A DNA stretch of 61,896 nt, the filler included, from Bonamia ostreae (Eukaryota): NCBI GenBank assembly GCA_040357525.1. It is 20 parts of 20 records of this genome, joined end to end, with 100 filler letters (N's around TTAATTAATTAA, not from the genome) between each part and the next. Parts side by side here need not be neighbours in the genome. Positions count along the whole stretch, not along the records: positions 9,374 to 12,389 come from JBDODL010000612.1; 19 more parts are not named here. One strand, written 5' to 3'. Shown piece after piece: positions 1 to 61,896 of the stretch. Made by a program: the position numbers and the translations under genes. The notes under the pieces are model-generated. The model did not search any database and was not told where the DNA came from. It saw only the letters and a list, made by a program, of their open reading frames with translations. Positions within the stretch are counted from its first letter, which is position 1. Each line of letters starts with the position of its first letter.

Positions 1-122
1 TATTGTTAGACAAAATAAATTGCTCTGGGAGAAATAACAAATTTAACAAATCTTTAAAGACGGGACAAAATAACAAATCTTTGAAATCAAATTTTAAAGT
101 TGTAAAAAAATTGGTAAAAAAA

Positions 123-1004
123 TCAACATTCAATTATTTTAAAATCGTTGTTTTCTGTAAATTTTTCGTTTTTCTTGATCAAATCAAATTTTGTAAATTT
201 GAGATAACCCGTTGGACAAATTTTGTCTTCCAAATTTCCTTTTTTAACAAAATTTACTTTTATCTCTTTCTTAAATATTGGACAATTTAATGTGATCGTT
301 TCATATTCACCGCCTTCGCCTATTCTGCTTATTTTCGATTTCTGTAAATTAAATTAAAAACGATCAAATCTAATTTGGGGATGTTTTGAACCACATCAAC
401 GCCCAAAAACTCGTTTGGATTCAAATCTGAACTTGCGGTTTTCACGATAATTGCTTCAACGTTGTTTTCTTTCAAACTTAGCAGCAATTTTGATGGTTCC
501 ATTCGCCACAAAAATTTTAGATGCTTCAAATTTAATCTTTCACATCTTGAAATTTTAATCGCATTTCAAAATTTTTGCAAAATTTAAATTGATCGTTAAT
601 TTATTCAATCGATAAATTATGTACATGTTATCTACTCTCGACGCCTGGTACTTTGAAAAAACAGCACCAGTAGAAATTGCAGCCAAATCGGGAATATCAA
701 ATTTTATTTTCTTTACCAATTCGAACAGATCTTCAACTTCGTCTCCCTCTTTAAAGGAATAATCTAATGTTGATAAAATCATTTCCCCTCTGATTTTTCT
801 TTTGTAGAGAGGAACGCCAATCGCTTCGCCGACGCTATTGATCAATCTGTGACCGACCGTCTGGTACATGTAACTGTCAATTTCGTCAGCGTCTTCCCGA
901 GGATACAAATTAGCGATTGCGACAAGTTCGTTGCCCCCTTTAATACTCAAAATCGCACCCAAAATCGAATCCTTTCCGCCGCTCAACAAAGCCGCGAATT
1001 TCAT
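123..1004 (-). CDS. DPH6: Diphthine-ammonia ligase
   Basis: MKFAALLSGGKDS, DSYMYQTVGH, EGDEVEDLFELV. Removing two GT-AG introns (one of 20 nt at 342-361) gives RVDNICERLNL...GEGGEYETITLNCPIF; TGA at 123-125. Confidence 0.92.
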
Positions 1005-1118
1005 AAAATTTAGCCAAAAAAACAAACAAACATATTCACTTTTTAATAAAGCTCTATTTAACCACAAAATAAACAAATAACAAACTGCAATACGATCCCG
1101 AAAAGTCCAAAAAGTCAT

Positions 1119-2352
1119 ATGGACGAAATTTTGAAAAACAAAAATTCGATAAAAGGGTTTGTAGATGGCTGGAGGAACAAAAGAAAACAAAGTCTCTTCG
1201 CGCAGCAAAATGAACAGCGCCAAGAAAAACTAGAAAAAATGCGAACTCTTTTCGCAACGCCTTTCAACAATCAAAACAATCAAAACAATAAAAACAATCA
1301 AAACAATAAAAACAACCAAAACAACCAAAACTCGAAAAAAAGCACGAACAGAATCGCAAAAGAAGGCAACAAGCACGTCTCCGAAGCCTTTATGGTATCC
1401 GAATGGATGCTCGACGTGCCCAAAGATCTTGGCACGGATTGGCTCGTCTATCCGCTCCCGACAGGCAGCCACTGCTTGGTAACCGCCTCAAACGGTGCCA
1501 CCTTCAGCCACCGTGTTTCGGGCCACCGATTCCAGCAGTTCTTTAAGTCATTGCTCCCCGGCGGCAATCCGGACAACCCGTCCCCCTTCACACAACTCGA
1601 TTGTATCTACAACCACGAAACAAGCACTTTTTTCGTGCGCGACTTGTTATATTGGAACTCGGTTTCGTTCGTAAACTGTGACGCGGAATTGCGTCTTTCG
1701 TGGATCCGGTCCAAATTGGCTGAAAAGCAGTACCAAAACGAGTCGAATCAAAACCGTTTTGCTTTTTGTGCAGCGCCAGTTTCCGATTGCTCCCCGACTA
1801 ACTTGAAAAGCGCCTATTTGTGGCCGGACAGCGACTATCGTCTCGCCGAATCGGTCGAGAGAGGTCTGAATCCAGAGGTCTTTGTTCGGGGACTATCGAG
1901 CAAAGAAAGTTCGGGGCGAATAGACAGAGACGGGTTGCAGTTCATACACAAAAACTCGATTTACGTGCAAGGCCCTAACGCTTTGTTGCTTAAATGGAAA
2001 GACAGCACTTCAAAATATTTCATTGACGACTGCGAGGAAAAGATAATTACGTTGAAGATCACAAAAAACAAAATTTACACGTTTGACAAAATTGAGGTTA
2101 TCAACGACAATTTGGGAGACAATTTGGAAGAGCAAATCGGTCGATTTAAATATGACCAAATTTTAATTCAAAGGACAAAGGAGACGAAGATTGCGGTGAA
2201 GTTTGAGAACCTCGTTTATTTGGGAGAGTCAAAAGTTTTAAAATTATTTTTAGAGGTCGAGAGCACAGTTACTGTCTAGAATAGTCTTTCAGTACCTTTC
2301 GCGTAAAAACGAAACGGCGTCTTTTACAAAATTGCTAAGTCTTGTTATGTGA
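1119..2352 (+). CDS. SNUPN: Snurportin-1 (m3G-cap snRNP import adaptor)
   Basis: FMVSEWMLDVPKDLGTDWLVYPLPTG, LDCIY, DGLQFIHK..YVQG. A 19-nt intron at 2235-2253 restores the C-terminal RSRAQLLSRIVFQY. N/Q microsatellite near 1266-1330. Confidence 0.88.
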
Positions 2353-2616
2353 CATAAACAACTTTCCGTCAAAACTTTTTGAAATTTTTTGTTAATATTT
2401 TGTACCATTTTTTGTACCATTTTTTTGTACCATTTGTTAATATTTTGTTAATATCAAAATGATTTTTTGGACCATTTTTATAAAAAAATTTTGTAAAATG
2501 TTTTAATATTTTCAATAAAAATGTTGTTTCTATTTAATTTATCTTTTTTGTTCTTTCTGTAAGTTCCACTTTGTTTTATCCAAAGTTAAAATTTAGCCTT
2601 TAGAAACTAATTGGAA

Positions 2617-3029
2617 ATGACGAAAACGAACAAACTGAAAAAGAAAATAAACAAAAAACTAAAAAGTGCACAATTTCGTCTTATAAACGAAAAGCTCTAT
2701 AAATCGACGAGTAAAGAAGCAAAAGAATTTTTTTCAAACCAAAACGAATCTTTCTCGATCGTTTATAAGACGATTTTCCAAATTAAATTTTCAAAATTTT
2801 CAAATATTCTTATTTATTGAATATGCGCAAAAAAAGTATCACGAAGGATTTGAGAATCAATTGAAAAAATGGCCAAATAAACCGTTAGACATCATATTTG
2901 ATTGGATTTGCTCTAAACATTCTTCATTAAAAATAGGCGATTTTGGCTGTGGGAAAGCTGAATTATATCAAAAATACAAAAAATATAAAAATGGTAAAAA
3001 ATGTTTTTTATTTGTTCATTCAAACTTTT
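2617..3029 (+). CDS. RRP8: rRNA-processing methyltransferase RRP8, 5' part (truncated by contig end)
   Basis: KLKSAQFRLINEKLYKSTS, intron 2761-2836, then YHEGFENQLKKWPNKPLD...IGDFGCG. Confidence 0.9.
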
Positions 3030-3129
3030 NNNNNNNNNNNNNNNNNNNNNNNNNNNNNNNNNNNNNNNNNNNNTTAATTAATTAANNNNNNNNNNNNNNN
3101 NNNNNNNNNNNNNNNNNNNNNNNNNNNNN
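3030..3129. other. Artificial contig linker (N44-TTAATTAATTAA-N44); first of 19 identical joins spaced about every 3.1 kb
   Basis: The same six-frame-stop linker flanked by Ns recurs, and contig lengths fall monotonically (3027, 3017, 3016 ... 2973). Confidence 0.98.
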
Positions 3130-3214
3130 CTTATTCACGTCATAAATACAAATGTTTGATTTAATTCAGAAAATGTAATTTGAACATTATAAATATGTTT
3201 ACATTTATCACAAA

Positions 3215-3465
3215 ATAAGAATATGTAACAAATAAAAAAGAAAATGTAACAAATAAAAAAAGAATATGTAACAAATAAAAAAAAGAATCTGCAACAAATA
3301 AAAAAAGAAAATGGAACAAATAAAAAAGAATATGTAACAAAGAAAAAAGAACATGTAACAAAGAAAAAAAGAATCTGCAACAAATAAAAAAAGAATATGT
3401 AACAAATAAAAAGAATATGTAACAAATAAAAAAAAGAAAATGTAACAAATAAAAAGAATATGTAT
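3215..3465. repeat. About 21-bp A-rich tandem minisatellite (AAAAAAGAATATGTAACAAAT), probably intronic
   Basis: Roughly a dozen imperfect copies are visible. It generates spurious F/L-rich ORFs. Confidence 0.85.
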
Positions 3466-3471
3466 GTATTG

Positions 3472-4798
3472 TTAAAGCTTTAAAGCTTTTGATGTGAAGC
3501 GTCGTCCTTTTCGAAAAAATTTAGAAATGGACGATAAGAGGGAGGAGAAAAAAAGTTTTCTCTTGCGCGTACAAGTATTTCTAAAACGAAAAATAAAACT
3601 CTTCAAAATCGAGATAAAGCCGTTCTGTTTCATCCAAAATATGTACGTCGTCATTTTCCCGGTTCAAATATTCGCTAATGATAACAAAATTTTTGTAATG
3701 CTCCTCAAGCCATTCTAACATTGATTGATTTGTAACAAAGTTTACTGTTTGATCAAAATAGTTCGAAAGTTTCCCGTTTCTGTCCTGTTGTTATAAAAAA
3801 TGTTAATGCAGAAAACGACAAAATAAAACTTTTTCTGAAGCCAACAATAAAAATTTTTGACACAATGCTATGGTCTTGAATTCCACGGGACCTATTTTAT
3901 CGACTCCACTCATGCAATTTTCTACCAAAACTGCAATCAAAGTTAATGGCATTTCAATCCCTTCTTCCAGTAACACAATTAATAGCTTGTAAATATGAAC
4001 GCCAGCAAAACAAATATCTTTTTGTGCCTCCAACAAAATGCTTCCGAAAAATTCAAATGTCTTATTCTCAGTCCATACTTTGTTCTCGGCACAGAACCGC
4101 AACATCTGAATTGCTTTCAAACGCAAAATTTTGTTTGTGCTCTTAAATAAATATTTCAACTTTATTTTATCAAAGATAAAACATAGTTCTTCATTAGTGT
4201 GATTTTTGTTCCATCAAAGCGTTGATAAGAGAAAAGTCTAACTAGAATCCGAATAGTCGTATTTTGAACATCAAGATTGTCGCCGGCGTTCTGTGCGATT
4301 TTTAGAACCTTTCTCAAATCATCGAGTATTTGGTCTGTTTGAAATTTTGTTTTTTTTATCTAACAATTTGACAAAATCGAGAAGAATTTTGATGATGAAT
4401 TTTGTGTGTCTAACGTTGTAGAGACGAGTGGGAATTTTGTACATAAATGTTGTGACGTAAAAGGGGGCAAAAGTTTTCAATTGTCTGATATCGACAAATT
4501 TATAGAACGTCTTTTTTGCTAAATGTATTATCTTTTTGTCACAGAAGAAAAAAATTGTTTCGAAGATAATAATTGTGTGATCTAAATGTTTCGGTGATAA
4601 AAGAGAGTTCAAGTTGTTATCAGAATAAAGTTTTTTGATTTTGTTTAATGTTGAAATAACAGTTTTTTTCTTTCGTAATGAATTTGCCATATCCAGTTTT
4701 TGAAACAGATCGTTGATTTTCTGTTCGATTTTTTTACTTTCTTCAGATTTGATTCTTGTTGATATTTTGACTGGCTTTTGATTGATAAAACAAGTCAT
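3472..4798 (-). CDS. Hypothetical multi-exon protein (helical-looking), 3' end unresolved
   Basis: Consecutive minus-strand ORFs 4319-4810 and 3803-4159 with intron-like breaks; no motif recognised. Confidence 0.45.
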
Positions 4799-4938
4799 TT
4801 GTAGCTGCAAATTTTAAAATTTCGGTTTTGGTGAAAATATATAAGGTAGTAACAATGTCAAGTACATTTGATCAATATTTTAGCAATGCCAAGCAATATT
4901 TTCCACATCATATCACAATAAAAATTCTGTAAATCCAA

Positions 4939-5822
4939 ATGTCTTTATTCTCAGTAGATCGCTTATACTCGACACAAACTAAGATTTCAGAAGATTTCAT
5001 ACAACCTTCCAACAGAAAAGATAGCGACGAGAGGATATCCAAAAACGTGGAGCCTGTTTGCTTTGAGGGGATAACAGAAAAACCATTTATCAGCTTTAGA
5101 CTCCCATTAAGTGTGTACTCGCTCTTCGTTATCGTTTATTTTTTAAATCAAAGTTGGGAATCGTTGAATTTCCTGAGAAATGGAAACGAGTGTATCACCA
5201 AGCTCAAATCATATTCATTTTTGTATTTAACCTTCTTCTCCAAACAGGATTCCTATGGTACATCGCTTATATAGTTCGCACTGGTTCTATCTCTTGCTAC
5301 GAAACGCCAAAGTTGTTACAAGTGCTGTGCGTTTTCTCTTACCTGATTATTTGCTGGGGCGACTTCAAAGAGAGTATAGATATGGCGATATATTTGTATT
5401 TTTTCCCTGTTGATGCGGCAGCTAGCATTCATGTCGGAGGAGAAAAGAAGAGTATGAGAGTTTACATGTCTCGGAAATCGAAAGTTGCAATCGTGATTAT
5501 GACAGTACTCCCCAAAGTAGCAATTGTCGTATTGCTAACTTTGTTCGGCTGTGGCATTGTACTTGAATCCAGCGATTCTGGTGCATTGGAGTTGCTGCAG
5601 AACGCGTTGGCAGTAGCTTTTGTAATGGAAATCGACGAAATCTTGTGTAGAAACCTAGTTCAAACATATTTGAAAGATATCATAGACGCCTTGCCGCGCG
5701 TTTGCTGGCAAGAAAAAGCTTCCGAAAAGGTATTGCGAAATTTTTTCTTAAATTTGATTTTTTGTGGTGCTTATTCCATTTTTATTTGGGTTTTGTACTG
5801 TTTTTGGCTTTTTTCAGATTAA
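4939..5822 (+). CDS. Hypothetical multi-pass membrane protein
   Basis: ORFs 4939-5274 and 5154-5822 join through a 20-nt intron at 5134-5153. Several hydrophobic segments and a NALAVAFVMEIDE motif. Confidence 0.7.
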
Positions 5823-6256
5823 ATTGTTTTCAATTTTTAATTATTTTGCGCCTATTTTCTCAAACTAGTTTTCAAACCATAAAAATTTTTATGTGCATTG
5901 TCTGCTCTGAAAGAATTGGCCTTCGTTTGGTAACAAATAAAAATTGTTAAAGTTACAAATTATCATCATTAAAAATGTTTAATATCACCTCTGCGAGTTA
6001 CAATAAATTTATTTTTAATCAAGGTGCTCATTGTTACAAAAAGATAAAATTCGCATTTATTCAACTTCGCCAAAAAGCTCGATCTCATCCGGGTTTTTTT
6101 TCAGACTCTCTTCCATTTCCGCCATCGGATTCGATTTCTTTTCTTCCCCCTTCGCANNNNNNNNNNNNNNNNNNNNNNNNNNNNNNNNNNNNNNNNNNNN
6201 TTAATTAATTAANNNNNNNNNNNNNNNNNNNNNNNNNNNNNNNNNNNNNNNNNNNN

Positions 6257-8525
6257 TTTCAAATAGATTTTCGTTTTGTCAAAACAAATTTCTTCAAATT
6301 CCAAATTTTGGTTAAAATTGGAAAAGTCTTTTTTGTCAGTTCTCATCTCAACAATCAAGCTATCCAAATTTTCTTTTCTAAAGAAGTTTTCCAAATTGGA
6401 TTTTATTCCCAAAATACTATTTTCTCTTTTTACATTTTTATTACTAAAATTAGCCAATTCATTGCGCAAATTTACACTTTCATAATCGGTCAAAGCTTTT
6501 TTCATGTCGTTTTTAGAGAAAGATCTAATTTTCGTCAAATTTTCCGATTCAATCTTTTCTCTTTTTTCCAAAAACTGTCTAAAACTGGCCAACTCAGTGA
6601 TGATTTTTTCAGAGTTTTTAATTTTTGTGGTTGAAAAGAACAAAAACAGATTTTGGTTGATCATAAAACTAGAAATCACGGAATTTTCTCCATTTTTTAA
6701 ATTTGGCTTGTCCAATTTTGGAATAATTGCAATTTGCGGAATGAAATATTTTATATAAATTAAATAAATATTTTCAGAGTGGATATTTTCAACCATTAAA
6801 TTCCGCAACTTTCATTAAATTTTCAATGGATTAGATCAAAATAATTAATTTTTAAAAATTCTTCGTTTTCGAAGATTATCGTTTTAATAATTAAAAAATG
6901 GCAAGTTTTTGAAACAAATTTTTAAAAATTTAAGATTCTAGAAAAAGAAAAAATTTGAGATTTCATAAAAACATTTCGAAAATAGTGATTTGTGTACAAA
7001 GGAATGCAAAAACAACAAACAACAATTAACATAAAAAATATTTTTCTAAATTTGGCGTCTTTTTCGAAAAAAATAGCCAAGTTTAGACATTTTTTGCTCA
7101 GTTTTTCGAATAATCGGATATTTTTAGTTTTAAAATTGTGTCTGAATTGCCATATCACCAACACTTTTAAAACGGAGAAGATTTTTTCCTTTTATAATTT
7201 GTGTGAATTTAGAAACCATTTCTTTTTGATTATACCTGTTTCTAAAGATAGTCAAACTATTACAATTCAAAATTTTTTTGACCAAATCGGATTTGAACAA
7301 ATAATAATCGGTCATTTCGTCCATTAAATTTGCAAAGATTGGAGAAAAATCGCCAAATTTTAAATCAAATTTGGCTAATTTGGGAAATCTAATTTAACAA
7401 AATTTAACATTGACAAATTATATCTTAGAAAAATATTGTTTTCAAATGCAAAATTTTTGTAAAGTTTGTTGGAATTCAGTAATGCTAAATTTGGGATTTT
7501 GGACATTATCCACATTATTTTTGTGTACTTATCTTTCCTAATTGTTTTGCTAAATTTGATTGCTACCGCAAACAACGATTCAACGAATTGTTTTTGTTGA
7601 CAAAAATCCATTTTTTGATAGATTTTGAGACTAAAATTAGCTTGGAAAAACAATATTGTCGCGAAGAATATTCTTTCACTTAGATTTTGGTCAAAATCGG
7701 TGATGCCAAAGAGAATATCTAGCCAAAAAATTAAAAAGTTTGGCAAATTTTCATATTTTGCCAAATTTGTAAATTTGGCGATTTCGTTATTGACGGAATA
7801 TGTGTGATTAAAGGAACTGTTCAAATACATTGCGTTATAACAGATTTGTAGAATTTTTCTGTTTTCGTAAATTTTACCTGGAAATCTGTTCAAGAAAACT
7901 AGCAGCACAAATGCAATTGAAATCGGCTGCAATTCAACAGTTTTTTGACTTTGCAACCATTTCTCAACAAAGTTGGAACATTTTCCAAACTTTGAAAATA
8001 TTCTTTGGCAGAAATTTGCCAATTGGTCTTCGATTTGCTCTGCCGAAAAATTATTTAATTCTCTGTTCATGTTCAATTTTATTAGAGACCTTTAAATTTT
8101 ATTTAATTTTTGCTGTTTCAAATTTTTGTAACCAGTGAATTTTGGCTATTATGTGCGACAAATTTGTAAAATGTTGCACAAAATTGTTTTTCGATTCTTT
8201 ACTAACATTTTCAATTGGCGAAAATATTTTCTCAACGAATTTGAGGAAAATATCCAAATTCCTCATTTCCTTAAATTGGCAATGAATTCGAAACTTTTAA
8301 ATTTGCGAAAAGGCTAAAATACGGATCAATTATTTTCGGAATTAATTTGAAAAAATTGAGTTGACATTTTTCAATTTCGCATTTCGATGAAATATTTTCG
8401 GTCTGATTTTTTAAAAACGAAGATATTTTTACTTTCGATTTTATTATTTTTTCTATTTTCGTGATGATGTTTTGACATTCACACATTCCTGTGTTATTTA
8501 AGGTTATGTCTTTTTTATATAACAA
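6257..8525 (-). CDS. Large hypothetical multi-exon protein (truncated)
   Basis: Series of minus-strand ORFs (8271-8525, 7375-8076, 7130-7324, 6209-6808); no motif recognised. Confidence 0.45.
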
Positions 8526-9067
8526 AATTATTTTAATGGCAAGTTAAAATTAATAAGATTATAGGAAAAAGGCCAAAACTTAATTTTTTAATCAAGTCGA
8601 TCTTCGTTTAGTAAAACTTAACTTATCGTTCTCATTACTATTTTTATATGTTCAATTTTGAACAAACATTAAATAGCAATTTTTTCAATCAAAAGATACA
8701 AGATTTACAAATTTATTAAATTTTATAAATATGCAAATGACAGTTCATTCATTCTATTAATTGTACAATTAATTGTTCCATTAAAATAAAAAAAGTTGAA
8801 GGGTTGATGGACCTGATTCCCTACAAAACAAATAAAAATTGAATGCAAAATTAATAAATAAAGAAAACATATTTTCTGTTAATATTTTTTCCAGTTCTCA
8901 GATATTAGTTTTTAAATACAACGTTGTTGGCGTATGTTAATAATTCAAATATTCAAAATGAATGGGTATTTATTATTAATAATTACATTCATGTTAATAC
9001 TTAAATGCACCAATATTGTTACAGTAAAGGACAAAAAATATTAATGCTGTTGCATTTATTCGTCTCA

Positions 9068-9273
9068 TTATTGGTTTCTACCACGATTTTCCATTTGGTA
9101 TATTGGAATTCTTCCATCGTTCTTTCCCATTTGCATATTCAAATCTGGTTGCCCAAAATTCATTGGCTGCATATTCAAATTCGGTTGACCAAAATTCATT
9201 GACTGCGTATTCAAATCCGGTTGCCCAAAATTCATTGGCTGCATATTCAAATTTGGTTGCCCAAAATTCATTG
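9068..9273 (-). CDS. C-terminus of a protein with tandem 12-aa repeats (QPMNFGQPNLNM)
   Basis: A 36-bp tandem repeat at about 9135-9273 is in an open frame ending in a stop at 9068. The contig ends inside the repeat. Confidence 0.55.
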
Positions 9274-9373
9274 NNNNNNNNNNNNNNNNNNNNNNNNNNN
9301 NNNNNNNNNNNNNNNNNTTAATTAATTAANNNNNNNNNNNNNNNNNNNNNNNNNNNNNNNNNNNNNNNNNNNN

Positions 9374-10427
9374 TCCATTCTGTTTACGTTTTCAAATCCT
9401 TCTTTTGTGACATCATTTCTTTCAGTTTTTCCAAAACTATCTTTACTGTTATCATCTGTTCCGTCTATTTTAATAAACTTTCCATTGATTCTGGGCCTTT
9501 TCTCGGCAAAAACTTTTCTCCTCGGATATTTTGTCACTCCGCTTTTGTTCAACGCAAACATTTTCTTTCTAAACTGTAAAATCATTCTTCTTCTCTTCTC
9601 AGACCCGTAAACTGTATCGTAAGTTTTATTACAATGCGCTCTGATTCTTTTGCATTTAAAGTTTTATTACCTTCTCAGATAAAGGTCTCGAAATTCTTTG
9701 TTGTCTTGTCTCAACAGATTTTCAGAAGGATTTATTTTCACAGAAGGATTCAAAGCAAAATTTTTCTCAAGGTGACGATTGTGCATAAAATTTTTCAGAT
9801 TCGGAATGTTCCCGTTGTTATTTGAAGGGATTCTGCAACTCTCTGTGATTCGCCGTTGTTTCAATAAGGTATTTTGACCGTCTTTTCTCAAAATTGGTTT
9901 ATTTTTTGACTCTTTAAAGCAAGTTTTGAAAAAGTTTGTGTTTCGTGCATTAAAATTTTGTTCGCAGTTCAATCTCTTATTTTTGTTGTTATTGTTGCCA
10001 AAATTCGGTTCAAAAGTCGATTGATTTCTAAACGGGCACTTGTTTGCAACGCCAAAAATATTGTTTTCGTTGTTATCGAAACCGAAAAAATTATCCAAAA
10101 ATTTAATGTTGCGATTTATAACGCTCTGCGAAATGGGTAAACTTGTTTTGGACGCTTCTAAAAATTTAATGTTGTAACGGTTTGAATCGAGAGAGCCGAG
10201 GCCAAACTCGGCAATTTTTCCGGTAAGTGGGATGATGTTGTCTTTCTTGGTGTCTGGAATGCATTTCGTACCAATGTCATCATTTATTTCCCGTAAAAGT
10301 TGAGTCTACATTTTATGTGAATTAAAGAAGTAACATTGAATGACTGATTGCTATTCTCCAAAGAAGAACAAATTTTGTTCTCCGTTTGATGCCGGTCAGT
10401 GGGATCACCCGAAAACAAATGATTCAT
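9374..10427 (-). CDS. CCT (CONSTANS/CO-like/TOC1)-motif protein, 3' truncated
   Basis: After removing 29-nt and 25-nt introns it reads YGSEKRRMILQFRKK...KYPRRKVFAEKRPRINGKFIK, matching the CCT consensus Y..RK.YAE.RPR.KGRF. Confidence 0.75.
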
Positions 10428-11388
10428 ATCAAAAGTTATAAAAACCATTAAATAAAAATATTGTTATCGCTTAAAGAATTGTGCCGGATATCAATCGAAT
10501 TTGATTCGCCAAATTTGCGACACAACTCCTTTTTTATTAATCGCGTTCTTTTTGCATTGTCACATCAAATTCATTTGTTGTTGTTACCTTTTCTATTAAA
10601 TTATGCAGATAACAAAACAACAAAGCAAGTTAAAGACGTCAAAGAAAAAATACTGGAATAAAAAGTTGTAACAGGGAACATAAAAAAAACGTTTGTATTC
10701 ATAGAAACATTAAAAAAATGTTTATGTTCATAGAAACATGAAATTTGATTTATAATGACGACGAAACTATAAATAATAAAAAGATTACTATTTCTAAACA
10801 TCTACATTTATTCTTTAGGAGCTGTAGTTTCACTTTCCAAGAAGCTTTTTTCGTGCATGGCACACTGGAATATTTGTGTGTCTAGATATCTTCTTCTTTG
10901 CATGCTCTAAAAGTCGAAAGTTTTAATCTTGCAACGTCTTCAAAGACATGAGAATAGATTTCATTTGATGTGAATCAATATTGATTCTTTGTTGTAACTT
11001 TTTCCAAAGTATAAAAAAGCTAATAGATTAATATTTTTGAAGAAGAAATCATTGATTTCAAAAACTTTTGAGACATAAATGTTACTTTTTGGTTTGTTAC
11101 AGCAAATTAACAATCGATGAAACACCTGAAATGTTATCTGCTTTTCTTCTTTTCTCTTTTTATTTTCTCTGTTTTGTCTTTGGTTCTGTGTTAAAATCGC
11201 CTAAAGTATCAAATCTCGTGTTGACCATATTTTTGAAGATTGGCGTAAAATTGGTTTGACCATATTTACAATTTGTATTTTTGTTAAACTAAAAATTTTG
11301 TTCGTTTGATTTGACGAAACTAAAGATTAAAATCTTTGTTGCTCCAGAATAATTTTAAAAAATGATAAACAAAAAATGATCATTTCAT

Positions 11389-11949
11389 TTAAACTAATTC
11401 CAATTTGGCTCCCGCTTTTTTCAGCTCCTCCATAAACTTCGTTCCCTCTTCTTTCTGCAAATCGCCTTTCAATGTACACGGCGCGGAGTCAACTAGATTT
11501 TTAGACTTTATTGTTTTTGTTGAAACTTCTTTGAGACCGAGCGAAAACAGTGATCTGACTACTTTGATCACACCGATTTTCTTCGCTGGCTCGAAGCCTT
11601 TTAACTTCAAAGTATAGCTTTTTGTGTCATCTTCTTCGCCTGTTCCTTCCACTTTTTTGGATTTATCGGCGGAAACGGGCTGTGCAAGCGAAACAGGAGG
11701 AGAGTTCAACGCGGAGTCGGGAATTTTCAATTTTGTTTTTAAAGAGTTCACAAAATGAGACATTTCCATAACGTTGAGTTTGCAAACATGATTCACTAGT
11801 TCTTCAACGTGCGAGTCAGATTCTAATTTGAAGTTTTTTTCTTCGATTGTTGTAGAAAAAGATTGCAATTTTACAAAATTGATTTGCAATTTTTTGTGTG
11901 CCCTTAACAATCTAAATCTGCGCAAATTATTAAATGAAATAGTGTTCAT
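11389..11949 (-). CDS. MRPL12: Mitochondrial ribosomal protein bL12 (L7/L12)
   Basis: Presequence-like N-terminus; KKIGVIKVVR...LGLKE|SKNLVDSAP...LKKAGAKLEL, with an in-frame 21-nt intron at 11506-11526. Confidence 0.92.
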   Translation of the reverse strand: MNTISFNNLRRFRLLRAHKKLQINFVKLQSFSTTIEEKNFKLESDSHVEELVNHVCKLNVMEMSHFVNSLKTKLKIPDSALNSPPVSLAQPVSADKSKKVEGTGEEDDTKSYTLKLKGFEPAKKIGVIKVVRSLFSLGLKEVSTKTIKSKNLVDSAPCTLKGDLQKEEGTKFMEELKKAGAKLELV

Positions 11950-12028
11950 TTGAACTTCCGAATTTAGGAATATTTTTAGTTCGCTGAGATATAGAAGTTT
12001 TAAACTTTCTGTTTAGCCATTAAGCAAA

Positions 12029-12389
12029 ATGGCGGAAAATTTGCAGAAATCATTTGTTTTAGATAGATTTTACGAACTACGGATTCACCCAAAAAAGGAC
12101 ATTTCGTTCAAATTAAAAGTTGCGAATTTTAAATTTAGCTAAATAACGGAACTGCTGAGATCAACGGGGCCGAGATGATCATTTCAAAGCAATATCTTTT
12201 CAATACAAATTTTTACGACTCTCTGGCCGTTTTTTCATGGTCTGGCTGCACCATAACTATATCCTTTCAAGATTTAGCTATTGTAATATTTAGTCTTCTG
12301 TTCGAAATCTTAATTTTAAATATCATTTCTTTTTCGAAAAATCTCCTTAAATTTTAACGTTTCCGGAGAAGTCGATCACGCTTATAAAG
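12029..12389 (+). CDS. CLP1: Polyribonucleotide 5'-hydroxyl kinase / cleavage factor Clp1, 5' part
   Basis: YELRI...KLK|LNNGTAEINGAEM...LAVFSWSGCTIT|VSGEVDHAYK matches the Clp1 N-terminal domain. Introns at 12119-12138 (GT-AG) and 12259-12358 (AT-AC). Confidence 0.85.
12259..12358 (+). other. U12-type (minor spliceosome) AT-AC intron
   Basis: 5' ATATCCTTTC, branch-like TCCTTAA at 12344-12350, terminal AC at 12357-12358. Removing it restores the Clp1 frame. Confidence 0.82.
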
Positions 12390-12584
12390 NNNNNNNNNNN
12401 NNNNNNNNNNNNNNNNNNNNNNNNNNNNNNNNNTTAATTAATTAANNNNNNNNNNNNNNNNNNNNNNNNNNNNNNNNNNNNNNNNNNNNAGTAAATTATT
12501 CGCTCAGAAAATAAATTTTCAAGGTTAACGGAAAAACATAAACAAAACTAGAGCATTCTTAAAAAATAAACCGCCTTTCCTCAA

Positions 12585-13403
12585 ATGACCATAAAACCGA
12601 AAGATCAACTTTTTGGGCATGTCGAATTGATTCTAGGGCCGATGGTTTTGCTTGTTCAACTCTAAACAGTTCAGCGGAAAAACGACAGAATTGTTTAGGA
12701 GAATCAGACGCTACACTTTCGCGAACCTTCAATGTTATCTGATTAAGTACAAAAATGACAATCGCTACTCTTCAGTAGCTTCGACACACGACAAGTTTTA
12801 ATGTTAGAACGTTACGAATATGCACATAGAATCAGATTAGAGGCGGTCAGTTGCACGAATTTGGGCGAGGCGGAAAAATCTTCTGCTGGATACGATGTGA
12901 TAGGAATTGACGAAGGACAGTTTTTTCCAGGTTTCGCTGATTCTGAATAAAAGACATTGTCGAATTTTGCCAAAAAATGGCTGAGAATGGAAAAATAGTG
13001 GTCGTAAGTGCTCTAAATGGCACATATCAGCGAAAACCATTCGACGTTATTTCGAGGTTAGTTCCGATTTCGGAAAAAATGACAAAGCTTTCTGCGATTT
13101 GTATGGTTTGCTATGGCGAAGCTCATTTTACAAAAAGGTTCTTGCAAAATTTTTGATCGTTTTATTTTTAATGAGAGTGTAGTGCTGTTTCCATTTTATT
13201 AAAATTTTGCAAAATGTCATTGTAACAAATATAGTTTTTTGCTTTTATGTCGGAATATTTATTACTAACATAGAACCGTGTCTTCGAACAAATTAGAACT
13301 GATCGGGGGATCAGAGTTTTATATTGCGACATGCAGAAAATGCTTCAACCTCGAAAACGACAAAATAAAAAACATAAAGTCTCCGTCGATGTTCAGTGAG
13401 TAA
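12585..13403 (+). CDS. TK1: Thymidine kinase (TK1 family), four introns
   Basis: [52 protein letters not shown]. Absent from the ORF track because short introns fragment it (e.g. 12645-12669). Confidence 0.93.
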
Positions 13404-13899
13404 ATGAATAAGAATATTTCAATATTTATTTTCATATAAAAACAGCCGATGAAATAACAACACAAATCGACGAAATGATGCACGTTTCGTTTGCAAACAA
13501 CGCAATTTGGTTTAAAACCAAAATATATCGGCTCGAAGAGATGAATCCTATTTCTTTGAAAGACAAATCCAAATAAAAAGCTTTTTTGTCAAATTGTAAA
13601 AATTTTGTTATTTGTTCAATTTACAAAATTATATTGTTTCTTCAATTTACAAAAGTTACAAAAGTTTTATTGTTTGACCAAAATTGCAAAAAATTAATTG
13701 TTTGTTCAATTTANNNNNNNNNNNNNNNNNNNNNNNNNNNNNNNNNNNNNNNNNNNNNNNNNNNNNNNNNNNNNNNNNNNNNNNNNNNNNNNNNNNNNNN
13801 NNNNNNNNNNNNNCAAAAGTTTTATTGTTTGACCAAAATTGCAAAAAATTAATTGTTTGTTCAATTTAAAAATTATTATTTTGTCAATTTGCAAAAAAT

Positions 13900-14240
13900 T
13901 TTGTAAATTAAATATTTGCCCTTTATGCAATATCAATTTATCACACAGATTAAAATTTCTAAAAAACAATTCCAGACTAAAATGAATATAATTGCAGGAA
14001 AGACTACCAAAGGAAGAAATTTTTGAATTCTTAGCTTTCTCCTTGTGTACACTGTAAGCAACATCGAAGTCAGTAACAAGCTCTGGAAAGCCAGAAAGGA
14101 CTGTGGAAACGCATCTTTTTTTTAGTTTAACGAACATCTCGTCGCCAACTCGAACGTCCAACGGATTAAGAAGACTAAAAGACAAAACGTTTGAACACAA
14201 AAAACGCCCTTTAAAATTCGAACATAAATTCGGGACATTA
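13900..14240 (-). CDS. Hypothetical protein, weak resemblance to the RPA43/RPB7-like N-terminus
   Basis: Open frame ...DVAYSVH...NYIHFSLELFF; the resemblance is by eye only. Confidence 0.3.
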
Positions 14241-14280
14241 TTATTTTGAATTTCAATATTTTTGAATAACTGGAAAAGAG

Positions 14281-15148
14281 TTAAAATATAGTTTTAATCT
14301 CTGGAAATACTCCATTTCCGTCAATTCTAAACGGTTTTGCTTCGCCCGATTTGACGTTTGTTGCCATTCTCTTGTTTCCGACCCAATTCATTTTTATCCT
14401 CGTGTCTGCGATGCTTTCAAACTCTTCTTCTGTTTTGTTATTATTCAAACCCATTTTCGATTCTATTCTAAAAGTGTTGTCGTTTTTGCGCCGAGTGGTA
14501 ACATGATTGACGACAACAATGACCAATGCGAATTTTATGGCCACTAAAACCAATTTTTGCAGAAACGGTTTTATTAATCTGTTTCTTTCCGTCATAGTTC
14601 CGCCAAAGCATCGGATCGGGAAAGATAACGAGTCTATCACAATCAACTTTACCTTTTTTTTTAATTTCGACCCAAATTTTAAAATTTAATAAAAAATTTG
14701 GAAATTTTAGTCGCCATTTTCGCAAAAAAAAATTTTGTAACGTTTGAATTTTCATCGATATAATTTTCGACGTCTTTAAAATTTCTCATAAAATCCAAAA
14801 GTCCGAATGTCCTAAAAATGCGGATATTACTGATTTCAATTGGTTCAGAAAACGAATCGCTTGGCGCAAGAGACGTCGCCATTTCAATAACTCTTTCCAT
14901 TGAAAAACCGCCTTCAGTGTCGAAATAAAAGGCCGTCGGAGAATCGTGTGAAAATCGCTGAAGATTAAGACACAATTGAAGACTATAAAAAATAATATTT
15001 GAACCATAATTGCGTTTTTCCGATTCCCGGTCGTCCAACTTTAAATTATTTTAATTCAACAAATTTCGTAAATTTTCCCGGTTTCAAAGTGGGACAACGG
15101 CGGGCTTAGTCCAGATGGAATTTTGATGCTTTGTGAGCACGCTTTCAT
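14281..15148 (-). CDS. RAD51C: RAD51 paralog (RAD51C-like)
   Basis: Walker A GRPGIGKTQLCLQLC after two 22-nt introns (15039-15060, 14983-15004), then YFDTEGGF, IVIDSLSFP and VVVNHVTT. Confidence 0.8.
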
Positions 15149-15604
15149 TTACAAAATCTGTATTCCGAATATATGATTTTGTTCTAATAGATTTATAGCG
15201 TTCGCGATTTTTTACTTGTGCAAGAAACTTTTATTTTCAGTGTCACTAAAAAGCAAAAATTTAAAAATATTGAACATACCCAAAAACTACAAATTTGAAA
15301 AGAAAGCGGAAATGTAAATTGAGGAGATTTGATTAAATTTGAAAATGTTTGTTTGTCATCTCAACAATTTTTTTAATTTGAACTTTAAATTTGTAAAAAC
15401 GGCGGGACAACGTTTTTTAAAAGGGTTGTCGCAACACAATAACGACAATCATTTTTAGTCAATAATGACAATAATGAAGATTTGATAAAATCTCTCAACT
15501 TTACNNNNNNNNNNNNNNNNNNNNNNNNNNNNNNNNNNNNNNNNNNNNTTAATTAATTAANNNNNNNNNNNNNNNNNNNNNNNNNNNNNNNNNNNNNNNN
15601 NNNN

Positions 15605-16051
15605 GGAAAGATTTGTATTGTAAATTTGTAACATTAAAATACAATCATTGAGAACAAATCTTTGTTTAAAATTTGGCGGGGGGTATGGCAAAACATATTC
15701 AATAACAAGAACATCTTCTCCGGAAACCCCAAGATTGCCATTTTTATGCATTTCTAGCAAATTCGAATCTAAAATTTTGCCGTTCACAAAGAAGACCAAA
15801 TTTTTTGTCTCAATCTTCAAAAATTTTTTTAGCAATTTCTTCAAGGTTTTTGGCTCTGCCGAAAGTGGCAACGAAAATGTCTTTTCCAAACTATCGCCAT
15901 TTATTATGTTTTTGCCGTTAACAACATTTTCTTTAATAACGATATTTTCTGATAAACAGGGCAATATCGTCGACGTTTTTTCTTGAAATTTGGCAGTTAT
16001 TGTTTTAATTGGCGTTATGTTCGATTTAGACATTATAGTTTTGGAAGACAT
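15605..16051 (-). CDS. WDR12: Ribosome biogenesis protein WDR12/Ytm1, N-terminal NLE domain (truncated)
   Basis: FSLP...FFVNGKILDSNL...SGEDVLVIEYVLPYPPP...NDCI. Confidence 0.75.
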
Positions 16052-16504
16052 TTTAAGTTTTGGGCTTTAATAAAAATTTTATGATTTTATGCAGTTTGTT
16101 GTTAAGGATTTTATGGAACTGTGGAAAGAAGAATTTATTTTTGTGTCGGAGAATTAAAATGATATTTGAAATTAAAATTGATTAATTTGTTGTTTAAATT
16201 TTTGTTTACATTAACTAAAAAACAATAAAAAAAATTATCTTTAAATTTAATAAAAAATCGGCAATTTGAAGGGTTTTCAACTTAAAATAAGACATATAAG
16301 GTAAATTTAGAATCGATCAATTTGAGTAATTGCCACATGAGATGAAATACAAATGTATATAACCTTGTTAAAAACTGTGTCTTATAGATTACTTAATAAA
16401 GAAAAAACTGTTAATTTAAAAAAAGTAAGAAGTTAATAAAGTATAAAAATCGAGAAATAAAAAAAAATTTAAAAATGGTGTTGAAAAACACCGGTATAAT
16501 TAGT

Positions 16505-16870
16505 CTATTTCTGAGATTTTTGGCTCTTCGACTTTGGAAGCAAAACACTGTGAATCGACGGCAGTACTCCCGCACCGGGAATTGTCGTGTCGTTCATTAA
16601 TTTGCTGAGCTCCTCGTCATTTTGCACCGCCAACTGAATGTGACGAGGCGAAATGCGTCTCTTCTTGTTGTCGCGAGCAGCGTTTCCAGCCAGTTCCAAA
16701 ACCTCCGCGGCCAAATATTCGACTACCCCGGTCAAATAAATCGCAGAGCTAACGCCCACTTTCGGGGCGTATCGGCCGTTTCTGATATAGCGATTAACTT
16801 TGGAGACGGGGAACGTCAAACCGGAACGAGAAGACTTTGACTTTCTTGCTTTTCTGATTGTTTTGCTCAT
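16505..16870 (-). CDS. H2A: Histone H2A (intronless)
   Basis: [54 protein letters not shown]. Confidence 0.98.
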
Positions 16871-17387
16871 TTCAGATTTTACTGTCTAAAACACGAAGTT
16901 AATTTATAAAACCAAAAATTAGCAATTTAGTTTGGTTTGTGGGTTTATATCGAGCCAAATTTTTGGATTTAAGAATTTTTACTTTTATAAGTTTTTTCTA
17001 TGTCGCAAATATCGACTTTTTAAATGTTATTTTGTCTACAGATTTTGTTTTCAAATTTTTATTGTTTCATATTTTCTTGTTTTTATTATCTCTATAATTC
17101 ATTGTTCAAAGTTTTTGTTTTTTGTGTACACATTTGTAAGATCTTCCATTAATTCTTGTAAGAATTTCCACTAATTAATTACTTCGGGCACAAGACGTCG
17201 AATTAATAATAACGCAAAATTTTTTTGAAATTAATTTTGTAAAATTTTTTCAAAATATTTTCGATGTAAAAAATATTTCAATGTTCATAAATTTAAAATT
17301 CAATATTAAAAAATATGAAGAATGGACAATAAAAGTAAAAACAAGAAATTTGATAAGAATATGTAAAACGATGGCATCTTAAAAAAT

Positions 17388-17854
17388 TTATTCGTCAAGG
17401 CCACACCAGTCGAACTTTCTCTCGTCGTCATTTTTTTCTTCTTCTGTTAATGGTGTATGCTTTCTGTCTAAAACCCAGTCCCTATAACGCTCGTCATGGT
17501 CATAGAAGCCCCAATAAGGCGACCATTCCTCGCCGGAACGCATTGTCAGATAAGCGATTTTGACTGTTTTGTCATAATAATACATCGTTTTGTTGTATTC
17601 TTTGATCTGGAAAAGTTTCTTCTTGCCCCTTCTGATATCAGTCGCGACGTAGATGGGACTATTTTTTAACAAAATAACTCGATTCCGTAAAGTTGATAGA
17701 GATACGCTTTTATCATCGGCTTATTGAATTTGAGCGGGAAAATGAATTTGACAACGCCCTGTCGCCGAAGCAACTCGGCTTCGCCTCTGTTTTGGGGGAT
17801 AACCAGCTTTACAGTGTAGTTATGCAAAGTTTTGAATCTTCTATTCTTCGACAT
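17388..17854 (-). CDS. MRPL23: Mitochondrial ribosomal protein uL23
   Basis: FIFPLKFNKPMIKAYLYQLYGID|PIYVATDIRRGKKK...KIAYLT with a 20-nt intron at 17659-17678. Confidence 0.75.
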
Positions 17855-18078
17855 TTCGACTAAAAAAATTATTTAAGCTTTTCTTTTAAGCTCATAAACT
17901 TATAATATATCAAACGATATTATGTTTGAAAGCAAACATCAATTGACAAAACATAAATTATTGACTTCATTTTCTTTAATTATAATTTAATAAGCACTCG
18001 AAAATCCCCGAAAAAAATTAAAGCTCGACGATAAATTTTAGAAAAATATATTAAACTGGAAATCCTAAAAGCTTTGCT

Positions 18079-18477
18079 ATGTTGGATAGGATAATCCAAG
18101 ACTTTGCCAAAAAAGCAAACGCGGCGTTCCCTGCGATCAGAAGGGAGATGACAAGGATGTTCCAAGCAGCTCGATTCAGTTTTCAAAATTAGCATTGAAG
18201 TGCCGTCAGTGAAAACCTCTCAAAACAACGCAAACATCGTCAGCCGAAACAGCTACAAAATAGACAGAGAAGAGGCTGTAATGATTCTCGGTCTCAAGGA
18301 CAATTATACGAGAGAACAACTCGAAGAAGTTTTTTTGGCAAATTTAAGAAATTCGAAAAAATGTTTGAACAAAATAGTCCAAACCGAGGCGGGTCGTTTT
18401 ATGTTCAATCAAAAATTTATCGTTCCAGAGAACGGCTCAAGGAGCTTTTAAATGAGCGAATAACGGAGAAAAAGTAA
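18079..18477 (+). CDS. PAM16: Mitochondrial import motor subunit Pam16/Tim16
   Basis: REEAVMILGL...EE|KFEKMFEQNSPNRGGSFYVQSKIYRSRERL. Introns at 18179-18200 and 18329-18348. Confidence 0.9.
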
Positions 18478-18768
18478 TCGATTAAATGTAAATCTTGTAA
18501 TTTTTCGCTTTTAAAGTAATATCAAAATCGCAATAAAGATATTTTAATTAATTTAAACGAAAATATCAAAATCGCAAAAAAAATATTTCCATTGCCTGTA
18601 TTTAAAATATAGAAAAANNNNNNNNNNNNNNNNNNNNNNNNNNNNNNNNNNNNNNNNNNNNTTAATTAATTAANNNNNNNNNNNNNNNNNNNNNNNNNNN
18701 NNNNNNNNNNNNNNNNNATTTTTGTTGTTCTGAAAATCCATTTTGTTGTTCAAAAAAATCTTCAAAAG

Positions 18769-19178
18769 TGATCAGAGCAACATTGAATTTGGGTGGAAAT
18801 GTTAAAACCACCCAAAAATTGACTTGGTTGGCAGACAGCGGCGAAGATCTGGTGCCTTTAACTCTCGTCAATTTGGGCCCTCTGATAACAGTACCGAAAA
18901 TGACTGAAGGAGACAAACTAAAAGACGTCACAAACCCAAATTCTTGGAAAGAAGTTTTAATCTTCAACACATTCCAAATCAAACTCAAAAACAAAAAAAA
19001 TTAGACAAAAGCTTTTGGAGACCCGAACTTGAGAAACTTGAAAAAAGGCGAAATAATCCAATTACAACGAAAAGGATTTGCGATTGTGGAGAAAATGATA
19101 AAAGACGAATCGAAAGATAGATTGGTCTTGATAATGATTCCGGATAGCAAAAAGAAGGCGATGGTGAATAAAAAATAA
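18769..19178 (+). CDS. Cytosolic glutamyl-tRNA synthetase, C-terminal part
   Basis: GNVKTTQKLTWLA...LITVPK...GDPNLRNLKKGEIIQLQRKGF...IPD. Confidence 0.85.
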
Positions 19179-19368
19179 TCAGCCATTTTTTAAATTTAGC
19201 AATCGATAAATTTAGTCAATTTTTTAATTTGGTCCAAATTTAAAAATTGTTGTTATTAAAAACAGTCACAATTCATTTCAATTTTATTCGTTCCATTAAA
19301 AAGCTAAAAATGATTATAGACGATTGTAATATAACTATAATTGGCTAAAACAACAAACTATTTTTGAA

Positions 19369-20261
19369 ATGATGATCGATTATATCGGATCGAAAATCAA
19401 GAAAGAGTGGAAATTTGAACTTAAAACGAATGAGAAAAATTTGATTAAAAATAAATTTTTCAAACCGAAAAAATCGGTCAAAGGAATAATGAACGGATTA
19501 AAAAAACATTCGAAAATTGAAAATTGTAATTTTGTAAAAAGCAAAAAAAAAAGACATAAAAAATTTGACCAAAACAAAAATGACAAATTTGACCGAAATC
19601 GAAACGGCAAATCTGTTGAACTATTTGACAAAATCGTCCGAACCGATATTATTCACAAAAATTTTGTTTCCAAAAATTTTATTCAAAATAGAAAAAAGCT
19701 TTTTATGTCAAGAAAACCGGGAGACGAAATATTGAAATCGCTTTTTGAATTAAAAAATGACCAAATTAGTCGAATTGTTGAAATTGCCATATTTTTGTTA
19801 TCAAATTGCGAAGACAATATTTTTGGCAATAAAACCAAAAACGTTTTTGAAAAAATTTAAAAAAAAGATAATCGCCTGGAACAACATGATTTTAACTTAT
19901 TTGATTAAAAAGAACGACAAAACTTTGATTAAAAGTTTTTCAAAAATAAAGAAAAATATAAAATTCCGGATAAAATTGGCAGAAGATGGCTTAAAAATAC
20001 TGAATTTGATCGATTTTTTGGCAAAAACAAAATTTCAAAAAAATATTTCTGTCAGTCGTTATTCTCTCGTTGAAATTTCTGTTTAATAAATATAGATTTG
20101 CAATTTTTCATTTTTATAAAATTTTTATCAAAATTTTGCCAAAAAGCGTTCAAATAAATTTAAATTTTCTTCAAAAAATTTGGACTGAAACGAGATTTTC
20201 TACAAAAAATATTTTTGCTCAAAAAAAAACGAAAAAATTTATAATTTGGAGAGAATTTTAG
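19369..20261 (+). CDS. Hypothetical Lys-rich multi-exon protein
   Basis: Overlapping plus-strand ORFs 19369-19860, 19757-20086 and 20070-20261, preceded by GCTAA motifs. Confidence 0.35.
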
Positions 20262-21332
20262 AAAAAAAGTTTTCAACATCTGAAACGCTCAGAATCGCTA
20301 CAATCGAAACGAATCCGATCATATGAAAAATTTTCGCAATGTTCCGACGCGTCAAATAACAACAAATCGGAATATTTTTATTTTTGCAGTTTTTTAACAA
20401 TTCAAACAACTTTCTTCAAAAATTTTCGTAATTTTATAAAGCAAAACTTTAAAAAGACTAAATTTTAATAATTATAAAAAGACTCATCGATGATGTTTTT
20501 CGAAGCGAAAAACTCAAAATCGCGAGCAATTAATAACAATTTTATTTTGTGGCTAAATTTTAATGATTGTTTTAGTCCACAAACAAATCTTCTATTTTCA
20601 TTTGTTAATTTTCTTTTTACTCTTTTTAATTTTTTGTTAAAATTCAAATTTCGCTTAACTGAAATTTTGTTAAAATTTAGCTTTATTATTTAGCATTTTG
20701 TTAATAAAATCACTTCATTCTGTTCTGAAAAATATTTAATTTAAGAAGAAGAATTTTGATCAAAAGTTCCAACGAATTTTGATCACTTTTTTTCTGATTT
20801 CCCGACATTTTTAAAATAGATTTGTCGTTATTTTTAATTTTGATCGCGTCAATTTTTTTACAAAATTTAGCAGAAATGGCTAAATTTTGGAGAAGATTGA
20901 AAATATTTTTATAACGATTATTAACAAATTTTTTTTGAGTTAATTTGAGAATAAGATTAATTGCTGAGATTACAATTCGATTCGCAATGACGTTTTTCTT
21001 TGTTTTTGTAAATTTTGCTTTGCGGATTTTTCCGCTTTTTTTGGATTTTGCGACTGATTTTTTCGCGTTTTTTATTTTTGTTTTTGGTTGATATCTAAAA
21101 TTTTTGGAATTTTTGAATGAAAAATTTGATTTTTAAATGTTAAAATTTTTGAGCCGAATTGGCAAAATTGGTTTTTGAACTGAAAAATTTGATTTTTAAA
21201 TGTCAAAATTTTGAACTTCTTTTCTCTATGAAAAATAATATCGTCTAAAATCAAATGTTCTGGTCTTTTTTTACGCTTTTTTGTCGCTTTCTTGATTAGT
21301 CCAAGTTGTTCTTTAACTAGATCTGACAACAT
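20239..21332 (-). CDS. SECISBP2: SECIS-binding protein 2-like (L7Ae domain)
   Basis: Spliced reading LLLKLNIFQNRMK..ENRRFVCGLKQS..KIKLLLIARD..CKNKNIPICCYLTRRNIAK..VSIVAIL parallels SBP2 LLKELVRFQDRM..KRRLVLGLRE..EQNIPFVFALNRKALG..VSVVGIF. Confidence 0.72.
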
Positions 21333-21824
21333 TTCGAAATTTTATTAATTTAAATTTTTAGTGATTTTTTATATAATTGCTATAATTGCAAATTTAGCTG
21401 TTTTTATGAAATGTTTTTCAGAAATTTGAAATGTGATCTAAATTTTATTAAAGATATTTTTGAAAAATAACAGCTAAATTTTTGAAATGGAAAATTTGAA
21501 ACTTTAAAAATAAAAAATTTTGTAAAACGAATGTCATTTTTAAGATTTAATAAAGCAAACAGTTACGACAAAAGCAGATTAACGGCTGCTTCCAAATTTC
21601 CTTCTGAAACTTATTATTTAAACCTGTCGCAATTAATGCGCGGATGTTGCTCTGTCTGTCATTAAATCCCATCGATTGCAGTTGTTGCAATTGCGTTCTA
21701 AATCTTACAGCTGATTTTTTAAAANNNNNNNNNNNNNNNNNNNNNNNNNNNNNNNNNNNNNNNNNNNNTTAATTAATTAANNNNNNNNNNNNNNNNNNNN
21801 NNNNNNNNNNNNNNNNNNNNNNNN

Positions 21825-23314
21825 CTAAAATTCACACGCGGAAGATCTGTAGAAGTAGTCGCTGCCGCTTGTTTACTTATCGCTTGCCGTCTCAACAACC
21901 ATCCTGTTCTTTTAGTCGATTTCCTTGAACATTTGTCTTTGCGGGTCGCTCCAAAAGTGCTCTGCCGCATTTGTATTCACTTGGCCCAACGTTTGCACAT
22001 AACGCTTCCGCCTGTTTTGGGGGATGTCGACGAATCGTCACAACACCAAGATTCGTCTGCTTATCTGTATCGATTTGCTTCAAAACTTAGCTTTGGCGAC
22101 AATTCGACCGTCCGAGGAGTTGCAACAACAGCTTTGCGCATTTTGGTGCGGATGCAAGAAGATTGGATTCATTGGGGACGCCATCCGTCGGGTCTTTTTG
22201 GGGCAGCCTTGTTGATTGCTGGTCTTAATTTATATTTTGTTGTTGCCAACTTTTCAAATTTGATTGAAAATTTTGTNNNNNNNNNNNNNNNNNNNNNNNN
22301 NNNNNNNNNNNNNNNNNNNNNNNNNNNNNNNNNNNNNNNNNNNNNNNNNNNNNNNNNNNNNNNNNNNNNNNNNNNNTTTGCAGTTTTTGTTCTTTTGTTT
22401 TGCCATTTTGAACTAAAATAATATTTTGCAGTTTTTGTTCTTTTGTTTTGCCATTTTGAACTAAAATAATATTTTGCAGCGATTTTGAAATATTTCGTTT
22501 TAATAAATATCTTAATTACAAATTTATTGGAAAATTAGCCCGTTTGCATGGATTCAAGAGATCACGTAAAGAAGTCTCAAACGTGGTGTACATAACAGAC
22601 GTCACAATAGGACTGAGATTGGGTGATTTTTCGAATACTCCGTCAGCTGCACTCTCAATGGCAGAGTTCGACAACAAAGATTTAAGCCCTTGCAATCCTC
22701 CCGCCTTCGAGCGTAGTCAGAACAGACAAACTGAAAAAGACTGTTTTTAATACAAATTTTAATATCGAAAAGTGAAAATAAAATGGCCCAAAAAACTGCC
22801 TTCGAGGCCGAAAGATGTTCAAAACTGGATAGAAAACGGAATGGGCTTCGGAAAACATGACAAAAAAATCAAAGTAAAAAACGCCGAACATTTTGAAGAA
22901 AAATTTGAAGATCCTATTTTGTTGGAAGAAAATTTTGAAGACGAAGAAGAAAACGTTTTCTGTGATTCGGAAGATTTGGATAGAATGGCAGATCTTTATA
23001 TCATTAAAGATACCAAAGAAAAGGACAGAAAATTCAAAATTTGGGAGTTAATGAATCGAGAATGGACAGAAACCAAAAAACGGAAAGAGGAAGAAAAGCG
23101 ACTCGAAAAAGAAATGAAATCGAAGAAGAAACCGAAAAAGGAGAGAAAATCGAAAAGGACGATGCCGTTGGGTTACAAAACTGTTTTAGAAGATTTTGAG
23201 AAAGAAGAATCCAAAATCTACAACAAAATTGGCGATGAAGCTTTGCTAGATAATTTGTTGGACGAGAAAATCGATTTGGATCTTTTCGGTATTGACGGAA
23301 TCGATGATTTTTAA
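21825..23314 (+). CDS. BRF1: TFIIIB 90 kDa subunit Brf1 (5' truncated)
   Basis: FTRGRSVEVVAAACLLIACR, MQEDWIHWGRHPSGLFGAALLIA|ARLHGF, DFSNTPS, NPPAF, KFKIWELMNREW. Confidence 0.92.
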
Positions 23315-23354
23315 ATTTGCTTTTTTTATTTTTATAACGGATTTGAAAATTGTC

Positions 23355-23560
23355 GTTTGATGGCCATTTCTGTTTAATTAATTTGCCATTTTGTTTTTTA
23401 AATTGATTGCCATTTCTATTTTATTAATTTGTCGTTTTGTTTTTTAAATTGATTGCCATTTCTGTTTTATTAATTTGTCGTTTTGTTTTTTAAATTGAAG
23501 GCCATTTCTGTTTTATTAATTTACGTTTTGTTTTAAATTGATGGCCATTTCTGTTTTATT
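23355..23560. repeat. About 43-bp tandem repeat downstream of BRF1
   Basis: Repeated unit TTAATTTGTCGTTTTGTTTTTTAAATTGATTGCCATTTCTGTTTTA, 4-5 copies. Confidence 0.8.
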
Positions 23561-23834
23561 GAACGACTAAATTGCCGTTTTCAAAGATTGATAACAATTT
23601 TTCTTTTTGAACTAAGCGCTGTCAAAAAAAGTAGGATTCTTAAATTTAATTTTGTTATTTTTTCGAGACAGTCGTCATCTCAGCGCAGACGGAGCTCATC
23701 GAACTGATTAATAAAATATTTTTATCAAAGCGCTTTTGAACAAATTTAATTTTTCGTTGTGTAGATTTTACATTGTCAAAGCATTTATAGTTTATAGTTT
23801 TTGTATATAAAGTAATGATTTTTCTAAAATTAAA

Positions 23835-23907
23835 GCTGATATAGCTCAGATGGTAGAGCGTTAGACTGAAGATCTAAAGGCCCTTGGTTCAAATCCGAGT
23901 ATCAGCA
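23835..23907 (+). tRNA. trnF: tRNA-Phe (GAA)
   Basis: GCTGATA/TATCAGC acceptor stem, D arm, CTGAAGA anticodon loop, GGTTCAAATCC T loop, followed by a TTTTT Pol III terminator. Confidence 0.96.
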
Positions 23908-25013
23908 TTTTTAATTTATCTATTACGTGTAAAAATAAAAATGATAAAATTATTTCTTTCAAAAAACATTTTTTAAAACGGTTTAAATTATCAGCATTTT
24001 TGTATTTTTATGAAATTTCAAATTTCCAATTTTTTTTTAAATTTTTCCCTATTTTTTATCAAAAAGAAGCACTTTTCTTAAGATTTTTTAAAATTAAATA
24101 TTTATTTTGATCTAGTCCGTTTAAAATTTAATGAAAGTTGCAGAATTTAATGGTTGAAAATATCCACTCAGAAAATATTTATTTTATTTATATAAAATAT
24201 TTCGTCAGAAAATTTTTAAATTAAACCGTTTTAACGATTCTCGACTATGGATGTATTGTTGGCACAAGTTCAATCTATTCGAGAAATATTATCAACTAAT
24301 CGCGAAATATCTACGAGTGCTCTCTTCTATTTAAAGGGGCTGAAGTAATTACTATTTTTAAACCAATGATGGAAAAGATATAATTTATCTGTAATGTGAC
24401 TTATTTTGGGAATATTTGAAACTGCACGAAATCTTTTACTGGAGAGTATCTTGGCTTTATTTATTGTTTCTTACTTATTTTATTGGTAAAGTGTTTTCAC
24501 CCTTTTCTTATTTTTTTCCGATTGATCAATTTTTTTAAATATACTTGTTTCGATTTATTAAAAAACAAATTCTTTCAAAGAAACATAAAAAAGTGCAAAT
24601 TTGATTTACAAAAATTATTATTTTGTAAATAAATTAAACGAAATAAATTTTTTGCGTGAAAGAGATTTACTAAATAAAAATTTGGAAATCTCGAAACATT
24701 TGAAGAGAGATTATTTTGAAAGATTAAGCAATTTGGCGCTGTCGAAACAAGTGAGAGAGTTTTTAAATTTAAAAATATTCCAAATTGCACAAAGAAAAGA
24801 TTCGCCAATTTACAAAAAAGTACGAACAAATNNNNNNNNNNNNNNNNNNNNNNNNNNNNNNNNNNNNNNNNNNNNTTAATTAATTAANNNNNNNNNNNNN
24901 NNNNNNNNNNNNNNNNNNNNNNNNNNNNNNNACAACAAACTTTTCTTTGAAAAGACAAAATTTTGCGTTGTAACAACAAACTTTGCTTTGTAATAACAAA
25001 ATTTTGCTTTATA

Positions 25014-26156
25014 TCAACAAAATTTGGTTTGTAATAACAAAATTTGCTTTGAAAAGACAAAATTTGCTTTATCAAAAACAAACTTTGCTTTATAGCAACA
25101 AAATTTGCGTTGTAAAAATCGAAGATTTGTCGTTTTTGAAATAAAAAAGTTAATCGTCTCACCTTTTGTTTCTATGTTATTAGTAGCAGCAATCAAAGTC
25201 CTATTTTTGTTATCGCCAACAGCGACTGAAGAAATATTGTTATTATTGGCAACACCGTTGTTACCAACGACTGAAGAAATATTGTTATTACCGGGAACAT
25301 TGCTACTTGCATTAGTTACGACCGTAGGAGTGACAACTACTTGCTCATTCAAATTGTCGCCAACGGCAACAACGACTTCGAGGTAAAACACGCACTCGAA
25401 GACATTGAAGCGCCTGGACACGAACACTTTGCACAGTTTTCCTGAAACTCGTCGGTTACCCGACGAGTACATTTTGAGCTCTCTCACGACGACGCAACGA
25501 CTGCGCTGCGAAAGAGCTGCGACGAGCCGACGCTCTTTTTCGAGCACGGCGATCCGCTTGCGTTCCGCCGCCTCGCGGATGGCAGAGCGCTCTCTGCAGA
25601 ACTTGAGAATGTTGTCGGCGCTGAGCGAGCGGATGGCGCACGATTTCTCGTGTTTCCTCTTCTTTTTGGCGATGCCGCGCCATTCGCAGCCGATCGAGAA
25701 GAATTTGCAGCGCGCGTTTCGAAAAGGGCAAAGTTCGCGTTCGTGGCGACGGAGGTCTTCGTTGTACAGTTTCTCGGCGCAGAGAGTGTTTGGGCAATGG
25801 ACGACCATTTTGGAGATGATCGATTCGGCCAATCTGCTGCGACACGGATTTTCGCGTGACAGTTTTATGCGGCAAACAGGACATGTCGAAGGGTCCTTTT
25901 CTAAAATTCTTTTCGTTGTTAAAATTTTTGATGGAATGACAGAAATGGCTAAAATCAGAGTACCTGGAATGACAGAAACTGCAGAGAAGATGACTATTTT
26001 TACACTGAAAAATCTCTTTTGATTTGGGGAAATCTCGGCAAACGTTGCAATCTAAAATGGCGAATTGAAACATAATTCGTCTTTTTTCAGCGATTCTTGA
26101 AGCGACAGAGGCGATTTCTTTTCTTTAAATATTTTCACGCGTTTGTTTCGAGTCAT
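25014..26156 (-). CDS. RING + TRAF-type zinc-finger protein (CYHR1/ZFTRAF1-like)
   Basis: YCNVCRDFP..IFQCKNSHLLCSFC..CPVCR..RLAESIISKMVVHCPN..HERELCPFRNARCKFFSIGCEWRG. 3' end uncertain. Confidence 0.75.
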
Positions 26157-26439
26157 TTCTGATTTTTACTTTTCTTATTTGTTATAGCTTTTTACTATAA
26201 CAAGTAGATTTAGCTTTTGCAAAAATTCCAAAAAACTTTTCATATGGCAAATGTCTAGTTTTTGAAAAATCGAAATTAGCCCGAACCCAATTTTTAGAAA
26301 TATCAACTTTCTGAAAATTTTTTCTGCGGTAATCGTAGATAAATAATGTAAATTTGTTGACTATTGCAGATACAAAAAAAATTAAAATTGCAAAAATCAG
26401 TACAAAAACAAAAATTTTTCGAAAACAACAAATTTCCTT

Positions 26440-26724
26440 TCATAGCGTTATGATCTTCTTTGTTGTGCCTTTTTACTTCTTCGTTTTCTCCTTTTATTAT
26501 TCTTTGCTTTTTGAGTATCGTATTTCCAATATTTGTGCGTTTGGACCAAATTTTTTTGTGCTTCTTTTTGGAAGAGCCTTTCTGCTTCTTTCTCGTTTCA
26601 GAACTGATCAGAACGTCATTTGAACCTATATTTTAAAAAATATAGACTGACGGCCAACAAAATGGACAGAAACAAATCTTGCGGCGAAAAGGATTTTTAA
26701 ATATTTCACAAAGAAACTGACCAT
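26440..26724 (-). CDS. Small Lys-rich hypothetical protein (two exons)
   Basis: ATG at 26724, a short GT-AG intron, and an open Lys-rich frame to TGA at 26440. Confidence 0.35.
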
Positions 26725-26841
26725 TACGATTTTTGACCAAAATTTAATGGTCACAACAGATTAAACAGATTAATAGTCAATAATTTTCGTTAATTATGAA
26801 TGTTAATAAGCAAAAAATAAAAAAGTACATATTTTGTAAAT

Positions 26842-27301
26842 TTACTTTGTGCAATTTAAATCTGCTCCGCAAGATATACCAACAACCATCAACACAAAAA
26901 ACTTATTTAAAAAATATTACAAACGATTATTTGAATGATCACATTAAAATTTTAAAAATTTTATGAAAAACCAAAGCGATAATGACAAGGATTAAAACAG
27001 TGACAATTTTGTTGCGGAGAACTCTCTGTTTAACAACCTTTGCTTTTTGAGCAAATTCGTCTGTGAATTGGTTCAATTTGTTGGCCTTCTTTTCTATCTC
27101 TTCTAGTTTTTCCGTGTTGTCAATGGCATTTTCTTGTTATAACAATTTGAAAAAATAGAATATTGGCAAATTAAAGAAACGTAAAAATATTGAAAATTGT
27201 AAAGTTTCAAAACCTATATTTTTGACCATAATCTCTTTTGTATCATCAATTTTGCCGTTGATATTTTTAATTTTATCCTCTGTTATTGCTATTTCGGCCA
27301 T
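26842..27301 (-). CDS. Synaptobrevin/VAMP R-SNARE (short, no longin domain seen)
   Basis: DKIKNINGKIDDTKEIMVKNI|ENAIDNTEKLEEIEKKA..EFAQKAKVVK.. followed by a C-terminal transmembrane segment. Confidence 0.8.
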
Positions 27302-27640
27302 TATTACGGTAAATTTTTTTAATCTTAAAAATTTGGTTTTTAACTGTGATAGCTATTTACAAAAGAGTTTTTGGAATCACATTAATTTAAGTTTGAAAAT
27401 TAGTTCCTTGAATATTTCTTCTTTCTTTTTATCATGGGCAAGTTTCATCTGCTCATTTCTTAAAATGGGTAAGATTGTTTGTAAGATTGTATCCAAACAT
27501 TTCTTTTAGTTCATTTCCACATTTAATTTCTGACTCGTTTGTAAAAATTTTTCAAAGCAAATAAAATGCGAAATAATTTGTTATTATAATAAAATCGGAT
27601 ATACTAAAAGCTAAAATTATAAAGCAAAAGCTAATTTGTT

Positions 27641-27934
27641 ATGTCCCGAAAAGTCAAATCAGACATAAATCCAGCAATAATCGAGAACGATATTTATTTG
27701 CAAATCCACAAAGAAATCGAGTCCATTAAAGATGACATTCGTTTGGGCAAATTCAGGTCTGCTTCGAACAATTTGGATAAAATTATCGCCAAACATGGCG
27801 AATATCATTATTTGACAGTTTTTAATTTAATTGGATTCAAATAATAAAATTTATAATGTGTTTAGTCGTTGAAAGCTGTTTGTCTGTCAAAAATGCTCAT
27901 TGAAAAAGATGCGATAATAATCGCCGACAGCATT
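27641..27934 (+). CDS. NatB auxiliary subunit NAA25/MDM20-like TPR N-terminus (truncated)
   Basis: IESIKDDIRLGKFRSASNNLDKIIAKH...SLKAVCL resembles the NAA25 N-terminus. Confidence 0.55.
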
Positions 27935-28034
27935 NNNNNNNNNNNNNNNNNNNNNNNNNNNNNNNNNNNNNNNNNNNNTTAATTAATTAANNNNNNNNNN
28001 NNNNNNNNNNNNNNNNNNNNNNNNNNNNNNNNNN

Positions 28035-31000
28035 CGGTGCAACACCCTCTTTGTTAAATAATTCATGTCTGGCATCTTTATATTTATAACAAGGACTATA
28101 AAAATAATAGACAGCACCTACTGTACCACAAATACATAAAAGACGACTTCCAATGATATTGTACCAGAATAAATCTTGTTACAATTTTACCTGCGCATGA
28201 GTTGTATTCATGCATTGTAATTCCAACTAAGTAGTGAAATATATAATACTTGTAATATGCGATATATGAATTCAGATAAAGTTTTCAATTGTCTTATCTT
28301 CAGGAGGCAAGAAGTTTTATTCACATGTAAGAATATTAGAACATACTTGTAAGTGCTTTTTATGATTTTGAATCTTAGTCAACGTTGGTGCTCTAAAATC
28401 TTCAGAATCCTTGTAATGTGATTTGACAAACAGGATAGAATTATTAGAAATAGTTTTGATATATATTTATATAGTTACAGCTGGCTAGCTGCATTGCTTT
28501 TCCCGTTGATTTTGCTTTATAAAGCTTTAGAATTGAAGAAAAGCAATTATACTTTTATTCTTAGATTATTAATTTGCAAGCTAATATTTGACAGCTTAGT
28601 TTTCAGGACAGATACTCTTAATTTAAGAAGTCGAAGGGCTGCAATAAGTCTTTTACAACTTCACAAATTAGTGGGCAAAATATTTCAAAATTAACGGAAT
28701 CAAAAGACGACAAAGCAGAAGCAAATAAAGGGGACGGAAAAACGATAGGATGCCTGGGGGGAAACGCGATGTAATTTGGTTGATAAATCTAGAAGAAATA
28801 AAATAGAATCTCTGGGGCTTTGCATTTCTCCATTATTTATGAATACTTTGAAACAAGACAAGTTTATACCATCCACAGTGAAAAGTCTCATCTCAATACC
28901 CAGACAGATAGGGACGTACTATCGTTAAATTTAGACTTAAAGGGATAGTTCTGGTTATTAGGAATGTCATAACTCTAGATATAATAATACCAGCACCACA
29001 AAACACTTCCATATTAGTCAAATAACGTACATATATACAAAATCAATCAAAAGAAAAATTTAAAGTATTTCTTGAAACTATACTCACATGTTTCAATTCA
29101 AGTTTTCAGGAATATCTACAGAACACGCTATCCTATCTATATTAATTATCATCATCCTCTCCTGACCTATGAATTTCTACAGAGTACAAGAATAAAATAT
29201 TAATAGGGAGCTAAACATACAGACTATATGAATCCGTGGCTGTCTCCTCCGGTTTTTTCTTCAATTCATAGCACTGTGCATCTATAAATGTGAAGAAAAT
29301 GTAGTATCACTTTTGGTTGAAACACTTTCCCCAAGGAAACTAGTCACATATAGATAAAATTTTCGAACATTTATTTACATGAAGTTGAATTCCATGATCG
29401 AAATCCGACTGGACAAGGAGGATTGAAATTCTGGCAAGGTCTCTGTTCAAATTGTTGAAGTCTTTGTCCAACGATATCAAAACCTATACATTTGCCTGCA
29501 GATAAAATAACGATAGAAAATTCAAAGTTTTAGTTAATTAGTATTATGATATCCTGTTTAATATAATTGCTATCCATGTCTTTATCCAATGTATGTGTTT
29601 AAATCCACATTTCAGTGTACCGTGTTGAACATTTACAATTTGGTAATTACGTATTTTCTTTTTCTTTTTGTATTTATCAATAGAACACAAAACTTGTTTA
29701 ACTTTGGTTAAGCTGCAAAAAGGAATTTTCAGGATTTGTTTCAAAGAGATAGAAATATTTCTTCAGTGAATAATTTCTTCTTACCCTGGGATACAATTAC
29801 TGGTGCACATATCTCTACTAATCCACTTAGGTCCATTAGAGGAACACAGTGGTATACAAAGTTTGATCGTTCTGTACAATTCTGTATTTCAGCTATTGTT
29901 TCACACTTTTTCTGTTTCGTTGCATCTTGAAGATCCACTGAATTAATCGGACAAGATGGAACATGTGTCAGGGTTGGCAAAGAAACCCGACAAGAATCCT
30001 CCTTAGAAGTGGTTAATGCCTTGAAATATATTTCAATTTTTTAAACTGTTTTAACTGTTGTTTCAACAAAACGAAACGTTATATTGCGAAACAAATATAC
30101 ATCATTGTAATCAAATCTTTGAATTACCTTTAACATAAACAAGCTAGCCAAAACTCCATTCCAGCAAGTTGAACTGACAGGAGTCATTCTCGGCTTTTTG
30201 CGCCGTACTAGTACATTCTGCAAAACGCGTCTATTCTTATAATATATATATATCTATATCTCTATAGATGTATGTTCACATGCATCTGTCGTATCTTAAC
30301 ATATGTATTAGTATTCTCACTCCTTCAAGGTGGTATGTATTTGCATCAGCGTAACTATCATAGGTTTTGCGAATGATGACTTTGAATAAGACTGTTGAAA
30401 CGTTCTACTTCAAATTTGAAATTGATTTATTTTTATTCCTTAAGAGATTAATCACAGTTCGTTATCTTCGTCTATCAGCAAACTCTTGCGTATTAAGACT
30501 TGGGTATTATTTGCAGGTGATATTGGTACTATATTGCATAAATATTACGATGGAGAATCTGAATCGAAGTGATCCTGTTTGCCATCAAGTTAAGGTGTTA
30601 AGCTTGCTGTTGGCTAAAACATCCAAATACGAAACAAATGCGGAATACTCTTTGATATAAATTTCACCGCGATTTATAGAATCGATATATGAATGAAGTT
30701 TAAATTCCCTAATCTCTAAAGCCTACAGTGGTGTTGTTTGGAATACCGCCATTCTTCTAATATCAACTTGAGAGTACTTTCGTGTCGAATCATAGTCTTC
30801 CATTTTTGGACACCTGATCACAAGAAATTTTCATTTTTATTGAAGAAGTAGTTGTCTATATTGTGAATAGCATAATTTTTAATTAATCGTGAGGATTGAC
30901 TGTCTAACGTATTATGATGTCTTGATTTTTGATATCATTGAGTTGAGAGGGTGTGATTTACTGTTTGTATAAATGATAGGCGAAGATAACAAACAGTGAT

Positions 31001-31036
31001 GAATATTATTTCATGTATCTTACATACATGCATGTA
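28035..31036 (-). other. Probable host (bivalve) contig with exons of a Cys-rich protein
   Basis: Gene-poor with long introns. Exons read SCP..KKC..QNCTERSNFVYHCV..VEICAP..|GKCIGFD..PC..PPCP, a pattern I associate with oyster Cys-rich proteins. Confidence 0.75.
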
Positions 31037-31382
31037 NNNNNNNNNNNNNNNNNNNNNNNNNNNNNNNNNNNNNNNNNNNNTTAATTAATTAANNNNNNNN
31101 NNNNNNNNNNNNNNNNNNNNNNNNNNNNNNNNNNNNAAATTTAAACAAATAATAAAGAAATAAGTTCTTGTGAAACCAATTTTGCAATCTCTATTGTAAA
31201 ATTTATTGGCTAACTCTACAGAAGTTTGAAAACTTCTTTTAAATATAACATTAGAAAAGAAGTTTTCCAATAAAAAAGAAAACTACTTTTTGAAATCTAT
31301 TTCGTTTTATTAAAATGATTTGTGCTAGACATTTCAATTTGTAAAGAAAACTACTGTTTGAAAACAACATTGTAAACATTTG

Positions 31383-34136
31383 TCACAATTTATTTCTCTG
31401 CAACTTCCTGGGGTCTATTGCAAGACATTTTGAAAAATTGTGTGTTTTGTAGACTCCCACAAGCCTTTCTGCCGCTTCAAACATGCTGTGTCTGAGACTG
31501 ACAATCACAAACTGCGCGTCTCTGCGCTGAGACTGGATGTGGCGGGCCACAATGGAAACGTTCTTGAAGTCGAGTGCAGCATCTATTTCGTCCATCACGT
31601 ACAGCGGAGTCGGTTTGAAATGGTGCAAGGCGAACACCAATGACAACGAGGACAACGTTTTTTCTCCGCCGGACAAATTTGAGATATTTTTCCAACTTTT
31701 TTTCGGAGGGCGGACTGAAAACTCGATTCCCTCGGAAAAGGGGTCGAATCGGTCCACGCATTCCAATTCGGCGTCTCCGCCCAATGTGAGCTGTTGATAG
31801 ACCTCCTTCAGTTTTTTCGTGATGACCGAGAAGCCAGCCATAAACTCCGAGTGTCTGTTTTGACATTAAAAACCTGGCCTTTCTGAACTCGTCGTAGTCA
31901 TGTCTCGCTGAATCGGCCCGGCGAGTGGCGTCCCCGAGAGACTCGATGCGACTTTTGTACTCGGTAAGTTTCGCCCGGTATTCCTCGATGACCGCCATGT
32001 TCGGCTCCATCTCTTCCATTTCGTTTTTGAGGCGTTCGGCGTCTGCTTCCAGCTCGTTTTTGTTTCCTGGGGGAGCATCGAGATCATTCGGAGGTGCGGT
32101 GAACCTTCTGAAGCCTTCCGAGTCATCCTCCGCGAGGATTTCTTCTGTTCTCCTGATTTTGTTAAGCAACTCGTCTTTTTTCTTCTCCCGCGCAGCAATC
32201 TATCGTTTGAGATTGAAAAATGTTAATATTGTCGATTTGGTCTTTTTAATTTCCCGGTAACGGTTGTGCTTCTACTGGAGACTGAACCAGCGTACATATC
32301 TTAGACTCGGCATCTGTGCAGATACCGCGTCCGATAAAACCTCGCCTGAGTCTTGACTGCCCACTTCGGTTTTCACCTTTTGTGAGACAGAAACNNNNNN
32401 NNNNNNNNNNNNNNNNNNNNNNNNNNNNNNNNNNNNNNNNNNNNNNNNNNNNNNNNNNNNNNNNNNNNNNNNNNNNNNNNNNNNNNNNNNNNNNTCATTA
32501 AAGTCAAAGTTTTTTAAGGGCAACTTAAGTAAATTGGGAGTTCGGATAAACCTATCTCAGTTTGGAGGCGACAGCATCGATATTCGAACCCTTGCACACA
32601 TGAATGCGTAACATCGTTCGAAACACTGAGCCATCGCGCCCATTATTGTTGATTTTTATAATTTAAATTTTTGAAAATCAGTTTGCATCAACCTTGGCGC
32701 GATTGCTTTCCAGGTTGACGTTAAAGTCTTTGAGCTGGTCCTCGATATCCACCAATGACAAACGCAGTCTTTTTCCTTCTTCTTCCAAGTCGGCCAAGGC
32801 CTCTTTGCGCGCGTTAATCTTGGCTTGTTCCTCGCCCCGTTTCTTCTTCTCTTCGAACTGCGCTTTCAGCAGTTTCTTCGCTTCCGCTTCGATTTCCGTG
32901 GATCGTTTTTCCAACTTTCCCAATGCTTCCCGGGCTTCCGACAGTCTCTTCTCCAAGTCCGCCAGCTTGGCTTTGCCTCTGCGCACATTCTTTTCACCCA
33001 AAGAGACCGCGGCGTTCATCTCTGCCAGTTTCCTGCAAATTGATTTGAAAGAACGAGTTGGCGGCGTCTCTCCGATTGTCCAACTTTGCTAGCGCCTCCT
33101 TTGCCCTCTTCACGTCCTTCCCGCCGGACTCAAACAACCTGCTCTCCAGTTCTGCGCACTCCTCCGTGAGGTTTTTCGCGTCAAACTCGGCTTTCGACAA
33201 GTCGCCTTCCGCCCGAGCCAGCTCTTCGGCGCTTGCCTTTTTCTTGCGCGCGAACTCCTCCTCTGATTCCGAAGCCAACCGCCGGCGCTTATCCAGCTTC
33301 AATTCAAGGCTCCGCGCAATTTCGCGTCCGTCCGCGAGGTCAATCTGGAGTTTCTTCGCCTTGAGTTTGGTGCGCTCGAAATCAGTCTTCAGCAAGTCCG
33401 CGCGGTCCGCGAGGCTTTTCTCGGCGGAAGAGAGCTTCCTCAGTCTAAAGTTGGGAAGGCGAACCGCTCGGAGGTGGCGTCGAACTCCGCTTCCAGAACA
33501 GCAAGTTTCTCGCCGCCGGCGTCGTGGCCCGACGGCTTCTGGCCGCTGTGCTCGATTCCGCCGCGTCTTTTCGTGCGTCCTCCGCCGCTCATGGTCCCGC
33601 TGGCGTCCAAGAGCTCGCCTATCGCGGTGACCACTCTCCACCTGCGCCCGCCCGAACTCGCGATGCGCACCGCCTGCTCGATCTCCTCCGCGAAGAGAGT
33701 GTCCCTCAGCGCGCAGTAGAAGGCGGTGCGATAGCGTGGCTGCGTCTTGACAAGGTCGAACAACCGTGGAACGTGCTCCGGAGTGAGGACACGCCGCCCG
33801 CAGACTTCGGCGAAGTGGCTCTGTTTGTCGAGCAATAAAAAGTTTGCGCGTCCCAGCCTCCGATCTCTGTAAGTTAGTGGTTGAACTTTAGGTGCCGCAC
33901 GCAGGCCGCGCCCGTGTCCGCGCTGTCCACCAGCACGCTCCAGAGCAGAGGCGCCGCTGTAGATACCGCGACATCGTACTTTCGGTCGATCGAGGCCAGG
34001 CTGCCCAGCCGCCCTTCGATCCCGGGCAGTTGCCCGCTCCGCTTCAGACGCAGAACTTCGCCCAGAACGCCCGCCGAAGCGCGCGACCTGTCTCGGGTGC
34101 GCCTCGCCTCAGCGAGCTGCTGTCCGAGCCGGCGGT
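31383..34136 (-). CDS. SMC4: Condensin subunit SMC4 (hinge to C-terminus)
   Basis: LGRANF, VPRLFDLVK, WRVVT..GELLDASGTMSGGG, SVRPPKKSWKNISNLSGGEKTLSSL, PTPLYVMDEIDAALDFKNVSIV. Introns of 19-22 nt plus one long intron at 32200-32692. Confidence 0.96.
32260..32640 (-). mobile_element. Putative tRNA-derived SINE or pseudo-tRNA inside an SMC4 intron
   Basis: The head (32567-32640, minus) reads GGCGCGATGGCTCAGTG (A box)...GGTTCGAAT (B box)...GTCGCC with a degenerate cloverleaf. A higher-GC body follows, and an assembly gap lies inside it. Confidence 0.5.
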
Positions 34137-34313
34137 NNNNNNNNNNNNNNNNNNNNNNNNNNNNNNNNNNNNNNNNNNNNTTAATTAATTAANNNNNNNN
34201 NNNNNNNNNNNNNNNNNNNNNNNNNNNNNNNNNNNNAAAAAATGATAAAATTTTTAATAAAAAAATCGAAAAAATGACAAAATTGATTTTAACAAAAATT
34301 TTCTTTGACAAAG

Positions 34314-35427
34314 ATTCTCGGATTAGCGCTCTACAACAATGTCATGATCGATCTCTCCTTTCCACGCGCTTTCTACAAACATCTCCTCAACCTCAAAGAC
34401 TTTTCTTTCGACGACTTTAAGCAAATTTTCCCTGTTTTTGCATGCACCGATTTTCCCAATTAAAAAACATTTCTATAAAAATTTTAAATTGACATTTTTA
34501 AATCTCATTTTCATATAATAAAAGGAAGTTGCTCGCAGTCTAAAATCGCTATTGGAATTCGAAGGAAACGTGGAAGAAACGTTTTGCAGGCAATTTGAAG
34601 TGTCTTACGAGTGGTTTGGAAAAGAGGAGACGGCAGAACTGATACCAGAGGGATCGAAGAAAGTGGTAACAAACGAAAACAGAGAAGAATTTGTGGATTT
34701 GTATGTGCAATGGCATTTGCAAAAAGTCGTTGCGAAAAAAATGAAATTTATTAAAAAAGGATTTGATCGCATTTGCAGATCAAAAGAACAATGGGTTCTT
34801 GATGTTTTTAATTCCTTAATTATCGAAAAATTTGTCGAAGAAATTAATAAAAAAATCAATAAAATGAAAAATCAAAAAAATCGAAAATTAAAATTAACAA
34901 AATGAAAATATTAAAAAATCGAAAAAAAAATTTAATAAAAAACGAAATCAAAATTAAATGTCAAAGGTGTTGACAGCAGATGAACTAAATCAAATTTTGT
35001 GTGGGACATCTCAACTCAATTTTATCGAATGGAAGTCGAAGACGACTTTGACTGGCTACAAGTGGACAGACAATGTCATTCGAAACTTTTGGCAGATCAT
35101 TCAAAACTTTGACAACTCGAAGAAAATTCGACTGTTATCTTTTGTCACCGGATCGGTGCGTGCTCCGATCGGAGGACTTTCTGTTTTGCCGTTGCGGATT
35201 ATTAAAGGCGCCTCTACTGAAATGTTTCTAATTAGAAAATTTTGCTGTTTTCGATTATCAGAAAATTTTGAATTTAATGAAAATTGGCTCAAAAAACTAT
35301 TTTAAGGTTGCCGACAAGTCGAACATGCTTTAATCAATTGGTTTTGCCGCCGTACGAAACCAAAAAGAAATTAGAACAAAAATTATCGTTGGCCCTTGAG
35401 AATTCAGAGGGGTTCGGATTGCAATGA
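34314..35427 (+). CDS. HECT E3 ubiquitin ligase, C-terminal domain
   Basis: [62 protein letters not shown]-stop. Confidence 0.93.
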
Positions 35428-35815
35428 ATTGTCTATTCCATTTTTTCGTGTCTTTAGAAAATCAAAAATTGCTTCAAAAATCGCTTCAAAAATTTTTGAA
35501 TTATAATTTTTGTGACAAAACTTTTTGTTCTTTAAATTAAAGTGACAAAACTTTTGTTTCGTAATCGACTTCGCGTTTTTTCTCTGGTGATTTTAATTTT
35601 TCATGATTAAAAATTTTTCATAATTTTAGATTTTTATAACTTTAATCATAAAATTGAATAATATTCATAATTAGTTTCAATTATATGAATAATATAATTG
35701 AATAATTGAATAAAATTGAATAATAAAATTGAATAATATTTAATTAAAAAAAAACTAATCGTCAAAAATATATTACAATAAAAATTAAACAAAACAAAAA
35801 TTAAACCAACAAAAA

Positions 35816-37235
35816 ATGGATAACGAGTTTATTAAAGCATCTAATAAAAATTCGGAAGATTTGAGTTTTTAAAAACATTTAAAGAAGCGAAAATTCTGGC
35901 CCTACAAGAAGTAGGCGACATCCCAGCAATTTTCCTACATCTCAATGATTTCTTTTTTAATAATGGATCATTGGCCGCCCTTGGAGATTTGAAATTTGCT
36001 TCTGAAATTAAGGAAACGCCGGATGAACAACCAAAATATCAACAACCTGTTGTAATACCAGAATCGGTTTTTGATGTCAAGGATATGATGGATACTCTAA
36101 TCCGCGAATTAAATGATCTGATTCCAAAATATAAACATCTTTTCGAACTGAGTTTTTTCCCAATATTAATTAGGAAAAGAATTTTGTAGAAATGCAAAAG
36201 AAGCCGCAGGCACAACAAATATTGGAGATACGACAAACAAGTTAATGCAGTCATTCAAAGAGTTGACGGAAAAGTTGAACAGACCACCAAATTTTACAAT
36301 CCCTTTGCTTTCCGAGACAAGCATCGAAGCATCATTTATAAACCATTTTTTCGTGATGCTCAATGAACAAACTGTCACCTATGTACCGAAAATTTTATTC
36401 CTCGCAGATAAGGTGACTGCAAAATATCAAAAAATGACTTTTGATTTGACCGTTGATATGTTTGCTCACTTATGTTCTATTTTTTACTAAATAGTCAAAG
36501 CAGACAAACCCGGAGATCCTGTTTCTAAGGACGGAATAGCCTTTTTACGAAGTGTCCAAGCTGTCCACTTGCGTTCTATCCATGATGGAGAAATTTTCGA
36601 AATGATAGGATCGAAAATGCATGGAACAGCGATTTCTTCCCAGATTAATGAAGAGACACAAGAGATGTTAGAAGAAGCATTACAAGAAGAGAAAACCGAA
36701 TTCTCTGATTTATCAAAACATCCGTATCCACAGCATCCATACAGGGAAAAGTTTGCGAATCTGGGAAAAATAAAGGATATTGTCGAAACTGTCAAAGTAT
36801 ATTCTTTAAGAACTCGGTCAAATCTTGAATCACTGAAGAAGTGCCTGCTAGAAATTCATACTAGCGTTGCACCTTCCGACTGTAGTCTATTATCTAATGA
36901 GTTATCATCTATATGCCCTAATGCATTACAAAGTTTTATCAAAAACATTGAAAGAGAGTTTCGTCGCTCTTTTTAAAAAATTTGCGAAAGCCATTGAAAA
37001 AGGCTGTCTTGTGATAGATGTCAAGTTCGGGACAAAAGATTCTTTAGTCGAAGAGTTAAAAATATATTGCGGTTTTTTTCAGCTATGTTAAAGAAGAATT
37101 GTTGGTACCTGCAGACAAAGTTGTCTTATATTGATTATTAATAAATCATGAACAACATTTTTTAACTTTTCAGAACAAAATTTTTTGTCTGATGTAAAAT
37201 TTGGTTTTGATAATAAATCGAGTTTAGAATATCGT
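35816..37235 (+). CDS. Hypothetical multi-exon protein
   Basis: Successive plus-strand ORFs separated by short GT-AG segments; no motif recognised. Confidence 0.5.
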
Positions 37236-37384
37236 NNNNNNNNNNNNNNNNNNNNNNNNNNNNNNNNNNNNNNNNNNNNTTAATTAATTAANNNNNNNNN
37301 NNNNNNNNNNNNNNNNNNNNNNNNNNNNNNNNNNNTTAAAATATTTTTTTAATTTTAAAATATTTTTCGCTAAATTTTTATTTA

Positions 37385-38632
37385 ACCTCGTAAATACAGT
37401 GATAACATTCATTTTGTAATGAATTTGAAGTCTTTCACCATCATATTTTGGCTCTGCAACAAATTTTTCTTTTCCCAGATGCTAAAATTTTTGGTCAAAA
37501 CTGAAATTATTCTATTAATTGGTAATCTAGAAGCGAGCATTGGTCGAAACGGTTTCCCAAATTTTTTTATTCCATTTTTAATTAAATTTTGTTTTTCAAA
37601 GACAGTTTCACAAACTTTTGGTTGATAAAATTATCATTAAAAATTTAGTTTTTGTTAAATTTGTTTTAACCAATTTTAAGATCGCAACATTCATTGAACC
37701 AATTAACAGCATTTGGATGAAAAGCTTTTAAGATTTCATTTGAAGATATTCCAAATTTCATTTCCTTTAAAACAATTCGAATTAACCACTTTAAATTATA
37801 AACAAATTTACAGTCAATTCCAGTTTTGTCGTGGAAAACAAAATTGGCATAAAAATATCTTTTTGTGCTTTTCTTTTTAAATTAATTTTGGTCAAAAATA
37901 ATTTTTAAAATATTAAAATTAAAAATTTGTATAGTAAAGAAAATATAAAAACAAATTGTTTCGACTTTTTAGATCGTTTAAGAATTTGAAAATTCTTTTA
38001 ATCGTTATATTCGAAGCGCTTTTAGACAAACGTGGCGATATTGTTGCAATTACCAATTTTGTAAAATCAAATAAATATTCGCTCTAATTTATTCAAATTT
38101 AGTTTTAACGATTACGTAAACTGGATTGCTCCAGAAAATTTTTATAAAATTTTAAAATTCAGCTTTTTTAATAAAATTTTAAAAGCTTTTTTGAGACGTT
38201 CTTTAGTCGGTTTGGCAAAATTTTCTAGACGAGATTTCTCGTTTTTGGGGAGACAAAGACATTCGGAAATTATTTTCGATATTTTTCGTTCGTTCAAATA
38301 ATAAATTTCAGAAACTTGCATCTTAAATTTGGAGAAAATAACTGTTGGTAACAATAATCTCAGAATGGGATAAAAATTTTTGTATTTTTTTGCAAAAATT
38401 CGGAATATCTTTTCTTTAAATTTTAGCTCTTGGTTAAATTTTTTAGGTCGAAATATTTTTATAATTTGAATATTTTACAATTTTACAAGTTTTTGAATAA
38501 ATTTTCTTCTTTTTAATGAATTTTCTTTTAACCGTTTAAATACAAAATTTTTTTTCGTTTTGTTCTAGTTTTTTGCAGTTTGTCCATTTTTCTGCAAATC
38601 AAATGAAATCGAGTGTCGTTAATATCAGACAT
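37385..38632 (-). CDS. LIG4: DNA ligase IV, N-terminal part (truncated)
   Basis: YPILRLLLP, FHPNAVNWFNECCDLK, KPFRPMLASR and the adenylation motif AEPKYDGERLQIH..FTR. Mostly missed by the ORF track. Confidence 0.78.
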
Positions 38633-38797
38633 TCCCGATATAAATTTAATTTACCAATAATTTTTTAAGCTTATAATCGGATTTTATAAACGATATAAGC
38701 GCCTTAAAAAATAATTTCAAATTTTTACCGACTTTTTGTTTGGACAGTTTATAGAAACAGTTTTGAAATCAAAAATCAACAAAATTTAGCCATTTAG

Positions 38798-40325
38798 ATG
38801 GAAGAGAAAAAAATTGAATCGATAAAAAGCGAATATGTTCACAGAGAATCAGAAATAGATCAAATATTCAGTGCTTTAAATAGCCCCAAAAATTTTAGTG
38901 TTCGTTTATTGTTGATTTACGGATTCAACAACACCGGAAAAACATCGATTTTATCCAAAATCGTAAAATTAAGCTTTTCTGTCTTCGCTTTTATAGATTG
39001 CCGTCTTTTTGACGACGAAAGAAATTTTTATGAGGAGATAATTTATCAATTAAATTCAAAACACGAAAAACTGACATTAGTCCCAAAATATAAAGCTTTA
39101 AAATTTTCGGATTTTTGTGAAAAGCTAAATAGTATAAATAAGAGTTTTTGTTTGGTTTTCGACCATTTTGAATCGATCCAAAAGTTTGGTAAAATGAGTT
39201 TAGAAAGATTGACTAGAATTACCGACGAGATCGAAAATGCCAAAATCGTCTTTGTTCAAACAGGATTCGACACCAAATGTCTTTTGGGAAATGATCACAT
39301 TTACAAGATATTTTTTGATAATCTTGATAAGAAACAGTTATCGGAAATTATTTCGTCAAAGCTTACAAAACATAAGAAGTTTAGTTGTTTTACATATAAT
39401 AAGTATCGGACTTAACAAAAATGATAACGCGAGATTTAAAAATCTTGCAAAACGGGTTTGTGATGTGTTTTCTGTTTACACTTTCGATTTGCAAAAACTT
39501 TTGCAAATTTGTTATTATTTGATTAATGAGCTTAATGGCGAGTTTGAAGTTTTTAAACCGTTATAACAAGTTGTCAGAGATAAAAAAGATAGAAAGAAAA
39601 ATATGTCTAAATTTTAATAATTTGAATTTTATTTTAGCCGGTGATAAAAATAAGGTCATTTTTAAATTGCTAAAAAAATTTACTAAAAAAATTTACTAAA
39701 AATTTAATAGAAAACCGACAAACTCCCAAAAACGTTCAAATATTTAATAATCGGGACGTTTTTGGCTTCTTTTTTGGAAAAATCAATGGACAAAAAAATT
39801 TTTAATGTTTTTGGGGACATTAAGAAAAACAAAAAAGTTATGTACAAAAAAATTTCTGTTTTTTAAAAATTTGCATATTTGTTTTTAAAGCGCTATTTTT
39901 GTAAATTAATATTTTTTTATTTTTGCAAATTTTACGAATAAAAATTTGAAGAAAACACCAAAACAAACAACATTGTTAGCAGGACCGAAAATATTCAATT
40001 TTGCAAGATTTTCAAAAATTTTTAATTTCGTTTTAAGTTTTAACTAAAAAATTAAAGATTATTGTGAAGAAAATATTAGTTTTAGCGATTCTATTCTCCA
40101 TTTCCATGTTTTAAAATTTCAAAACACAATATTATTTTTGTTTATACAAACAATTTGCCTTTACAAAAATTTAAGTTGAGAACATTGGAAAATGCAAAAC
40201 TGATAAAGAAACATGGAAAAAATTTTGGGAATAAAGACAAAAAATGGATTTGCAAAACAGATTTAAATTTTAATTTGTATTTGGCAAATTCTGTTAATTT
40301 TCCGCTAAAAGAATTTTTTAGTTGA
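38798..40325 (+). CDS. ORC5: Origin recognition complex subunit 5
   Basis: HRESEIDQI, IYGFNNTGKT, then KYLIIGTFLAS and LLAGPKIFNF of the ORC5 C-terminal domain; several short introns. Confidence 0.82.
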
Positions 40326-41899
40326 TAATAAANNNNNNNNNNNNNNNNNNNNNNNNNNNNNNNNNNNNNNNNNNNNTTAATTAATTAANNNNNNNNNNNN
40401 NNNNNNNNNNNNNNNNNNNNNNNNNNNNNNNNCAACAAGTGCAAGTGCAAGTGCTTCGACCTCATATTGAGCGTTTAAATCATTTCAAATTTCGTTTACT
40501 CTTAGAGGTAACAGAAGGTGAAATATGAGCTTTCCGAAAAAAGAAAAACAACCAAATAACGGTACATATATAACAGCTAATATTTTATTATCATCAATGG
40601 TCGTTGAACAAGTTGTAAATTGATTATATATCTTTATTTGGATCAGCAGGTACATGCAACTGCAGAGTATCTGGTACTTTAGTTTTTCTTCCCATTGAAT
40701 ATTCTTTTAAGTTTTATTCCCATTGAATTTCTTTAAGGTTTTTTTCCCGGTGAAATTAAACTTGAAGAAATATGGCCTAAAGTAAGCATATTGCATCGAC
40801 AATTTTTTAATATATATATACGACCAATATGTGTCAATTGGCGTAATTCTTCTAAAGAAAGCTCTATTCACAAATATGTCTGAACAAAATTATCTAATTC
40901 AATATTTTTTGTAGAGCATATCAAATTGATTTTGCATATTCGTTCTGAAAAGTGAAAGTGCAACAATTAAATTGTTAATTGCTTCTCTTTTCAGTAACTT
41001 CAATTCTGGTTGTATTTAAAATGGTCGAATCTCTTCAACAACATGATCAACTTTTTGTTGATCAACAGCTAAATCATTTATACTACTCCATATTGCGTTT
41101 AAATCGTCCTCACTTACAATTCTAAAAAGAAAAAGCAAGGCTTTTCTCACAATGGGAAGTAAAGATCTATCTGTAAGCTAATTCTTGGAAGGTACTCAAT
41201 CTTTCGCTTTGAGTTGCTCTTGAATTTATCATTTCAGTATCAAGACCCTTGTAAACGAAAACGGAAGTTTTTTCATACAGTCATTTAAAATGTACTATCA
41301 AAAGCATTTTGACTCGATTTAGTTTGCTAAGCTCAGTATATAGGTTATCAGAGAATGTCTGATAAGGTGTAAGGTATGTAACCAAGGTAATCATCCAGAA
41401 TTTGACATTGCAAACAACAGGATTGCGATACATAGACAATATTTCATCTCCCACAAGAAGTGACAAAAACTGTTTTGCACTTAAACAGATACCATGATCA
41501 ATTCCCCTAATCATCATACACCAAGCTACCATATTCTTTATCATCACACCTCAGCAGGTACAAGACAACATTTGTAAGGTTTAACAACTAACCACTCTAT
41601 CCAGAGTACCACAGTGCACGTGTAAGATTATGTAAGCGCTGAAAACAGCTGGGACTCTCAACACATTGTTTAATTTCTGTGGTTAAACAGAGTTATAACG
41701 TTTTACTTTCGGTTTCCTTATTGTAAAACGTCAATAGACATCGTATTATCACTCTCTGATTCTTCATTGATATTCGAGAATGACTCTTTCTTATCCTCTT
41801 GTTACTCGGTCTTTTGTCGAAACGTGTATCGCAGCTTAATCTGCTTAGAGGGTTCCATTATAGGAATGTCATCCCTTGATGACCAGTCATCTCTCTCTT

Positions 41900-43425
41900 T
41901 ATGATAACACTTCGACAATTTTGACAGGGGCATGATTCAACATTTGAGCTTTGTGATGATTCATTCTTTTGTTAATGATCTAATTCTGGTTCCTATTTCA
42001 CTGTTTCCAGGAGGCACAACATATTCCGCTTTCCTTATTTGTCGACCTTCATCGTTTATTGGAATGTTCCACTCTTCTACTGGTGCTAATCGTAGGAGTT
42101 CTTCGTGAGCTTTCACTTCCCTTCCTGTGAGCCGATTATTTATCAAAGGTGACAGGAACAGTTTGTTTAACGATTCTAAAGAAAAGTTTTGGCATTGGTT
42201 GATAACGCAAAAAACCGGATCTCTAACTCATAGTTCCCCATTTTTACCAGATTCCATGTCTTGCTTGTTTACATTTGGATAGCTTCATTATTATTTGAGA
42301 TAAGGTAAAAAAGTGTAGATCCTCGCCTACGTACTTCCGACATGATCTTAAATGTTTTCGATAGGTAGAACTACATCACGAATGTAAACGAGAGAGAAAG
42401 GAGAATAATGAGAAGTTGATTCTTTGATATAAAATCTAATGGCAGACGATGTTTGGTTCAAATAGATATTGTGAGATTATCTCTTCTCTAATTTCTTAAG
42501 TCATAACATTATGGAGTATCCTGTGAAAACGTTCGACCTTGGTATTGCTTTGTGGATGATAGTAAGAAGTAATTAAATCATTTATGTTCAGTGGAATGAA
42601 CGTCTCCCTAACTATACGATTTTCATTTTCAGTACCGTTATCCGTAACGCTCTGCAATGGTGCTCCATACCTAGGACATATTTCTTCCCGACAAATGCAA
42701 GCCAATTTTAGCAAAGAGGTAAGGTGGTATGTTATATCAGTCTCCTGAAGGAATAAGTTATACGCTTATTAATCTATTCATAGGGCTGATTTAGAATTAC
42801 TTTTCCCTAATGATGTCAAAAGTTTTGTCAAGGTCAAAATGACCACATCTTATCATTTCAGAACTCTGAGTCTATGAAATGTATCATATAACCTCAGTGT
42901 GAGGTTATGTTCATGGTTTGATCCAAAATATATCACATCATCAATAACTATGTGCTTTTTTCATTACAATTTTTTCTGCTCGTCCTTGTTGAATTTTAAG
43001 ATGCAGAGTTCTAACTTCTGGAGTTTTGTCTTGTTCTTTCACCATATCTATGCCCTCCAACTCACTTTGAAGTTTCCGTGCTGAAAAGTGGTATATCTGG
43101 GAACTCAACACTTCCGTTTGAATAATTTTTGGGATTGATCTGGTTCGAATCTATAATTAATTTCCAATACCTTGCCACTGATTATTCGTCTATCAGTTTC
43201 TTACCTTGTTGTATATCCTCTTCACTCTGTGTAAGCGATACCAAATCTGCAAAAGTGTTTTCAGTTCCGGCTATATATTCTATGCGACAGTTATATACGG
43301 ATATGCCAAGGGCCCATAAGTATATTTTTCGGTTTTTCATTGGCGAATCTAGCAAATATTTCAAGAATATATGATCACTTTTGATCACAAATACGATTAT
43401 AATGCAAATAATGATTTAATTTTTG
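41900..43425 (-). mobile_element. Degenerate Ty3/Gypsy LTR retrotransposon pol remnant (RNase H, integrase), probably host-derived
   Basis: SDH..LKYLL..WAL..YNCRIEYIAG.EN..AD and RYGAPLQSVTDNGTE..SYYHPQSN.KVERFHR, interrupted by stops and frameshifts. Confidence 0.88.
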
Positions 43426-44078
43426 NNNNNNNNNNNNNNNNNNNNNNNNNNNNNNNNNNNNNNNNNNNNTTAATTAATTAANNNNNNNNNNNNNNNNNNN
43501 NNNNNNNNNNNNNNNNNNNNNNNNNTGCTCGTGCAGTCTGTTGATTGGGTGTGATTTCTAAATTTGTTTTATTTTTATTGTCTTTATAAATTTTATTTAT
43601 CATTTTGATGCTTTTGGTATATAGGATTATTGGTATATACATATATGTAAAATAATATTCACAAATTAATCTGGAAACCTTTTTATTTTGTCAGAACGTC
43701 AAATTATTGATATAATTTTGACACCAAAATATTTTAAAAACTAGAAATAAAAATATTATCTCTGCAAATTTTTCTCTTAAAGCGGGGTCCCAAAGAATCG
43801 ATATTTTATTTAAAGTTGTCTCGGAGGTAACAAAAGGATCAATATTTTATAAAACATTCAAACATAAAAAATGAGAAAAAAAACATTCAAAAAATGAAAA
43901 TAAAAAATGAAAATATTTGAAAAAATGAAAATGATAAAGATTTATTCATTTCTATCCCAGTAAATTAAACAAATGGGATTTCCATTTTAATATTCGTGTT
44001 AGTTTCTTTTTCGGATTAACAAAAAGCTTATTCGTTGAATCCAATTATATTGGATATAGTTAACAGAGCCAAGATAAA

Positions 44079-45260
44079 ATGGCTGGAACGGAAGAACGGA
44101 TTCTGTTTTGCAAAAATAACAAAACTTTTGAAATTTCTTTGCGTGATGACAAAGTTGAAATATTTCAAGGAAAACTTTTTTGCGGCGATAAAAATCATCA
44201 ATCTTCAAAAGTTTGCAAAACAAATTTGAATTAAAAATTAAAAAAACAAATTTAAGTTAAACCAAATTTTAAATAAAAACGACAAAATTTGAAATTTGCA
44301 AAAATGTTAAAATAAAATCAAAAATAGCTTAAATTTCGATAAAAAAAATTAAAATTTGGAAAAGTTTGGCAACGCAAAACAAATATTCCAAAATACCAAA
44401 AAAACCAAAATTGGTCAAAAATTCAAAATCCTTTCAGTTTATAGCGGAAAAACTCTCTCAATTCTCTCGTTGCCCTCTGTCATCGTCAGTCGTCTTCTTT
44501 TCTTTCTCCCATTCGAAAGCGCCTTCAATCTCGTTATTTCCAACAAAACTTTCTCGGAATTGCTCAAAACAAATCCATTTAAAGCTTTTTACGATATAAA
44601 AATTGACTTTTTATTGAACAAAAAGACATTTTTTGATTTTCTGTCGACCGAAGCTGCTTTGAAAGTAAAGAGAATAGACATAGAAAACATTCCAAATGAT
44701 AAAGCGAAAAATTTGTTTTTTGTAATTAGCCAAATTTGTTTTGATCTGGTTGTTCTAAAGACGGATTTGGAATATAAAGACGAAAATTGTGCCATTGCGA
44801 AAATGTTGTTGGATCGGTTGAATGAGTTTGACGTAAAAAATAGGTTGGTTGTTTTTGCGGATGGCCAAATTGTTGATTTAAAAAAATAATTTTTTGTTAT
44901 TGAAATTTTGATTATTTTTGTTATTGAACTTTTGATTATTGTTATTGAAATTTGATTATTTTTGTTATTGAAATTTGATTATTTTTGTTATTGAAATTTG
45001 ATTATTTTTGTTATTGAAATTTGATTATNNNNNNNNNNNNNNNNNNNNNNNNNNNNNNNNNNNNNNNNNNNNNNNNNNNNNNNNNNNNNNNNNNNNNNNN
45101 NNNNNNNNNNNNNNNNNNNNNNNNNNNNTTTGATTATTTTTGTTATTGAAATTTGATTATTTTTGTTATTGAAATTTGATTATTTTTGTTATTGAAATTT
45201 TGATTATTTTTGTTATTGAAATTTTGATTATTTTTGTTATCACAGATTTTCAAAATTTGA
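44079..45260 (+). CDS. Protein with WGR-like N-terminus and F-box-like motif
   Basis: MAGTEE..NKTFEISLRDDKVEIFQGK..|FGNAKQIFQNTKKTK..FK, then ILSLPSVIVSRLLFFLPFESAFNLVISNKTF. Confidence 0.5.
44890..45240. repeat. About 21-bp tandem repeat (TTTGATTATTTTTGTTATTGAAA), intronic, with an assembly gap
   Basis: Many near-identical copies, ending just before a CACAG acceptor. Confidence 0.9.
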
Positions 45261-45285
45261 CAAATTGCTAAATAACAGAATGTTT

Positions 45286-46380
45286 TTATCCCAATTTTTC
45301 CCACACCAATTTCTCCATTTTGCAATAATATTCGCAAAGAGTTTCGTACATATCTTGTTTCTGTTCATTCTTTGATTTTTGAATTACAAAAATTTAATTT
45401 TTGCTCATTTTAAATATATTGCCAAACTAGTTTTTTCTCATTAATTTCCATATAATATTTTTTTATCGACCGATCAACAACGCTCACCAGTTGAAGCAAA
45501 GCGTCTTCAAATTGCTTTAATTCATTTTTATCCAAATTATCTTCTTTTTCTGTTTTGTAAAAGTTCTCAAAATATATTTTTATTCCTCCATTAACCTCTT
45601 TTTATTGAAAACAATTTTGAAAAATTTTCTATTTTTTTGGATTTAGTCGAAAAACGGGCCAATAAAGTTCCGACAAGAAGATTTTCAAGACTTGAAATAT
45701 TTAATGGTTTCGCCGAGACCACTAAATTTAATTCATCGATTCTACTTTGTACATCGTCATGGGCCACTTTTACCGCTGAATAAGTTTCCTTTTTATTTAT
45801 AATTTGGCTTTTTTGCAAATTTTTAGTTAATCGATTTTGATTTTTCGATATCAAAATTTTCCGATTTTAAAATACAAAAAACATTTGAGATCGCTAGAAC
45901 TTTTTGTCTTGTAACAATTGTTGGAAAGGGATGTTCGACTTTTACTTTGTAAACCATTTTTTCCTCGTTTTTAAGTCTAACTTCGTATTTAAAAGTATCT
46001 TATTTTTTAAAATTTAGCTTATAGCAATCGACTATTTTTTAATAACTTTTATAAGTCGATCGTTCAAATTTGTTTTTATCTCTGAAATTTGAAATCGGTT
46101 TCAAATGATTTACGCTTAAAAAAGCTTGGTTGTCGTTCAGTTCTTTGTCTTCATTTTCAACAAAATTAACATTCGTTTCTAATGTAGATTCGTATTTTTT
46201 CTTCAATTTTTGAGGAAAAAACTTTCATTTCTTCGCAAAAATCGCCTAACAAAGTGTTTCCTTTTCTTCGGTAAACAAATTTCTCTCCGTTCATATCTCC
46301 AAAAGGTTTTCCTAAAAAGGTGACCAAAAAATAAGTTCCGAAATGTTTGTGTGCTTCGTTATGTTCCTTCAGATTTAAAA
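45286..46380 (-). CDS. DOCK-family GEF, DHR2 domain (5' truncated)
   Basis: FGTYFLVTFLGKPFGDMNGEKFVYR, HPFPTIVTRQKV, LENLLVGTLLAR|VNGGIKIY. Confidence 0.78.
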
Positions 46381-46612
46381 TTTGGTTTAATTGGCAATTT
46401 TATAAAATACAACAAAAACTTTGTACATTCGCAACTAAAAAATCAAATTGGCATTAAATTAAAACGACTTTAAAAAACAAACAATCAAAATTCAAAACGA
46501 CAAAAGTAAAAANNNNNNNNNNNNNNNNNNNNNNNNNNNNNNNNNNNNNNNNNNNNTTAATTAATTAANNNNNNNNNNNNNNNNNNNNNNNNNNNNNNNN
46601 NNNNNNNNNNNN

Positions 46613-46985
46613 CGAAAAAAATAAAATAATGAAAAAAAAAATAAAATTTGGGCAAAAAAAATTTGACTAAAAAAATAAAATTTGAACAAAAAATAAAAAT
46701 GGCGAAAAAAATAAAATAATGAAAAAAATAAAATTTGGAAAAAAAATTTGAACAAAAAATAAAAATGGCGAAAAAAATAAAATTTGGGAAAAAAAATTTG
46801 AACAAAAAATAAAAATGACGAAAAAAATAAAATTTGGGCAAAAAAATTTGACTAAAAAAATAAAATTTGGACAAAAAATAAAAATAATGAAAAAAAATAA
46901 TTTGGACAAAAAATAAAAATAATGAAATAAAATAATTTGGACAAAAAATAAAAAATGAAATTTAAACAAAAAACAAAATTTGTGC
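46613..46985. repeat. A-rich tandem repeat forming a DHPS intron
   Basis: Repeated AAAAAAATAAAATTTG(A/G)ACAAAAAATAAAAATG units. Confidence 0.8.
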
Positions 46986-46989
46986 AAAA

Positions 46990-48024
46990 CCTTAAAAGCC
47001 CAATAACAAACAGATCTTTCATCGTCAATTTCTTTTCCTAAACGGTCGATTACCTTCGAAGGAGTCCAAACGACGCCATTTTGATCTTGCTCATCTTGCA
47101 TTCTGTGGATTATCGGAACGATCCAATCTTCAAACTTGCAATAGTTTTCATTCGGGACGAGCAAATTGCCGATCCGATTATGTCCTTTTTCCCGTAATTT
47201 TTTCCCGTCCAAATTGAAATCGCCGATGTAATGCGGCGCGAGACATTTTATCAGATCTTCTTCGATTCCGCCGCCTGTTGTCACAATGACATCTATTTTT
47301 CTGTGCTTAACCAAATAGACCAGACTTTCTCGGATTCCGCTGGATATCATGTTTGACGTGTAGCCAAGAAAAATGGTACATTTCTGGTTTTCTTTTGTTT
47401 CTGTAGTTTTTTGTGTCGGTCGCCATTTTATCTTTTAATGACAAATTTTTATTAAAATCGCGAAGAAAAAATTTTTATTCAAATCTCAAAATATTTTGAA
47501 GAAAAATTAAAATAGCGAAGAAAAAAATTTCGAAAAAAATATTTAAAATCGCAAATACAAAAATTTTTATTAAAATCGCAAAGAAAAAATTTCGTAAAAA
47601 AAATTTAAAATCGCAAATACAAAAATTTTTAAAATCGCAAAGAAAAAATTTCGAAGAAAAAAAATATTTATAAAATCTCAAAGAAAAAAATTTTGTGTTT
47701 GAAACTGCAAATACATTAACAAAACCATTATAAAAATATTTTACAATAAAAACCATTTTGTTTATGGTTTCAGCAGCCAACCCGAGATTTGTAGCTTGAA
47801 ATCCGGTAGTTTTAAAAGATCTAAAAAATGCTTCCGAATCAAAATCCCCATCAAAAGCATATCCTTTGACTTCAGGATGACCTTCTGGCATCGGCGAACA
47901 TTCAACAAGTACAGCCTCAGAAGCTTTTTTCGGCTTTTACATTTTTTAATTCTTGCATATAAATACAAATTTCAATGACTACAGGACTATATATAAAAAC
48001 TATCGTCGAGTTTTTGTCTGCCAT
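46990..48024 (-). CDS. DHPS: Deoxyhypusine synthase (3' truncated)
   Basis: [61 protein letters not shown]. Confidence 0.96.
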
Positions 48025-48079
48025 TGACCGAAATCGCTGTGGCTAAATCTTTATTGTATCGTTACAACTAAATTAGTCA

Positions 48080-49591
48080 ATGTCTAAAGTCGAAGGAAAT
48101 GAATATCCTTCTCCCGGTCTAATTAGAAGCGTTTCAGCAAATTTTTCTGGTGAAAAAACGGTCGTCATCATGGTCGGATTGCCGTACATGGGAAAGTCGT
48201 TTGTTGCCAGAAAACTATATCGGTTCTTCTCGTGGCTCGGGTTCAATGCCAAAGTTTGCTAATTCGAATAGTTTCAGATTTTCAATGTGGCGGACCGCAT
48301 CCAAAACGAAATCGATTCAAGTTGGACAAACGACCATGAACTGCGGAAAAAATATTCTTGCAAAGTACTTTATGAACTTACGAACTATCTGAAAAACGAA
48401 GGGGGCAACTTGGGAATTTATGACGCTACAAATTGTAGTAAGGACAGAAGAAAACTTGTTATTGAGATACTTAAAAGTAGTCTCAAAAACGAAGAATATC
48501 ATGTTGGTTTATATAATTTTTTTCGTTGTTAAAATTTTGAGGAAAATAAATATTTTTCGTTGTTTAAATTTCGAGGAAAATAAATATTTTTCGTTTTTAA
48601 AATTTTGAGGAAAATAAATATTTTTTGTTTTTAAATTTCGAAGAAAATAAATATTTTTCGTTCTTTAAAATTAAAGAAAAAAAATATTTTTCGTTGTTTA
48701 AATTTTGAGGAAAAAAATTTAATTTTAAAAAAATATTCAAAATTTAATTAAAAAAAAACATTGCAAAATATTTCAAAAAAACACAATAAAAAAGTTTGGG
48801 TGGAGTCATCCTGCGGCGATGAGCGATTAGGGCAAATTCGCCAAAAAAAGTTTAGGAAAAGAGGACAAAGCGCCGAAGAAATTGCAATGGAAAAAGAGAA
48901 AATGAAATATTACGAGAGCAAATACGAGCCATTCGATGAAGATTCTGAGCTCTACATCAAAATTTACGAATTCCAAAAACTGGTTAGCAACAAAATCGAA
49001 GGTTACATTCCAGCCAAAATGTTGTACTTTTTATCAAACGTTAAAATCGAACCGAAACCTCTGTTCTTCACCCGCCACGGAGAAAGTGAATATAACGTTT
49101 TGGATAAAGTTGGTGGTGACAGCCCTTTATCCGCGTACGGAAGAAAGTACGCTGGGGAATTATATGGCTTCATGAAAACTCAACCCGAATTCGATGAGGT
49201 CAAAACTAAATTTTGTGGTCAAACTTTATAACGAAAGACTAAATTTTATTGTAAAGAAAACAAAAATATATTGTTCGACATTGAAGCGCACTATAGAAAC
49301 GATTAAAATATCGGGTTTCAACAAACAAAAAAGACCTCCGATTGAATGGAGAGCCCTGTCGGAAATCGAAGTAGGAATTTGTGACGGAATGTCTTACAAA
49401 GAAATCGAAGAAAAAATGCCTGAAGAATATGAAAAGAGAAAAATTGACAAGCTTAATTACAGGTTGACTAAAATGGAAATTTGTAAAAATAATCAAAAAT
49501 TTGGAAATTCGAAAAAATATTTCGGAAATAAAAAATTGCAAGAAAATAAAAAATTTCGGACATTTGAAAATATAAAATTTTGAAATTTGTG
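48080..49591 (+). CDS. PFKFB: 6-phosphofructo-2-kinase/fructose-2,6-bisphosphatase (3' truncated)
   Basis: VIMVGLPYMGKS, IYDATN, TRHGESEYNV..VGGDS, LSEIEVGICDGMSY. Confidence 0.94.
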
Positions 49592-49772
49592 NNNNNNNNN
49601 NNNNNNNNNNNNNNNNNNNNNNNNNNNNNNNNNNNTTAATTAATTAANNNNNNNNNNNNNNNNNNNNNNNNNNNNNNNNNNNNNNNNNNNNCGAAAAAAA
49701 TTTTCCCAATAAAACAGAAATGGAAAGTGGATATTTTTATCAGATCTTTGTTTTTTGTCAACAAAGATTTAA

Positions 49773-50034
49773 TCAAATATCCCCACTTTCCATTTCGTCC
49801 TTTGCGGGTAAATTGAAATCGAGGGCAAGGCTCAAGATAGCCGCCTTTGTACCCTCGTTTTGCTTCAATAAAATTTTATTTGTTGAAACTGGATCATTCA
49901 AATCGTTATAAAAAGGACTAGTTTTTTTAAAGTCACCTTAAACCCGTTCGCTCCAGAAGATAACAGGGAGGAGGGAACATAATGATCTGAGCTGGAATAT
50001 TGAAGACAAAATTTTTGATCTTTTCCGTCGACAT
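49773..50034 (-). CDS. Small hypothetical protein (about 80 aa, one 19-nt intron)
   Basis: ATG at 50034 downstream of a GCTAAA motif. The intron GTGACTTTAAAAAAACTAG joins two frames. Confidence 0.4.
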
Positions 50035-50119
50035 TTTAAAGTAAATTTTTAAGTTTAGCGGTAAAAATTTATAGATTAAATAAGATAACGCTTTTTACAT
50101 TCGAAAATAGTCTTTTGCG

Positions 50120-50692
50120 CTAATCAAATTGTTTACTTTTCTCCAAAATACTCTCAAAATCAAATTCGACATCGGTTATTCGAACGATAGTCGTCTTTGG
50201 AATAAATTCTTTTAGTCTATTGTATCCTTTTCGTCTTTTCTTTTTAAACACCATTATCGGTTTCAACTCAGTTTGCTCTTCTACAACGCCCAAAACTTTC
50301 GAATTTGATACCAAAGGCTGGCCTATAACCGTGGCATTTCTCGAACCGACCATTAAAACATTCTCCCATGTTACTCTGTCTCCGATGTCATAAAGTCTTT
50401 TGTTGTCGTCGAAAAGACGTTCAAGCATCAGTCTATCGCCGACGCTAACGAAGTATTGGCGATTCACCAATCGCGACGCGTCGTGCAAAGCAAAAATTGC
50501 AAATTTGCTCGAAGCGGTGGATTTGCCAAGATCTGATTTTTCGGTTTCGGGCAATTTGTGGATTGCCATGAATTGGCTTGTTTTCGGAGCTAACAAAGTT
50601 TGCGAAGTCGGAATTTTCGGCTTTGTCGGTTTGGTTTTGCTAGCTAGTTTGGAACAGCTCCTTCTGAATATCAAAATATGATTAAAGCCCAA
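50120..50692 (-). CDS. MRPL21: Mitochondrial ribosomal protein bL21
   Basis: FAIF..RQYFVSVGD, VLMVGS..TVIGQPLV, VEEQT..IMVFKKKRRKGY. Start codon uncertain. Confidence 0.9.
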   Translation of the reverse strand: MGFNHILIFRRSCSKLASKTKPTKPKIPTSQTLLAPKTSQFMAIHKLPETEKSDLGKSTASSKFAIFALHDASRLVNRQYFVSVGDRLMLERLFDDNKRLYDIGDRVTWENVLMVGSRNATVIGQPLVSNSKVLGVVEEQTELKPIMVFKKKRRKGYNRLKEFIPKTTIVRITDVEFDFESILEKSKQFD

Positions 50693-51259
50693 TTTGGAAA
50701 TTATTAAGATTTTGTTATATATTTGATTTATAATAGGCTTTAATATGTTAGACGAATTTAATAAAAAAATTTACAAGTGCAATTGAAATTTTTTAAATAA
50801 ATTTAATTGCAAAGTTTGGCAATTTGCAGATTTAGAAAAAATAAAATTATCAAACTTAGTTCCTTTTAAAATTTTTATTGTAAAATAGGAAATAAATCAA
50901 AAATTCGTAAAATTGCATATAATAAAAAATCTCACTTACGACAAACCAAAATTCCGAAAAAAAATGAAAATGAAATATACATTTTTAATGTTAGTTCAAA
51001 TGCCTTTACTTCTTTTCAGTCAAATTGATCGTCTAGAAGATATTAACGAAAAAAGATTGTTTTCAACTAAATGTTTCAATAATTAGCGCAAATATATTTA
51101 TTGTACAAATTGACCAATTTTTATAAATCAATTTTCATACTTATTGTACTTCCAAAGTAAAAAAATTTTATGCCAAAAATCAGTTTCAAAGATCAGCATT
51201 TGTAAAAAATTTTAAACATTGCCAAAAACAAACATTTGTAAAACAACAATTTATAAAAA

Positions 51260-52549
51260 GACTGCACAAAAGCCCAATTAAACGCGATATTCAAAACGGC
51301 AAAAATAAATTCTGTAGACAACCTTTGCCCAACAACCAACCCCATAGATTCTTCTTGTTACATCTACTGCACTGAAGAATTCACAGTTCTTAATCTTCCC
51401 GTTCCAAACCCTTACGCGCCCGTCACTTGCAAAGAAGACGGCTGGCGATACTATCAGATAACGCAGCAAAAGTACATCGAAATAGACAAAAACAAAAGAA
51501 TGTTCACTTGCCGAAGTTTTCTATGTCTTAATCAAATCAGCCGTCACCGTCGCCGACAACTATTGTCCTCTCAACTTGGATAAAAAAGTTTTGGCGGCCA
51601 AATTCCCTTTCACGGGTTTAGGTCCCGACTTCGACTTCGTAGTCGAGTGCGTGAAAGACTTGACGAAAAAGATGGTCGTCATTTGCGACAACAAGAATTC
51701 CCTTCTAGTGAAGACCTCAAAAGTCAAATTCAACTCGACTTGTTCTAGGTCTTTTTGTAAAGAAGACTGTGTTTTGGAAAACCTCTTGAGATTGCTCTCG
51801 AAAAACGAGAGTTGCAGCTGCACGAAACCTCTTCACAATTTCGGGACGACGTGTTCGATTTGGTGCAACACAAACAGACAGATCTTCGATCTGGATCTTC
51901 CCGTCGTCACACAAATCGCCACCTGCAGAGGCGTCTGGAATGTCTACAGAAACGCCAACTATGTGGCGGTGACGAGTAAAAACCTCGGCCGATGTGTTGG
52001 TTTGTAGAAACTATCAACAAAGATGTGATAAGCAAACACGAAGTCTGTTCAGTCGCTGAAATCGACCATGATATAGTTCGTTTGAGCATTTTGGCGTGGG
52101 GTTTCACGTCGTCTGAAGCACCGACATCGGTTTGCGTTACTTCAGCAAATACGGATATCCCGATGGAATGCAGGAAAGATGTCATCTTCGTGCGCTCGAC
52201 GAGATTAAAGTACTTGGACGTTTATAGACGGAGATGCAAATGTTTGTAAAGTATAAAAATAGCGCCATGTTTGACGGCTAATTTGACGAGCGCGATTATG
52301 GACAGAAATTTGTTTTCGTTGTGTAGAGATAACCAGTACCCGTTTGGAGGAAAATGCGTGGCGAGGTGCTTTTTTGGAACTTTGTTAGATAGTGATTTGC
52401 GGTCGACAGAAGCTGAATTGATTTGTAACGGAGAATGGGATTATCTTTTTTCCAAAGTCTTGGGGACCTTAAAACCGGTAACAGACCCGAGATTTAGATG
52501 CAGTCGTTTTTTATTTCTACTGATTTGTAAAGAGAGAAAAAACGAATAA
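51260..52549 (+). CDS. Cys-rich repeat protein (sushi/CCP-like modules), probably extracellular
   Basis: Recurrent C..C.I.C....TC...W modules: SSCYIYC..VTC..GW, GTTCSIWC..ATCRGVW, GGKCVARC..LICNGEW. Short introns separate modules. Confidence 0.55.
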
Positions 52550-52859
52550 TGGTAATTTTATAAAATGTAATTTAAAAATGTAAAAAGGCAAATTTAAAAA
52601 ATTTGTTAAATTGATAATATCAAAATTATAAAAATTGTAAAAATTGAAAAAATTTAAAGCGACAAAATTNNNNNNNNNNNNNNNNNNNNNNNNNNNNNNN
52701 NNNNNNNNNNNNNTTAATTAATTAANNNNNNNNNNNNNNNNNNNNNNNNNNNNNNNNNNNNNNNNNNNNAAAGTAAAATTTTAAATTTCCAGTGTGTAAA
52801 GGAAATTCTAAAATTAACAAAAACAACAAATTCTCATTCCAAATGATAAATATGTTATT

Positions 52860-53361
52860 TGCGAAAGTAATTAAGAACAAAAATTTTGTTTTTGAAAACC
52901 CAACTTGAGCTCCATTCAGTCCAGCTACACGCAAACGGACTCCAACTGACCAGAATTAGACCGTCGACTTTCTTACGAGTATCCGGGTTTGAAGCGTATC
53001 TAGATAGCAGATAAGCTCCAAACCCTACGCCAAATCCGTAAAAGCTCTTGATATTCAACTCTATCCTAACGGTTTCTAAAGCCAGAGAGAGTCCGCCGGC
53101 GGTCAAAATATTTGTCGAAGGCAAATCGTCCTCTTCGAAGCGTTGGCCGGGGAGATCGACTAACAATAAGCGAAAGAGCTTGAAAATGGGATTCAGTTTT
53201 TTCCCTCCGATCGCCGAAAAACAAGATCGATCTAAAAATTAATATATTCAACTGTTAAGTCCGACGTCGGCTAAAAACATCATGGCGGGCTTGTCTTCAG
53301 ATCCGATTTCCGTGATCTTGAAGAGCCCCATTTCTGTTCGGACGGAAACTTCCTTGTTCAT
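52860..53361 (-). CDS. NDRG/Ndr alpha-beta hydrolase-like protein (3' truncated)
   Basis: KPAMMFLADVGLN|NRSCF, VDLPGQ, GFGVGFGAYLLSRYA, VDGLILVS..SWTEW; 21-nt intron at 53232-53252. Confidence 0.85.
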
Positions 53362-53380
53362 AAAATTTAGCTTTTTAGTT

Positions 53381-55555
53381 TTGGAGGACGGTATTAATAC
53401 TGTACTAGTTAAGCGGCGCTCACACGACATTAACGAAAATGCCGTCAACTCAGATAAAAAACAAAAGCCGAGCGAAAGTCCGAAATGGAATGAGTTTGCC
53501 GACAAATATCAGAAAAAATGCAATTTGGGTCCAAAGAAAGATAAAAAGGAAAACACTAAAAAGCTGCGTCTGCGACTTTATTTAGACAACGACGAAACGC
53601 TCGTCTCTGCGAAAATGGCCGAAATAATCCCTTCCGACATACGCGAAAAAAACTGGGAAAACAACGTTTGCGATTACAAAGCCAAATCTTCCTCAAAAAC
53701 AGCTGTGAAGCTGTATCTAAAAATCCGTGATGGAGTTTTGGAAGGGCTTAAACGGCTTCACAAACTTTTCGATATCGTCATATCGTCCACTGGCGAGAAG
53801 CGCTACATTTCGGAAGTTGTGAATATATTAGACCGCGACAAGTGCAATTTTCATTTTTTGGATTTGTTCGATTGGGCAAATTTTGATTATTTAGAAAATT
53901 TGCAAATTCTAAATTGAAATTATTGAACATGTCAAAATAAAAAAATTTTGCGATTTTCCCAAAAAAACAAAATAAAAATGAAAAAATTTTAAGCCTAAAA
54001 TAAATTTATGAAAAAAATTTAAGCCGAAAAATAAAAAATGAAAAATTTTTAAATGTAAATTAAAAATGAAAAAAAATTTAGCCTAAAAATTAGCTGAAAA
54101 ATAATCAAAAGAAAAAAATAAATGAAAAATGAAAAAATTTTAAGCCGAAAAAAATTTTAAATTAAAAAATTTATCCGAAATAAATTAAAAATGAAAAAAA
54201 TTTATCCGAAAAAAAAATTAAAAATGAAAAAATTTATCCGAAAAAATAATAACAAAATAACAAAAATGAAAAAAGATCGCTGAACATAGAAATTGTGGCT
54301 GGTGACCAGAACTCCCCGTCTTCAAACAAATCAGTTCACCGATCTGGAAAGGTAGATGAAAAACATTGTCTCGTTTTGGACAATCTTCTGCTTTGGGACG
54401 AACAACATATTTTGGTCGAATCCCCAAAATTCGATTTTTGGGACCACGCTTCTCTGTTCGCAGCGAAAAAAAGCGACAACTTTTTCCCTGTTTTCGAATC
54501 TGTCGCTGTCGCTGTTTACCAATTAATCGACCAAGACATCGTTTCTTCTACCGAAGAAGCCTTGAAAGCGATTAAAAAATCTGTTTTTGCGGGTAAATCC
54601 ATTTTATCACAACATCAATTTTGCAAAACAAAATCTGGAAAATAATTTAGGAAAAACATTTCGATTTTTGGGCGTTCCGACGAAAAAACAAATTATAACG
54701 ATCGAATCTTTGGGCGGACGCGTTTCAGAATCGCCGCTTTGGAAAAACGACTTCAACGTTTTGGCTGACAAATTTGAAATGAAAGACATTGTGATGCAAA
54801 GTTCAGATTTTCTCCCAAACGACGCGCCGTGCGTTCAATGGAACTACGTGCGCACCAGTTTACTTCAGTTATGGCCTGCAAAACCCGAAAGCTTTACATT
54901 GATGTCATTGAAATTTTTCGCTGGAGACGAATTTTCTTTGTTCGATGCTTTTCCGGTTACTGCGGAAAAGAGAGTTTTGCGAGCCAAAAACTGTCTTTTG
55001 AAAGGTTCTCCCGAACCAGAAGCCGCCCCAACAACCAAAATTTTGTCAACGCCCAAAACGGCTAGAAACGAGCTTTTGAATTGGTATTCGTCAAAATTTG
55101 ATGGCAATGTTCATCTTTTTGCAATTTAAATTTTAATTAAAAACAGATTTTCGAAATAAAAGAATCACAACTAAAAGCTTTAAACAAAGCGGAAAACAAA
55201 AAACTGCTTTCGCTGTATAAAGACAATATCAAAGCGCTAACTTTTTTGTTGAAAAACGGATTCGACCCGAATACGATAACCGAAGAAAAGGTTTTTGTTG
55301 AAAAATTAGAACGAACCTCTCTTCTTTAAAGCGTTGCGGAGCAAAGATCCAGGGATCAACAGCGCATTAGAAACAGCCTTAAATGGCATAAACCTTTCGA
55401 TGCGAAGCGAAGTTTGTTTATTAAAAGTGAAAGGACGGAAGAAGCATTTTGGCGATCGCTTTGATGGAGAAAGCAGACGAAACATTCGCAGAAAAGCTCT
55501 TAAATTTGCCGGATGCGAAAGCGTTTTTATCGGGAGAAGAGTTGGTCGTAATTGA
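53381..55555 (+). CDS. FCP1-like CTD phosphatase (HAD DxDxT) with BRCT-like region
   Basis: KLRLRLYLDNDETLV, YLKIRDGV.EGL..L.KLFDI.IS.TGE.RY..EVV.ILD, later IESLGGRV and CVQWNYV. Start uncertain. Confidence 0.75.
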
Positions 55556-55846
55556 GGGCAAACGGATGTCATTGATAAATTTCCATTTGATATTTAATCG
55601 GAATAGAATGGATCGAAACCGGTTTCAAAAATTGTTGACGGTTTTTTTGAAAATGAGATTAAAATGTTATTTGTTAAAGTAGAAAAATAGAAAATATTTA
55701 AATTTAAAATTAAATACAGAACAAAGTTAATGATTGAGAATTAATGNNNNNNNNNNNNNNNNNNNNNNNNNNNNNNNNNNNNNNNNNNNNTTAATTAATT
55801 AANNNNNNNNNNNNNNNNNNNNNNNNNNNNNNNNNNNNNNNNNNNN

Positions 55847-58823
55847 TCCAGGCCCATCATGCCAAAGATATTTTTGTCCAGCATAAAAGTATTCTTTTCC
55901 CTCTAACTTCTTAATATCATGGGAAAAGAATTTGGACCCTTCAGGACCTTCAAACATTGAGTTGCTTGAAAGTTCTTGAAGTACTAAACTGAAAGGGAAA
56001 AAATTTGATCAAACAATTTAGAGGCCTTAGAGATTCGACCAAACACTTAAATTGTGTGTACATGTCGGACCCATATATTTTTTTTTTACAAAGATATAAA
56101 TTCAGAGGGCAACACAATAAATCCAGATCTTCCAAGAACATGAACATACTTGCATGTTATGTCTTAGAACAACCAGCTGGTCATGTAAGTGCAATCTTCC
56201 TATCAGCTGTTTCAGGGATATTTTTTAAACAACATACATGCATCACTGACTATTGTGAAGGAAGGAGACAAGACATGAATTTTTTATTAGAATTTGAAAA
56301 AACAACAACCAATCTTTACAAAAGAACAAAAAATGAAAACCTGAAAAACCCAGATTGCATTAAAACTTTGTAGGTGCTTTCTTCATTACAGCAAGTCTTG
56401 CTAAGTTAGGGACCAGGGGAAAATATATGACCACACAGACATGGTGATTCTAACAAACATCATTTTGGCGAAATATCGTTACCTGAAGAATTCTCTGGTT
56501 GGACCACCATGATCAAGACCCATTTCTCCACTGAATTTGATGTAAATCTTTGATCTCTTGTTGAATGGTCTTTGAAGAGCTCTGAAAGCACTCTTCAAAA
56601 CATATTCACGGGATATTATCATCTCTTGCTTTATGGAAGCATCAATTGTTTCCTGGAACTGATGTATAATGTCCTGGACATCTGCTTCTGTTTGATTTCT
56701 GCAAATACCACAACATCATGACATACTATTGCAGTTGACAGTATATATAATACCATGTCCTTTTTCAAAGGGAGATAATGAAAAAATAGGTTGGGTGTCC
56801 TAAACAATCTTCTCAAAAACCACTTGGCCAAAAACAAAGTGACTTAGGTGAAAGGTCCCTAACATTGTGTAGATTTTATTGTGTATGACTCAGTCCCTCT
56901 GTCATTTCTTAAAAATTCATTTATATTGTTTAGAGCAATGTAAAACATACTTAGCAGGAATGAGGTATTTCAGTGCTTCCTCTAGTTCTCTTTGTAAATC
57001 TTCATCCTCGCTATCAAAGGCTTCAATGCTCTCCTGCAGTAGGTTATCACCTAGGCTATTAAATAAATAAGAAATAATAAGTAGCAGTATTTTTCACAAA
57101 AATAAAATAAACGATTATGATCCTAAGACAGCATCATTAGAAAAAGTATTATATTTATATGAAATAGCTAAATTATGAAACTCGATCACTTGTCAAGGCT
57201 TAAATATTTTTCAAGCCTAACAACATTTGCTAAGTGTATACATATGTATTATTTATCTCAGAGAAAATATACAGTATTTCTAATTGGTTAATTTCTAATT
57301 TAAATTGATATAAAATTAAAGAGGCATGAACACTTGTGCATTTTCATTTTCTTTACAGTTTTGAATTTCTATACTTAAAGATTAACTTTGGTTAAATAAT
57401 TTGAACATACATAAAAAAAATTAAATATGTACAGTTGAGCCCCATTAATCTGCATGCTTATGTTTCCAAGAAAATAGTCCAGATTAATGAAACATAATTT
57501 CTTTAATTAGTAAATATAAAAATAAATTTTGTAACCCACACATTTGCGTTGAATCATTAAAATCTTATGAATGCACAAAACTGATATTTTTGCTGAGACT
57601 ACTAGGCATTGGCATTTTCACCAAAAGTTTTACATAAATTTCTTTTCTATTTTCCATGTAAAATACGGATCCCCTTTAAAGTCTCCATCCTATCCTTTCG
57701 GACCATGACATTTGTCGCTGAGCTGGCCTCTTAAATATGAAATAAGGTGAAATACTGATATGAAATTAGAATTTACATGTATTGTACTGTTAGCCCTGCT
57801 TTAAAATGTTTTGAGAAATTAAATTACCTGCAATGTGTTTGCAATAAATTGTCTGCATCTCAGAGCAGCTCGTCTTCTTTCAACTCTCTGAATAACTGAA
57901 ATAAAAAAAATTTAGTACTACATTAAATTGGAGGGGTCTGAACAATTTTTTAAAATATGTTTTCAGAAGAAAGCTACAATATTGCATGTTTACAAGGCAA
58001 ATTTACTGAAAACTATCAATCCTAAAAAGATTTATCTGGTTTCTTTTTTTTTTAATGAACTTCAAATTGACAGTGTCAGTCCATTAGAAAGTAATTGATT
58101 GGACATGACTTTCAATGCTTTAGCATTGTGACCTGAACCTTATCAAGAAGACCTTGGTTCAAGATTATGAGCTACTCTCAGCTTCAGTGACCTTTGTTTG
58201 AAGTATTAACATCAAATAATTAATATTCACCAATATTCACATGAACTGGAAAAATATTATTATATACTTTTCAGAGGAATATTAGTAGCACATATTTATA
58301 TATCCAAGCATATTTTCTTTAATTTTGGGATAAATGACTATTAGAAAAATTATCACATCGGGAATTAGGCCCTTGAACAGCCTCGATTATAGACACTCAA
58401 GAGCCCTGACTACAAACTTCATTTGCAGCAGGTACATGTATAATTATTTATATTAACATGCAAGTATGTGCAAACTAGAATTATGAAATATAAAAATATT
58501 TAAATCCCTCTCTTGTTTACAAGATATATAGAAGATACTTCACCTGGCATATCATACGGGTCTTCTGAATTTTGATCAGATCTACTAGTGCCTGGAGCAT
58601 TGATATCCATGCTTCCACTAGTGCCTGGAACATTGGTAGCAGTGCTTCTACTAGTGCCTGGACCATTGGTATCCATGCTTCCACTAGTGCCTGGACCATT
58701 GGTAGCCATGCTTCCACTAGTGCCTGGAACATTGGTAGCAGTGCTTCTACTAGTGCCTGGAGTATTGGTATCCATGCTTCCACTAGTGCCTGGAACATTG
58801 GTAGCAGTGCTTCTACTAGTGCC
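55847..58823 (-). other. Probable host (metazoan) contig with a G2E3-like HECT gene and long introns
   Basis: Exon at about 56483-56698 reads REYVLKSAFRAL..IKFSGEMGLDHGGPTREFFR; the next reads FEGPEGSKFFSHD..YFYAG..HDGPG. Introns are hundreds of bp. Confidence 0.75.
58575..58823 (-). repeat. 33-bp coding tandem repeat (PGTS(R/G)S(T/M)(A/D)TN(V/G))
   Basis: CTAGTGCCTGGA recurs every 33 bp. Confidence 0.9.
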
Positions 58824-58988
58824 NNNNNNNNNNNNNNNNNNNNNNNNNNNNNNNNNNNNNNNNNNNNTTAATTAATTAANNNNNNNNNNNNNNNNNNNNN
58901 NNNNNNNNNNNNNNNNNNNNNNNAACGGAAAAGATATTTTTATGTTTTTCTAACAAATTTTGATTGTTTTCTGTTAACTCTCTAATTT

Positions 58989-59978
58989 TCACTTTTTGCT
59001 TATTTTTTTTATCGAAAAATCGCCCAAAACGTCAAATTTTTGACAAAAATCGCAAAATTTTGCCAAAATCTTCCTCATTTTTTCCTGTTTATCTGCCATT
59101 TCACGTATTACCAATTTGAACTCGAAAATCATTTTCGATATTATATTTTTAAATCTATTCGATATAACAGATTTGAATGTCCAAATCCACAGCTTACTTA
59201 GAACTCGTCTTCGAATGCAACGCAGACGATGTAAAATTAACATTAAAAAACAGGTTTTCAAGGCGATCTCTACAGAAGAAATATTGCGAAGCTTTGTTGG
59301 TTTCGGGTGCTCTGTGGATTTTAAAAATGGCGGAAAATTTTCTTTGTACGATGGTTCTGTGACGGGCACATTTTTGTCGATCGTTTTATTAGTCCAAAAT
59401 TTTCTAAGAAAAAAAATAAGCAAATAGTCCAAAAATGGCGAATCAGCAGCTGGCCGGAAAAAAAGTCCTCGACCGCAAAAATTACTTTTGACGGCGATAG
59501 CGACGGAGTGTGCACGGTAACAGTGGAGCATTCTGATTTACCAACTGACTTTTCTCCAGACATGGCTAAGTCTTGGTGGGAAAATCAGATGTTTAAGCCG
59601 ATGTCGATGGCGTGTGGATTTAGGTTCGGCGAGGACTAAAATTGATATAACAATAGGAACAACATTACGCTTTTGTGTAAAATTTGTACATAACGCAACA
59701 AATATTTTATCTGTTCGCTTTTGCATTCTTCATTTTTCGATTCGGAATTTGTCATCTTCCGACCGACCGTCCGTAATTTATTGTTTAATCGTCTGGCACA
59801 GACTTCAAGACCGAAGTTTATAGGGCAATCTCAGTCAAATTTGAGTTCGGATAAAACTACTTCTCCCGTTTTTCTTGACAGTTTGGAAACGACAGCACGG
59901 AGATTCTTCGAACGTGCGCACGCACGAATGCGTAATTTTGTAAAATGGCGTCGATATTGATTTTGAAATGGCTTCCAT
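58989..59978 (-). CDS. Hypothetical multi-exon protein
   Basis: Higher-GC coding-like segments on the minus strand; exon structure unresolved. Confidence 0.35.
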
Positions 59979-60292
59979 TTTATTGTAACTATTGGAAATT
60001 TTTTTACATTGAAGCGACTATTTTTTGTTTCTGTTTGGTACGACCGGTTATTTTTTAAATGAAAGCTATTTTAAGCAAAAATTTTGCTGTTTTTATAAGT
60101 TCAACAATATTTTTTACAATGACGATTTTACTCTTTTGTTAACGTTTAAGGGGACTAATAATCTTTTTGGCGTTGGCCATTTTTTGTTTTGTTTTGAATT
60201 TAAAATTCTTTAAAGAAAAACGAATTTAAAGATTCTGATTAACCATTTTTTATATATCGAAAAGCCTAATTTAACAAAAGCTCAGATTTTAA

Positions 60293-61896
60293 ATGGCGAC
60301 AAAGAATTTGACTGTTTTTCTAAATTATAAAAACTCCACTGTAAAATGTTTAATAACCAAATCGCTCAAATCGGAAATTCAATTTCTTCAAACGCAGTTT
60401 CCGGGACGAATTTTCCCCGCCAACACGATTCTCATAAACAAAAGAACAAAACTCGCTGTTTCGAACTTGAACGACATCTCGGTTCTTTCGGGAGACGTCA
60501 TTTCCGTCAAAATACCACGCACTCAATCTCGCCCGGTACCTTTAGAGAACGTCTTGCATCTTAAAACCGTCAAAAAAGACGCAAATCTAATAAAACTAAA
60601 AAAATTTTTCAAACTCGACGAAAAAACGTTCGCCGAAAACTTTATTTTCGATGAAAAATTTGGCAAAGATGGAATCGAAATTAGCTGTTTTCTGGAATTG
60701 CCCGATAACATTTCAATAGAAAACGTCTTGTCAAAAAACAACAAAGTTTTCGAGGACAAAGTGATCGCAGTCGAGCGATTGAGCGACAAAACTCGAGATC
60801 GCTACAACAATTTGAAAAGAAAAATGAAAGTCGTTTATGTCAAAAACTGTCCTGACGACACTGTCGCTGCCGATCTGCGAATTTTCTTTCCCGATATCGC
60901 AATCTGTTCAAATTTTTAGGATTTTTACCAATTTAATTTTTTGGGCAATTTTGACCAAAACTCTTTTTCAGACGCAGCGCACATTTTATCAAGCGGAGTA
61001 GCCTTTCTGGAAACAACCGAAAGCCAAATCGAGTTAAAATTTTTCATTAAAGTTCGCTTCTACACTACAACAATAAACCGAATTTGTTGGCCGGGCACAA
61101 ACTAGAACTGAGAGAAAGCAACTACGAGAATCTTTGCGAAGCGCTGCGAAAAAGCAATTTCGAGGCCGAAGAGAAAAAACGACAAGATCACTTAAACCAG
61201 AAACGGAAAAAAAGCGATTCGGTGACTGAAGAGTACTCTCTAGCAAAAAGACCAACAGATTTTGACAAAACCGGCAACAAACAAAATTTGGTTAAAAACG
61301 AAAATCTGTCGAGTTCTACCACAAAAAAGGCAAAATATATCAACGAAGATTTCAAGTGTGCCAAAATGACCAACATTCCAAGCGGTTGTTCAGAACTGGA
61401 CGTTGCGCGATTTTTCGATGGTTCAATTCAAATTTTAAAAAGATGCGAAAATTCAGCCGATTTCGTTGCACTTGAAAAAAGACGGATCGGCTGTTTACTG
61501 CGAATTTGAAACGATAAGAGAATGCGATAAAGCGATCGAATTGAACACGGTTCGCTCAATTTATAAAAATAAAATTTTAAAGAAAGAAATGAACGGAACG
61601 AAAGTTTCGATTTTCAGAGTAAAATATTCGGAAATAAGATTGTTAGAAAATTCGAAAGTTGTGGATGATCACAATGAAAAAACTAGAGACTTTCCAACAA
61701 ATTTGGTTTGCCGATTTTTGAGATTTTGGAATAAAAATTAAAAAAATTTTAAAGACGCAGAAAAATTTGTTTAAAACAAACGAAGCGGATTTTAATATTG
61801 CAGAGGAAATTGGTCAAATTAATAACGGAATGAGCCAAAATAATAACGAAAATAGTCAAAATTTTCTGTATAGTAAAAATCAAGTTTTGTAATTGT
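60293..61896 (+). CDS. Multi-RRM RNA-binding protein (3' truncated)
   Basis: KVVYVKNCPDDT..DLRIFF, CAKMTNIPSGCSELDVARFF, AVYCEFETIRECDKAIELN. Confidence 0.7.

Follow-up and report, generated by a model that had tools for sequence, protein, structure and literature searches.

Minor (U12-dependent) splicing goes back to the last eukaryotic common ancestor, and its losses since then have been numerous. In animals and plants it is carried out by a minor spliceosome with U11, U12, U4atac, U6atac and U5. The introns begin with a 5' splice site of the consensus /[AG]TATCCTT and carry a branch-site motif resembling TCCTTAAC about 8–20 nt from the 3' splice site. Donor and branch motif are bound together by the U11/U12 di-snRNP. 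The positions of U12-type introns are reportedly strongly conserved, as is said to follow from work of Basu et al. in 2008.

Blastocystis, a stramenopile gut parasite with short introns, has kept minor splicing. According to passages of PMC10639083 and PMC5608401, 77% of its minor introns are AT-AC and 49% lie in phase 0, and all four minor snRNAs were found together with seven specific proteins. The first of these sources gives hundreds of minor introns with a mean length of ~42 nt and, in the passages on animals, losses of minor splicing in nematodes, myxozoa, oikopleurids and tardigrades; its main text, as far as available, has no mention of Rhizaria, Plasmodiophora, Bigelowiella, Endomyxa, Reticulomyxa or names in Ascetospor-. 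For Rhizaria, passages of a survey of 263 species state that minor spliceosome components were not identified, and minor-like introns are reported for Reticulomyxa (PMC11347168). This was the only publication found to link rhizarian names with U12 or U6atac, in a literature search that covered passages of main texts. The mikrocytids belong to the Ascetosporea, the parasite class of Bonamia. In passages of PMC10245619 the major introns of Mikrocytos are 16–17 nt long, only U2, U4 and U6 are mentioned as snRNAs, and minor introns do not appear.

Bonamia ostreae is a haplosporidian oyster parasite (Rhizaria, Endomyxa, Ascetosporea). Its assembly comprises 12.24 Mb in 9,705 scaffolds with an N50 of 1,417 bp and 33.3% G+C, and passages of the genome paper give ~2 introns per mRNA under the wording 'canonical introns' (PMC11069148). 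These passages state no intron length, and neither 'U12' nor 'minor' was found in the main text seen. The terms splicing, introns, U11, U12 and snRNP were not found in the passages of the transcriptome paper (PMC9329632).

We describe here a 100-nt segment of the B. ostreae CLP1 gene that is, very probably, a true spliceosomal intron of the U12 type (minor class) with AT-AC termini (positions 12259–12358). It resembles the canonical AT-AC introns of U12 type known from animals and plants in its donor ATATCCTTT, in the motif TCCTTAA near the 3' end, in its AT-AC termini and in a position shared with distant orthologues. In contrast to those organisms, Bonamia belongs to the rhizarian parasites; its assembly comprises 12 Mb, its major introns measure ~20 nt, and we infer its minor machinery from the intron. 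The phase of the intron, phase 0, is less usual for minor introns, accounting for ~22% on average in passages of PMC10639083. With Blastocystis it shares the setting of a SAR-group parasite with short introns; there, however, hundreds of minor introns averaging ~42 nt and the complete set of snRNAs and specific proteins have been described (PMC10639083; PMC5608401, in part), whereas in Bonamia a single intron of 100 nt stands for a machinery that is presumed. Compared with the mikrocytids, as far as the passages of PMC10245619 go, Bonamia has major introns of 18–30 nt instead of 16–17 nt and at least one U12-type intron.

Structure of the CLP1 gene

The analysed stretch of DNA, referred to as the window, comprises 61,896 bases, or ~0.5% of the 12.24 Mb assembly. 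It consists of 20 scaffolds of 2,973–3,029 bases ordered by falling length and joined by 19 linkers of the form N44-TTAATTAATTAA-N44; four further gaps of 100 N are present. As the scaffolds are unrelated pieces of ~3 kb, neighbourhood across a linker is meaningless. The CLP1 scaffold occupies positions 9374–12389. It ends 31 nt past the intron, so that exon 3 is represented in the window by just 31 nt; the remainder of the gene, with the central P-loop kinase domain and the C-terminal domain expected of Clp1, falls outside it.

Exon 1 (12029–12118, plus strand) starts with the ATG at 12029 and comprises 30 codons (MAENLQ...SFKLK), identical to residues 1–30 of the deposited protein P0001 and covered by a contig of the sequencing run X5 (see below). 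It is followed by a GT-AG major-type intron of 20 nt in phase 0 (12119–12138, plus strand; GTTGCGAATTTTAAATTTAG), which is missing from the X5 contig. The 40 codons of exon 2 (12139–12258, plus strand; LNNGTAEING...SWSGCTIT) align with Clp1 relatives and encode part of the Clp1 N-terminal β-sandwich domain: the Pfam profile CLP1_N scores 33.7 bits (cut-off 22.3) with an E-value of 3.9e-8 over profile positions 22–58 of 92. Extending exon 2 by read-through into the segment that starts at 12259 raised this score by only 1.1 bits. Exon 3 (12359–12389, plus strand) is cut by the scaffold end after VSGEVDHAYK and one further base; it aligns without gaps to (I/V)TGKTEVAY and similar sequences. The CLP1 product is presumably the polyribonucleotide 5'-hydroxyl-kinase and cleavage-polyadenylation factor subunit.

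When exon 2 was used in a word-based search of proteins, three candidates and one match resulted, the window's own protein P0001 (102 aa, 100% identical). It is deposited at NCBI as 'Cleavage polyadenylation factor subunit clp1 [Bonamia ostreae]' and stems from a contig of 3,016 nt. An origin from a dicyemid, which the introns of ~20 nt and a 'mollusc metagenome' run had at first suggested, was discarded on account of this name; literature on minor splicing in dicyemids yielded nothing relevant. P0001 is composed of exon 1, exon 2 and a read-through into the AT-AC intron as far as the stop; in the deposited model, the 20-nt intron was thus removed and the AT-AC intron missed. With P0001 as the query, phmmer retrieved 14 proteins at E-values up to 0.001 from 1.84 billion representatives, P0001 included. 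In eight of them W-x-G-C-x-x-x is followed by (V/I/F/A/L)(T/S/V)(G/N/H), with which VSG at the start of Bonamia exon 3 agrees. The spliced three-exon product aligns with 12 Clp1 relatives without a gap across the junction (VSGEVDHAY compared to ITGKTEVAY).

The segment between exons 2 and 3 (12259–12358, plus strand) lies in phase 0. It opens with ATATCCTTTC (12259–12268), and the nine nucleotides ATATCCTTT at 12259–12267 conform to the U12-type donor consensus. The motif TCCTTAA (12344–12350, plus strand) matches 7/8 of the branch-site consensus TCCTTAAC, and its last A is located 8 nt before the last base of the intron, 12358. The segment ends in AC (12357–12358, plus strand). The spacing between branch site and 3' end is usually 10–15 nt, which places the 8–9 nt of the Bonamia intron at the short end. 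A U2-type AT-AC intron would have an ATAAGT-like donor and be without the TCCTTAAC branch motif; the Bonamia segment instead has an ATATCC donor and does carry that motif. Without splicing, the Clp1 frame (12139+3k) runs through ...SWSGCTIT to 12258 and reaches the stop TAA at 12355–12357. On re-reading, all sequence statements of the first-pass annotation, i.e. the frame break, the donor, TCCTTAA, the AC end, the stop and the resumption at VSGEVDHAYK, were correct. Its description of a streamlined, parasite-like genome fits as well, given a deposited protein named as Clp1 of B. ostreae and an assembly of 12.24 Mb (PMC11069148, in part).

Three further features of the window lie outside the CLP1 scaffold. 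Positions 32001–34000 (scaffold 31137–34136) have a G+C content of 51%, compared to 25–38% elsewhere, and encode pieces of an SMC hinge and of SMC_N; this scaffold may be DNA of another organism or carry a compositionally odd gene. The histone 3' UTR stem-loop is weakly matched at 16451–16497 (minus strand; 21.7 bits, E 0.18, below gathering), immediately downstream of a gene for histone H2A (16508–16885, minus strand). An open reading frame at 1062–2276 (plus strand) contains a strong snurportin-1 m3G-cap-binding domain (E 6e-39), so that the adaptor for the import of Sm-class snRNPs has been kept.

Excision of the intron from transcripts

Four sequencing runs were compared with the CLP1 scaffold: X1 and X2 (DNA), X5 (RNA by guess, labelled organism B) and X6 (RNA). 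All comparisons refer to contigs, for which depth is not a measure of splicing efficiency. In X5, 16 of the 22 placed contigs match the window to 99% or more. One of its contigs joins 12258 directly to 12359 at a depth of 1815.4, skipping 100 nucleotides with the ends AT..AC. The short side of this joint comprises 30 letters, the 'both' value is 0 (the cut is unambiguous) and the entry for the skipped part reads 'between: not known'. Taking X5 as RNA, the AT-AC termini are used in RNA, at precisely the junction predicted by the first-pass annotation, and the excision restores the frame of the Clp1 N-terminal domain. A second X5 contig is unspliced; it spans 12229–12341 at a depth of 241.5 and has no differing letter.

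We take X5 as a transcriptome because the 20-nt intron at 12119 is lost (contig depth 4764.6), because the stretch 9677–11292, where both DNA runs have cover, shows zero cover, and because depths extend over four orders of magnitude (5 to 37,594). X6, which is 90–95% alike to the window and includes a poly(A) tail, contains only a small share of the stretch, over the neighbouring gene. Both DNA runs keep the 20-nt intron. An X1 contig (10703–12389) covers the whole AT-AC intron, and X1 is possibly the source of the window; the cover of X2 stops at 12229, so that X2, like X6, says nothing about the intron. The intron sequence is hence confirmed only by X1, with this proviso, and by the unspliced X5 contig.

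The proximity of the scaffold end, 31 nt beyond the intron, raises the question of an artefact: the scaffold or its end could be misassembled or derived from another organism, e.g. the host, or the X5 joint could be a deletion variant in DNA. X5 is RNA by guess and the joint was seen in one X5 contig. Moreover, the scaffold stretch was present in four DNA runs labelled organism A, with next to no words of it in many other organism-A runs; most runs with this label are without it, a patchy presence that is consistent with a passenger organism. Both the unspliced X5 contig (12229–12341, no other letters) and the X1 contig (10703–12389) match the window, which speaks against an artefact, as do the removal of the 20-nt GT-AG intron and the uncovered intergenic DNA in X5, and a skipped part whose exact AT..AC ends coincide with an intron boundary of other organisms. 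In addition, the exons share only 30–45% identity with the other Clp1 proteins, and the 20–21-nt introns of the scaffold are unlike the 305–918-nt introns of the largest metagenome group described below. Taken together we regard an artefact as very improbable.

Short major introns in the window

The first-pass annotation had set the AT-AC intron beside short major introns, and these are real. In addition to the 20-nt intron of CLP1, a GT-AG intron of 21 nt (11506–11526, minus strand) in the neighbouring mitochondrial L7/L12 gene (11389–12012) is missing in an X6 RNA contig, which represents a relative 90–95% alike and bears the poly(A) tail. This intron is in frame and free of stops, and its retention would add VSTKTIK. 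Homology-consistent introns were found in the thymidine kinase gene (23 nt, 12931–12953) and in the PFK2 gene (18 or 24 nt, starting at 48254; 48254–48277), with contiguous Pfam profile ranges on both sides in each case; overall the cases supported by RNA contigs or homology fall within 18–30 nt. Further look-alikes of 20–30 nt are located at 46852–46872 (minus strand), 36474–36494 and 22743–22772. The major introns observed here, ~18–30 nt long, mostly start with GTT, are rich in A+T and come near the 16–17 nt of the mikrocytids.

A scan for candidates bridging open reading frames gave 45 GT-AG candidates of 17–26 nt, compared to 22–54 for seven control or other boundary pairs (TT-AA 298). 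This was too noisy to serve as an intron-length distribution, and the hand-checked cases were used instead.

The AT-AC intron is four to five times longer than its neighbours, which bears out the factor of about five given earlier, on one case. At the same CLP1 site in other organisms introns are as short as 61–80 nt. Minor introns may plausibly have a length floor of their own, an idea based on this one intron.

Conservation of the intron site in other organisms

The read-through in P0001 begins with ISF, the translation of ATA TCC TTT. The same three residues directly follow the third residue behind W-x-G-C in six of the 14 phmmer proteins (P0001, P0003, P0007, P0012, P0013 and P0014). P0013 is the NCBI Clp1 model of the sea cucumber Apostichopus japonicus (132 aa). 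It has ISF at the same codon boundary, and its sequence past this point does not align with Clp1. Judged from their sequences, both the Bonamia and the sea-cucumber model seem to have been misannotated because a U12-type intron went unrecognised.

We scanned metagenome contigs with the Clp1 alignment and obtained 80 CLP1 loci, 79 of which contain the W-x-G-C motif. At the boundary three residues after GC, 34 of these 79 loci have ATATCC, three have ATATCT and four have ATAAGT; the remaining 38 run on or have another start. Many loci are close relatives, and those with a U12-like donor form about five separate groups, to which the sea cucumber, P0007 and Bonamia are added. For 30 of the 37 ATATCC or ATATCT loci the 3' end could be located. 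It gave AT-AC in 26 cases and AT-AA in four, mostly with a TCCTTA(A/G)C-like motif ~9 nt upstream. The 3' end was not found in L016, L020, L021, L022 and L029, where too little sequence is left, or in L030 and L031. A close-knit group (L001–L028) provides 24 of the AT-AC introns; these are 305–918 nt long, show TTCCTTA(A/G)C or a similar motif at a distance of ~9 nt from the AC end and are followed by an exon of the form (I/V)(T/N/V)GKTEVAYTAKETPM. In L068 and L070 the AT-AC intron is 76 nt long. The ATATCCTT introns with AT-AA termini comprise 80 nt in L035 (donor 731) and 61–66 nt in L039–L041 (donors 1764, 2115 and 2115). Their AA ends follow from where the next exon resumes and would represent non-canonical AT-AA termini.

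The comparison of the intron position across eukaryotes that had been proposed for this locus thus returned one and the same codon boundary, with 34 ATATCC and three ATATCT donors among the 80 loci and ISF in the sea-cucumber protein. Since a U12-type intron occupies this boundary in other eukaryotes, the Bonamia intron is inherited and old and not a local oddity. The reading as a U12-type AT-AC intron that joins SGCTIT to VSGEVDHAYK is accordingly supported by the X5 joint, the gap-free alignment with relatives and the shared U12-like position.

In four loci (L042, L043, L045 and L067; donors at 492, 1305, 801 and 2115) the intron at this site is of the form ATAAGT...AC, 49–50 nt long and without the TCCTTAAC motif. 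To judge by these motifs they look like U2-type AT-AC introns, possibly produced by U12-to-U2 conversion at a conserved site. They have the AT-AC termini and the CLP1 site in common with Bonamia, which differs from them in its ATATCC donor and its U12 branch motif. Their existence raises the alternative that in Bonamia, too, the segment is excised by the major (U2-type) spliceosome, the minor one having been lost and the U12-like motifs being a relic or being read by divergent major snRNAs. Such a loss would agree with the minor spliceosome components not identified in Rhizaria and with the strongly reduced spliceosome of the mikrocytid relatives (PMC11347168 and PMC10245619, each in part). 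It would also agree with the absence of minor snRNAs from the window: U11, U12, U4atac and U6atac were all without a match in these 61.9 kb when searched with Rfam at gathering scores or at E-values up to 10. The window, however, is too small a share of the genome (~0.5% of the assembly) for this absence to count. Both the donor (9 nt) and the branch motif (7/8) of Bonamia fit the U12 consensus, and a length of 100 nt, compared to 18–30 nt for major introns, suggests a different handling. The ATAAGT loci themselves speak on the same side: where the site has lost its U12 donor, the branch motif has gone too, while Bonamia keeps both, so that its intact motifs look maintained. For this reason we consider removal by the major spliceosome unlikely, and retain the assignment to the minor class.

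Specificity of the motif pattern

The octamer RTATCCTT occurs six times in the window compared to 3.05 expected, and six or more matches were reached in 8 of 100 shuffles. By itself the octamer is within chance and not remarkable. None of the other five sites is an intron; all are exonic or antisense. The site at 48103 (plus strand) lies inside a PFK2 exon, those at 47859 and 50222 (plus strand) are antisense to minus-strand genes and those at 36079 and 36773 (minus strand) antisense to a plus-strand gene.

Two places in the window show the composite pattern, in which donor, branch motif and A[CG] end are combined. In first-order Markov simulations this pattern had a mean of 0.157 per window, with at least one occurrence in 14.7% of 300 simulated windows. 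What places the CLP1 intron above chance is its coincidence with an exon end defined by the protein, with the exact X5 joint and with the intron position in other organisms. The second match, ATATCCTT...TCCTTAA...AG (88 nt, 36086–35999, minus strand), lies antisense to coding-looking open reading frames of the plus strand (35848–36976), which are joined by a typical 21-nt intron; it is probably a chance match.

Proposed splicing mechanism

Based on the motifs of the intron we propose the following course of its removal. The donor ATATCCTTT would be bound by U11, which would later be replaced by U6atac, and TCCTTAA would be recognised by U12. The attack would come from the branching adenosine, either 12349 or 12350. 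The short spacing of 8–9 nt from the branch site would then fix the terminal AC as acceptor. In Bonamia, a minor spliceosome would thus have been kept beside a major one that removes GT-AG introns of ~20 nt. RNA that remains unspliced at this site would encode the truncated 102-aa product of the deposited annotation.

Biological implications

An excised and positionally ancient U12-type AT-AC intron is thereby described for a rhizarian parasite, a group for which the searched passages of main texts do not report minor splicing. An intron that is both excised and conserved in position suggests that a minor spliceosome is present in B. ostreae, and gives a concrete reason to seek minor snRNAs and proteins in a haplosporidian. 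The loss map of minor splicing in the SAR group would be revised. At the practical level, annotation pipelines blind to AT-AC introns can break genes, such as Clp1 of Bonamia and of the sea cucumber.

It seems on balance probable that a functional minor spliceosome, not found in the survey passage on snRNAs (PMC11347168), exists in B. ostreae and hence in at least part of the Ascetosporea and Rhizaria, and that the minor introns of B. ostreae escaped the compression to ~20 nt undergone by the major ones. If so, the Rhizaria would no longer be a blank in the known distribution of minor splicing, and one small genome would display, next to each other, two spliceosomes with different lower limits of intron length. 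A minor intron of 100 nt beside major introns of 18–30 nt represents a small natural experiment in the limits of intron length.
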